Source: Octopus vulgaris
Taxonomy: Eukaryota
Assembly (NCBI GenBank): GCA_951406725.2
Contig: OX597816.1
Span: 83,514,001 to 83,578,000, forward strand
DNA: 64,000 bases
Reading direction: 5' to 3'
In this document: positions 1 through 64,000 of the stretch, one piece after another
How the letters are laid out: each line of letters opens with the position of its first letter
Numbering within the stretch: position 1 is the first letter of the stretch
The notes under the pieces: generated by a model
The model's database searches: none
What the model saw: the letters and a program-made list of their open reading frames with translations, nothing else
Told to the model about the DNA's origin: nothing
Made by a program: the position numbers and the translations under genes

Positions 1-699
1 ATCTGTAAAACTTTCCAGAAGTTTATCACTTGAGTATATAGGAACATGTCTAAATATGTAAGTATATGCATGAGAAGACTTACATAAAACAAAACATACA
101 AATATGCACTTATACATACATACATACATACACATATACAAAAATAGCCTGTTGTATGTCGAAATTCCAATGAAGGTGCCTTGAGTCTAGGTTAGAAACC
201 GGCTTTTTCTCCGTTGGCAAGCAATATTGAAATAAAATTGAAGAATACATACATACAAACGTGCACGCACACACACACAGACACATACACGCGTGTATAC
301 AAACGTACCAACATGTAGAACCATAGAAGCAAAGATATAACTACATAGAAACCAATATAAACACACATATATGTATTTGCATGTATGCGTGTATGTACGT
401 ACGTATGTATATATGTATATGTGTGTATGAGTGTGTTTGAGTGTGTGTGAGTGTGTTGTTCTCTGTGTATGTGTATGGCATTAAATCGCACCCTAGATTA
501 AACTGTCACTATGCCTTCTACGGATGACTTGTCTTTCACCAGATTACTTCCCGTTGACACCTCGACTTCTGGTTGCCAGAAATAGAGTTTGGGTTTTTAC
601 TCTCTTTCATGTTTCTACTATAACTTTCACTATATTCTTTCGATTCGGACTTTCTACATTTACAAATGTGGCCCCCGCCACACAAAACTCGTTATGAAG

Positions 700-850
700 C
701 TGATATTTTACACTCAAAGTTCAAACACCGTTGCAGTGAACTTATCATTCTTTCAAGGTCGATAAAATTAGTACCAGATAAGCTCTGGGGTCGATATTAT
801 CGACTTTGCTTCTGCCCTTTGAAATTGCTGGTCTTGTGTCAAAGTTAGGA
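700..850 (+). mobile_element. Diverged SINE group B fragment
   Basis: ggtcgataaaattagtaccag...ctggggtcgatattatcgact. Confidence 0.6.
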
Positions 851-860
851 TCTATTATTA

Positions 861-1331
861 AGTGAGAGAGCAATGCTTGCCATCAAAGTAACACTGCAAT
901 ACAAATATACGAAGTGCAATGTATTCACCATAACTTCCCGTCTGATAAGGGTACACGAGGCACGTGCATCACAATCATATGAGCGTGACATGATGAATTT
1001 TTATCAAGTTAAATAACGCATGATCTTATATCAAGATAAATAATGCATGATAAATAACGCAAGTGGTCCCAGCAAAATATTTCTTCAGGTCGAGAGACAC
1101 ATCTTGCTCAAACGTCCCAAAAGAATACGAACGAAACACCCATATTTCCAGGAGTGAATTATTCAAACCCGAAAGAATTCCTCTCAACCCATGGCTATTA
1201 TGTACACTACTATTCCTGCATATGATCAGAAATGCACCAGACACTTAGCGACGTGTTCATCTGGTTAAGGTCCGGCAAGTGACAAGCAAATTTGCGGTGT
1301 TGAGCGGAATATTTGTTGTAGCTCATCTTTT
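861..1331 (-). mobile_element. Diverged copy of the 55085-55548 element
   Basis: Reverse-complement matches along the whole length (gtgagagagca, cccgtctgataa, gtgaattattcaaacc, gaatatttg.tgtagc.catctttt). Confidence 0.7.
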
Positions 1332-1815
1332 GCACTAAAAAAAGAGAAAAACCACAAAACAACAGTTAAGTTCAGAAACCATTAAAGCCACTACGCTGTC
1401 AGAATCATTAGCACGCCAGGACAAAGCGGAATACTCGTGTCTGATAGCGATTACATTAACGAAAGTACAGCACTTACTACCAAGATTTACTTGTTTATGA
1501 GAGACAGACTTGTGTAAGTTTATGAATCCAATCCAAATCACACACGTACACACACATGCACATACACAAGCACACACACAGAACCGCATTCACACATGGC
1601 ATCTAACCTCATTACCTATTTTTCTTTCAATCTCTTCCCGTATTGTCCATCTATTTTTCCTTCTGATGCAGGACTAGCTTCCGAAACGTCAATACTCTTT
1701 GTCTGGTGTCGTGCGAATCCGCATGTGCAGGATGCAATAAAGGAAATGAGAAGCGTGAGAGATGGGTGTAGATCTAGATCTTAATTTATTCACATAGATA
1801 ACTAGATAAATAGAT

Positions 1816-1850
<35 letters not shown>

Positions 1851-2164
1851 CAGAGAGAAAGAGGAAAAGAGAGAGAGAGAGGGTGAGAGAGGTGGAGAGA
1901 GAGAAGGGGGCAGAAGGAGAAAAGTCAAAGTGGGAAAATGCACAGAACCATATTGAAAGCGAATCTCCCATCTCTCAAAGCAATTTTAGAAATTATGGCG
2001 TGATAAATTATATTCTAAAAGCGAAATGAAAATTTATGAAGAAATCAGTAACAAAAATTAAACAGTAAACAATAAAAATGCAAAAATGTAAGTATGCCTG
2101 CAAAGAAATTTATGTTCCTATTTCTCTGGAGTGTAGTTATATGAGTGATTATATAGCTAATTAA

Positions 2165-2272
<108 letters not shown>

Positions 2273-3030
2273 TATATTATATTATATACACCCATACACA
2301 CACATACGCACAAACAAACATGTCTGTGTACGCTCCGGTTGTGCGTGTGTGCGCGCGCCGGTTGTGTATGTGTGTGCGTATGAGTGTTTACGTGTATGTA
2401 TGAGCTTATGTGGGTGTGTATGCATGGAGATAGAGAAGTAAGGTATGTGAATTCATATTCGTTTACATATATACATATATAAAGATATAACTAGAAAATC
2501 AGAAAAGCCGATAAATAGTTAGTTTTGGAAGAGTGAATCTCGAAGCACATAAAGCTATAAACAATACCATGCAAATATTGAGTTGAAAAAATTCTTGGAT
2601 CGAAAAAAGTTGGAGGGTGCCCATGGAACACGAACCCAATATTTACATACTATTCTTTATAGCTACATCTATTTCAAGAATTATTTCACGTTGTCTCGAG
2701 TTTCTATAAATTCTTATGGCGTCAATTGCATGTATATGTGCGTGTGTGTGTGACATCAATTGTACGTATGTAAATGTGTGTGTGTGTGTGTGTGTGATGT
2801 CAGTTGTATGTATATGTGTGCGCGCGTATGTAATGTATACGTACAATATATACATATATACATACAAACATACATACACACATGCATACACACATTCTTA
2901 TATATGTGTGTGGGTATGTGTATGTATGCTTATGCATTAAGTGTGCGTATATTTCTACTTCGTGCATAACTTAATATATCTGTATGGCGAGAGGTGGTGT
3001 ATATATGTGTGTGTCTGTATTTATGTATGT

Positions 3031-3192
<162 letters not shown>

Positions 3193-3374
3193 CTCTCTCT
3201 CTCTCTATAAATATAATGGCTACCGAATAATTGTCACATTATATTTACAGATAAATTCCTCTGTTTACAGAGAATCGAGGTCTCTTTCATTCTTTTGTTG
3301 TCTTACCATTTCTATTAATACATACATACATGCATACATGCATACATACATACATACATACATACATACATACA

Positions 3375-3410
<36 letters not shown>

Positions 3411-3420
3411 TATATGTATA

Positions 3421-3578
3421 GAAATTATATATAAAATATAAATTACAAAGTGGGACAAGAACGCAAAAACACACAGAGACGACACAAAAAAAACAGACGG
3501 GTCACTCGAAGCTTCTAATCTTCAGTCGGAACCGGATCATCTTAGCAATTTCGGCTGTTTAATCTCGATATCACTCCG

Positions 3579-3582
<4 letters not shown>
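3421..3582 (-). mobile_element. (TA)n-embedded short element, family P3
   Basis: About 160 bp of complex sequence between TA arrays. T-rich 3' part on minus strand like P1/P2. Carries a permuted HHR relic. Confidence 0.5.
3510..3575 (-). ncRNA. Degenerate non-circularly permuted hammerhead-like motif (family P3)
   Basis: Minus: AGUGAU-A-UCGAGA-uuaaacagcc-GAA-AUUGCU-(linker)-UUCCGA-CUGAAGA. Stem III 6 bp (2 G-U), stem I 5 of 6 pairs, stem II not formed in this copy. Confidence 0.4.
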
Positions 3583-3610
<28 letters not shown>

Positions 3611-3615
<5 letters not shown>

Positions 3616-3802
3616 GAAAAATATCGTTATAGGTATAAAAATACCATAAACAATTATAGAAAAATGGAGGAGAAAAAGATGTTGAATCGAAATTAGATTT
3701 AATACAAAATAGGATTCAATACATGGTTCAACATCTTTTTCTCCTCCATTTTTCTATAATTATTTATGGTATATTTATACCTATAACGATATTTTTCAAC
3801 TA
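3611..3802. repeat. Long inverted repeat (76-bp arms, 2 mismatches, 40-nt spacer)
   Basis: 3611-3686 vs reverse complement of 3727-3802. Confidence 0.92.
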
Positions 3803-3948
3803 CTATTTTCATATTCTTATTACTTGCTCTGGCTGTTTTTTATGAATATAATGAATCTTTATTAGAAATCATTCTTTCTCTCTTTTTAAACCTCTCAAAA
3901 AGTTTGAATTATTCTTCTTTTGAACCTATTTTATTCCATATATCTATG

Positions 3949-4023
<75 letters not shown>

Positions 4024-4099
4024 GTGTATGTGTGTGTCTGTGTGTGTGTGTGTGTGTATAGATATATATGAACATATATACATATACATACGTGTATAT

Positions 4100-4134
<35 letters not shown>

Positions 4135-4540
4135 TTTTAACGTTCTAGCTCAATTCTGCTGCTTACAACAGTGGATAGAAGAACGTGTCATAGCCGCATT
4201 GGCCATGATAGAGAATGTTGAGCAGAGGACCTGCATCGAATTTTGACAAACACTTGGCGATACCTGCTCAGAGGCCTATGCAAAGTTTTCAAAAAAGGTT
4301 TCATTGTTCTCGACACCATCGAGATGTTGTTCAACTGAAAGCCGAGTGTTTTTTTTTTTTTTGGTCAGATGAAAGCAGTTTTGACACAAACTCGGCAGGC
4401 GCATCTCATACCCAAATCTACAGAAATAATGGACTGAACTGCACAGCAGAGTTCAAGGTCAATCTTGGCCAAGCGGTTTTACTCTGCATGCTCTGGCTTC
4501 GTTACTATGGCAACAATCCGGATACTTATTGATCATATTT
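4135..4540 (+). mobile_element. Rearranged non-autonomous mariner-like relic
   Basis: Plus-strand MIENVEQRTCIEF*QTLGDTCSEAYAKF resembles a mariner transposase N-terminus. 4290-4395 reads on the minus strand as EFVSKLLSSDQK..TRLSVEQHLDGVENNETF (W/FVP region). TIR-like end aatccggatacttattgatca. Confidence 0.55.
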
Positions 4541-4554
4541 CCTGTGTGTGTGTG

Positions 4555-4609
<55 letters not shown>

Positions 4610-5039
4610 GATTACATGAGATATACAGATAGCCATTCGCCCGTGCACGCACACACACATACAAAGAGATATAGATAGATAGATGAATAGTTAGATAGAT
4701 ACATTAGATACATAGATTGGTGGACATTTTGTCAGAAGTTGTTATGTAGCAGTAGATAGTAGCTACATGTATAAATGATAGGTCCCGAGGAGATTAGAAT
4801 GATGGAAAATAGGCGAGAAATTGCCTGAGATTATCTTTCAATGAGATTTCTGTATTAGATAGATGTAATGTTCACTTTGGCACGAGAAGCAGCATTGATA
4901 AGTCTGCCAGGATACAGCGAAGCCACTTGCGAAAGAATGTATTCCCTTAAGTAAGAAAGACGTATTTATTTATTTATCGATTTACCAATTCATTTATTTT
5001 TCTACGTCTTAGCAGATCAAAAGAGAGTAAAAATAAATA

Positions 5040-5083
5040 AATGAATAAATAAATAAATAATAATAATAGTAGTAGTAGTAGTA

Positions 5084-5173
<90 letters not shown>

Positions 5174-5224
5174 CCAATCATAATTAGAATAAGAATAATG
5201 GTCTAAGTTAATAATAATAATAAT

Positions 5225-5293
<69 letters not shown>

Positions 5294-5402
5294 TGCATTT
5301 ATTTGTCACGAGGGCGAAAGATGAGGGGGACAACACAGAGGCAGACATAAACTGTGGGGGCTTACATATAGTAATAAAATACTACTACTACTACTATTAC
5401 TA

Positions 5403-5490
<88 letters not shown>

Positions 5491-5491
5491 A

Positions 5492-5522
<31 letters not shown>

Positions 5523-5535
5523 ATAATAATAATAA
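5040..5535 (+). repeat. Compound (AAT)n/(AGT)n/(TAC)n/(TGC)n trinucleotide arrays
   Basis: Direct reading. Confidence 0.95.
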
Positions 5536-5955
5536 TGGTTTCAAATTTTGGCACAAGTTTCTGAGTAGGCGGTAAGTCCATTACATCGACCCCGGTGTTC
5601 AACTGGAACTTATTTTGTCGACTCTGAATGAATGAAAAGCATAATCGACCTAAGCTGAATTTAAACTCAGAACGTAAAAACGGAGAAAATGCCGCTAAGC
5701 ATTTCGCCCGGAGAGCTAACCATTCTGCCAGCTTGTCGCTTTAATAATAATAATGTTTTTTTTTGCTTTCTATTATAGCCACAATTTCCGAAATTTTGGG
5801 GGGTGAAATGGGGAATGGGGTGGGTGAAGTAGTCGATTACACCGACCACAGTGCTCAAATGGTTATTTATTTTATCGACCCTGGATTGACGAAACGTAAC
5901 GTCGATCTGGGCGGCGTTTTAACTCAGAACGTACAGGCGGACGAAATGCCGCTAG
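5535..5955 (-). mobile_element. Two diverged group B SINE monomers
   Basis: aactcagaacgta, ttatttt.tcgac and gcatttcgcccgg motifs. Confidence 0.75.
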
Positions 5956-6635
5956 TATACGATTGGCATGGTCCAGGTAGGGTCGAAAAATCTGACTTGT
6001 ATATTTAGGAAGAACTTTATAATAAGAATATCAACAGCTATAACGACGACATTGATTATGACGGATAATCTCGACAATACATGATGATGATGATAATGAT
6101 GATGATGATGATGATGATAACGACGACGACGGTGATGAGGACGACAATGATGATGCTGATGATGATGGTGATGAGGATAATGATTAAATAAATTTTTCAC
6201 GCATTAGTAAAAGATGCACGCTTTCCAGAGAAACTAGTTATGACTCGTGATTGAATTGAGTCCAACGTATGACTCGACTCAATTCAATCATTTAGTTCAT
6301 GACAAATAAATGATGGAAGCTGAAGGGAATGAAACAATGCATGTCATATAGTCCGGCTCTCTATATGTTCTTTAGTTTTCGTCACCCAGCTAAATTGAAG
6401 AAAATTATCTTTCTGGCTGAATGCAGGTTATGATGCAATTCCTACGCACAAGCATATACGTAAACCATCTACCCATGCATTCATCCATCCATCCAGCCAT
6501 TCATATACATACATACATAACTTCACACATACACACATGCGTCTACATACACATAGCTGCAAACTCATATGTATATATATATCTTTACATATGTTTATAT
6601 GTATATGTATATATATACATATATGTATACCTATA

Positions 6636-6677
<42 letters not shown>

Positions 6678-6756
6678 TAGGGTCATATATATACATATAT
6701 ATATGTATACAGATGTGTTTATGTATGTATATATATATATGTGTATATATATATGT

Positions 6757-7208
6757 AAAACTTGTGTTTCTTTCTTTCCTTCTGTTTCAGCTGGGGAGAG
6801 CAGAAGCATTCTTGTCTGTCTTCTCTCCAAGCTTACTCCTCCGCATTCGCCACCTCACCTCGTTTAGGCTTAGCACCCCTTCCTGTTTGTTTTCATTGTC
6901 CTGTTTTTGTTACCAATTTTGACCCTCCTCAAAATCCTAAATGTTATTTAATTTGCTTAGCGGGAGCAACTGTTTTATCGAAGGCGTATCTTGTCGCGAA
7001 TTGTTCGAAATACGGATTATAAAAACAACTAACAACTGATGAGGGTCATTCTTTGTTTTGCTTGGCTTATTTTCCATTTGTTTCTCTTCTTGTTCGCAAA
7101 AAACGTTCATATTCCATGTATTCGTATTTCGTATTTCGTATTTCGTAATTCATGTTTTCGTATTTTATATTGTTTACGTTCTGTGATGTCCTGCGGCCAA
7201 ACATGCAT
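6757..7208 (+). mobile_element. (TA)n-embedded element, family P2
   Basis: Aligns by eye to the reverse complement of 21033-21340 (gagcaactgttttat, caactgatga.gggtcattcttt, catattccat). Confidence 0.65.
6985..7051 (+). ncRNA. Non-circularly permuted hammerhead-like ribozyme (family P2)
   Basis: CGUAU-C-UUGU-cgcgaauug-UUC-GAA-AUACG-(17 nt)-ACAA-CUGAUGA-GGGucauuc. AUC triplet. Stems I and III covary relative to family P1. Stem II is weak. Confidence 0.55.
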
Positions 7209-7949
7209 ATATATATATACGTATATATGTAAGTATGTACACACACACATATATGTATATATATATGACAGCCACTGACAGCCGAACGTTCAAACGCATA
7301 CACGTACACAAAAAATGTTTTCTACCCCTACGCCAACACACACATATATAGAACAGTATACACACACACACGTCTCTAAGTAGATTTTTTCTCGCCCCTT
7401 ATAAAACATCCAATATTCCTTAAATAGTCAGAACTTTATTCTCGGTCACAAAGAACACCCACACACCCTCACCCACATGATTGACCGATGCCTGACCCGT
7501 TAAATTCTTCAGCCACCGGTTCTCAACATACACTGATAAACAGTTTCGCCATGGGCTCTTAGGAGCATAGTTCGATTTGTTTTTGCTCCGCCTCTGTTCT
7601 GTTTTTGTTTTTCCAACGGATTTCCTATTTTCTTCCTGAAGAGAAAGACACAATATGGTCCCATTATTCAATCGGATTTTGGTAATTTGTGCCTTTCGAA
7701 ACACGTGTAGAATGAAATAAAACGATTTCTGTTCAATCTGCGTTCAGCTCCATTTCTTCAATTCACCAATAATGTTTTAATTTCAATTATCCGCACCAAC
7801 GAACGGTTGCAACACCATATGGTTGTACCTTCAACCGTGCTGTTTACTGCTGTGATTTTTGCTACTAAGGTATCGGTTAAACTTTTGATTAATCTACTAC
7901 AAGATTATTCATCTTTCTATTTCACATAATTATATATATATATGTATAT

Positions 7950-8140
7950 ATTATATTAAATTAGAGATAAAACCACTATTAGGCAAATCAAACAGTGAAA
8001 AACATAATGTTTCCGACGAAGAGCTCCGCTCGAAACGTTAAACCCTCCTTCTTCCCTTCTTTCCTGAGCGTCTAATAATACTTTATTTGTTCCACGTCCT
8101 TGCGTTGTTATGTTTTTTTGTTTTCTTGTTTGGATTAACT
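7950..8140 (+). mobile_element. (TA)n-embedded composite element, family M2
   Basis: 8007-8140 matches the reverse complement of 29000-29130, and 7960-8006 matches the reverse complement of 29503-29550. Carries a minimal HHR. Confidence 0.6.
8009..8043 (+). ncRNA. Minimal type I hammerhead-like motif with CCGACGA core variant
   Basis: GUUU-CCGACGA-a-GAGC ucc GCUC-GAAACGUU-AAAC. Confidence 0.55.
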
Positions 8141-8145
8141 ATATA

Positions 8146-8221
<76 letters not shown>

Positions 8222-8289
8222 TTTATATATACATATATACATACGTATGCTTACATATTTACATACATATATTTAAATATGCATATATG

Positions 8290-9160
8290 AAGGTGGGCTG
8301 AGGACGATAACATGCAGCTTAATGCAAGAAAATTTAAAGCCCTGCGCTAACGGAATACACTGGTCCAGGTGGAACTGCAATGGCTGAATGAATCAAAATC
8401 AGTGCGTGACCTGGAAAATAACATGAGCAATGTTGCATCTTTTCAAATGCATATTACCAAATTGGTAATAAAATGTAGATGACTAGCTGGACGGGTCCTC
8501 CAATCTTTTGAAAACAAGAGAAAAGGAGAACATGATGGTGCTTTGGAAGGTACACGTTCTGAGCCGCTTGGACTACTGCTCCCAACTATGGTCATCACAT
8601 AATATAAATTTAATGGCACAACTAGAAACAATCCAGCGAAGCTACACAAAGAAGATCGTCTCAATGGAATATATCAGCTACTAGAAAAGACTGAAAAAAG
8701 TTAAAACTCTTCTTTCTAGGACGAAGGCGGGCAAGATATGCAATGATATATATCTACGAAACCTTGGAAAGCCTTGTACTAAACGTTGGCATTCAAAGTT
8801 AGACAAACAGCAGAACAGGTTACCACTGCATAGTGCCAAAGATCCCAGCATCACCATTAAAATTCAGGACCAGATACGGCAAGAACTTGAATTTCAAGGG
8901 CCCACAGATCTTAAATATCCTTTCGAAATACCTGAATGACCTGCATTGTGTGGATGTAGGTATTTTCAAAACAAAACTGGATCTCCTCCTGTTAAGCATT
9001 CCAAAGGAGCCTACCTCACGACGGGAAACACAGAGGAGGGCAGCAGTATGAAACACTCTCATTCAGCAAATACCAGTTATCAGAGGAGGTTTCAAGTAAT
9101 AGGGTAGCACACCCAACAGTAGTGCCCCAGCTTGACCACAACTTTGAAACTGAAGCAATT
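8290..9160 (+). mobile_element. 5'-truncated CR1/L2-superfamily LINE, decayed ORF2 C-terminus
   Basis: Frameshifted WAEDDNMQLNARKFKALR...VRDL...CSQLWS...LETIQRSYTKKI...RLKKLKLFLLGRRRARY...FKGPQILNILSKYLNDL...FKTKLD. Confidence 0.8.
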
Positions 9161-9189
9161 TAAAGCTTTAAAGATTCTAAATATATGTA

Positions 9190-9239
<50 letters not shown>

Positions 9240-9479
9240 GTTCAAATTTATAGAAAAGCAGAAGACGAAGAGACGTGTAGGAACAATAAGCAAGGGTAAT
9301 GGTTTGATGGTCGAAAAAAATGTAAGAGTCTTTTGCGTTTCGAGCCTACGCTTTTCGACAGAAATGAATAAGAGGAAATAAAGAGAGAATGAAAAAAATC
9401 GTGTAGAGTTCAGCGGTGGAACATATATGTATGTGTGTGTATACATATTCATACATATATATATATACATATGTATACA

Positions 9480-9536
<57 letters not shown>

Positions 9537-9538
<2 letters not shown>

Positions 9539-9905
9539 CGGGAAGCTTTATGAAAATAAACAAAAGACGAAGGCAGGTGGAAAACAAACGAACAATTGTA
9601 TTAGTATGGCACTCAGGAAATATAAATAAAACAAGTCTTTAACGTTTCGAGCCTACGCTCTTCAACAGAAAGATACACAGAGAGAGAAAAACACAGAAAG
9701 GAGGAGAGAAAAAAATGCGTGCAGTAGCTAACGAATCAACATGGCGATCTGATTTCGGCCAGAGGTCAAAGATCAAACATGAGACGCGAGAGCGAAATAA
9801 GGGGAGATAATAGGGTTGATAAAAGGGTTGAGGGACCAGCTAATAGTGCGTGGGAGGGATCTGGATGTGTGTATGTATAGGGTTGGTGTATGTATTAGTA
9901 TGTAT

Positions 9906-9944
<39 letters not shown>

Positions 9945-10077
9945 AGAGAGTATTAGTGCGTAGGATTGGTCTGGACGTGCGTATGTATGGGGTTGGTGTA
10001 TGTATTAGTATGTATTAGTGCGTATTGGTATGTATAGGTGTGTGTGTGTGTGAGAGAGTATAAGTGCGTATGCGGGG

Positions 10078-10078
<1 letters not shown>
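9537..10078 (-). mobile_element. (TA)n-embedded Penelope pLTR-like element, family M1
   Basis: Near-identical inverted copy of about 19700-20236. Contains a minimal HHR. (TA)n on both sides. Confidence 0.75.
9636..9673 (-). ncRNA. Minimal type I hammerhead-like motif with CUGUUGA core variant
   Basis: Exact reverse complement of 20099-20136. Confidence 0.6.
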
Positions 10079-10161
<83 letters not shown>

Positions 10162-10556
10162 TGTATGTGTGTATACATGCTCAGTCTGGCATAAGAGCTT
10201 CTATGTGGCCGCAGCACAACAAGCAGACAAGCAGTAGTCAAATAGGGACTACTGCCTTGAAGAATTGATTATGGACGTCAAAAGCTAAGAGAACAATATT
10301 AAAAAAAGGTGGGGTTACTAAATCAGTTGCATCGTAAGTTTACTATAAGCAAACTAATAAGATGAATTATGAATACAGCTAAAGTAGGATGAAGGACCCC
10401 ACATAAATATTTAAAAATATACTGATAAGTTCATGAGACCTGTTGGGAAACCCGGTAACTAATGCTCTCTGCGGCTGCAGCCCACACAACTAGCATTTAG
10501 AAATGAAGGCTGAGAAATTTTGACAAGAACTAATATTATCACCACAAACTCAACAT

Positions 10557-10960
10557 AGGCGCAGGAGTGGCTGTGTGGTAAGTAGCTTGCTAACCAACCA
10601 CATGGTTCCGGGTTCAGTCCCACTGCGTGGCATCTTGGGCAAGTGTCTTCTGCTATAGCCCCGGGTCGACCAAAGCCTTGTGAGTGGATTTGGTAGACGG
10701 AAACTGAAAGAAGCCCGTCGTATATATGTATATATATGTGTGTGTGCGTTTGTGTATCTGTGTTTGTCCTCCAAGCATTGCTTGACAACCGATGCTGGTG
10801 TGTTTATGTCCCCGTTACTTAGCGGTTCGGCAAAAGAGACCGATAGAATAAGTACTGGGCTTACAAAAGAATAAGTTCTGGGGTCGAGTTGCTCGATTGA
10901 AGGCGGTGCTCCAGCATGGCCGCAGTCAAATGACTGAAACAAGTAAAAGAGTAAAAGAGA
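10557..10960 (+). mobile_element. tRNA-derived SINE, group A (full length, internal TA/TG microsatellite)
   Basis: A-box-like tggctgtgtggtaag, B-box-like gggttcagtccc, body gccttgtgagtggatttggtagacggaaactgaaagaagcccgtcg, tail caaatgactgaaacaagtaaaagag. Confidence 0.9.
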
Positions 10961-11019
10961 GAAAAGAGTATACAAATACCTCTTAACTGATAGAAAGTTC
11001 AATATTCCGCCCGAGTGAT

Positions 11020-11205
11020 GAGGCGAACTGGCAAAATGCTTATCGGTATTTCGTTCATCTTTATTTTCTCAGTTAAAATGCCACTGAGGTCGACTTTGCC
11101 TATCATCCTTTCGGGGTCGATAAAATAATTACCAGTTGAGTACTGGGGTCGATGTAATCGATTTACCCGAACCTGCTGGCCTTGCGCCAAAATTTGAAAC
11201 CAATA
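11020..11205 (+). mobile_element. SINE group B monomer
   Basis: gaggtcgactttgcctatcatcctttcggggtcgataaaataattaccag. Confidence 0.8.
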
Positions 11206-11505
11206 TTCCGCTTGAGTCTACATACACACTTCCCACTTAAAGCAAAATCACCAATAGAAATGGCAAGCACATGAAGGAATTTATGTAACAGCAACCTTGT
11301 TGCAAGTAATACAAGATTTCAGAACTGTACAAAGTAGGATCTGAACATATCATCTCTGTGGCAGCCTCGCTCAAGTGGACCACATCCTAGCTAAAAGAAA
11401 TAGTAGATAATAGTATAGAAACTTCATGTGCGTACAACAAATACGGGAATGTTAAATCTAACCACTGACGGTTAATGTAAAAGCTAATTGGCATTCACAA
11501 TTATA

Positions 11506-12040
11506 TTGGGTTTTCCGGAAAGTTCGTGCCGATTTTTAAAGTCAAGAAAAAGGTCAATAAATACTTGCCATTACATTTTTTATCAACCAAATATGAACCA
11601 TTTTGTTGCACAATGTCTCTCTATCTTTCCTTCAACTTGAAAATACCATCTTTCCAGAACTGGTATCTTTTTACGTCATTCAAGGAATTGAAATTTTTAC
11701 CATTAAGACTATTCTGCAGCGACCTAAATAAGTGGAAATCCGAGGGAGCAATATCTGGTGAATATGGAGGGTAAGGTATACATCCCAGCCGATCTGCAAC
11801 AATTTTTGTCTTGTTCCCAAAGCATCAAGTGCCGAAAATAAACTTTCTTATCTTCCAATTTAATGGGTTACAGAATTAACACAGGTTATAGGAACATAAA
11901 CCTTCTTCCACGAAAAGATAGCTTAAACTGTGCCCTAAATGGAGGTGTAGTCAAATCCTATTTTATGGACTCAACCATGTTCTAAAATAAGTCGAAAGGT
12001 AAGCTACTATAAATCGGAACGAACTTTTCGGACAACCCAA
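11506..12040 (-). mobile_element. Internally deleted Tc1/mariner (mariner-type) DNA transposon
   Basis: 30-bp TIRs (27/30 identical: ttgggttttccggaaagttcgtgccgattt), TA at both flanks. Minus strand encodes PYPPYSPDIAPSDFHLFRSLQNSLNGKNF...FWKDGIFKLKER*RDIVQQNGSY (mariner YSPDLAPSD motif and C-terminus). Confidence 0.9.
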
Positions 12041-13500
12041 TAAATGCTGCTATGTTAGTAGTTAGTCGTGTTATTTATGATTAATATATACGGCAACAGT
12101 TTCTTGCAATTAAAAATATACTCAGCGTTCTGTTCTGATTTACTACTTGCTCCATGAATAACCTTTCAAGACATCTACTTTAGATTCCGTTTGGTAAATT
12201 CAACGTCTGTTTCTTTCGAGTAGACTTGAAAGTTCAGTCATTGTCCCATGTCTAAACTTTCAAACAAATCTTCGAAATGTTGGCAAAACAATCTCTGCAC
12301 CTTTGATTCTCACAATCATTAGATGTTCTTGCTGGAGTGAAAAGAACCGTCATCACCATTCCTTAGAGGAAAGCTTCATTTACTTCATGCCTTGCATAAC
12401 ACATATTAACACCGAAAAATGTTCTATAATGGTCGAATGACAAATGTTCAAGGCCATAATTTTCATATCGACAATGATGCATTTTCAGAACTCGCCTGCT
12501 ACAGCTGCTGATTCACTATTTTACTCCCATCGTTAAAAGGAGAAATAAAATTTGGTGACGTCCATGTTTTTCTTGTATTAATGGATAGGCGAAATAGCTA
12601 CAAACTAGAATCGAAACCAGGCCATGGCCTCAGTGTGTCGGATTGTTGCACCAGTCCACGCTTTTGCTCGTTTTCCTCTTACGTATATGATAGACTTAAT
12701 ATAAATTGGTGTTAGATGAAATAACAACAATTTGAAAATAAGGATATTGCGAGGAACAGAATCTGAAGAAAAGATGATAAGAGAAAATAGAGGTAAATAG
12801 TTAATAAGATAGAATTAAGTAAAGATGAGAAAGAAATGCAAGGGTTAACTGCGAGAAATAAGGTGCGTAATATTGGAGTGGATATAATGGTCGGTGCAGG
12901 CTGTGGACGAGAAGAGAAATGGTGTTATAGAAATAAGGAGATGCGATATAAGTCAATAGAAAGAAATGCAAGCTTGTCGTGACAAATTTATCTGACAAGA
13001 GAGATAGGAAAACAATAATAATAAAGAAAAGAAAAAGAAAAAAAGAAGGAAGCAAATTTTGGTAAAGCTTGCTCTAGCTAAATTTGTAATATCTATGTTC
13101 ATGTTGTTGTTGTAATCGATGATGACGATGGTGATGATGATGCTAGTGGCGGTGGTGGTGATGAAGGTGATTACAATGATCATAGTGGTTAGTGTTGGTG
13201 GTGTTTTGGAGTAGAAAGTTGCCGCCCGTTGGGAGATCAAGTAATATTATAATAATGAACTAATTGCAGAAGCTTCATATTGAATCAGCTGCCGGTCGCA
13301 TAGTCTACTGAACGAAAATTGTAATCACATTGTTATGTCCAAGGTGAGAAATTGGTCAGCTTAGATCAAAGAATGGCCTTATAGGAAGCAATGGTCGTAA
13401 TGTAATAACGTGCCACTTATAGAGCAATCCATTTTCACACGCCACTGGTATAGATTTACTATTCTTACCAGAATTCATACCCGATTGATCAAACTTCTCA

Positions 13501-13602
<102 letters not shown>

Positions 13603-13890
13603 ATCTATCTAACTATCTATCTATCTCACATATATTCATATATATATATATGTATGTATGTATGTATGTGACTATATTCTTAACGTATATAAATATATAA
13701 TCCAATATAAACAGTAGCACATATGTCTTTTACACACACACACGTACACACGCATAGATATGCGTGTATATATATTTATATTATTTATATAACACAATAT
13801 AACGTAGTTGGTTTATTAAAGAGGAAAAGAGGAGGAAAATATTCAATTCATATATATGGGTGTGTGTGTATAAATATTTATATGAATATA

Positions 13891-13932
<42 letters not shown>

Positions 13933-14627
13933 AAATCTCTATATATGTTTTATGGCATGTAGCACCTTACATCTAGTTATTCGAATTTCAGGTTCTCGAT
14001 CAAATGGCTGGATACTAAGATATGAGGTGTCACCTATCATAAACTGTAAAGGACGCTCTCTCCTTGGGATTGAGTACTGCTTGGAAGTTTTTGGTTGTAC
14101 CAAAGTAAATATATATATTAGTGGTGCCGAATAGTAATATCTTATTTTCAAACAAATAGTTTGACATCATGCGACAAATAATTTAGAAGCCAATAAAAGG
14201 TGTCTCTGCAACCAACCAGTCAACATAGAGTTAATGACTTAACGTTGTTGAGAGTACGCATTGCACGGCTATGTGCTCTCTGTGATAGACCGTGGAAGAC
14301 AAGGACTTAAGTGAGTAATGGGAAATACCAATGGGAGTTTCAAAAATAGACAAACGGTGGCTCGATCTAATGGATAGTTATTGATCAGGAACTCAAACAG
14401 GTCCCAATAATGACTCAATAACACAACAATTGAATAGAATCCACGTCAAAGTATTGGCCACTTGAGTTGGAGGGTTAATATATCTTGGTTCACTGTGCAA
14501 GGTTACATCGAGCAAATTAGAAAATGTATAGAGAAGGGAAGTGGATACTTCAAGAGTTCTCCCTCAAGAATTTGTAACAATTGTGATTATATTTGGTCTA
14601 CAAATGATTGGGGATTGAGCTTGTCTA

Positions 14628-14704
<77 letters not shown>

Positions 14705-14706
14705 GA

Positions 14707-14866
14707 AGCAGGGGTGGATGTGTGGTAAGTATCTTGCTCACGCAACCACATGGGTCCAGGTTCAGTCCCACTGCGTGGCACCTAGAGGAAGTGTATTCTA
14801 CTATAGCTGGGGCTGACCAAAGCCTTGTGAGTAGATTTGGTAGACGGTAACTGAAAGAAGCCTGTC

Positions 14867-14922
<56 letters not shown>

Positions 14923-15100
14923 GTGTGCGTATGTGTATGCGTTTGCGTGCCTGTGTTTGTCTCCCCACCATCACTTGACAACCAATGCTTTGTGTTTACG
15001 TCCCCGTAACCTAGCGGTTCGGTAAAAGACCCCGATACAATAAGTACTAGACCTCAGTCAAATGACTGAAACAAGTAAAGGACTAAAAGAATAAAAGAAT
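14707..15100 (+). mobile_element. SINE group A
   Basis: Same head, body and tail as 10557-10960. Confidence 0.85.
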
Positions 15101-15714
15101 ATATTTACCTGTGTGTGTCTACGTAATTGTACGTTTGTGTATAATATATACACACATACATGTTTGTATGTGTATGAGTGTGTATGTATGTATTATGTAT
15201 GTATGCATATATGTCGGTCTGTCTGTCTGTATGCATGTATGTGGGTATGCGCATGTGTATGTATGTATGTATGTATGTATGTATGTATGTTTGTATGTAT
15301 GTATGTATGACGTATAGTCATTCTTCGGTAGCTCTGTTTTCTCTAAATAACCCAAGATTTAGGGATACAAAATTATGCTCAATATTTTTTCAATGTAAGA
15401 TTTTCCCCGTCTGTTCCGTATTCAACTTGCTTCACTTCATTTGATCTCACTCCATCTCACTTAAATCCACCCCTCATCATATTTCAACTTTAAGGAGAGG
15501 AAGGACAACCATCCAATGAATTTTGTACTGAGTTGCTTTTCATCCCCATTCAAAAACCAATGCACGAAGAATATGGAAATACAATAGAAATATTTATGAA
15601 ATACTTTACTGTATTCAGTCCATTTCAAATACTCCGAGGAAGTCAAGCAAATGACTGTCATAACAGCTTCTGTCCCCAACCTCTATGTTTAAAAACAAAT
15701 AATAACATATAAAA

Positions 15715-16282
15715 AGGTCTGAAATTTTGGGAGAGGGGGTCAGTCAATTAGATCGACCCCAGTACGCAACTGGTACTTAATTTATCGACCCCGAAAGGAT
15801 GAAAGGCAAAGTCGACCCCGGCGGAATTTTAACTCAGAACATAAAGACAGACGGAATACCTAAGTCTTTACTACCCACGAGGGGCTAAACACAGAAGGGA
15901 CAAACAAGGACAGACAAACGGATTAAGTCGATTATATCGACCCCAGTGCGTAACTGGTACTTATTTAATCGACCCGAAAGGATGAAAGGCAAAATCGACC
16001 TTGGCGGAATTTGAACTCAGAACGTAACGGCAGACGAAATACCGTTAAACATTTCGCCCGGCGTGCTAACGTTTCTTATTTCTTTATTGCCCACAAGGGG
16101 CTAAACATAGAGGGGACAAACAAGGACAGACAAAGGGATTAAGTCGATTACTTCGAGCCCAGTGCGTAACTGGTACTTTATTTATCGACCTCGGCGAAAT
16201 TTGATCTCAGAATGTAACGGCAAACGAAATACCACTAAGCATTTCGCCCGGCGCGCTAACGTTTCTGCCAGCTCGCCGCCTT
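15715..16282 (-). mobile_element. SINE group B, trimeric array
   Basis: Three tandem units with gagttcaaattccgccgaggtcgactttgcctttcatcctttcggggtcgat...aagtaccag (resembles the Meta/MESC SINE central domain). Confidence 0.88.
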
Positions 16283-16629
16283 ATAAAATGTAAAATATTA
16301 TAGAACAACTTTGTAAGCCTATCATATTGTTGTTGTCTTGTTACATTGTTGTTGTTTAGATCCAAGTTAGAACCGATTTATGATCACAATTTCTTTCACC
16401 TTTGACTATCCCATCTTTTATTTTTCCTGATATAGTGTCTCTAGTATCGCACTATCCAATGTGACCGTCTTTTGTTTGCGATAGTATAGAATGGTTTCGA
16501 GGAAATTTAGCTGGAATTCCTTGTAGCTTGAGCAACAACTCTTATGCATTTTTGATACAACAGTGCGTGACTGAATCGTTAGAGTTGTAGGCAAAATATT
16601 TTGTGATGTTTGAGTTACTTCACTGTAAG

Positions 16630-16850
16630 TTCTAGGTTCAAATCCTGCCCAGGCAGCGAATTGGCAGAGTTAGAGTATTTGAACAGAATACATCTTGGTA
16701 TTTAATCTTACTGTCTCTGCTCTGAGTTCAAATTCCACCGAGGTCTACATTGCCTTTCAACCTTTCGGGGTTGATAAATTAAGTACCAGATGCATACTGA
16801 GATCGACTGGCTCTTCCCCCAACATTTCGAGCCTTGTGCTTAGAGTAACA
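16630..16850 (+). mobile_element. Diverged SINE group B
   Basis: tctgagttcaaattccaccgaggtctacattgcctttcaacctttcggggttgataaattaagtaccag. Confidence 0.75.
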
Positions 16851-18759
16851 AAAAAAAAAAAAAGACAATCTTCTTATATAAAACCATATATTTAAAACCA
16901 CTCACTGTTTTTAAAATAAAAGAATAATCGATGAGAAAAAAATCCATGGAAACAGTTTAAAGTAGTGGTTGGATGAATTGTTTGAGAGTCAGGCAGAGTA
17001 CTGAGTTGTAATAGCGTACGTAGTTGATAAAACTAGCAGGATTCGATTTACTAGAGACGAAATTATCAAAACTATTCTTAATGGCAGTGTCATAGCAAAA
17101 CTACAAACTAATGACTACAAAGGAAAATAAATTAAATTAAATGTCTAAAATTTAATGAAATTTAATAAGTTTGACGGTCGAAGTTATGATGGTAGTAACT
17201 TTGTGAAAGAGAAAATGTATGGTGTTTATCATATATCCCGGCTTATCCAAGATAACACCACACCTGTAGCACATCACGCCCAGCTATTCTAAAGCAAATC
17301 ATAAAATATATCGTAAGATTATTGGATGGCAGAATCAGTAGAGCAACCGAGAAAATGTCATATGCTCTTTGGACCCGACATATGTGAGCTTAAATATTTC
17401 CTGGGTCGATTAAATCTGACGACGTACATCATTCCGAGGTCGATAGAAATAACACATGTTAAGTAGTCAAATCTTGGGTTGATAAAATCAAATACCCTCT
17501 TTGAAGGCGATGCTCCAGTATGGTCGTAGCCTAATGTCTAATGTAACAGAATGAAAAGAATAACCGAGTCAATAACATTCTGTACTTTACTTCATTTCAC
17601 TTCATTCAAAACAAGTCTTAACATCGAAAAAGACAAAATAGGCGTCACCAACAAAACCTCACCCTTACCCTCAAATACCCACTTTCTTTTCTCCCGTTGT
17701 CCTACTAATTTAAAAGCAAATAATAAAATACAATAACGTAGTAAAGTATAAGATAATAACAGAAATGGTAGGCATCTTGTCTATGTAGGGAAAGCATTAT
17801 TATTTCAAAGTGTAGACATTGTAGAGATAATTACAGTATAAATATTGGTGTTGCATTTCACATAGAGAATCTTTTATTACCCCAGGAGCTAAATTTCCAG
17901 TGACTAATCTCAATTATTATAAATAGTTAAGCTACTTGTCTTCAAGCAGCAGCATCAACTTACAAAAATAAAAATGGTCACTTCGAAATGTGTAATTGGT
18001 TTGAAAGCGAATTGGTTGAGTGGTGGTGGAGGTGATAGCGATGGTGATGGTGATGGTGATGGTGATGGTGGTAGTTATGATGGTCGTGGTGTTGATAGCG
18101 GTGGTTATGATGGCTATGGTGATAGTTGTTGTTGTTGTGACGCCGGGGAAGGGGCTAGGGCGTAGATGTGGTGGTGGTGGAGGGGTGGGGGAGTAGACGG
18201 CAATCAGGAATTCCCATCAGCCAATCAAATAAAATAGAAAAAGAAAGATAAACACGAACAAAAAGGATTGGGAAAAATGAAGGCGAAGGAGAAAGAAAGG
18301 TAGGAAAGACGGAAGCCAAAGAAAACACGAAAGAAGGAAAAAGAAAGGAACGAAGGAAAGAAGGGAAAAATTACAGAAAGAAAGAAGACACAGAATATTC
18401 TGAAATTCAAGAAATTTAAGTGTTTTCCAATAGTTTCATGACCTGCAAATAATAATGTTGAAGTGATTTCGGGTAAGAATGGTAAGTACATGACGTTTAA
18501 ATTTACCATTACTTCGGTTGCTTACTGAACTCTTTCGTCTTATTATATAAACAGCAAGAAGGTTGCTCTTCTTTCCTCATGGGATGGGGGGAGTCTACTT
18601 ACGTATGCATATATGTATGTATGTATGTATGCATGTATGTATGAATGTATGTACGTATGTATGTAGGTACGTCTCTCTCTCCCTATATATATATATATAT
18701 ACATACATATATATATATATACATATACACATATATATATATGTGCATGTGTGTATGAT

Positions 18760-18807
<48 letters not shown>

Positions 18808-18864
18808 TTATATGAATTTATATATATATATGTGTGTGTGTATACATGTATATATATATGTATA

Positions 18865-18919
<55 letters not shown>

Positions 18920-18929
18920 AAAAGCGATC

Positions 18930-19138
18930 AGAGGTACTTGCCGAGCCATAGACGCATAAGGCCAGTTTCCGGGGTCTTTGACGTATATATTCCCCTTCCG
19001 TTGACTGCTGAATGGACTGGAGTAACGCGAAATGAAGTGCCTTGCTCAAGAACTCAATGCATTGCTCATTTCAGGAATCGAAATCACAATCGTATGATCA
19101 TGAATGCAACACCCTAACCAATTAGCCACTCGTCTCCT
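18930..19138 (-). mobile_element. Diverged CORE-type SINE
   Basis: ggactggagtaacgcgaaatgaagtgccttgctcaagaac...caccctaacca. Confidence 0.7.
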
Positions 19139-19174
19139 CCTATATATATATATATAGATACATAAATATATATG

Positions 19175-19210
<36 letters not shown>

Positions 19211-19219
19211 ATATAAATA

Positions 19220-19281
<62 letters not shown>

Positions 19282-19319
19282 GCATATATACATATGTATA
19301 TGTATATACTTACATCTAT

Positions 19320-20233
19320 ACGTCTTCCCTCTTTCTCCCTCCCTCCTTCCCTCTTCCCCTTCCCTCTGCTCCCTCACTCCCTCTCTCCCCTTCTCTCTCT
19401 CCCTCTCCCTCTTTCCTCCTTCCTCCCCCTCCTCCCCTTCCTTCTCCCCCTCCTCTCCTCTTCCCCCTCTCCTCCCCTTCTTCTTCCCCTCCCCTTCTCT
19501 CCCCCTCTTCTCCTCCTCTCCCTCTTCTCCTCACTACACCACACGACTTTACACATCACATCATATATGATGTGCCATACTAATACATACACCAACTAAT
19601 ACATACTAATACGTACTAATACATACTAATACATACTAATACATACACCAACCCTATACATACACACGTCCAGACCCCTCATACGCACTTATACTCTCTC
19701 ATACACACACACACACACTTATACATACTAATACGTACTAATACATACTAATACATACTAATACATACACCAACCCCATACATACGCACGTCCAGACCAA
19801 TCCTACGCACTAATACTCTCTCATACACGCACACACACACACACACACCCTTATACATACTAATACATACACCAACCCTATACATACACACGTCCAGACC
19901 CCTCCTACGCACTATTAGCTGGTCCTTCTACCCTATTATCAACCCTATTATCAACCCTATTATCTCCCCTTATTTCGCTCTCGCGTCTCATGTTTGATCT
20001 TTGACCTCTCGCCGAAATCAGATCGCCATGTTGATTCGTTAGCTACTGCACGCATTTTTTTTCTCTCCTTCTTTCTGTGTTTTTTTTCTCTCTGTGTATC
20101 TTTCTGTTGAAGAGCGTAGGCTCGAAACGTTAAAGACTTGTTTTATTAATATTTCCTGAGCGCCATACTAATACAATTGTTCGTTTGTTTTCCACCTGCC
20201 TTCGTCTTTTGTCTATTTTCATAAAGCTTCCCG

Positions 20234-20236
<3 letters not shown>
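19320..20236 (+). mobile_element. Family M1 copy with CT-rich 5' part and internal tandem subrepeats
   Basis: Homologous to 9537-10078. About three copies of 'atactaatacatacaccaaccc.atacatac.cacgtccagacc' in 19590-19920. Ends in (TA)n. Confidence 0.7.
20099..20136 (+). ncRNA. Minimal type I hammerhead-like motif with CUGUUGA core variant
   Basis: UCUUU-CUGUUGA-a-GAGC guag GCUC-GAAACGUU-AAAGA. Palindromic AACGUU in place of stem III, as in Penelope minimal HHRs. Confidence 0.6.
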
Positions 20237-20322
<86 letters not shown>

Positions 20323-20324
20323 AT

Positions 20325-20447
20325 ATGCCCTCTATACAATATAAATGAATATTTTCAAGTGAAAAAAATTATTTTCGGATTTTTTCTCTTATGAGGTTTT
20401 TCACGCTAACTACCTGATAATTTCTTGTTAAGATTCCTTATTAAGAT
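20325..20447 (+). repeat. Inverted partial copy of the adjacent HHR element
   Basis: Roughly 85% identical (by eye) to the reverse complement of 20843-20963. Confidence 0.75.
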
Positions 20448-20483
20448 TTTATCCTTAATTGTTAAATTATATATATATATATA

Positions 20484-20988
20484 TAATTTATATATAGAGG
20501 GCATTATTATACATACATGCCACACGCTAAGAGGGACAAAATTAGTCATTTCTACCAAAAATTTTACTAATCCCACCGAATGCAATTTTTCAAAGTAAGA
20601 CATTTAAAAATATGGACTTGTATCACCTGTGATTTCATACCTCTGTATTCATCAGCAAGTCTGGACGCATCATAAATAAACGAACCCAACTCGTCTAAGC
20701 CGAGCAACTATCTGATCAACTTCAACGAAGCACATGGGTGGGTTTACATATATTACATCCGGTAAATGGCAGACTTTTACGAATTGCATTTCGGGAAAGG
20801 AAAAGTTTTTTCGGAATAAAAATTTAGCAATTATGGACAACTTCTTAATAAGGAAAACTTAACAAGAAATTATCGGGTAGATAGCGTGAAAAACCTCATA
20901 AAAGAAAAAATTTCGAAAATAATTCTTTCTTATTGAACATATTAATTTATATATAGAGGGCATTATTATACATACATGCCACACGCTA
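20484..20988 (-). mobile_element. Non-coding HHR-bearing element (Penelope pLTR/retrozyme-like), 459-nt unit with 46-nt direct terminal repeats
   Basis: taatttatatatagagggcattattatacatacatgccacacgcta is identical at 20484-20529 and 20943-20988. (TA)n on both sides. Contains the HHR at 20615-20661. Confidence 0.7.
20615..20661 (-). ncRNA. Canonical type I hammerhead ribozyme
   Basis: Minus strand GACUUG-CUGAUGA-AUAC agag GUAU-GAA-AUCA cagg UGAU-A-CAAGUC. Intact core, 6-bp stem I, 4-bp stems II and III, AUA cleavage triplet (predicted cut between 20621 and 20620). Confidence 0.85.
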
Positions 20989-21032
20989 TATATATATATA
21001 GATATAGATATGTATGTATGTATATATATATA

Positions 21033-21340
21033 TGCATAGGTGGACACAGGACGTCACGAAACGTGTACAACAAAATAATACGAAGTACGAGAATATGGAA
21101 TATGAACTATTTTTTCGAACAACGAAAGACACAAATGGAAAACAAGACGAACAATATAAAGAATGACCCTTCATCAGTTGTAGTCTGTTTTTTTTTTTGC
21201 TCTCGTATTTCGATCATTTAACAACAATATATGCTTTCAATAAAACAGTTGCTCTCGTTAAGCAAATTAAATAAAATTTGGGATTTTGTGGAGGGTCAAA
21301 CAGAACAGTGAAAGCAAACAGGGAGGGCTGCTAAGCTTCA
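21033..21340 (-). mobile_element. Family P2 copy
   Basis: Reverse-complement homolog of 6870-7208, abutting (TA)n. Confidence 0.65.
21162..21233 (-). ncRNA. Non-circularly permuted hammerhead-like ribozyme (family P2)
   Basis: Minus: CAUAU-A-UUGU-uguua-AAUGAUC-GAA-AUACG-(linker)-ACAA-CUGAUGA-ag-GGUCAUU. 7-bp stem II possible, one mismatch in stem III. Confidence 0.55.
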
Positions 21341-22216
21341 AGATTTCAGGATCCAAATTTCAGTGTTTAGTTTGCAATGAAGAGAATTTGGGTGTTGTAC
21401 AGACTGAGGTTGTCCGACTGGTCAATATCCTGCTTGCTCCAGATCGATGGTAAGCCAGTATCCAGTTTGCTACAGATCGGTGGTAAGCGCGTATATAAAT
21501 AATATTATACTTATGACAGTCTAATAAAATCCTTATCGTTTATCAGTACACACTGGTATGTTGGATATACGTAATAAGTCCATACAAAAGTGCACGTTAC
21601 AAAGTATATATATATTATATATATATATATATATATAAATGTCATATGAAATTTGTGTCGAACGAATAAAAAGATGTACGCAATACATGTTGAAGAGTTG
21701 ATAACTTAATGAATCTGAATGTTTATATCCGGAATTCAGTTTCACGCTAGCACGATCTTCAGGCGAGTACTGTTACAACTTGGTTCTGGTGTTATAATTA
21801 TAGTGGTTGAAATGTGTGTTTCTTCACCGGTTTTCTCTTTACGTTTGCTAAGAGATATTTTTCTCTCTCTTGTAGTACTTTTTGTTGTGTAGTCTTTATT
21901 TTTATAACTCCACCTCAGTTTCACATTCATCCCATACCAGTGTAAAATACTTTGAGAATCTACATAGAAGGGATGATCAAAAAAATTTGCTTGTAATACT
22001 ATTATTTAAAAAAAAATCAATAACAAATAAAAACCATTGTACTAAATCCTTTGATTAATTATGCATGAAATTCGTCATATAGTTAAATCTAACAAGAACA
22101 TTTTCATCCATCTAAGTCCTCAAAAATGACTAAATGAAGGAACGTTCAAGCTATATTCATTATGGTCGAACGTGCATTGAATAAGATTTGTATATTGTGA
22201 CATAAGTATATACAAA

Positions 22217-22268
<52 letters not shown>

Positions 22269-22289
22269 AACATACACATGCATACATGT

Positions 22290-22446
22290 AGGCGCAGTTG
22301 TGGTTGCGTGATAAGAAGCTTGTCCCGCTACCATATGTTTCCGGGTTCAGTCCCACTGCATGGTACCTTGAGCAAGTGTCTTCTGGTATAGCCTCGTGCC
22401 TTGTGAGTGGCTTTGGTAGACGGAAACTGTAAGAAACCCATCGTAC

Positions 22447-22513
<67 letters not shown>

Positions 22514-22878
22514 TGAGTGTGTGTGTGTGTGCGCCCGGTCATGTGTGCATTCTGACTGTTGTGTGTGTGTGTGTTTGTGTGTGTCTGTGCCTGCGTTTAC
22601 GTCCCCGTAACTTAGCGGTAGAACAAGTACTGGACTTTAAAAATATGTCCCGGAGAAGATTCGTTCAACTAAAACCCTTCAAAGTGATGCCCTAGCATAG
22701 CTGCATTCAAATTAACTGAAACAAATAAGAAAAAAAGAGAGAAAATATATAAATATATAGAGTAGCTGTGTGGTAAGTAGTTTGCTTACCAACCACATGA
22801 TTATGCGTTCAGTCCCACTTCGTGGCTGACTAGAGCCTTGTCAGTGGATTTGGTAGACGGAAACTGAAAGAAGCTCGT

Positions 22879-22927
<49 letters not shown>

Positions 22928-23200
22928 GTGCGTGCGCGCGCGCGCGTGTGTGCGTGTGTGTGTGTATGTGTATGTGTGTGTGCATATGCTTGTGTGTCTG
23001 TATTTGCCCCTACCGTCGATTGATAACCAATGTTGGTGTGTTTATGTTCCCGTAATTTAGCGTTTCGGCAAAAAACAAAAACCGATAGAATATGAACTGG
23101 TTTACAAACAGTATGTCCTGGGGCCGATTTGATCCAACTAAAGGCGGTGCTCCAGCATAGCTCCAGTCAAAATGACTGAAACAAATAAAAGAATAAAATA
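22290..23200 (+). mobile_element. Two consecutive group A SINEs (about 22290-22730 and 22760-23200)
   Basis: Each has the head, 'tggtagacggaaactg', an internal microsatellite and an 'actgaaacaa' tail. Confidence 0.85.
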
Positions 23201-23465
23201 ATATATATGGAAGATACTGGAAGGACTGGTACCAAACTTTGGAATAAAGAGCTATACCAGACCATGAACAGGACGTCACTGTGCTGTCCCTACTGTGCCG
23301 ACTGCTTCATCTCGGGCAAGGACGATGTACTGCAATAGCTTGGATTTCAAGGGCCCACAGCTGTTTAACTGTCTGCCGAAGCATCTGAGGAGCTTCCATG
23401 GAGTGGATTTAGATGTTTTCAAACGTGAACTTGACCTCTGGCTCACCGGGATCCCGGATGAGCCA
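23200..23465 (+). mobile_element. CR1/L2-superfamily LINE ORF2 C-terminal fragment
   Basis: YIWKILEGLVPNFGI...NSLDFKGPQLFNCLPKHLRSFHGVDLDVFKRELDLWLTGIPDEP, homologous to 8750-9010. Confidence 0.8.
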
Positions 23466-23599
23466 ATATATTCCTATAAATACAGTGAACAATTAAACAA
23501 ATAAGAGGTATCCTTCATAAGATTCTTTTCAGGCTATGAAGGCTACCTCTTATGTGTTTAAATGTACACTGTATATATATATATATATATTTAATTTTT

Positions 23600-23908
23600 T
23601 ATTTATGCGCCCTTCTCAAGCCTAGCCAGGCTCATGGGCCCGGTTTCCACGTTTCTATGGCGTATGTGTTCCCCCCCAGCTGAACGGGACGTCACTCCAT
23701 CGCAGCGTTACTCAAGAAACAGGAAGAAAGAGTGAGAGAAAGTTGGAGCGAAAGAGTACAACAGGGGTTGCCACCACCCCGTACCGGAGCCTCGTGGAGC
23801 TTTTAGGTGTTTTCACTCAATAAACACACGCAACGCCCGGTCTGGGAATCAAAACAGCGATCCTCCGACCGCGAGTCCGCTGCCCTAAACACTGGGCCAT
23901 TCCGCCTA
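23600..23908 (-). mobile_element. tRNA-derived SINE (group C3) sharing its 3' tail with C1
   Basis: Minus: ggcggaatggcccagtgtttagggcagcggactcgcgg head, distinct body, tail gagtaacgctgcgatgg...gggcccatgagcctggctaggctt. Confidence 0.8.
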
Positions 23909-24185
23909 CACACAGACACACACACGGCTGGTTTTGAACTCAAACATAAAGATCGATAACACAATATGGCAAAACATTTTTTCCTAGACGATGTGACAAT
24001 TCTTTTAATCCATCGCGCTTATATTCATCGTAATAGGAATATGTAAATTCCCTACTTGTGGAAACAACCATATCTACAAACGTTGCCTCTCCCTAAAATG
24101 TGGCATAAATATTGGGTTAGTACGTCATAACGCATGGAGTATGTTTGAATCTTAGTTCTTTCTGCATTATGATGGTTCATTCTAA

Positions 24186-24331
24186 TCTTCTTCTTCTTCT
24201 TCTTCTTCTTCTTCTTCTTCTTCTTCTTCTTCTTCTTCTTCTTCTTCTTCTTCTTCTTCTTCTTCTTCTTCTTCTTCTTCTTCTTCTTCTTTCCTCTTCT
24301 TCTTCTTCTTCTTCTTCTGCTGCTGCTGCTG

Positions 24332-24410
<79 letters not shown>
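24186..24410 (+). repeat. Compound (CTT)n(GCT)n(ACT)n array
   Basis: Direct reading. Confidence 0.97.
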
Positions 24411-24791
24411 AATCACAACAACTATTATTACAAGTTCTTTCTGTTCTTACATCATCACAACTACCACAAAGTTCCCGACGACGATCACCAATACCTCCAT
24501 TACCATACCAACATCCTCCTCCTCCTCCTCATCATCATCATCATTTTCATCATGCCGAGCAACAGTAATTACAAATTTGCTGTTTTCTTTGGGTTGTTCT
24601 TTTGGTATTTGTTTCTCTTTATTTGTGTTGGGTGCGAAAAATCCTTTCAAAGGTCATCCTCTTTCTGATATCCTTATAGACATATTTATATTCATTAGAG
24701 AGTAATGTTTTTTTCGTTTCTCTCAATTTTCTTTTCTTTTCTAGATTTACTTTCATGTAGATTTTGGGATATTGAGTATTTGTGAGAGATC

Positions 24792-24838
<47 letters not shown>

Positions 24839-25139
24839 TGCATGTATGTATATATATATAGCGAGGGAATGTCGCTTGATTTACATACATTGCTTGATTT
24901 ATATACATTGCAAGCAGAGGTTACTGCCATCTCTAGCGGACAAGGTGTGCAATTTTAAGGACAGGGTTAAAAAAAAAGAAAGAAGCTTGGTCTGCTGGTC
25001 CCTTCGCTAGAAGGTGGTAGAGGTTTGCTCCCCTGCTCGCAATATATCGGATGCAGGTTGCAGGGTTGCATCGTTAACCAGCTACAGAAAATATCCTCTT
25101 GGGGTTAACGTCCGTTCGAACAGAACAGCCATGTAAAAT

Positions 25140-25180
<41 letters not shown>

Positions 25181-26050
25181 TATAGATGTGCACGTACATA
25201 TGCACATATATATAAAGCGTACTTACGTCCATATATACAAGCGAGACAAGTTTGTCACAGTAAAAGTGAAAGAGAGAGCAAGAGAATAGATAGAACGGGA
25301 AAGAGAGAGAGAGAGAGAGAGAGAGCAAGAAAGAGAAAGAAAAGAGAGAGAGGGCAAGTGCATGAGAGAGAAGAGAAAGGAAAGAAAGAGAAGAGAGAGG
25401 AAAAAAGAGAGGAGCAACAGGAAACAGCTTGAAGACAAACCACTGCAACGAGAACAAAAGCAACAGGAACGATATGAAAAACAAAAGCAAGAACAACAAC
25501 AGCAACATAAGTAACACCACCATCCCTACCACATCCACCACCACCACCACTACCTATAACAAGAACACCCATATTGGCTACAGCAGCAGAAATAGCACCA
25601 GCCTATTACAGCACATTACACCATTTACGATTTTGTTATATACTCTCCTCAGAAGTCTTCCTCTTGGCAATACCGAATGACGCTGTAATCAGTTATTGCT
25701 GATCAATTAAGAAATGCAATAATGCTTTCCATCTAAAAGAGGGATTATTTCCTGATATTTAGCTATATTACGAATTTCCCATAGGTTAATCATTAGAAAT
25801 CGCTTAAATTTCTTGTGGAGTCTTTCGCTTTCTGAAACCTTGCTTTCTTTTCTTTTTTTTTCTATATCTCTGTTTATTCCTTTTTCTCACTTCTCTCTCC
25901 TTCTCTATCTATCTATCTCTCAACAAACACACACACACATGTTTGTACGTATGTATATTATATATCATATATAGGCGCGTTGTACAAGTACACATATACA
26001 TGTAAATGTCTCTGTATCTATGTAACTATGTATGTACGTGTGTGTGTATG

Positions 26051-26092
<42 letters not shown>

Positions 26093-26817
26093 CACACATA
26101 TACGTACATATATATATATATGCGCAAATGCAAATGTATATATATATGTATGTGTGTATGCCCATATGTATAAAGACACCGATGCATATATTTATATATG
26201 CATGTATGCATTTATGTATATATGTTATAAACGCATGTATGTATACATGCACACATAGACATCAACATCAACACTATAAATGACGTTTAAGGCTTTTCTA
26301 TCATGATTAGTACCAATACTCTCCTCTTGACTCAATTTATCTCATTGTGAAGATAACTTCTGAGACGAAAGCACGCCAACAGGAAAATAGATATAAGATA
26401 ATTCAGAAATTGATATTGATATCGTAATGTGTAATCTAGCCAGCCAGCCACGTTACGCAGTCAGTCTGTTACTCAGTATATTCAGCATTTCCTTCTGCAT
26501 ATAACGAGTGAGCGGTGTTTGGGCAAATCAAAAGTCGAAATCAAAGTGCTGTGTATAACTTGAAGACATAATTAAGCTATTGGCAATCGGAGACCATGAA
26601 GTGGGTTCAATTCCCGGTTGGAAATGCCATTTTATTCCACTCATGGTTATTATGTTGTTTTTTTTGAGAAATGTGGAAACGTGAGAAACTCCCGTTTTCC
26701 ACTATTCTGATATTCGTATTAGCAGACTTGCTTTCAAAATAAACACAGATACACAAATACACACACACACACACACACATGCATTTGATGGATTCTCCCG
26801 TCGGTTTCGACGTATGA

Positions 26818-26884
<67 letters not shown>

Positions 26885-26938
26885 TATATATATATACACA
26901 TATATATATATATAAATACATACATATATAGATAGATA

Positions 26939-26974
<36 letters not shown>

Positions 26975-27021
26975 TATATGTATATACGTATATCTGAATT
27001 ATATATACGCATGTGTGTGTA

Positions 27022-27065
<44 letters not shown>

Positions 27066-27333
27066 CGGGAGTATATTCGAAATAAGATAGAGAAGGAGCG
27101 GAGTGAAAGATGTAATCGAAAGTTTCAGAGACAACTGGAGGACTCTGCTGTACCCTATCATACCCTACTGAGTGCCACCCAAGAAATCGAAAAAGACCAC
27201 TCTTAAGGCCTCGACGACCATTAAAAGACAATTTTGTTAAGCGATTTGGAACAAAATGGAAAAGAATGGCGCAATCCAGAAAGAATTGGGAGCGCATCAT
27301 GATACATGCATGCATACATACATATATACGTAC

Positions 27334-27373
<40 letters not shown>

Positions 27374-27378
<5 letters not shown>

Positions 27379-27610
27379 AAACATATTTAGAAATGGATGC
27401 GTGCGTTCCTTGTATTGTATGTCCTATATTTTTTTGTTGTTTAAGAAAAAAGTCCATTTCCGTGGTTTTGTGTTTATGTTTTCGTTTCTGATTGTGTTCG
27501 ACGTTTTTTTGGTGTCCTGTACCCATATATGCATGTATATATTCATGTAGATGTAGGTACGTACATATATGTATGTATATATGCATATGCTTTATTTATT
27601 AATTTGTTAT
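27374..27610 (+). mobile_element. 5'-truncated family P1 copy lacking the ribozyme
   Basis: Similarity starts at 'ttccttgtattg', just downstream of the ribozyme block. Same tail, flanked by (TA)n. Confidence 0.6.
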
Positions 27611-27613
27611 TAT

Positions 27614-27644
<31 letters not shown>

Positions 27645-28675
27645 CGTAGACACATATGCACAGACACAACATACACACACACACGTACACACGCACATAG
27701 ACTCACACGCGCACACACATATTCTAACACACACACATACACACACGCGCACATGCAAATGAACCCACACATAACTCCCATACACATACACTCATACATA
27801 CACGCACACAATTATACATCCATGGATACATACACACACGCACGCACACATACGTACACACATACACGCACACACAGATACACGCTGCACGCAAAACACA
27901 CACACACACACACACACAACATATACATAGACGCACACACAAATACTTCAAACTATCAGTTAAACACCTTTCTAGTGACTATCCTCCTACGCACATGTGT
28001 AGGGAGACACAACAGACAGCCACTCCTACCAAAATTCTTACTATAAATTCTTCCTACGACATAAAGCGACACAAAGTCCAACCACACAGATACATAAAGA
28101 GTCACAACCACACACACACACATACACACATACACGCGCGTACTATCATTACACACACACACACGCAGTCCTGCGCGCACGCACATACCCACACATACAC
28201 ACACATACGCTCTTGTCTTGCACTCTGCGGTCTTAGAAAGAATTTTTTTCCTCACCCTTTCCGGTCATTTCAATATGTGACCGCGTGTGTATTGCTGGCG
28301 ATTGTCTTTCTCCGTCTTCCGTTCTTTGTACTTTTTCTATATTTCTGATGAAGAGCTTTAATAAAAAATATTACTTTTAATAAACTAATATTTTCAATGA
28401 ACTTTTTGTCTAATATTTTGTCAGATATTTCCTTGTAAACTGTTGTCAACATTTTCTTATTATAATCAAAGAATGTATATATGTATTTCAATACTTTTGT
28501 GCCAACCAGTATTTAACACAACAAACCTTATACAAAGCTTTACATTTTACTTTTGACAATCTCTTTCTAAAAAATTGAAACCGGTCAAGTGAATAAACAT
28601 CTTTAAAATTGCATTTTCAAACCTTGGAACCTTACACTTTGTTATATATATAAATAGATAAATATATATATATAA

Positions 28676-29000
28676 GACCCCCCTTCGGTCATGAGTGACC
28701 ATGGGTTTGCACCTAGAGAGTTACCCTCTGAGGCACAAGTCTGGGCAAGGTTGTTTTATGGAAGACCAGTAGTCGCCCATGCATACCGGCCTCCCCTCTC
28801 CACGCCACCAGTGTTATCCAAGGGAAAGACAAAGGTCGATACAGCTTGGCACCAGTGACGTCGCAACTCATTTCTACAGCTGAGTGAACTGGAGCAACGT
28901 GAAATAAAGTGTCTTGCTCAAGAACACAACACACAGCCCGGTCCGGGATTCGAGCTCACAACCTCACGATCGTAAGCTCGACGCTCTAACCACTGAGCCA
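28676..29000 (-). mobile_element. tRNA-derived CORE-type SINE (group C2)
   Basis: Minus: tggctcagtggttagagcg...gctcgaatccc...gttcttgagcaagacactttatttcacgttgctccagttcactcagctg. Different 3' tail from C1. Confidence 0.85.
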
Positions 29001-29194
29001 AGAAAACACAAAAAAAAAAAAACAAAAAAAAAACACAACAACGCGAGGACGTGGAACAAATATAGTATTATTGGACGCTCAGGAAAGAAGGAAGAAGGAT
29101 GGTTTAATGTTTCTTCGTCGGAAACATAGGAGAAGGAAAGAACCCGAGAAGGGAAGACAGAGGGAAAAAAATCGACAACGGTACTCACGAGGTC

Positions 29195-29195
<1 letters not shown>
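29001..29195 (-). mobile_element. Family M2 copy with deleted HHR stem II
   Basis: Minus: gtttccgacgaagaaacattaaacc...ttcctgagcgtccaataatact, the same as 8009-8100 minus the GAGC/GCTC hairpin. Confidence 0.6.
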
Positions 29196-29264
<69 letters not shown>

Positions 29265-29379
29265 TTAGGGAGTAAATCCAAACTTACAGGGAAAAATTAG
29301 ATTTAGGATTAAATCCAATTTTATAGTATAAATATATTATATTAAAAAAAAAAATAAATAAAATAATATAAAAATATAC

Positions 29380-29416
<37 letters not shown>

Positions 29417-29544
29417 TAAAATTTATAAGTTTAAATTATTTAAATAATTTTTAAATTTTAACTTTTACATTTTTTAAATTGATTTTATTTCTATGTATTG
29501 GCTTATGATTTTCACTGTTTGATTTGCCTAATAGTGGTTTTATC

Positions 29545-29584
<40 letters not shown>

Positions 29585-29586
<2 letters not shown>

Positions 29587-29745
29587 GACGGGCTTCTTTC
29601 AGTTTCCGTCTACGAAATCCACTCACAAGGATTTGGTCGGGCCGAGGCCATAGTAGATGACTCTTGCCGTAGGTCCCACGCAGCAGGATTGAACCCGAAT
29701 CCATGTGGTTAGGAAGCAATCTTCTTGCCATACAGCCGCTCCTGT
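29585..29745 (-). mobile_element. SINE group A, 5' half
   Basis: cgacgggcttctttcagtttccgtctac.aaatccactcacaagg. Confidence 0.85.
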
Positions 29746-29756
29746 ACTTATATATA

Positions 29757-29789
<33 letters not shown>

Positions 29790-30036
29790 GTGTATTAATC
29801 TAAATACACATACATATCAATGTGTAGCGTAAATATGTATATAAGTGATGGCGCGCGTGCATGTGCGTGTGTGTGTGTGAGTGTGCCTGTGTGAGTGTAC
29901 ACACATGTCCGGAGTTATATGTCAAAGCGATATATAACCTTAGACAAGACACCGAGACGTGGAGATAGAGACATAGAGTGAATGAGAATGGTAGAGAGAA
30001 AGCGAGAGAGAGAAAGAATGACAGACAGACAGAGAG

Positions 30037-30090
<54 letters not shown>

Positions 30091-31759
30091 TGAGAGAGAG
30101 AAGCGGGATGGCTATGTAATGAAACCAACAAATGGCTAAATCTTTTTCCAGTTTAGTTATTTAAGAAACATGATCTCTCAAACCCCCCCTCCCATACTCT
30201 CTCACATACATTTATTCTCATTATCACTCTCCTTGACAATCATTCACTCACGCACACACACACACACACACACATGATATCACCGAAATACTCGCATACA
30301 TACTGCTTCTCTCTTTGATCTGTGTCTATGTCTCTTTCTCTCCTGCCCCCCCTCCTCCTATCCCTCTCTCATTTCTTCTAATCTGACACCGACCATATTT
30401 TTCTCCACGACACGCATATTGCTATTCTTATTTATTTCATATCATGATGAATCCGGGCAACATTCCATCCACTTCTCTTCTGTGAGAGTCAGTTGTCTAG
30501 TCAAGTGATTAATGGAAACTCAAATTAGGGACAGGGTGGAAGCTAGTTTTAGGTATGTCGCTCTCTCCCCCCTCCCTTTCTCTCTCTCTCTCTCCTCTTT
30601 AAAGAACGGGACTTCTCTCAAGAAGCAGATTTATGCGATGTACAGTAAAACAAAAAACAAAAACAAAAAACGCTCAATTATTTATTCGTGTCAAGATCTA
30701 ATCCATGTAAATCCACGATATAAGTGAAATCAAATGGAGTTTTTAACCTGGAATTGAAACCACCCCGCAGCCTTGACTCACCAGGAGTTTGAAATTCCTC
30801 TCCAACTTGTTCATCTTATGATTTAGATTTTAATTTACCTGAATAACATCTGAAGACTTGATAGTTCGTATTTATCCTCTGGTACGACAATGTGCTCATG
30901 GCCCTAAGATGGCGTATTACTGCTGCTGCTGATAGCTCTAGTTTGATCCACACTGAGCAGACAAATGAGTCAAAGTATTCCAGCAGTAACGTACCTTGTC
31001 ATTTGTGCGTTTGTGTATGTGTGTGCGAGCATGAGATAGAGATAGAGAGGCAGAGACAGACAGAGCGGGGAAGAGTATAGAGATAGAGAACAATAGCTAA
31101 TGACTCCGTATTTCAACCAAGGGATGAAGTACATTGAGTACATTGTTCAGGAAGTCGAACGACCAGGTAGAGACGCACCTTTTGATATTCCAACTCAGTT
31201 AGTTTTGCGAAACTTACAGAGAACCGATATACCTAGAAAATAATTTTATAATCTGAAGGCTTACAGCCATGTATCACAAGTCATAGGAGCATGAGTTTTA
31301 CTGCAATCTAAGACAAATACAATCGTATTTAACTTGCAGGCGCACACTCGGACATCGCAAGATATATTGCGGTAGAAATTATCACGAGAAAAAACGCCTT
31401 ATAGAGAGTATGCGTGAAAACTATACCAGTAGGTAAGGAATGATCTCATCGGACCTAAGATCGTAAGCGTTTCTGCTTTCTTTTGAAACAATTTCCAACA
31501 CTGAGTGTACACGAGCATGTTAAATGTTATTGTACGTGCTTATATTTCATTTAGTGTGTCATCGATTAATTAATTCCAACTTTAAAATCTTTGTGCGCGA
31601 AGAAAATGTATCATTTGCTGTTCCAGTATGACAACAATCTGTTATCAGCAGCTTTGAAGGGCGACTTGATATCCATAGCGGACGATACACAGCAACAGAG
31701 AAATGTAAACGTCCTACGGTCCAATGATGTCATTCCTATCTCAATAGTATATTGTCCAT

Positions 31760-32325
31760 ACTGGCAGAAACGTTAGCACGCCGGGCGAAATGCTTAGCGG
31801 TATTTCGTCTGCCGCTACATTCTGAGTTCAAATTCCGCCGAGGTCAACTTTGCCCTTCGTCCTTTCGGGGTCGATTAAATAAGTACCAGTTACGCACTGG
31901 GGTCGATATAATCGACTTAATCGGTTTGTCTGTCCTTGTTTGTCACCTCTGTGTAGCCCCTTGTGGGCAGTAAAGAAATAGGTATTTCGTCTGCTGCTAC
32001 GTTCTGAGTTCAAATTCCGCCGAGGTCGACTTTGCCTTTCATCCTTTCGAGGTCGATTAAATAAGTACCAGTTACGCACTAGGGTCGATATAATCGACTT
32101 AATCCGTTTGTCTGTTCTTGTTTGTCCTCTCTGTGTTTATCCCCTTGTGGGTAGTAAAGAAATAGGTATTTCGTCTATCATTATGTTCTGAGTTCAAATT
32201 CCGCCGAGGTCGACTTTGCCTTTCATCATTTCGGGGTCGATAAATTAAGTACCAGTCTCGTATTGGGGTCGATCTGATCGACTGGCCCCTCCCTAAAAAT
32301 TTCGGGCCTTGTGCCTAGAGTAGAG
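31760..32325 (+). mobile_element. SINE group B, trimeric array
   Basis: Three tandem units of about 190 bp, inverted relative to 15715-16282. Confidence 0.9.
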
Positions 32326-33124
32326 AGAGTATAGTATTTTGTCCAATTATGTCATTCATAGCTCAATAGTATGTTGTCTAGATTTTTGTCTATCTTGTCT
32401 ACAAGGAGATTCGTATCTCTCGAGACGATTTCTGCAGCGTATGTCTTTCTATGCCCATGTATGCACGCACACACAGGTTAAATATGAATATAAATGCCCA
32501 TATTTCATTCAACGCTGCTTGGTCCACGTCTAATTAACAAAGACGTAAACCTCATAATAAATTTGATATGGAACCTCGAAGGCGGTTTAATGTTGGACAG
32601 AACAGTCTCCCGATTAAGTCTATAATCAAAATGTTGCAACGCTTACTACATCTGTACTGATGTGCATCAAACTAACAAGGCCAAGATACCGACTTCTGAG
32701 CCAAGCAGGATCTTCATACACCTAGTACGCGATTGAGTGGTGATTTGGGTACCAGCATGAAAATCAGCTACAACACCGAATGTAAAAGTTACGAGTGTTA
32801 TAAAAGCTACTACAAGGCTTACCACTTTCAGGACAGAGTTGTGAGTTAACAGTGGGTGTTGCAACAAAGGTCTTAACTAATCAGTCATTTAAACTCCATT
32901 CTTTTTTGAACAGACGGCTGTCAAACTTCTTACATGCATACATACATTCATAAATACATACATACATACATACATAAATACATACACGCACACAGAGACA
33001 CATACATACGCATATGTATGTATGTTTGTATGTATGTATGTGTGTATGAATGTATGTACGCGTAGGCACACGTTTACACGCATATATACAAATATGCATG
33101 CACACACACACACACGCGCACACA

Positions 33125-33159
<35 letters not shown>

Positions 33160-33979
33160 GCACACACACACAGACAGAGGGTAATTTCAGTCAATTTGCT
33201 TTCTGTTTATGTTACCTAGAAACTGTTAGCATTGGCACAGGAATTAACTGGGTCTCATACTGAAGAATATTTGAATAGTCTCACTGATGGGATGCGAGCT
33301 GTAGAGCAATTCTTTGAACCGGCAGTTCAGTAAATCTGGCAGCATTTCTGTCAGCTGTGACTTTCATGTAAGAAAAGAGACACTAATTCAATTTAACGAA
33401 AGAATGGTTTGTGTTAAGAGGAAATAATCAACCGTAAATGTACTACATCTCGTTAACATTACTGAAAGCTGTTTTAACTCTGATTAAGAATTTAGCCCCA
33501 TTTCAGCGGAAAAATAAAATCTGAAAAATAAACAACAAAAACATTTCTTGTTAGTTTTTTTTTTTTTACTGCCTTTTATCGTTAAAGCTCTTGTCTGGAG
33601 TTTGAACTTCTAGCCATACAGCTGATTTCATGATTTCTTGCTAACAACTCATTGTTTGCTTTATTTTATCTTCAATTTATTTTTTAATTTACAAAGTACG
33701 AAGAATCTTTATTTAGGAAATGTATACACCAGCAGATTATTGGCTTAAAGGAAAGGAAATGCCCTGAGCTGGTTATTCAGACTTCTTCGAACTCACGACC
33801 CATCCACCACACCTTCAATTACTTCTAGTTTATAGTTGCTAGGCAGGCTATCCTGAAATATATTGATATTTTGACAAAATGCGAAACCAATAACTTCTTT
33901 TTATATAAAATCCAGAAACTGAACTCGAATCTGAATCAGTAACTTGTTTATCGCAAAATATACTAATTGGTATTAAATT

Positions 33980-34295
33980 ACAGCCTGGCGCATCGCAGCC
34001 TCTGGTCCACAGTTGTACTGCCTCCTGTCTATCTTTCTAGTCGCTGATATATTGACCCCAGTTCCTCGGATGTGGCTGGTCTCATACATTCTCCACTTAG
34101 ACACCACAGATTCACTCTGGTTATTACATCTCATCACTCCTGTTGCGTCCAACTCTCTTTCTCTTTCTCACTTTCTCTCTGCCCTACATTAACTACTCTG
34201 CCCAGTCTTTCCTTTCAAGAACATTAGCCGTTTGGAATCTTCTTGCTCATGACGTTCCACCAGGAATTGACCTGCAACAATTTAAATGTAACTCG
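33980..34295 (+). mobile_element. Decayed non-LTR retrotransposon ORF2 3' end
   Basis: LAHR...SSDVAGLI...YSAQSFLSRTLAVWNLL..DVPPGIDLQQFK, fitting the 'SF.PRT..LWN.LP....FK' LINE C-terminal pattern. Confidence 0.55.
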
Positions 34296-34785
34296 GACGT
34301 CAAGCTCACCGGTCTCAGAGAACATACAAAGGTCATGGCTACTACTTTTTTTCCTCTAGATTCAGCAATAAAAAAAATACTAGTCACCAAAATATAGTTA
34401 TTTAATTTTTTTGTTTCTGAATATATGTCAGACGTTGATTCAAGCGTGTCTTTTGTTTTTCGCTTGCACATCTAGATTTTGAAATATGAAAGTTATATTT
34501 TTTACAGGTTTATCCAATAATTATAAAATAATCATTTTTTATACAAAATTTGCTTATTGTTTCAACAGAAGTACTGCATATATTTAATTAATTCTTATTT
34601 ATTTAATTTCAAAGTAATTTTATTACAAAATTTCAAAAGTTTTGAGTTTTTATTGTTTGACTATCTTGGTGGAATCATTCTTCTTGCTCGTCGTTTACCG
34701 TACCAAAATATTCTGGAAAGATATCTAGACAGCAGTTTAGAAGGTGTATCGTTAACGAAACTTGATAGCTTATTTCTTTATAAAC

Positions 34786-35172
34786 AGTGGCTGTTTGGTA
34801 AGTAGCTTGCTTACCAACCACATGGTTCCGGGTTCAGTCCCACTGCATGGCACCTTAGGCAAGTGTCTTCTACTATAGCATCGAGCAGACCAAAGCCTTG
34901 TGAGTGGATTTCGTAGACGAAAACTGAAAGAAGCCTGGCGTGTGTGTATATATGTGTGCGTGTGTGTGTGTGTATGTTTGTGTATCTATGTTTGTCCCTC
35001 CAACATCGCTTGACAACCGATGTTGGTGCGTTTACGTCTCCGTAACTTAGCGGTTGGGCAAAAGAGACCGGTAGAATAAGTACTAGGTTTACAAAGGGGG
35101 TCGATCTGCTCGACTATAGGCGGTGCTCCAGCATGGCCGCATTCAAATGACTGAAACAAGTGAAAGAATAAA
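34786..35172 (+). mobile_element. SINE group A
   Basis: Near full-length match to 10557-10960. Confidence 0.9.
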
Positions 35173-35649
35173 AAGCTTTAAATTAATTTTCTATATGAAG
35201 GCTACTTATTTTCCATTGCAGTGTATGAGGGGAGAGGGGTGTGTTTTCTTTTTCAAGTCCGATGTCTTTTCGAACCTCCTTGATTTTTGACCACAAATAT
35301 TATCTCTCTTTTAATTTGTTGCATAACATTTAGTACTGAAATCTATTTGGATTGACTGCGTTCATTGTTTCCACACAAATTTTTCATTTAACCAAGTTTA
35401 ATATGAAGAGGTGGCAGAAATATCTTCTTGGTATTAACTGAGAGGACGGAATAGACACTCTTTATTCGTAGGATATACATTGATCTTAGTGGCCAGATAC
35501 GTTTAAATATATTCAGTTGTGGTGTCACAAAATCCCGTAGGCATGACAAGCAGCAACATTTAACAAATCAGTCAACAACATATCAAAGTTTTTGAGATGA
35601 TCCCTTCAGAAATTGCATTGACGAACAATTAAGCAGTAGGAAATGCAAT

Positions 35650-36075
35650 TCTTTTCTACTCTAGGCACAAGGCCCAAAATTGTTGGGGCGGGGGGCAGTC
35701 GACTAGATTGACTCCAGTACGTAACCGGTACTTAATTTATCGACCCTGAAAAGAGGAAAGGCAAAGTCAACCTCGGCGGAATTTGAACTCAGAACGTAAC
35801 AGCAGACGAAATATCGCTAAGTATTTCGCCCGGCGTTCTAACGTTTCTTATTTCTTTATTGCCCATAAGGGGCTAAACATAGAGGGGACAAACAAGGACA
35901 GACAAAGGGATTAAGTCGATTATATCGACCCAGTGCATAACTGGTACTTATTTAATCGACCCCGAAAGGATGAAAGGCAAAGTCGACCTCGGCGGAATTT
36001 GAACTCACAACGTAACGGCAGACGAAATACAGCTAAGCATTTCGCCAGCTAACGTTTCTGCCAGCTCGCCGCCTT
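35650..36075 (-). mobile_element. SINE group B, dimer
   Basis: Two units, from head ggcggcgagctggcagaaacgttag to tail gggccttgtgcctagagtagaaaagaat. Confidence 0.88.
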
Positions 36076-37091
36076 GTAGTAAATGCAATTCATGATATCA
36101 TTCGTCATTTGGGTGAAAAGAATGTTCACTAAGATTGTATGGTTTTTCTGTTCTTGATTCCAAGCTTCTTTGTCATAACTTAGATGCTACATGTAACTGA
36201 AACAAGATTGTGAAGAGTCACAGATACTATCACAGTAATAGAGTAGACCAATTACTTTGAAGCATGTTACTCAGATTTTTATTTTGATAGCGACTCCCTT
36301 CATTCAGTTTTGAAGCAAGAAGCTCTCTCTCTATAGCGTAAAAAACTTTGCCTCCATAGTTTCCTCGGATAGATATTCAGAATCTGTAGTTGCCACCCCT
36401 CCACAACTTACGCTACCGTCACTGTTCATTACATCGTCTACGAGGGTAGTTTATAAGGGGGAAAAGAAATATGCATTGCTCTAACTTGTTGGACTGGTCT
36501 ACGTGATGCGAAAAGTTCAGTTACGTTAACAACACGAAAATACTAGCTAGAATGCTGATCTCTTTGTTCTCTCCATGTTAAGATTACAGCAAAAGACATT
36601 GACAACCTAATTTAGTTCAATTAATCATATGGTCAATTTGCTCCAGTTAAGAAATTTCGATGTAGTTTCACTGATTGTCATTGTCACCTACAAGACAACC
36701 ATATATATGTTAAGTGTTTATATGATCCTTTGCGATAGCATGCCGTTGTATCTGTGTTGTAAAAGTACCAGAAACATAACAAAATTGTTCTGGATTATTT
36801 TTACAGCTACGATGTATAATGATTAAATGGAAATATACTAAGCAACTACCTTGAAAAATACAAAATATTTCAAATAGTTATAATCTCATAAATTATACGG
36901 ACGTCGAAAAAGGCGAAAACAGTTTTAAATTTGAAACAAGATTGCTTTTCCTACTCCACCCAGAATGAAGGTTCCTTTTTGATCAAGGTTATTTCATCTG
37001 GATGAGTTTATATTCACCTTGTGAAAGGCAATATATACCAGCTCACTGATTCGCCTATCAAAGTACTAAGTAATATATACAACTGTCAAAA

Positions 37092-37480
37092 TAGGCGCAG
37101 ACGTAACTTTGTAGCAAAAAGTTCCCTTCACAACTTCACGGTTTTAGATTCATTCTAACCACGCGGTTCCATCAGCAAGTGTTTTCTACTATAACCATGG
37201 GCCTCACAATGCCTTATGAGTAGATTTGGTGGACGAAAGCTGAAACAAACCTGCTGTATATACATGTCTTTGCGTCTATGTTTGTCCTCCAAAACCTGTG
37301 GTAGTCTGTTTACACCTCCTTACCTTAGTGTTTCGGCAAAAGCGGCCAATAGAATAAGTATCAGGCTTTAAAAATCAGTAAGTACTGGGATAATTTCATT
37401 CGACTAAAAAATTTTCAAGACAGTACCTCAGGACGGCCACATTTTAATGACTGAAACAAGTAGAAGGTAAAAGATAAAAA
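37092..37480 (+). mobile_element. Diverged SINE group A
   Basis: ataggcgcag...gccttatgagtagatttggtggacgaaagctgaaa...aatgactgaaacaagt. Confidence 0.75.
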
Positions 37481-38035
37481 GAACCTGATATAAACAAGGT
37501 ATAAACTTTGTTAAAACACACAAGAGTTTCTGTTAACTAAATAATTAAAGAACTACATGCCAATTATATTTACTTAGTGTAAAAACAATAGGTTTTCTTG
37601 ACAAATACAAATATATATTGTAAGCGAAACGGAAATCTGACGTTCTTGGCTTCACACGGAATATTCATTAGCTTAAAATATACGGTGAAAAAGCCCTCAC
37701 GTGGAGACTCCACACGTGAAAGTATATTAGTCTCTTTTTTACTGTTTGCGTTGTGGTTGCTTGTTTTTCTTCATTTTTTTTGTTTTTGCATATTACTAAA
37801 AGCTTGTTTTAACGAGCATGTCTATATCGCATACTTCTTCATTATACAGACATCACTATTTTCCTACTGACTTCCCGTATTTCTTTTCAATCATGTAAGC
37901 TTAGAGCGGTGTCACGAAGAAAACTATTCCCTAGAGATAAAGCTACGGCCCAGCAACGATTTGTGTATGTACACGCCTGACTGTGAATGTGTGTGCGCGT
38001 CTATCAATGATATAAATATGAGTGCTTTTATGTAC

Positions 38036-38175
38036 CTATTTCTTTATTACCCACAATGGGCTAAACACAGAGGGGACAAACAAGGATAGACATAGGTATT
38101 AAGTCGATTACATCGACCCCAGTGCGTAACTGGTACTTAATTTATCGACCCCGAAAGAATGAAAGGCAAAGTTAC
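38036..38175 (-). mobile_element. SINE group B fragment
   Basis: tttctttattacccacaa.gggctaaacacagaggggacaaacaagga...atcgaccccgaaag. Confidence 0.8.
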
Positions 38176-38857
38176 CACGAGTCCATATGAGAGGTCTTCT
38201 CGTGATAACTATCGCAGTACTCAGTGTTCTGACAAAAGATACCCGTTAAGTTAGCCATAAAAGTTGTCTTATGGTATTAATACTGCTTCTGTCGTTATTA
38301 ATTCTTTTATAGTAAGCCACCTGGCTATTTGCGGCATCAGTGCCTGAAAACAAAGTGAAATTCTATGATAAAGAGAATCGGCTCTTTCGTTGGTGGCAGA
38401 TGTCTGCTTCTGAGGAGTAAAATACACTGCGAAATAACGTGATCTAGTATATGTATGTGTATATTACATATGTATATATGTGTATACAAAGACACAAAGG
38501 CATATATATATATATATATATATATACATACGTATGTGTGTGCGTGCGCGCACGCATGTGTTTGTGTATGTAAAATGGCCTTATTTTTTCTTTCTCATTT
38601 AGTTCAGGGTTATTTTCTCTGCATTTATTATACATTATTTGTTCATTAGTTTTTAGCACCTTATTGACATGCTTACCACTCTTTTAGTTTTGGGAAACAA
38701 AAATATTACGAGATTGGCAAATTTACTGCTAAACCTAGTTCTTTACGGTGATTATATATGTGTATGTATGTATGTATGTATGTATGTATGTATGTATGTA
38801 TGTATGTATGTATGTATGTATGTATGTATGTATGTATGCATGCATGCATGTATGTAC

Positions 38858-38897
<40 letters not shown>

Positions 38898-39439
38898 TTG
38901 TGTGCAAACAATTGTCTAGTTACCTATTGAATAGACCTTTTCACTTTCAGATGTCGCAGACTGATGCCGCTGGATAGTCAAATACATCTTTCATCAGAGG
39001 AATTCAGTAACAATGGTTCGGCCAGTACAGGCTGACCCACCACCAGCATGCGACTAGATTCCCCCTTCTTCTTCTTCTTCTTCTTCTTCTTCTTCTTCTT
39101 CTTCTTCTTCTTCTTCTTCTTCTTCTTCTTCTTCTTCTTCTTTTTTTTTTTTTCCTTCATCCTCTTCTGCTCCTTCCTTTTCTCCTTATCATTGACCCCC
39201 CTCCACATAATATCTACACCACATACTTCCCCCGCATCCCCACTTTCAAATTATTCTTTTCTGTTTCCTTACGAAATTTTCCTTACAACAATCTTTGAAG
39301 GGCGCACAGTGTAATAACACACTTTCGATGCAAGTCTGATGAAGTGCTTCCCCAATGACTACAACTGAAAATATTACGAGGTTTTCCATTTATAATTTAA
39401 GCGTCAACTAGCGTTACAAATAGAGATGGCACGGAAACT

Positions 39440-39854
39440 TTTGTAACTTATAATTAAAGATGTGTAAATAAATTTTCCTTGTCTCCTTTTTTTCATTGGG
39501 TTCTTTATTTGTACTGTTTTTTTCTTCATTTGTATTGCTTTTACATCCTGTTCTTGTCACTTTTTTTACCCCTCTGCAAAAGAATTTTATTTAATTCATT
39601 TTGCAGGAAGGATTGCTTCGGTCGTATCGTGTTCTGCCCTTACCTTCGAAACACGCATTGAGTCGAAACAGGGGCAGCTGAAGAAGGGGAATATTCCTTG
39701 TATTGTTTGTCTTGTACTCTGTTTTTTCGTTGTTAAAAAAAGTCCGTTTCCTTGTTTGATTTTATGTTTTCGTTTCTCGTTGTGTTCTACGTTTATTCAT
39801 GGTGTCCTGTACTCATATATGCATGTATATATACATATAGATGTAGGTATGTAC

Positions 39855-39887
<33 letters not shown>

Positions 39888-39930
39888 TGTATGTATGTAT
39901 GTATGTATGCATATGTTTTATTTATTAAAT
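39440..39930 (+). mobile_element. Family P1 copy
   Basis: Same ribozyme block and tail as 45373-45735. Runs into (TATG)n/(TA)n. Left boundary approximate. Confidence 0.6.
39628..39689 (+). ncRNA. Non-circularly permuted hammerhead-like ribozyme (family P1)
   Basis: CGUGU-U-CUGCCCU-uac-CUUC-GAA-ACACG-(15 nt)-GGGGCAG-CUGAAGA-a-GGGG. Stem I differs from the 45419 copy by a compensatory U-A to C-G change. Confidence 0.65.
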
Positions 39931-39961
39931 TGTATATATATTATATGTATATATATAAATG

Positions 39962-40019
<58 letters not shown>

Positions 40020-40020
<1 letters not shown>

Positions 40021-40152
40021 GTTTGTGTGCGTTTGTGTGTTTGTGTTTGTCCCCACCATCGCTTGACAACCGATGTTGGTGTGTTTACGTCCCCGTAACT
40101 AGCGGTTCGACAAGATAAACCGATAGAGTAAACAAATAAAAGAGTAAAAGAC

Positions 40153-40203
<51 letters not shown>

Positions 40204-40550
40204 GCTTATGAATTTGTGTTGCAAGATTTTTTATGCGAAACCGTATGCTGAAACAGATATTATATTTCCGGACGTTCATTTTTTTTGCCAAATAATGGAG
40301 TAAACGGAGCAAGAGCACACATGAAGATGGAAAGTGTTGCTGAAGAGGTCATAGATGTGTGACAAAAGATTCCTGGACAGGAGTACCACCTTAAAGGACA
40401 TTTTAGTCGAACAAATCGACTCCATGGCTTATACATTGTCAGCCTAGTACTTATTGTAGCGCTCTCTCTTGCAGAACCGCTAAGTTTCGGGGAAGCCATC
40501 ATCATCTGTCAAGCGATGGAGGACAAGCAAACACAAAGCCAGACACACAG
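40020..40550. mobile_element. SINE group A 3'-half fragments (+ 40020-40150, diverged - 40380-40550)
   Basis: gcttgacaaccgatgttggtgtgtttacgtccccgtaac and its degenerate reverse complement. Confidence 0.65.
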
Positions 40551-41027
40551 AGGATTATCCAAACTTCTTACTGCCTCCTTTTTATCAATATACAAAATCT
40601 GTACAACACTTCAAATTACGATGAAAGTAAACAAAGTTTGCTTTAGAAGCGTTGAGATGTATTGAAAGATAAGAAAATAATTTTGTTCTCAAACGCAGGA
40701 TAATGCTAGTAATATAGCATGAACAGGATAAACTACCCGGGTTGTAAATAACCAAACTGTAAAATGCTAACAAATTGGCTAGACTTTAGCAAACGTTCAT
40801 AAGCAGAGATAATTGTACACCCAGTTTTTGTGACAGTTAAATTTGTTTCTGTGAGACAAGGTTGTACAATTAAATTCTGGAAGCTATGATTGCCTGTTTA
40901 GTTTATGCACTTTTTGCTTTGTGTTAGGCATTTATGGATTTATTTTATGCTCCAGGAATTCGCCAGAACTTTTGATTGTTAGATTTAAATAATTTCTGTG
41001 TCACATCTGGGCCCAAAGTTCGAAAAG

Positions 41028-41170
41028 CAAATTTATGAAACCAAATTTCTGAATCCAAATTTATGAAACCAAATTTCAGAATTCAAATTTATGAAACCAT
41101 ATTTTTGAAACCAAATTACGAATCCGAATTTATGAAATCAAGTTTATGAAACCAAATTTCTGAATCCAAA
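41028..41170 (+). repeat. Minisatellite, 14-bp unit (caaatttatgaaac / caaatttctgaatc)
   Basis: About 10 degenerate units, partly alternating into a 28-bp higher-order unit. Confidence 0.85.
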
Positions 41171-42119
41171 TCTCTAAACTGTATATATTTTACTTCTGTT
41201 AATAATATTTAAAAACAAAAACACCATGGTGTGTTGTTGTTCTGGGAGCACCTCATCATTGTTGGTTGTGTAAATTCGGGTTATGGCCACCAAGTCGTAA
41301 CATTATATACAAACACACTCACACACATGGTGTTATTAAGTTAGACATGATCTGAGTTGCTTCTGATTGAAACTTAGCTAAGTATCTAAGTTTATACATT
41401 TTGTATACATGTAGAGAATATATATTATATAACTCACTCATGCGCGACCGTGCTTACATATTAATACCACAATTAGAGCATCTGTGTGTCAAAACTTTCG
41501 CAAACTTTTTGAGAATGGAATAAAATGATAACAATGTTTGCTTGACGTAGTGTAGTTTTTCAAGTCAGCCGCCCTATTTTCTGCGGGTATTCCACTTACA
41601 CACGCATACACACACATGCACACACATACTCACACATACATTTATGCATACACACACACACACATACATTTATGTATATTCATGACATTATATATGACGA
41701 TGGCTTAGATGTCTGCGAAGTCAATAACATTCTTGTTTAACAACAATAAATTTGTACTGGACAAACGTATAGAGTACTCCTTCAGATTAATCTATAATTA
41801 CTATTATTATAAGAGAACAAAGAAAAAAACAAACATTAATATAAATACACACACACACACACACACGTGTGTTTATGTGTGTTGTTAAACGTAATAGCTA
41901 CAGTGTTTCGTTAAAGTTAGTTCCATTTAAAGAAGTATAGTGTTAAAATCACAGTATAATAGTAGAATTCAAAGCTAGCGGAAAAGAAATGGCCAAGAGG
42001 TGGATGAGAACAAAATATCGATATTTCGCAATTTTCGCAGTTCTTGCTGCTCGTTGCTGTTGTTGTTATTGTCCCCACTTCCGAAACGGATTCGAAATAG
42101 CCAACCGTATACTCTCTCT

Positions 42120-42775
42120 CTCTTTTACTCTTTTACTTGTTTCAGTCATTAGACTGCGGCCATGCTGGAGCACCGCCTTTTAGTACTTATTCTATCGGTC
42201 TCTTTTGCCGAACCGCTAAGTGTCGGGGACGTAAACACACCAGCATCGGTTGTCAAGCAATGCTAGGGGGACAAACACAGGCACACAAACACATACGCAC
42301 ACACACATATATATATACATATATACGACAGGCTTCTTTCAGTTTCCGTCTACCAAATCCACTCACAAGGCATTGGTCAGCCCGGGGCTATAGCAGAAGA
42401 CACTTGCCCAAGATGCCACGCAGTGGGACTGAACCCTGAACCATGTGGTTGGTTAGCAAGCAACTTACCACACAGCCACTCCTGCGCCTTATTCTTTTAC
42501 TTGTTTCGGGCATTTGACTGCGGTCATGCTGGAGCACCGTCTTCAAGGGTTTTAGCCAAACAAATCGCGCCCGGGACTTATTTCTTTTCAGCCTAATACT
42601 TATTCTATCGGGGCTTTTGCCGAGCTGCTAAGTTACAGGGACGTAAACACACGAACGCCAGTTGTGATACGGTGATTGGGGGGAGGACCAGCCACAAAGA
42701 CAAACACACATAGATACACTCCACACGCACGCACGCACACACACACACACGCATACACACTCACGCACACACACA

Positions 42776-42820
<45 letters not shown>

Positions 42821-42995
42821 TTATATACACGATGGGCTTCTTTCAGTTTCTGTCCACCGAAACCACTCACAGGGCTTTGGTTACACACATAGGCTACAGT
42901 AGTAAACACTTGTCCAAGGTACCGTGCAATGAGACTGAACCCGAAACCGTATGGTTGGGAAGCAAACTTTTTACTTCACAACCACACCTGCAGAT
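42120..42995 (-). mobile_element. Two consecutive group A SINEs (about 42120-42489 and 42490-42995)
   Basis: Reverse-complement matches to 10557-10960. Confidence 0.88.
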
Positions 42996-43881
42996 GTGCT
43001 ATAGCGTCGCACAAATACAACAAAATTCAAATGTTGTGTTAGAAGCAGTTCAATAACGTAAAAATTACCAATACCACATCCTTCATGCATGTGAGTAGTT
43101 AAACGCTGATGCAGCTTTTCACTCTTAATCTAAATTTCATTCTGCTTGTGAGGCGCTATTTCATATCAGGAAATAATTTTTATAATATTTGTATATACTT
43201 CTAACTGGCTATTTCGAACTCGGGAAGTGGGGTGAGTACGCGACAAAGATGACCAACAAAAACTGCCATATAGTGATAGCTGTCATCTCGTTCACTTTCG
43301 GGCGGTTTTATTTTGACAAGCTATAAAGTATACTGTGTTCACATTTCATCTCACTAAATGGACCTACATTAAACCAAACAGTTATCAATGTTTAACAACA
43401 CACATACATTACGTTTGTGACATTGTTAATATATATAAATATATATATATATATATACACACACATTTATATAATCGTATATATCTATTCATATATAAAC
43501 AACATATTCATTTTTTACAAATATATATATATATATATACATGCATATCTTCATATATATGAATAAATATATATATGTTTATATACAATCACGCACACAC
43601 ACACACACACACAGACACACACACACAGAGACACACACACACATTGATTGATAGATGAATTGTGGGTAATATAATGCAAGATGATAATAGATGCATGTCG
43701 AATTCCTACCTTAACTCCGACTTTAAACGCAACTTTAAATGCATCGATGAACTGGTATCGGGTCAGATTGTAAGATTTTTATATTTTATATAATATACAG
43801 AGAAAAGAAAAAAACGAATAATGGTGCATAAATTAGAAGAAATCGCTAGAAAGATCTAGTAATGGATCTTCATGTTAAGTG

Positions 43882-43932
<51 letters not shown>

Positions 43933-43970
43933 GTATGTATGTGCATGTGTATATATATGTGTATATATGT

Positions 43971-44002
<32 letters not shown>

Positions 44003-44809
44003 GTTTGTGTGTGTGCGTGTATGTATATGTATATATATATATATATATATAAATATGAGTGTGTGTTTGTATCTGCGTGTGTGTATGTATTCATATGTGT
44101 ATGTATATATGGGTGAGTGTACATATATATGTATGTGCATGTATATATATATTGATATATGGATATGCAAGTTATTCTTAAGAAATAAAGACAAGGGGTC
44201 GAAGAACCCAATTTCTATTAAAACCCCAAGGGGAACAACGTCCCCCCGACGACAACTATTAATATTACTACTGCTAGTTATTCGACTGCTACAGCCACTG
44301 CTATAGAAAACAAGTCTTGACCACCGTATTTAATTTACCAAAACAAACAGACAGTAGTAATTTGCGGTCACAGACCCTTCAACTTGTCATGCCACGAAAA
44401 CTAACGGAAATTACCACGTGCTCTTGTAGAAGAAAGGAAAGTAAAATATAAATGTTAATTTTAATTTTAGTTTAATTTTATTAATAGCTCTTTTTTCTCT
44501 ATATATATTCTATTTTAGTAATTTTTGAAAAAGGCGTTTCAAAAACCTAAACATGTAAAACAAAACCAAAACATTCTTTTTTTCATATACACATACACAC
44601 ATAGACAGACACACACACACATATATATATATATATGTTATTCTATTTCGGAATGGTCATTTTGCCAGTTTAGCCAATAAAAACACATGCACTATATATT
44701 TGGTGTTACTTTGCTTCAGTGTTATTTATTTTTTACATTAAGCTTAATCTTATTTCGGCCAGAGTTCTTTCGTCAGTGGTCCTTTGCGTTCTTGATATAA
44801 AAATCTTGC

Positions 44810-44856
<47 letters not shown>

Positions 44857-45156
44857 AGAAAGGGGTTTGCATGATCGTGTATAGAAGAACATTTTAGTCA
44901 AAGGAGTTCCAACTCTGTTTTTCACGATATATTTATAATCTTCTAACGTTAATATAAGATATAAAATGATATAGTAAAAAGAAATGAAATGATGTATTAA
45001 TTTTCTATTCTTATTGCACAAATAAAATATTAAATGTCCACTCTTATTAAACTAGTATATTTTCTTGCATTTATGACGCAATCTTCAAGTACATTGGTGG
45101 TGATAGTTACGGACAGAGTTGGAATTCCTTTGAGTAATATATATTTATATATACAT

Positions 45157-45194
<38 letters not shown>

Positions 45195-45200
45195 GAATGA

Positions 45201-45258
<58 letters not shown>

Positions 45259-45282
45259 ATATATACATATATACATATATAT

Positions 45283-45372
<90 letters not shown>

Positions 45373-45375
<3 letters not shown>

Positions 45376-45735
45376 ATTTTATTTTAATTCTCTCGAGAGA
45401 AGGCCTAGCATGACCAGACGTGTCCTGTCTTGCCTTCGAAACACGCTATGTCTGCTAGCGACAGCTGATGAAGGGGATTTTTCCTTGTGCAGCATGTCCT
45501 GTACTTCGTTTTTCTGCTTTACACAATTGTTTTTCCCGTTTTCGTTTCGTCTTGTTCCACGTCTCTGTCCTTCTGTTGTAACAAAATGGCTTTTCCGTTT
45601 TCGTTTCTGTTGATTTTTACGTCTTCTTGTGGTGTTCTGTACGTATATATATTTATATATGCATGTATATATACATGTAGATGTCGGTACGTACATATAT
45701 GTTTGTATGTATGCATATATTTTATTTATTACACT
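45373..45735 (+). mobile_element. (TA)n-embedded non-coding element, family P1 (Penelope pLTR-like)
   Basis: Shares 3' tail 'gcatgtatatatacatgtagatgt.ggtacgtacatatatgt' with the 39.6 kb and 27.4 kb copies. (TA)n on both sides. Confidence 0.65.
45419..45476 (+). ncRNA. Non-circularly permuted hammerhead-like ribozyme (family P1)
   Basis: CGUGU-C-CUGUC-uugc-CUUC-GAA-ACACG-(14 nt)-GACAG-CUGAUGA-a-GGGG. Stem III 45419-23/45441-45, GUC triplet, stem I 45425-29/45460-64, stem II 45434-37/45473-76 (two G-U pairs). Confidence 0.7.
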
Positions 45736-45892
45736 ATATATATATATATATATATACATACATACAAAGTGTGGGGATTTAGTTCACAGGTGATTTAAAC
45801 GACTAGGTACACTGGGTAAGTGCTGTTACGGATTACTGGGGCTCCAAGTTTATAGCCAAGACGGTAGTTATAGAGCCATTGTAGATTTCCGA

Positions 45893-46044
45893 TGTATATA
45901 ATTGTTAAAGAGGTCAACAAACGTTAAGGCAAGACAAACTTCTCAAATCATATACGTTATTATTTTTCCAATAATAATAACGTATATTACTTGAGATGTT
46001 TGTCTTGCCTTAAAGTTTGTTGTCCTCTTTAACAATTATATACA
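45893..46044. repeat. Fold-back hairpin (72-bp arms, 5 mismatches, 8-nt loop)
   Basis: 45893-45964 vs reverse complement of 45973-46044. Confidence 0.92.
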
Positions 46045-46593
46045 TATATATATGTATAAGTGTGTGTACGTGAGTGTATGTATGTATATATATACATATA
46101 TATATATATGTATCTTTACATACATATATACTCAGACAAACGCACACACATACATACACACACATACACATGATTTAAATTCATGTGCCATTGAGTTTCA
46201 ACCCTGTTTCCTAAGCAATATAGAATAGTTTATCACCAAAATGTTGGATACCGGTGGCATGAATGAAAATGTGCCAATTATACGAATATTCTTGAAACAG
46301 CTGTAAGGTACACTCTGCATACCGCTCTTCATCTCTTTTAACTCGATGATTTTATCTGTGGTAACTTCCTCGTCAATAACCTCATGTCAGTAATAATTAC
46401 TTTGCGCCTCCTCCTCGAGTCTACAAGCGTTGATGTCAACAATTACGAATTTCCATTAACAGAACTTTTATTGATCTCTTGTGACTTATACTCTTTTATC
46501 CATCCGTTTTTCTCTACATACTGTACAAATATGTCATAATCTGAACCCGCTTTTCTTTTATTTCCTATCATACAGACACATATATACACACAA

Positions 46594-46683
<90 letters not shown>

Positions 46684-46709
46684 ATATATATATGTATATA
46701 CATGTATGT

Positions 46710-46960
46710 GGAGGCGCGTGGCTTAGTGGTTAGGGTGTCAGCATCATGATCGTAAGATTGTGGTTTCGATTCCTGGACCGGGTGACGCGTTGTTCTTCTT
46801 GAGCAAAACACTTCATTTCACGTTGCTCCAGTCCACTCATCTGGCAAAAATGAGTAACGCTGCGATGGATTGGCGTCCCATCCAGCTGGGGAACACATAC
46901 GCCATGAAAACCGGGAAAATGGGCCCATGAGCTTGGCTAGGCTTTAAAAGGGCGCATTTA
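46710..46960 (+). mobile_element. tRNA-derived CORE-type SINE (group C1)
   Basis: Head ggcgcgtggcttagtggttagg...gtttcgattcc, CORE-like cttgagcaaaacacttcatttcacgttgctccagtccactca, tail gctgcgatggattggcgtccc...gggcgcat. Confidence 0.85.
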
Positions 46961-48144
46961 TCTTTTTATTATATACATGTATATAATGATAAGTTTGATG
47001 CCCTGAAATTGACGGGGAACGTGTTGGAGTACAATACTTACATTTGTCGCTGAAAGATGTCCCGCATCCATATTGACATTCACAATGCTACGCAACTACC
47101 TGATCCCAAGAGCTCTAATAATTTCCATGTAAATGCATACTTAGTTTCTAAAGTTATCTATTTAATTTCACTTGAAACATGTGTGTGTGTTTGTGTGTGC
47201 GCGCGAACGTTTGTTTTTGCACAAGTGTGTGTGAACCATTGTATTTTAACTAGTATATATGTGAACCATTGTATTTCAACTAATTGTAATTGTTTTTTTA
47301 ATCTAAGTCATTTGTTTGATACTGTACTGAGCTTGGTAATTCACTATCATATTTAAATATCTAATACCGACAAAACCATTATTTTTAGGTTCGATTTATT
47401 TGATCGTAATGTACTATGGATACCTGTCGTATTAATTACAGGAAGACATAATTGAACCTTGTAGATTTGAACTGAATTTACTGAAAAGAGAAACTGAATA
47501 CTATAGGTGTGAATTGTGAGATATCGATTTGCAGAACGACTAACGTTTCGGACTGTTATTTACACCAGCGACAAAAGGCCACACTTATACTCTTTGTTCA
47601 AAGGCAAGACCTCCATTAGACTTTTACTCCAGGCAGAATTTTGAATATTTTTCATTCCCCTTTTCTCAATTTATTCTGTTGTTGCCAAACTAACGGACAT
47701 TAGTTTTTTTTTAATGTTTCAGTCACAACCCTCAGTAACGTAATAGTTTGTTTTTTTCAATCTAAGTCACTTCTGCCAACTTAGCCGTTTTGGAAGAGTT
47801 ATAATATTTCGTGAAGATTCCACATTTTATAATCGTATTTTCTTGATTTTTAATGTATAAGTGTTATATGCTGATACAGTCTCCCATTATATTAAAGATT
47901 TCGTTTATGTCTTCGATTTCCTTCTGTTCTGAAGTGTGATTAAAGCCTAACGCTTATTTAATTTTATTGAAGATTTCGATCATGCTTCGATTTGTTTCCA
48001 TACACATGGCTATTTAAAGCATTGCACACAATCTTGTTTCATTATAGTTTAATTATATATTTCGATCATGTCCTCGGTTTCTTTCCATAGTTAAGTTTGT
48101 TTAATTCGAAACACAAACTTGTTTTATTATATTAAACATTTATT

Positions 48145-48585
48145 GGCTGCGAGCTGGCAGAAACGTTAGCACGCCGGGCAAAATGTGTAGCAGTATTTCG
48201 TTTGTCTTTACGTTCTGAGTTCAAATTCCGCCGCGGTTGACTTTGCCTTTCATCCTTTCGGGGTCGACAAATTAAGTACCAGATGCGTACTGGGGTCGAT
48301 CTAATAGACTGTTCCCCTCCCCCAAAATTTCGGGCCTTGTGCCTAGAGTAGAAAAGAATATTTTAAAGAAGGCGGCAAGCTGGCAGAAATGTTAATACGC
48401 CGGGCGAAATGCTTATCGGAATTTCGTCCGTCTTTACGTTCTGAGTTCAAATTCCGCCGCGGTTGACTTTGCCTTTCATCCTTTCGGGGTCAATAAATTA
48501 AGTACCAGTTGCGTACTGGAGTCGATCTAATCGACTGGCTCCTTCCCCCCAGATTTCGGGCCTTGTGCTTAGAGTAGAAAAGATT
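48145..48585 (+). mobile_element. SINE group B, two tandem monomers
   Basis: 48145-48358 and 48370-48585, each with complete head and tail. Confidence 0.9.
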
Positions 48586-49288
48586 ATATTAGACATTTCG
48601 ATTTTATCTTTGAATTCGTTTGATACCCAAGGCTCTTTAAAGTGTAGTAATCGAACACACGAACATCGTGACAATCAGAATGGTATAGTTTTAGCCATAA
48701 AAATTATTTTGTATAGAAGATAAATATAAAGTAGTAAGCTTTATACTTTCCGCAATAATTAATAGTCATTATAATTGAAATTGCATCAACCACAACTGGG
48801 CCACGTTAAATCGTTTTATCAGACAAGATTCACTGTGAACTCATAATGAGTGTATCGCATATCTATAGGTTATATCTGTCACAGTAGTAAATTATGGCCA
48901 CTAACATAGGAGAGACAAATGATGCCGCGCCCAGAATCAGTTGTTCCTTTACAATTTCATAGCAATTTACTTAACATTTATGGTTAAATGTATTTTCGAT
49001 TATTAATTAGAGCTGTTTCAGCTCATCACGTGACCAATTTTAGCTTTTGATGCAAGTCCAAGCCTGAAATCAGAGTATTAAGACAGTTTAGTATATAATC
49101 CTGATCTTGACAGTGGGGTAGTCTTAGTTCTAACAGGTAGTGAATTATCAGAGCCAATAGAATACTGCGCAGCCGGCTCACTATATTATGATATTAATAC
49201 TAGTGACGACGCCTTGTATTCCTTCGATGTCAATAAATAGTACTTGCCAAGTAGTGGGGCTGTTTATTCTCTTCCAACATCTGTCTAG

Positions 49289-49375
<87 letters not shown>

Positions 49376-50269
49376 GTCTGTCTGTCTGTCGGTCTGTATG
49401 TCTGTCTAGCTATCTCTTTAATATATCACTAATACATAGTTTTAATGCTATAGTATACTATAAATTATAATGAAAGATTTTAGTCAATGTTGTATGCTTA
49501 GGTCTAAACAAAATGTATGCATATAAGGAAACTGTTGACGCATCAATGCCAAAATGTGTTATATATGCTCAGTAGTCTATCCCATTTTCATAAACCCTCA
49601 GTAACAGCACATTCATAAGTATCTCTGTGCAGAATTAAACAGAATACACAACCTTAGACTAAATCCCAACACCAGACAGAATCGAGTTCAACTGACGGCT
49701 CATTTTCTGACCACAAAACATTGTATATAAAAACGATTTTTTTCTACACCTGTTTTTCATTCAGTGCTGGCCAAAAGTTTATAGACATAGGCTATAACAA
49801 TGACTTACATATATTATGAAAGATTAATTTGATTTCTCAAAGTAGTAAATTTGCCTCACTCGATGTGATTCTAAAAGAAACGATTTAATGCATCTTCCTG
49901 GAGTGGTAGTCTTAATCGGTCATCCATGATTTATAGATTTCATTGGTTACCTGGTTTCACATCACTGCATTGCTCAGGGGTATCTTTAGCAGAATCCAGG
50001 CTGTTTTTATAACATCCGGATCGTTTAGTGTAATTTGTCATAAGGCGGGTTGCTCCGCTATTTCAGCAAACTCGTGAGCTAATTCACTATTCATTCAACA
50101 TGGCTTGCCCTCTGAATCTTGAGCTCCTACAAAACTTAGTGGGTGTTGATCTTCATCCTTTGACTAACAATTTTAAAAAGTCATAAACAAAAATATTAAT
50201 TGATTAATAAGTGTTAATAATAATGTTTGTGTTGATCTTTTTGCGTTTTTTAATATTCATGCAATACGT

Positions 50270-51393
50270 ATTCTACGTATATTTGTTAATAATTTTATTT
50301 GTGTAAAAAAAATTAAAAATAAAATAAAACAACATGCGTACGTATGAAGACAAAAAGGTATGAATAATTGTTTTTTTTTTTTCAGTACATATATAATTAA
50401 CTGTCTCTTCTTGCTTGTATTGGTGTTGGTTTTGTATATGGATTTTTGTAGGTGTGTATGTGTGCAAGTATGCGGGTATGTTGTTTTCTTGTGCGTCTGT
50501 GCAACTATGCATAGCTTTATTTATTGTTTTTTTATTTATATATGTTATTGATGATGTTTTTCTTGTTCTTCAGCCTATAATGATATGCAAGCAAAAATAA
50601 GATATTTGGGGAGAAATGTAAGAATACAGAGAAATTAAAAGAGGGTGAGTGGTGGATGGTTTTAATTAAGTAAATATGTAAGTAAATGAGTGAGTGAGGT
50701 TGTGAGTTTGAGTTTGAATTTCAGCTTGAGTTTTTCGTTTCAGTTTCAATTTGAGTGTGAAATTGAGCGTGAATTTTAGTTCCAGTTTGAATGTGAGACT
50801 GAGCTTCTGTCTAAGATTGAATTTGAATTTCAGTACCAATTTGTATCAGTCAGTTGTGAGAGAAATATCGGGGAGAGAGACAAAGAGAGAGAAAGCGAGA
50901 GAGAAAGAAAGAGAGAGAAGGGGAGATGCGAGGGAAGTGTTTATATCGCTTGAACATATATATTTTTTCACAGTTTTAAAAAATATCTTGTATGAATATG
51001 CATGTGTGCCTGCGTGTGTGTACGTGTGTGTATGCATGCGTGTGTATATGTGTGTGTATGTGTGCACGTATGTCTGCATTGAATCCGTTCTGTTCAATTG
51101 TTTTATGTTCTATCAGGGGTGTACAGTTCATGTTCCAGTCTTAGCTTCTTGCAATTTAGTTTTCTTCTCCAAAGTACTGAAGAGAAATTGCTTCACTGAA
51201 TATATATATATACTTTGTATTTTTTCTCAGTTTCTTTTTTGTTTTACTTTTTTTTTCATTCCACTTCAGCCATCTTGTTCACATTTTATCATTATTTCTA
51301 TTTTTTTAATTTTTAATGATTTAAAAAACAAAAAAAAAAACAAAAAGAAAATCCATTCACATAATTGAAATTGTTATTGTTACTACTGTCATT

Positions 51394-51471
<78 letters not shown>

Positions 51472-51873
51472 GCAATAATGATGATCATGGTTTCTAACTT
51501 AGGCACAAAGCCACAAATTTGGGGTGGGATGATGGTAAATAGTCGACCCAATATTTAACTGGTGCAATATTTTTATCGAAACCTCCCAGAAAAATGAGAT
51601 GCCAAGTCGACTTTGCGGGATTCGGACAGAGAACGTAAAGGGAAGACATTAAATACCACAAGGCATTTTATTCAGCTGCTCTCTATACCGCCTCTGCCAC
51701 TGGAACCCGGCTAAATAATAATAACTGTAATGAATTTAATCGAGGAACATCTTTGATGACCTTCAAACACTTCTATGCAATGTATTTTTTTTATCATCTT
51801 TTCTTTTGTCCAAGACGTATATTAATCCTTGTTTTTTTTACGTATGGAAATTTCTGATGAATATCTCAAATCA

Positions 51874-51909
<36 letters not shown>

Positions 51910-52473
51910 TAATAATAATAATAATAATAATAATATAATCATTGTCATCGCCTCAGTTTGTATGTTCGTTTGGTTTCTTTGTTATTTTGGTTGTCTTTTT
52001 GTTTTGTATTTTTTTACGATTCATTGTCACATCCTTTATTATCGTTCGCAAATTTCGACATATGCGCCGTTGCTTTATATATTTTTGATATGTGTATGTG
52101 TCAGTGTCTGTTTATGTAAATATGCATCTGTGTGCACATGGTATATGTGTGTATGAGATAACAGTAGCAACAACATAGCAGTCTCTGTAGCTCAAATTGC
52201 AGCACCAAGTCTCTGAATGAGTCGAGTCTGACGAAGTGCAAATGTGTGAAAAACAACTGGGCAGTTCTTTTGCTTTCCTTTGTCGTGTTTTTTGTATTAT
52301 TTTCAGTTCTTTACTTTTATAGTTTTAGTTTTTGTTTTTGTTGTTACTGTTCTTTATGTTTATTGTTGTCTTGCTTTTGTTGTTGCTTATTACAATTGTG
52401 ATGTGTCTTTTATAACTGTTTTTATTGATTGATCCTGAGCCGCGGAGGGTGATATTACAGACGTAGTCTTGGG
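50270..52473 (-). other. Probable 3' UTR of ARID3/dri (distal end uncertain)
   Basis: Follows the stop codon and is A-rich on the sense strand. Candidate AATAAA signals at about 52426-52421, 50525-50517 and 50299-50294. The end is not determinable from sequence alone. Confidence 0.35.
51487..51680 (-). mobile_element. Diverged SINE group B within the putative ARID3 3' UTR
   Basis: atggtttctaacttaggcacaaagcc...gtcgaccc...aactggt...aagtcgact. Confidence 0.6.
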
Positions 52474-52577
52474 CTAAATCCGTCGTGGCTGTTGAGCAAA
52501 CAAGACGCCCTGGTACATGATACCGTTGATCTCCATACTGACCACTAGTGAATTGTCAATCTCCGACCGACCGTCAT
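52474..52577 (-). CDS. ARID3: ARID3/dead ringer-like transcription factor, terminal coding exon (REKLES-beta motif)
   Basis: Acceptor atttctttttcag|AT GAC GGT, phase 1. Encodes (N)DGRSEIDNSLVVSMEINGIMYQGVLFAQQPRRI* (TAG at 52476-52474). Matches the ARID3 signature 'SISMSVEINGIMYTGVLFAQ'. Too short to appear in the ORF track. Confidence 0.92.
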
Positions 52578-52587
52578 CTGAAAAAGA

Positions 52588-52644
<57 letters not shown>

Positions 52645-53963
52645 TCGACTTTATTTGCGAATTTATTGTACAAAAATGGTAAAACATGATGGTTAAATGA
52701 TTTGTTTGTTGTAGAATATTCTAAAATGTGCACTAAGTGGAATCTGTCTATTATTAGAATCTCGTACGTGTTGTTGATGAATTATCTATATTTTTGTTTG
52801 TCTCATTCAATCTTCTTTACATTCAATAACATAAATTAATTTGTGTATGTATATGTTTATATAATTCTGTTTTATTTAAATTACATGCACATGTGCATGT
52901 GTCTCTTCTTTCTTCATCCAATATTTCCCACTTCCCTTCTTGCGCTTTTTCTCTTTTCCCATTTTATGCCTTTCAAGGCATTTTGTCTTCCCCTACCTCA
53001 CTACTACCACTATTTTCCTCTTCCTCATATCTCTTTTCCCACCTCTTTCTCTCGCAAGATCACATTGTTTATCTCTTTTCTCTTTCTTTCTACCTTATTT
53101 TCTCTCTCTTTAACAACCTCCCCTTTCTCTCTCTCTCTCTCTCTCTCTCCGCCGTACGATACTGTTTCTCTGTATCCACAGCACAGTTTCTATTCTCTCG
53201 TTCTCACATTCCATCCTCTCTTGCTCTTTCATTTTCTCTCTCACTTTCTGCTGTTACCTCCCATCTCTATCCTTATCCTTATTATTAGACCGCAAAGCGT
53301 CTTATGTTTCACTTTTCTTCATCTTATTAAATATTTTGAACGAGATGCAGAAACAGTCGGGAAACCATGCATGCGTTGACCCAACACATACACTTCACAA
53401 ATACACAGCAGATCACAAATACACAGCAGATCAAAATGTATGGTGATGGAGGAATCACAACAACACACGCAACCCCATGGACATACATACTTAAATCAAT
53501 ACATACACACAAACAACCACACACATCCTTCCTGCTTCCATATAATATAGACGGAAACTTGTGCACAGTTCCATAGACAACGTAAATCCAGCTAAACACA
53601 CAAATACACACACACACACATACTTGGTTCCAAACACCCACAGTAACGTAAAACCATGTACACACACATACATAAAACCACGCACATACTCAAACTCGGA
53701 AAAGCTCACACAGCTTTGCCGATTCTTAAAGGCTTTAAGTCGCTCAGATTTTGTCTAATTAGACACGTGAAACTCTAGGGTTTCGAAACCGAAAGTTCCA
53801 GCAATATAATATGGAATGAAACGTGTCACGCGAAAACTCTCAACCTCTTCGTTCTTCAGCCTCTCTGTCTGTCTGTCTCCTCCTTCATAGAGTAACTGCT
53901 GCATTTATTGAGTATTCAAACATTTTGGCTGTTTGTTTCTTTGGAGACTGTCAGAATGATGTA

Positions 53964-54013
53964 GACGCCTCTGATGAGAACCCAATAAGGTTCGAAAATT
54001 GATTAAAGTTGTT
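53964..54013 (+). ncRNA. Degenerate type I hammerhead relic, antisense in ARID3 intron
   Basis: CUGAUGA-GAACC caauaa GGUUC-GAAA with a perfect 5-bp stem II. Stems I and III are imperfect. Confidence 0.4.
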
Positions 54014-55003
54014 CATCGTTTTTTCAGTGTGAGGAGAAATGGCTAAATGGCTATGGAAGGGTGAAAGATAAAGCTAACATCGATTTGGATTTGAACACAG
54101 AAACGAAAGAGCTGTAACAACACTGTATAATGTTTTTCCAACTTCTCTTGATTCGTGAGCTGGTGACAAATTATACTTCATTTCTCTTTACTTCATTTAA
54201 CGTTGCTCTAGCCTACTCAGTTGAAATGAGTGTCAGCTCTCTCTCCTACCCTAGCTGTCATATGGATTTTCCGCTGGAACAAGGTTTAGAGTCTCAAGTG
54301 TGTCAGTGTGTCTGTTCGCAACAGCAAAGACACCTAAAAGAGACAGTGATCGCACGGTATATGCTAATAAGGTCAAACTCGCTTGCGAGTGAGGTTGCGG
54401 TAGAAGAATAGAAAAATTATCATGATTTACTGCTTTTGGTATTGTTGTTGCTTAACACAAGATCAGCCCTAATGGAGCAAAGAGCAATGTTACGATCAAA
54501 AACATTCTTATCGTGAGTACACACTCATCTTCCTTTATGTTTGAATTAAGAGCGATTTGGCTGCTATTTCTAGCAGCTATGGTTTCATTAATTAGGTACA
54601 AACAAATTGTTATCCCTATTGCTCTTTATTCCAAGTCGGTCCTGATAGAACTGGGCTCTGATCAGAAACACTCCGGTTTTAACCATCACAAATTTTTCGT
54701 TCATCAATGGGGTACACTATCCCATTAACCTTTCTCTGTTTAAAACAGCTGGGTTTGGTTAGAGGAAATTTAACTGCAGTTTGTAGCAAGTCGAACTACA
54801 GTTTTGAGGCGCCATCGTCGACTTCAAAAGCCAATTATTTAAAAGAAGTGATATAAGTGACATTATAGCTCGCTTCCTGATTTTTCCAAATGGTTTATTA
54901 TGTGCACGGTGTAGAAATTTTTTGAGATAGCGTTAACCAAGAATCGAAAACTCATCTCGAGTTAAGAGCATACAAACTCTACATTACAACGAATTAAAAA
55001 TGC

Positions 55004-55084
<81 letters not shown>

Positions 55085-55087
<3 letters not shown>

Positions 55088-55548
55088 GATGGGCTACAGC
55101 AAATATTCTGCTCAATACCACAGATTTGCTTGTCAGTTGTTTGACTTTAAGCAGTTGAGCATGTCCCTTAGTGGCTGACGATATGTGCATCTCTGATTAC
55201 GAGCAGAAGTAGTAGGGGAGCATCATAGCCATGTGTTGAAAGGGATTCTTTGGGGTTTGAATAATTCACCTCTGGAAACATGGGTGGTTCTTTCAACATC
55301 CTGAAACAACCCTTATTCAGGGACCTTTTGAGCGGGATGGGCTACTCAACCTGAAGGAAATTCTAACTGGGCCCCACCTGCAAGGTCATGTGCTGTTTAT
55401 CTTGATATGAGATCACCATGTCGCGCACATATGGTTGTGATGCATGTGCCTGGTGTACCTTTATCAGACGGGTAGTCATGATGGGTATATTGGGCTTCGT
55501 ATATTTTACCCCAGTGTCACTTGGATGGCATGCACTGCTCTCTCACTC
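55085..55548 (+). mobile_element. About 465-bp retroelement 3' fragment embedded in (TAA)n (Dong/R4-like or derived)
   Basis: (AAT)n on both sides (55048-55084, 55549-55564). Diverged inverted copy at 861-1331. Confidence 0.6.
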
Positions 55549-55900
55549 AATAATAATAATAATAAAGGATTTTGTTCTTATGCATCACTATCCTAATCAC
55601 CAGTAAAAGAATCCCACCAACAGTTGTAGCAACAATATGGAAGATGTCTTGGAACTTGAGCAAAAATTATTGAAACATACTTGAAAGCTTCCTTTAATAA
55701 TTATTTTACTTTACTTCTGTCTTCTCTCTCCCCACTCTGTGTCTCCTCACTCTCTTTTTATCTATTCTGTCTATCATTCTGTCTTCTCTCCTCTCTTACC
55801 CTTCCCTCTCTGCTTCTCTCGCAATTTCTAAAAGTTGTGTTCTATCCACCGCTTTTTCCTCCACCTATTCCCTCTTCAACTCCTCTTCTATCTGCTTCTT

Positions 55901-55950
<50 letters not shown>

Positions 55951-56952
55951 GCTGTATTTCTGTCTGTCTCTCTGTTCTTGAGTGTGTTTCCATCTTACTC
56001 TTTTTTACGTATCCTCTATTCAACATCTCTCTCTCTCTCTCTCTCTTTCTCAAAATAGTTTTGGTTTTGTTTCTCTCTCGCTTCCTCATCCAACTTAACT
56101 CAATTTCTTTGTTTTCTCTAGTAACACCATTCATTTCTCCCTCCCTCTGTATGTCTCTCAATTTTCTTCTGTTACTGTCTGTCTATCTGTCTATCTGTCT
56201 CTCTCTTCCTCTCTCTGTTCAGTTTCTAAGTCGGCCGAACGCTTTATTAACATCTTATTGTTTCAACTTCATTATTCTTTATGTACGAAATGTTTCCTTC
56301 TTAATTCCCGCATCGACTCCACGTCCTTCTCCTCTAACCACACTCCTCTCCTTACCCTGTCATCTTATCTTCCCACCACATACAACACACACACTCACAC
56401 AACAATATACACACGCACATGCACATACAAGCACACACAGACACACACACATTACGGCTCCTTTTTATTACGTCGTTCGTTTTCCTTTTTCTTTTAATTC
56501 CTTTGAGTTTTTCTCTTCGTGGTGGTCGAAGTTATTGTTGCTGCCGATATTGTTATTGTTCACTGTTCTTCCTCCTTTCCACCATTTTATATATTTCCAA
56601 ACTGACACGCATGCGCGCACAAAATGCGTCTATGGGGAAACTCTACGTGGTCAATCGATTTGCTGGACATGACAACCAAATCTTCTTCAAATCACATCCC
56701 GTTGTATTACTAGAAGAAACGTTGGATACTACCTATGGCCCAGGATTACCTGTCTGTGCATAGGAATTAAAGCAGGACTGACATGGCTGGAATACTTTTC
56801 CTTGAAAATCTGCTCGATCATGTTTGAGCTAGGACTCAGCAACAACGACACATATACACGTATAATCATATATATATACACACACAGGCACACACATATA
56901 TATGTGTATGTATGTATGTATTTATGTCCGTACGTATCTATCTATCTATGTT

Positions 56953-56994
<42 letters not shown>

Positions 56995-56999
<5 letters not shown>

Positions 57000-57140
57000 T
57001 GTGCTTCCCAACCACATAGTTTCGGGTTCAGTCCCATTACGTTTCACCTTGGGCCAGCGTTCTCTACTATAGCCATGAACCAACCAAAGCATCGTGAGTG
57101 GATTTGGTAGACGGAAACTGAAAAGAACCCGTCGTATATA
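56995..57140 (+). mobile_element. SINE group A, 5' part
   Basis: ccaaccacatagtttcgggttcagtccc...gtgagtggatttggtagacggaaactg. Confidence 0.8.
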
Positions 57141-57439
57141 TATATATTCTCGCTTTTTTTACTGTACATTCTTTTCCCTTTACATTATGTATTTCTTTAT
57201 TCTTTTCTGTCTTTATCGGCGGCATCTTTACTTCTTCCAATTGGCTTTTTCACTCTACTTCTCACTCATTTGATAGTCCTTCTCTCTCTCTCTCTCTCAC
57301 TCTCTGTTAACTTATTTTTCTGTCTCTTTACGCTCAATCACATACATACATACATACATATATATATACATCCATCCATCCATACATACATATATACATA
57401 CATGCAGACAGACAGACACACACACACACATTCACACAC

Positions 57440-57517
<78 letters not shown>

Positions 57518-58031
57518 TCACACACACTCTTTGCTGATTTCATTTTCCTATAATTTCTGTTTCTTAATTTTATTTCTTCTCTCCTCTTTCTCTAACTTCT
57601 CTTATAAACTCTTTCATTTTTACCTATTTCTTCCCCCTCTTTCCTTCTACTGTTATACAAACAGTATAAAGAATATCCATATTACTCTCTCTCTCTCCTC
57701 CTCCTGCTCCTGCTGTTCCCCCTGCTCCTCTTCCTCCTCTTTGTATCAGTTGCTTTCCATTTAACTCTAAATGTCTACTCGATAACTTCCACTCTTACTC
57801 TCTACTCACAGATCTCCCACTTTTCTGTCTTATTTCTTTCTCCTCTTTCATTTTATCACTTTTCTTTCCTGATCTCTCTGCTTACAAATTATTTAATTTC
57901 TGTTTCATCTCCTCCCTCCCTCTCTTCCTTTCTCTCTCTCGTTCACTCTCTCTTTTTCTCTCTATCTCTCTAATTCTATATATCTAACTTTATTATAGCC
58001 ACTATATATATTTTCATCTCTCTCTGTCACT

Positions 58032-58348
<317 letters not shown>

Positions 58349-58379
58349 ATCTACCCAGCTCTTTCCCTTTCTCAATCAT

Positions 58380-59560
58380 TCTGTGTTTAAGACAACGTCT
58401 ATAAATCAGAATTATAGATGGAACAGTATTTTCTCTTTTCTAAATGATTACAGGAGAAAATTGCAAAACAAGGTCAGAATCAATTGCTTGCTACAATGTA
58501 ATGTTCTTCAAAAATTCTAAATTACCATTCTTTAATGAAAAGTTCCTACTTTTAAAACTTTACTTCCTTCCAGAAACTTGTTTTATTGTCTAGAACTTTA
58601 CGCCATATTTGCTGTTAGTCTCCCCAACAATAGCCAATAAATTAAGTTAACCTTGAAGCTTTTCCCTAAATTGTATTCCATACATTCCGCCTATGAAGAC
58701 CACACTTCTGTTTCCTCCACTGAAATATTTTCAATCATAATTTTATCTATTTTGTTCCTTCAAATCGGTCATCGTGTTCCTAAATTTCTCACATACAAGA
58801 ACTATTTTTTTTTAATTCATCCATTCAGAATTTTTTTTTCTGCTTAATTCATTCATTCAGTCTTTTCCTTCATAAACTTTCTTCACACCTAGCTATGCAA
58901 TATTCATTTTCAATTTCACTCATTCGGATTTTTTCTTCAAATTCGTTTTTTCACCTTTTCTTTCAAAACACTTTCTTTAAACATGCCATTTTCTTTGACA
59001 ATAAAATTATCAAACATACTTATTCAGTCGTCTCCTTCAAAATGGTTTTTCAGATTTGATCTTTCGAAATTTCAATGTTTTTCTTAACTCTTCAAATTCC
59101 ATCATACACCTACTATTATCATTACTACTACCATTATTATTGCATTGATATTTCCTGCTTATTTTTTTCCAAACTTTTTCCTATCAAGTTCTTCAAGTTT
59201 AATCTCAATAATTTTCTTAAATTTCTCTTATTTTACCCTACTTTTATTGCCTTTCTTCAAAAATTTCATTTATAAATATATACACCACCACTCCAGATCT
59301 CTGCAGTGCATATATATTGGAAGATTTCTCTAAATCTCGATTTTTGCTAACATGAATATTCTTCCCACTCACTTTCTCAAACTATCATCGTTATACATGA
59401 AAGAAATTAACATCAAATATTTCAGATAACTTTTCATTGAGCCAACAAAAACAGATTCTTCTACACAACTACAAAGATATCAAGCTACATTAACAGTGAT
59501 TCATCAATAGTTTGAAAGTAACACCTTTAAAATTCAGATTAAAGGATACGGCACTATAAC
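58380..59560 (-). mobile_element. Possible heavily decayed LINE ORF (Dong/R4-like)
   Basis: Strong purine/A skew on the minus strand with K/E-rich fragments and faint WKAPG/GRT.LI.K-like remnants. No continuous ORF. Confidence 0.3.
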
Positions 59561-59909
59561 GCCAAATCATCTAAAGCTTTAAGAAGAAAACAAAAGGAAA
59601 AAAATATAGTAAAAATAATCAATGAGTATATCTATTATTTGTGACAAATTACTAAGTTGCAATGAAGACAACATTATCCGATTGTTTGTGACAACGCGCA
59701 CTCAGCTTTTTTCTTTTATTGTTAGTTGAGGTTTTTGTATTATTTTTTTGGTATCTAGTTATTCTATGCAGAGATCTATAGAAACAAGAGTTGGAATTCA
59801 AGAGTTGGAATTCCATGGAGGTATATGAAAATACACACCTGCCTTGATATACGTGCAAACAAATATACTTATATTATACATATACACAGACGCAAACATA
59901 CATACATAG

Positions 59910-59981
<72 letters not shown>

Positions 59982-60849
59982 CATGCATACACAGACCAAT
60001 GATATGTGTGTGCATATATATGTATATATATATACACACACACACATTTACATATACACACACATTTACATATGTATATATATATATGCGTTTATATTCA
60101 TATATATATATATATATATATAAATATTCATGGACACATAACACAAGCGTGCGCACATACACATATGCACACATAATATAATATTGAGTACTTTGTACCC
60201 AATGTCGTCTGTAAATACTGCATATTATCATTATTATATGTGTAGTCTTCGTGAACGTGTATGTACGTCTGTTTGAGTATATATGTGCGAGCATAGATAG
60301 CTAGATAGCTAGATAGATAGATAGATAGCTAGATAGATAGATAGATGGATAGATGGATAGATAGATAGATAGAAGAAGTTTGATGTGTGGGTGTGTCTAG
60401 GAGAGCAAGCTATTATGTATAGAAAACTATACTGAACTCATACTGAACTGAAAGAAACTTTGATAGAATATCTCAGACATGCGAATCCAAAGACACACCT
60501 TACGACGTTAGAGCGGTATTTTTAGAGCGTTACAGTATTTTTTCTGATTATCTGCGCTCAGTCTTACTATGAAACTTGGCTACACTATAATATAAGAGAG
60601 CTGTGAGAGGCCATTGTTTCTGCATGACGTTCTTTCAATCCCATCTTAGGTCCATATGCCGTAAAAAATTGATTTTCTATATATACTATGGGGCGTTAAG
60701 ATATACTTGAAAAAACCTGACCGCGAGGTCTCTGTCAGCCCAAATAAGTTAACTGATGATGTAAATTTATTATTCTACAGTTCTCTAGGTTATGCTGTAT
60801 ATGTTTTTATAGCTTTGTTACTAATGATATATCTGATTTAAGGAAATCT

Positions 60850-61145
60850 GAGGGGAGTAGGCTAATTGATACTACCGACACTGGTACTTTATTTTATCAG
60901 CCCCGAAAGGATGAAAGGCAGGGTTGATCTCTGCGAAATTTGAAATCAGAATGTAAATAAACGGATCAAACAACGCATATGTTTTCCTGTAATCTAGCGC
61001 TTCTGCCACCTCACCGCCATTTTAATATTGGTTTGAAATTTTGGCATAAGGCCAGCAAGTTCGGTGGGGAGGGTGTAAGTCGATTACATCGATCTCAGTA
61101 TTCCTCTGGTACCGATTTTATCAACCCCAGTGCTCAATATGAAAG
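60850..61145 (-). mobile_element. Two diverged group B SINE fragments
   Basis: ctggtactttattttatc.gccccgaaaggatgaaaggca and gtaagtcgattacatcga. Confidence 0.65.
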
Positions 61146-61396
61146 GCAAATTCTAGCTCGCTGTAAATTGCACTCAGAAAGAAATACTAACGATGCTACC
61201 AGCACGCCGCATTTTTTATATTAATAATTAAACGTAATGTGTGTGTATATGTGTGTGTATGTGCGCGCGCGTGTGCATGCATGTATGTATGCATGTATGT
61301 ATGCATGTATGTATACATGTATACATATGTGTGTCTGTGTTTCAGAAAAATTTCATTTTTTTTTCTTATCCCACCCCAGGAAATATAATTACTCAC

Positions 61397-61630
61397 TCCT
61401 ACTTGTAATTTTAATGTGAGCACTCGGCATTCCGGCGTGAACCAGTAGTCGTTCCTCTTCTGACATTGCAAGACGTTTCCTTGGAGGGCTTTCTTCGACA
61501 GCAGCTCGTGAAGCAGCTTCCATTTTTCGGGTCGCTTCTTCCATCGCTCTAGATGCAGCTTCCATTGCCAGCGCATCTCTTTCTGATAGACTACGTGACT
61601 GCAGCGGTGTTGATGGCATACTGTCATCAT
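61397..61630 (-). CDS. ARID3: ARID3/dead ringer-like transcription factor, penultimate coding exon (first part of REKLES region)
   Basis: Minus strand: acceptor ttttcacag|AT GAT GAC, donor AGT AGG A|gtgagt. 234 bp, phase 1-1. Encodes (D)DDSMPSTPLQSRSLSERDALAMEAASRAMEEATRKMEAASRAAVEESPPRKRLAMSEEERLLVHAGMPSAHIKITSR, resembling ARID3 'EPPEKKMALVADEQQRLM...LPMSIRINS'. Splices in frame to the exon at 52577. Confidence 0.88.
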
Positions 61631-61639
61631 CTGTGAAAA

Positions 61640-61906
61640 TAATGGTAGTGATAACAATAGTAGTAGTAGTAGTGGTGGTGGTAATAGTAGTAGTAGCATT
61701 AGTAGTAAAGATAACATCAAGAACAACAATAACAACAACGACGATGATGACGACAACGACAACAACAAATAATAATAATAATAATAGAAGTAGTAGTGGT
61801 GGTGGCGGTGGTAATAGTAGTAGTAGCAGTAGTAGTAAAGATAACATCAAGGACAACAATAACAACAACGACGATGATGACGACAACGACAACAACAACA
61901 GCAACA

Positions 61907-61966
<60 letters not shown>

Positions 61967-61982
61967 TATAATTATAATAATA
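61640..61982 (+). repeat. Low-complexity trinucleotide tract with a 130-bp-period tandem duplication
   Basis: tagtagtaaagataacatcaag.acaacaataacaacaacgacgatgatgacgacaacgacaacaacaa at about 61700-61768 and 61830-61898. Confidence 0.9.
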
Positions 61983-64000
61983 CTTTCATACAAAAACAAT
62001 GAACGGGCGACATTTCATTGAACAGTATAATCAACAGTCTCCAGTCCGTAGTTGGGCAAATGAAACGTACAAATAGCTTGGGAATGGGTGCCCCGTTCCA
62101 GCGGTTTTCCATCAAGGACCCAAAGTATAAACGTTAGGGAGAAAGAGAAAGAAAGAAAGCGAGAGAGAGAGAGAGATAAATGAAACAAAAATGTTTCTCA
62201 ATGCGGAGAACAACATCTTGAGTCAGTAGATTAACCCACAGATCCAGTCACCTGTATTACTAGGGGCGAGTATTATGCTCATTCATGTGAGTCACTCGCG
62301 TCACTCTCAACGTATTTCAGTAAAAATACTGAAGAATAGAACCCCTCTCTTCATTCTTACCATTCTCCCCAAGATTTATTTAAAAGAAAAATGATGAAGA
62401 ATTGGTGACAGTAGTCGTTCCTCTTCTGACATTGGTTCATTTCAAAGCTGTCCATCACACTACTTCTTTCAGTATAGCGATGAGATAGATGATAATTGTT
62501 TGCTTTCTCGGCTGTGATGAATCAGTGATAGAATAAGCTAATAACCATATTTGTCCTTCATGCGATAAGAGCTATTTGATGCAAACTTACAGGTTATAAG
62601 TACTTGGATACAGCACAGAACATGTGCATATAGATATTATAAACGTAGAGAGAGAGGGGCATAAATGTGATACATAAAAGTTTGATGCACAGAACATAAG
62701 TACCCACAAACAAACGGCAAAGAAGACGTCACTTAAGTAGGATCAAGGCACCTCCTGACTCTGTGCTGGGAAAGGAGTCATCTACGTTCTCCTTGGTTCC
62801 CCTAGCTCGTCTACCCCTCATGATAATTGTTCTGAGAATGAAGCGACATCATTTGTCTCTGCTTCCGCTTTAACTATTTTCGGAGCTTCGGCTGGTGCAG
62901 CAGCAGCAGCAGCAGCAGCAGCAGCCATGGTCACTTGCTACTGTCTTTTGTTATCCCCTTCACTTTTTTTGCATTTCTCTTCTTGAACAAGTAGATACTG
63001 ATTCTTCCTGAGAATTCCTGAGTATAGTGTCGGTAGAATATTCGCTAACTTCGTTAATTGAACGAATAGGCTGATCGTTAATGGAACAAATTGAAACTCC
63101 TCGTCCAAAGTAACAGAAACCATTTGTATACAATTTCACATACACACATAGACACATATATGCACATACATATTTTGATATCATAAGAAATTACCATAGT
63201 CAGTCATAACTTTCGCTCTGACGTCACATCCATACAAAAGCCCAAATGACTTAGCACGTCGACTCTTATGATATTAGAAAATATGTTTATTTGAATTTTC
63301 ATTTCGTATCGAGTTCTATCTATGTCATTCACATAATGTTGTCATTAACGTAAGATTATATACTTGGCATACAGCCTTATTTTAAACACATACATTACAA
63401 AATGTGTGTCTGCATATGTATGCTTAGAGAGCGGGGAAAGATAAGACAAAAGAGAAAGAGAAAATGTGATAGTCAGCGAAAGCTAAAATAAAAGGAAAAT
63501 GGGTTTAAAATGTAAAGAAAAACATATTAAATAAAATGGGAGCATTTATACCGCCTTGAATTTGATGAAATCAAGGTCCGATCGATACGTTGTCAACATA
63601 AAAGTTTGCAAAAATGCTAAGATCTAGGATTTCGTCACCCACCTTGATACTTTAAAATCATGGAATTCAAAATGTCTGCTGAAGTGACAGAGAGCATTCC
63701 AAAAGACAAAAGAACAAACAAGTAAACGAAATTAGTATGTGAAGTAATGGGAAAAATCGATAGTCAGAGATAGATTGCCTTGTTGGTAGGAGACTCACTA
63801 TTTAAAAAAGGATCTATAGTTCGAACCCTTTCACCTCGTCTGCACTAGATAGTTGTATATCACCTGTAACCAGAAACGCCCAGTATATCTGTCAATACAC
63901 ATGTTATTTTTACGATGTATCACGCCCGGCCTAGCAGTAACTAGTTATTTGTGGACTTCCTTCATCAAAGTGCTAATCCTCTAGAATTAGCTTTCCTTCC

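Follow-up and report, generated by a model that had tools for sequence, protein, structure and literature searches.

The window, the whole 64-kb stretch of DNA analysed here, carries a 5'-truncated copy of the P2 repeat, flanked by a (TA)n-rich microsatellite. The P2 monomer is about 820 nt long (821-823 in the spacing of a head-to-tail pair at locus L017) and has no open reading frame, the longest frame that opens with Met being 34 aa. The following features were placed at this locus, the ends of the repeat having been set by blastn against 29 other genomic copies.

6759..7266, + strand: P2 repeat copy, 5'-truncated
6921..6926, + strand: 5' strand of stem IV, GACCCU, whose partner is the bases directly 3' of CUGAUGA
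6927..6963, + strand: hairpin V, between the 5' strands of stems IV and II
6964..6969, + strand: 5' strand of stem II, GAGCAA, with G6964 as G10.1
6970..6976, + strand: 5' strand of helix P
6985..6996, + strand: block S, with the stem III 3' strand CGUAU, the predicted cleavage nucleotide C6990 (AUC site) and the stem I 5' strand UUGUCG
7001..7014, + strand: block G, with the stem II 3' strand (7001-7006), G12-A13-A14 (7007-7009) and the stem III 5' strand (7010-7014)
7022..7028, + strand: 3' strand of helix P
7030..7042, + strand: 3' strand of stem I (four pairs left in this copy) and the CUGAUGA core (7036-7042)
7043..7047, + strand: 3' strand of stem IV

The original prediction described a permuted hammerhead at this place, and the letters that it quoted are all where it put them: CGUAU at 6985-6989, C6990, UUGU at 6991-6994, GAA at 7007-7009, AUACG at 7010-7014, ACAA at 7032-7035 and CUGAUGA at 7036-7042. 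The blocks were thus located correctly, but the structure begins at about 6921, beyond the range assigned to it. Two compensatory changes relative to P1 had also been claimed and are present, G-C to A-U in stem III and C-G to U-A in the first pair of stem I; we take the P1 of that comparison to be the copy at 45420-45476, whose same two pairs recur in the copy at 39629-39690. A distal helix of UGUUUU (6971-6976) and AAAACA (7022-7027) does exist, but it is better read as a tether between stems I and II, our helix P, than as the extension of stem III that had been proposed.

Compared with the P2 majority, the window copy lacks one A of the family's CUGAUGA-AGGGUC (A9/stem IV), has four pairs instead of six in stem I, carries two mismatches in hairpin V, has one G-C of stem II changed to G.U and has lost one pair of helix P. 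It fails the full IV-V-II-III-I descriptor and, judged by these letters, is probably inactive or slow.

A pseudoknot-aware descriptor scan that covered all six hammerhead block orders, and was not tuned to P2, recovered the motif in the 64-kb window. C6990 was found in the order S-G-C, together with sites 39633 and 45424, against a null (40 dinucleotide shuffles) whose mean was 0.025 S-G-C matches per window with the loosest setting and 0 with stricter ones. The P2 motif gave no parse as any of the circular types I, II and III (CGS, GSC, SCG), and Rfam at gathering threshold had no match in the window. Four further copies with the motif lie in the window.

3342..3579, - strand: truncated copy of the Q superfamily, with the same ribozyme design; core at 3525
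20987..21336, - strand: second P2-type copy, more decayed; core at 21177
39474..39880, + strand: P3 copy; site 39633; alone among the window copies in passing the full IV-V-II-III-I descriptor
45373..45756, + strand: P1 copy; site 45424; without the stem IV 5' strand, because the truncation falls inside hairpin V

Several other repeats were seen in the window. A 3' fragment of a P3/P1-like element at 27406-27632 has no ribozyme. An ordinary type I hammerhead occupies 20587-20655 on the minus strand (predicted site 20621), having 6 pairs in stem I, 4 in stem II and 5 in stem III, all Watson-Crick, and is missed by Rfam at gathering threshold. A short multi-copy repeat ending in (TA)n, at 8007-8197 (+) and near 29121 (-), has a type I-like hammerhead core that reads CCGACGA, not CUGANGA. 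Tandem SINE-like repeats of 180-230 nt, at 31799-32283 and 48145-48591, are presumably of the cephalopod tRNA-derived SINE kind.

The genome (2.8 Gb, 227 contigs) was searched for the P-type repeats and gave 3,280 candidates for P2, 1,584 for P1 and 3,318 for P3, of which 40 each were scored; among these, the best copies were 85-89% identical in P2 and 94-98% in P1 and P3. The three are homologous in their 3' halves (P2-P3 67-72%, P1-P3 71-79%). The copies show 5' truncation and a (TA)n end, and partial tandems, inverted pairs and short tails are found among them; the monomers measure 0.7-1.0 kb, have no long open reading frame and carry the ribozyme motif near the 3' end. Such structural marks are those given for Penelope-like elements in the available text of PMC8557442, and the P repeats show the non-autonomous form in each respect: 5' truncation, partial tandems, inverted copies, a tail, a (TA)n target and no ORF. 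The monomers of P2 and P3 share a 37-nt start (L017 at ~1900; L067 at ~1020) with a splice-donor-like motif of AG/GUAAGU type, which recalls the intron reported from the 5' UTR of Penelope-like elements.

A genome pattern that fixed only YCGAAA and the CUGAUGA context had 5,970 matches, compared with 9 for the reversed control. A second one, which fixed only GAAA and CUGANGA, had 16,477 against 1,105 for its control and exposed the Q superfamily after the fold had been derived from P. The helix letters of Q are quite different, and its representatives have the same IV-V-II-P-III-I fold, stem IV beginning in Q1 and Q3 only after two mismatches. Ten of the 11 representatives parse to one fold, the exception being subfamily C (6 mostly truncated copies). 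With one P2 and one P3 locus dropped for want of a recognisable core, the strict descriptor was passed by 7/29 copies of P2, 19/30 of P1, 19/29 of P3, 6/20 of Naiad (see below), 5/30 of a first loose set and 9/30 of the Q set; the full descriptor had 0 matches in 60 shuffled windows. At L218/L219 (G000 C1:468457 and 469170), Q3 units of 713 nt lie head to tail; they are 99% identical, and each passes for a split ribozyme. The suggestion that the permuted topology is conserved across a clade of elements was borne out: P1, P2 and P3 are homologous, and at least 10 subfamily representatives share one fold with different letters.

From 5' to 3', the strands of this fold run IVa, hairpin V, IIa, Pa, a stem III strand, the cleavage base, Ia, a short linker, IIb, GAAA, the other stem III strand, Pb, Ib, CUGANGA and IVb. 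In the partner of stem II the fold departs from the original prediction, which had paired UUC before GAAA with GGG after CUGAUGA. Six subfamilies were compared through their majorities (29 copies of P2, 8 of B, 30 of P1, 29 of P3, 6 of D and 20 of Naiad). The pairing first proposed is Watson-Crick in 12 of 36 cells (27 with G.U), and registers on the same side without an extra base reach 9/36, versus 33/36 for the upstream partner at 6964-6969. That partner lies 62-72 nt upstream of the core and has double changes in 4/6 columns. The first assignment of stem II is therefore probably wrong, as far as these comparisons go, and the bases that it gave to stem II form the 3' strand of stem IV. Stem IV is paired in 36/42 cells with 4/7 columns double-changed, and hairpin V, which abuts stems IV and II, in 49/54 cells with 9/9 columns double-changed. 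Helix P lies at one end within 0-4 nt of the 5' strand of stem II and at the other adjoins the 3' strand of stem I; it is paired in 30/30 cells, a count that leans high because the best register was taken for each family. All six majorities retain G10.1-C11.1, U16.1-A15.1 and an NUH site.

The same helices were then counted in alignment A2, which holds 17 individual P-type copies only. Helices IV, V, II, III and I are 93.4% paired there, as against 38-50% in slid controls, and 14 of the 27 pairs have changed in both strands; helix P was excluded from this count because MAFFT had shifted it by one column. Upstream stem II is 100% and stem IV 90.6% paired, and 5/7 pairs of hairpin V are changed on both sides, while in these rows the stem II of the original prediction reaches 76.5%, mostly through G.U, with one double-change column. 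Stems I, II, III, IV and V and helix P all covary across the subfamilies, and these covariation counts span related subfamilies, not independent events, with the structure derived from the same sequences. When the 5' leader was shuffled, a contiguous IV-V-II came back in 0.3-1.2% of trials with the P subfamilies and in 15.6% with Naiad; in the octopus Naiad majority, stem IV is weak, with 3 Watson-Crick pairs. The loop of hairpin V (6938-6950 in the window copy) keeps a UUAUUU-like run in the P subfamilies and in the octopus Naiad while its stem covaries, and this run could possibly be a protein or tertiary contact.

Chance complementarity in a decayed repeat could draw on the short helices in U-rich sequence and on the degenerate state of the window copy. 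We regard it as hardly credible, given nulls of 0-0.025 per window, thousands of copies and compensatory changes in every helix.

A more serious alternative is that the plain type SGC fold of the original prediction is the active one and that the upstream pairings are an off state, the two switching by strand exchange. That fold keeps the core contiguous, like all validated hammerheads in the consulted part of PMC10085705; with one extra base after A9 it can make four pairs in the P subfamilies, so a second, minor conformer is possible there, and one of its columns changes from U.G to G-C. Besides its low Watson-Crick count, however, it makes at most 2 pairs in the octopus Naiad, and its duplex energy is -3.3 to +1.1 kcal/mol, compared with -5.7 to -11.6 kcal/mol for upstream stem II. 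In 10/10 parsed representatives, the duplex energy is also better for IIa:IIb together with IVa:IVb than for the competing IVb:IIb; RNAfold, for which pseudoknots are out of reach, returned hairpin V and parts of P/III or II when run on the subfamily majorities. By eye, in the passages available from PMC8557442, the coral, hydrozoan, box jellyfish and ostracod Naiads have no G for C11.1 directly after CUGAnGA, so that a contiguous stem II is impossible beside the core there, though C11.1 is kept. We therefore consider the switching model unlikely.

What is found, then, is a hammerhead core with an unusual connection. The core letters CUGANGA, GAAA and NUH are present, with the window copy one A short at A9/stem IV, and stems I, II and III adjoin the core with U16.1-A15.1 and R10.1-Y11.1, G10.1 coming from the upstream strand. 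Block C, which comprises the stem I strand, CUGAnGA and the stem II strand in the sections of PMC10085705 available to us, is not intact in the P2 motif: no stem II strand directly follows CUGAnGA. Because the strand before GAAA and the bases after CUGAUGA both pair upstream, two helices, stem IV and hairpin V, are predicted to stack and to take the place of the backbone link from A9 to G10.1. If the IV/V insert is taken as one A9-to-G10.1 linker, the cyclic order would be that of SGC and CSG ribozymes, the split form would thus be a further opening point of the same circle, and helix P would be their stem I/II interaction helix. That a core broken at A9-G10.1 is tolerated is assumed here, because no precedent was found. 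On the strength of the sequence comparisons, we hold with good confidence that the element at 6759..7266 is a decayed copy of a hammerhead-type RNA with a non-circular order and a split core, intact copies of which likely cut themselves once per unit.

The same design occurs in Naiads. In the portion of PMC8557442 that we consulted, these elements are reported to be without canonical hammerheads, some of them, Naiad_Ovul included, bearing the unexplained marks 'HHR_core' or 'HHR_half_core'. A pattern for the 3' end of the octopus Naiad had 134 exact matches in the genome and 0 in the control. At locus L157, GIY-YIG, RT and the motif follow each other on one strand, and at L116 an RT thumb is followed by the 3' UTR. 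The motif lies downstream of same-strand RT remnants, in the Naiad 3' UTR, in 7 of the 11 RT-bearing regions fetched, and decayed versions were seen in 4 of 16 further, more divergent ones. GIY-YIG stands upstream of RT, with none downstream, at L157, L161 and L165. All these copies are broken; no intact Naiad was present among 45 hits from 76 candidates scored (longest open frame 206 aa) or among another 150 scored of 2,778. The P and Q monomers have no blastn similarity to the Naiad 3' UTR, and no RT remnant was found within 1.5 kb of P or Q loci. The ribozyme design is shared, and stem I has identical letters in P3 and the octopus Naiad; a descent of P2 from Naiad would have this design as its only basis.

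We also inspected the Naiad consensus file of PMC8557442 by eye, at CTGATGA places 1-60 of 62 and at places 3-11 of 23 (CTGACGA), 43 (CTGAAGA) and 25 (CTGAGGA). Within these passages, the full split fold was seen in Naiad_Amil, Aacu, Anas, Obim and Ovul and, assigned through the order of the file, in one Clytia, two Morbakka and one Darwinula element, a range that spans coral, hydrozoan, box jellyfish, ostracod and octopus; a squid passage fits it in part. The contiguous type CSG with a I/II helix was seen in nematode and spider Naiads, namely Naiad-1, -2 and -3_Nbra and Naiad_Smim, besides two more passages from the nematode part. Either form is thus found in at least 15 of 54 Naiads among the places listed, and neither in the bivalve passages listed. 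One arthropod Naiad (PMC8557442, same passages) appears by eye to have another split form, in which stem II is a local hairpin before GAAA, hairpin V is absent and the bases after CUGACGA pair just upstream of the stem II hairpin. From these letters, the split motif is likely the self-cutting RNA that Naiads were reported to lack.

It may be asked whether the fold, though derived from a hammerhead, no longer cleaves and is kept as a 3' signal bound by the Penelope-like RT. RT recognition signals are usually located near the 3' end. The motif sits there too, and for a split core we found no tested precedent. Against such a loss of activity, CUGANGA, GAAA and UH (H = A, C or U, never G) are all kept while the helices covary, and the nematode and spider Naiads by eye carry contiguous CSG, a type shown to cleave (PMC10085705; PMC8557442, both as far as available). 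We think a non-cleaving signal improbable, slightly more so than the switching model. A dimeric or trans hammerhead between two tandem units or transcripts, as in minimal Penelope hammerheads, would avoid pseudoknots and would suit the partial tandems and inverted pairs in which copies are found. Yet every strand has a full-length partner within 125 nt of a single unit, stem III has no palindromic short loop, and the inter-helix linkers resemble those of the monomeric SGC-3 construct (oligo table by eye, in the consulted part of PMC10085705), which makes a two-unit arrangement very improbable.

With reasonable confidence, though less than for the P2 element itself, we propose that Naiads across animal phyla carry non-circularly permuted hammerheads; that a cnidarian/ostracod/cephalopod lineage uses a hitherto undescribed active form broken at A9-G10.1 and rebuilt by two extra, stacked helices, which would be a seventh connectivity beyond the six thought possible; and that in octopus this form has multiplied to more than 20,000 non-autonomous, retrozyme-like copies. 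By analogy with retrozymes, cleavage 3' of the NUH site would release monomers of 0.7-0.9 kb from tandem transcripts; these might form circles, and a Penelope-like RT/GIY-YIG protein acting in trans would copy them into (TA)n, as has been proposed for non-LTR retrozymes (PMC7229834; bioRxiv 10.64898/2026.07.22.740005, both as far as available). Contigs assembled from four sequencing runs span the P1 stretch, but ends are not visible in them, and they carry no weight in this reading.

Copies of P1, P3 and Q3 are young, whereas all Naiad copies found are broken, and among the elements examined no helper was identified for the young P1, P3 and Q copies. At L197-L200 (G000 C18, C1, C10, C7) we observed a young intact Penelope-like element, 97-99% identical between copies, with tandem and inverted pLTRs and a 753 aa open frame for an RT with a C-terminal GIY-YIG. 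By eye, its 3' UTR contains a minimal type I hammerhead in which the C3-G8 pair is swapped to U-A and stem III is palindromic. We rejected it as the source of the P 3' end, because the P-type copy at L198 was inserted separately and the 3' UTR of the element itself is unrelated. The element is a candidate helper in trans.

The non-circular type SGC has already been described and shown to cleave (Eckert et al. 2023, PMC10085705). According to the available parts of that study, 583 SGC sequences, with 176 SGC variants, came from RefSeq, metagenomes and metatranscriptomes, HRIMA-1 being listed as RNA from soil, spruce and sludge; the words 'octopus' and 'cephalopod' are absent from its supplement text. 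The P2 motif has the type SGC order (cleavage site, GAAA, CUGAnGA from 5' to 3') and, in helix P, the helix that tethers stems I and II. With SGC and CSG ribozymes as described in these parts (PMC10085705), the octopus motif shares the core letters, the cyclic C-S-G block order, the short stem I-to-II linker and the I/II tethering helix. Block C is held unbreakable there, with at most one or two inserted bases, whereas the octopus chain has its opening between A9 and G10.1, where stem IV and hairpin V are inserted. Were our reading true, it would overturn the explicit premise in that text that CUGAnGA and the stem II strand are inseparable. Non-circular permutations, so far rare finds in metatranscriptomes, would then number tens of thousands of copies in the genome of an animal, and the split form would provide a natural connectivity in which the RNA ends leave from within the core, a docking site useful for engineered switches.

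A single extra base after A9 is known from viroid work. The core insertion variants of Perreault et al. 2011 (PMC3088659, in the text available) tolerate small insertions where the backbone points outward, but these are of one or two bases, compared with helices and a chain break in the octopus motif. The literature searched, from which subscription papers were mostly outside coverage, contained no hammerhead with a helix inserted at A9-G10.1 and no permuted hammerhead tied to Naiads or animal genomes.

To Naiads as described in the consulted part of PMC8557442, the octopus elements are alike in the N-terminal GIY-YIG followed by RT of the autonomous copies, in (TA)n targets and 5' truncation, and in partial tandems, inverted copies and short tails; the P and Q repeats differ in lacking an ORF and in showing, apart from the design of the ribozyme, no detected likeness to the Naiad 3' UTR. 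If the split form is real, Naiads seemed to be without the hammerhead known from other Penelope-like clades because standard descriptors miss it, and the nematode and spider CSG together with the split form elsewhere suggest a traceable series of RNA permutations arising via tandem duplication in retroelements.

Non-LTR retrozymes (PMC7229834; bioRxiv 10.64898/2026.07.22.740005, both as far as available) are likewise non-autonomous tandem repeats with one hammerhead per unit and a tie to Penelope-like elements. They are defined by type I hammerheads and accumulate as monomeric and circular RNA, and the 2026 pipeline searched with canonical and minimal type I models only (bioRxiv 10.64898/2026.07.22.740005, same scope). 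The P and Q units have no such type I hammerhead; their ribozyme is split and follows a non-circular permutation, the majority of copies stand singly and are truncated, and circular RNA is a prediction for them. We conclude that the non-circular order itself is known, and that what is new is the split core and its setting in animal retrotransposons.
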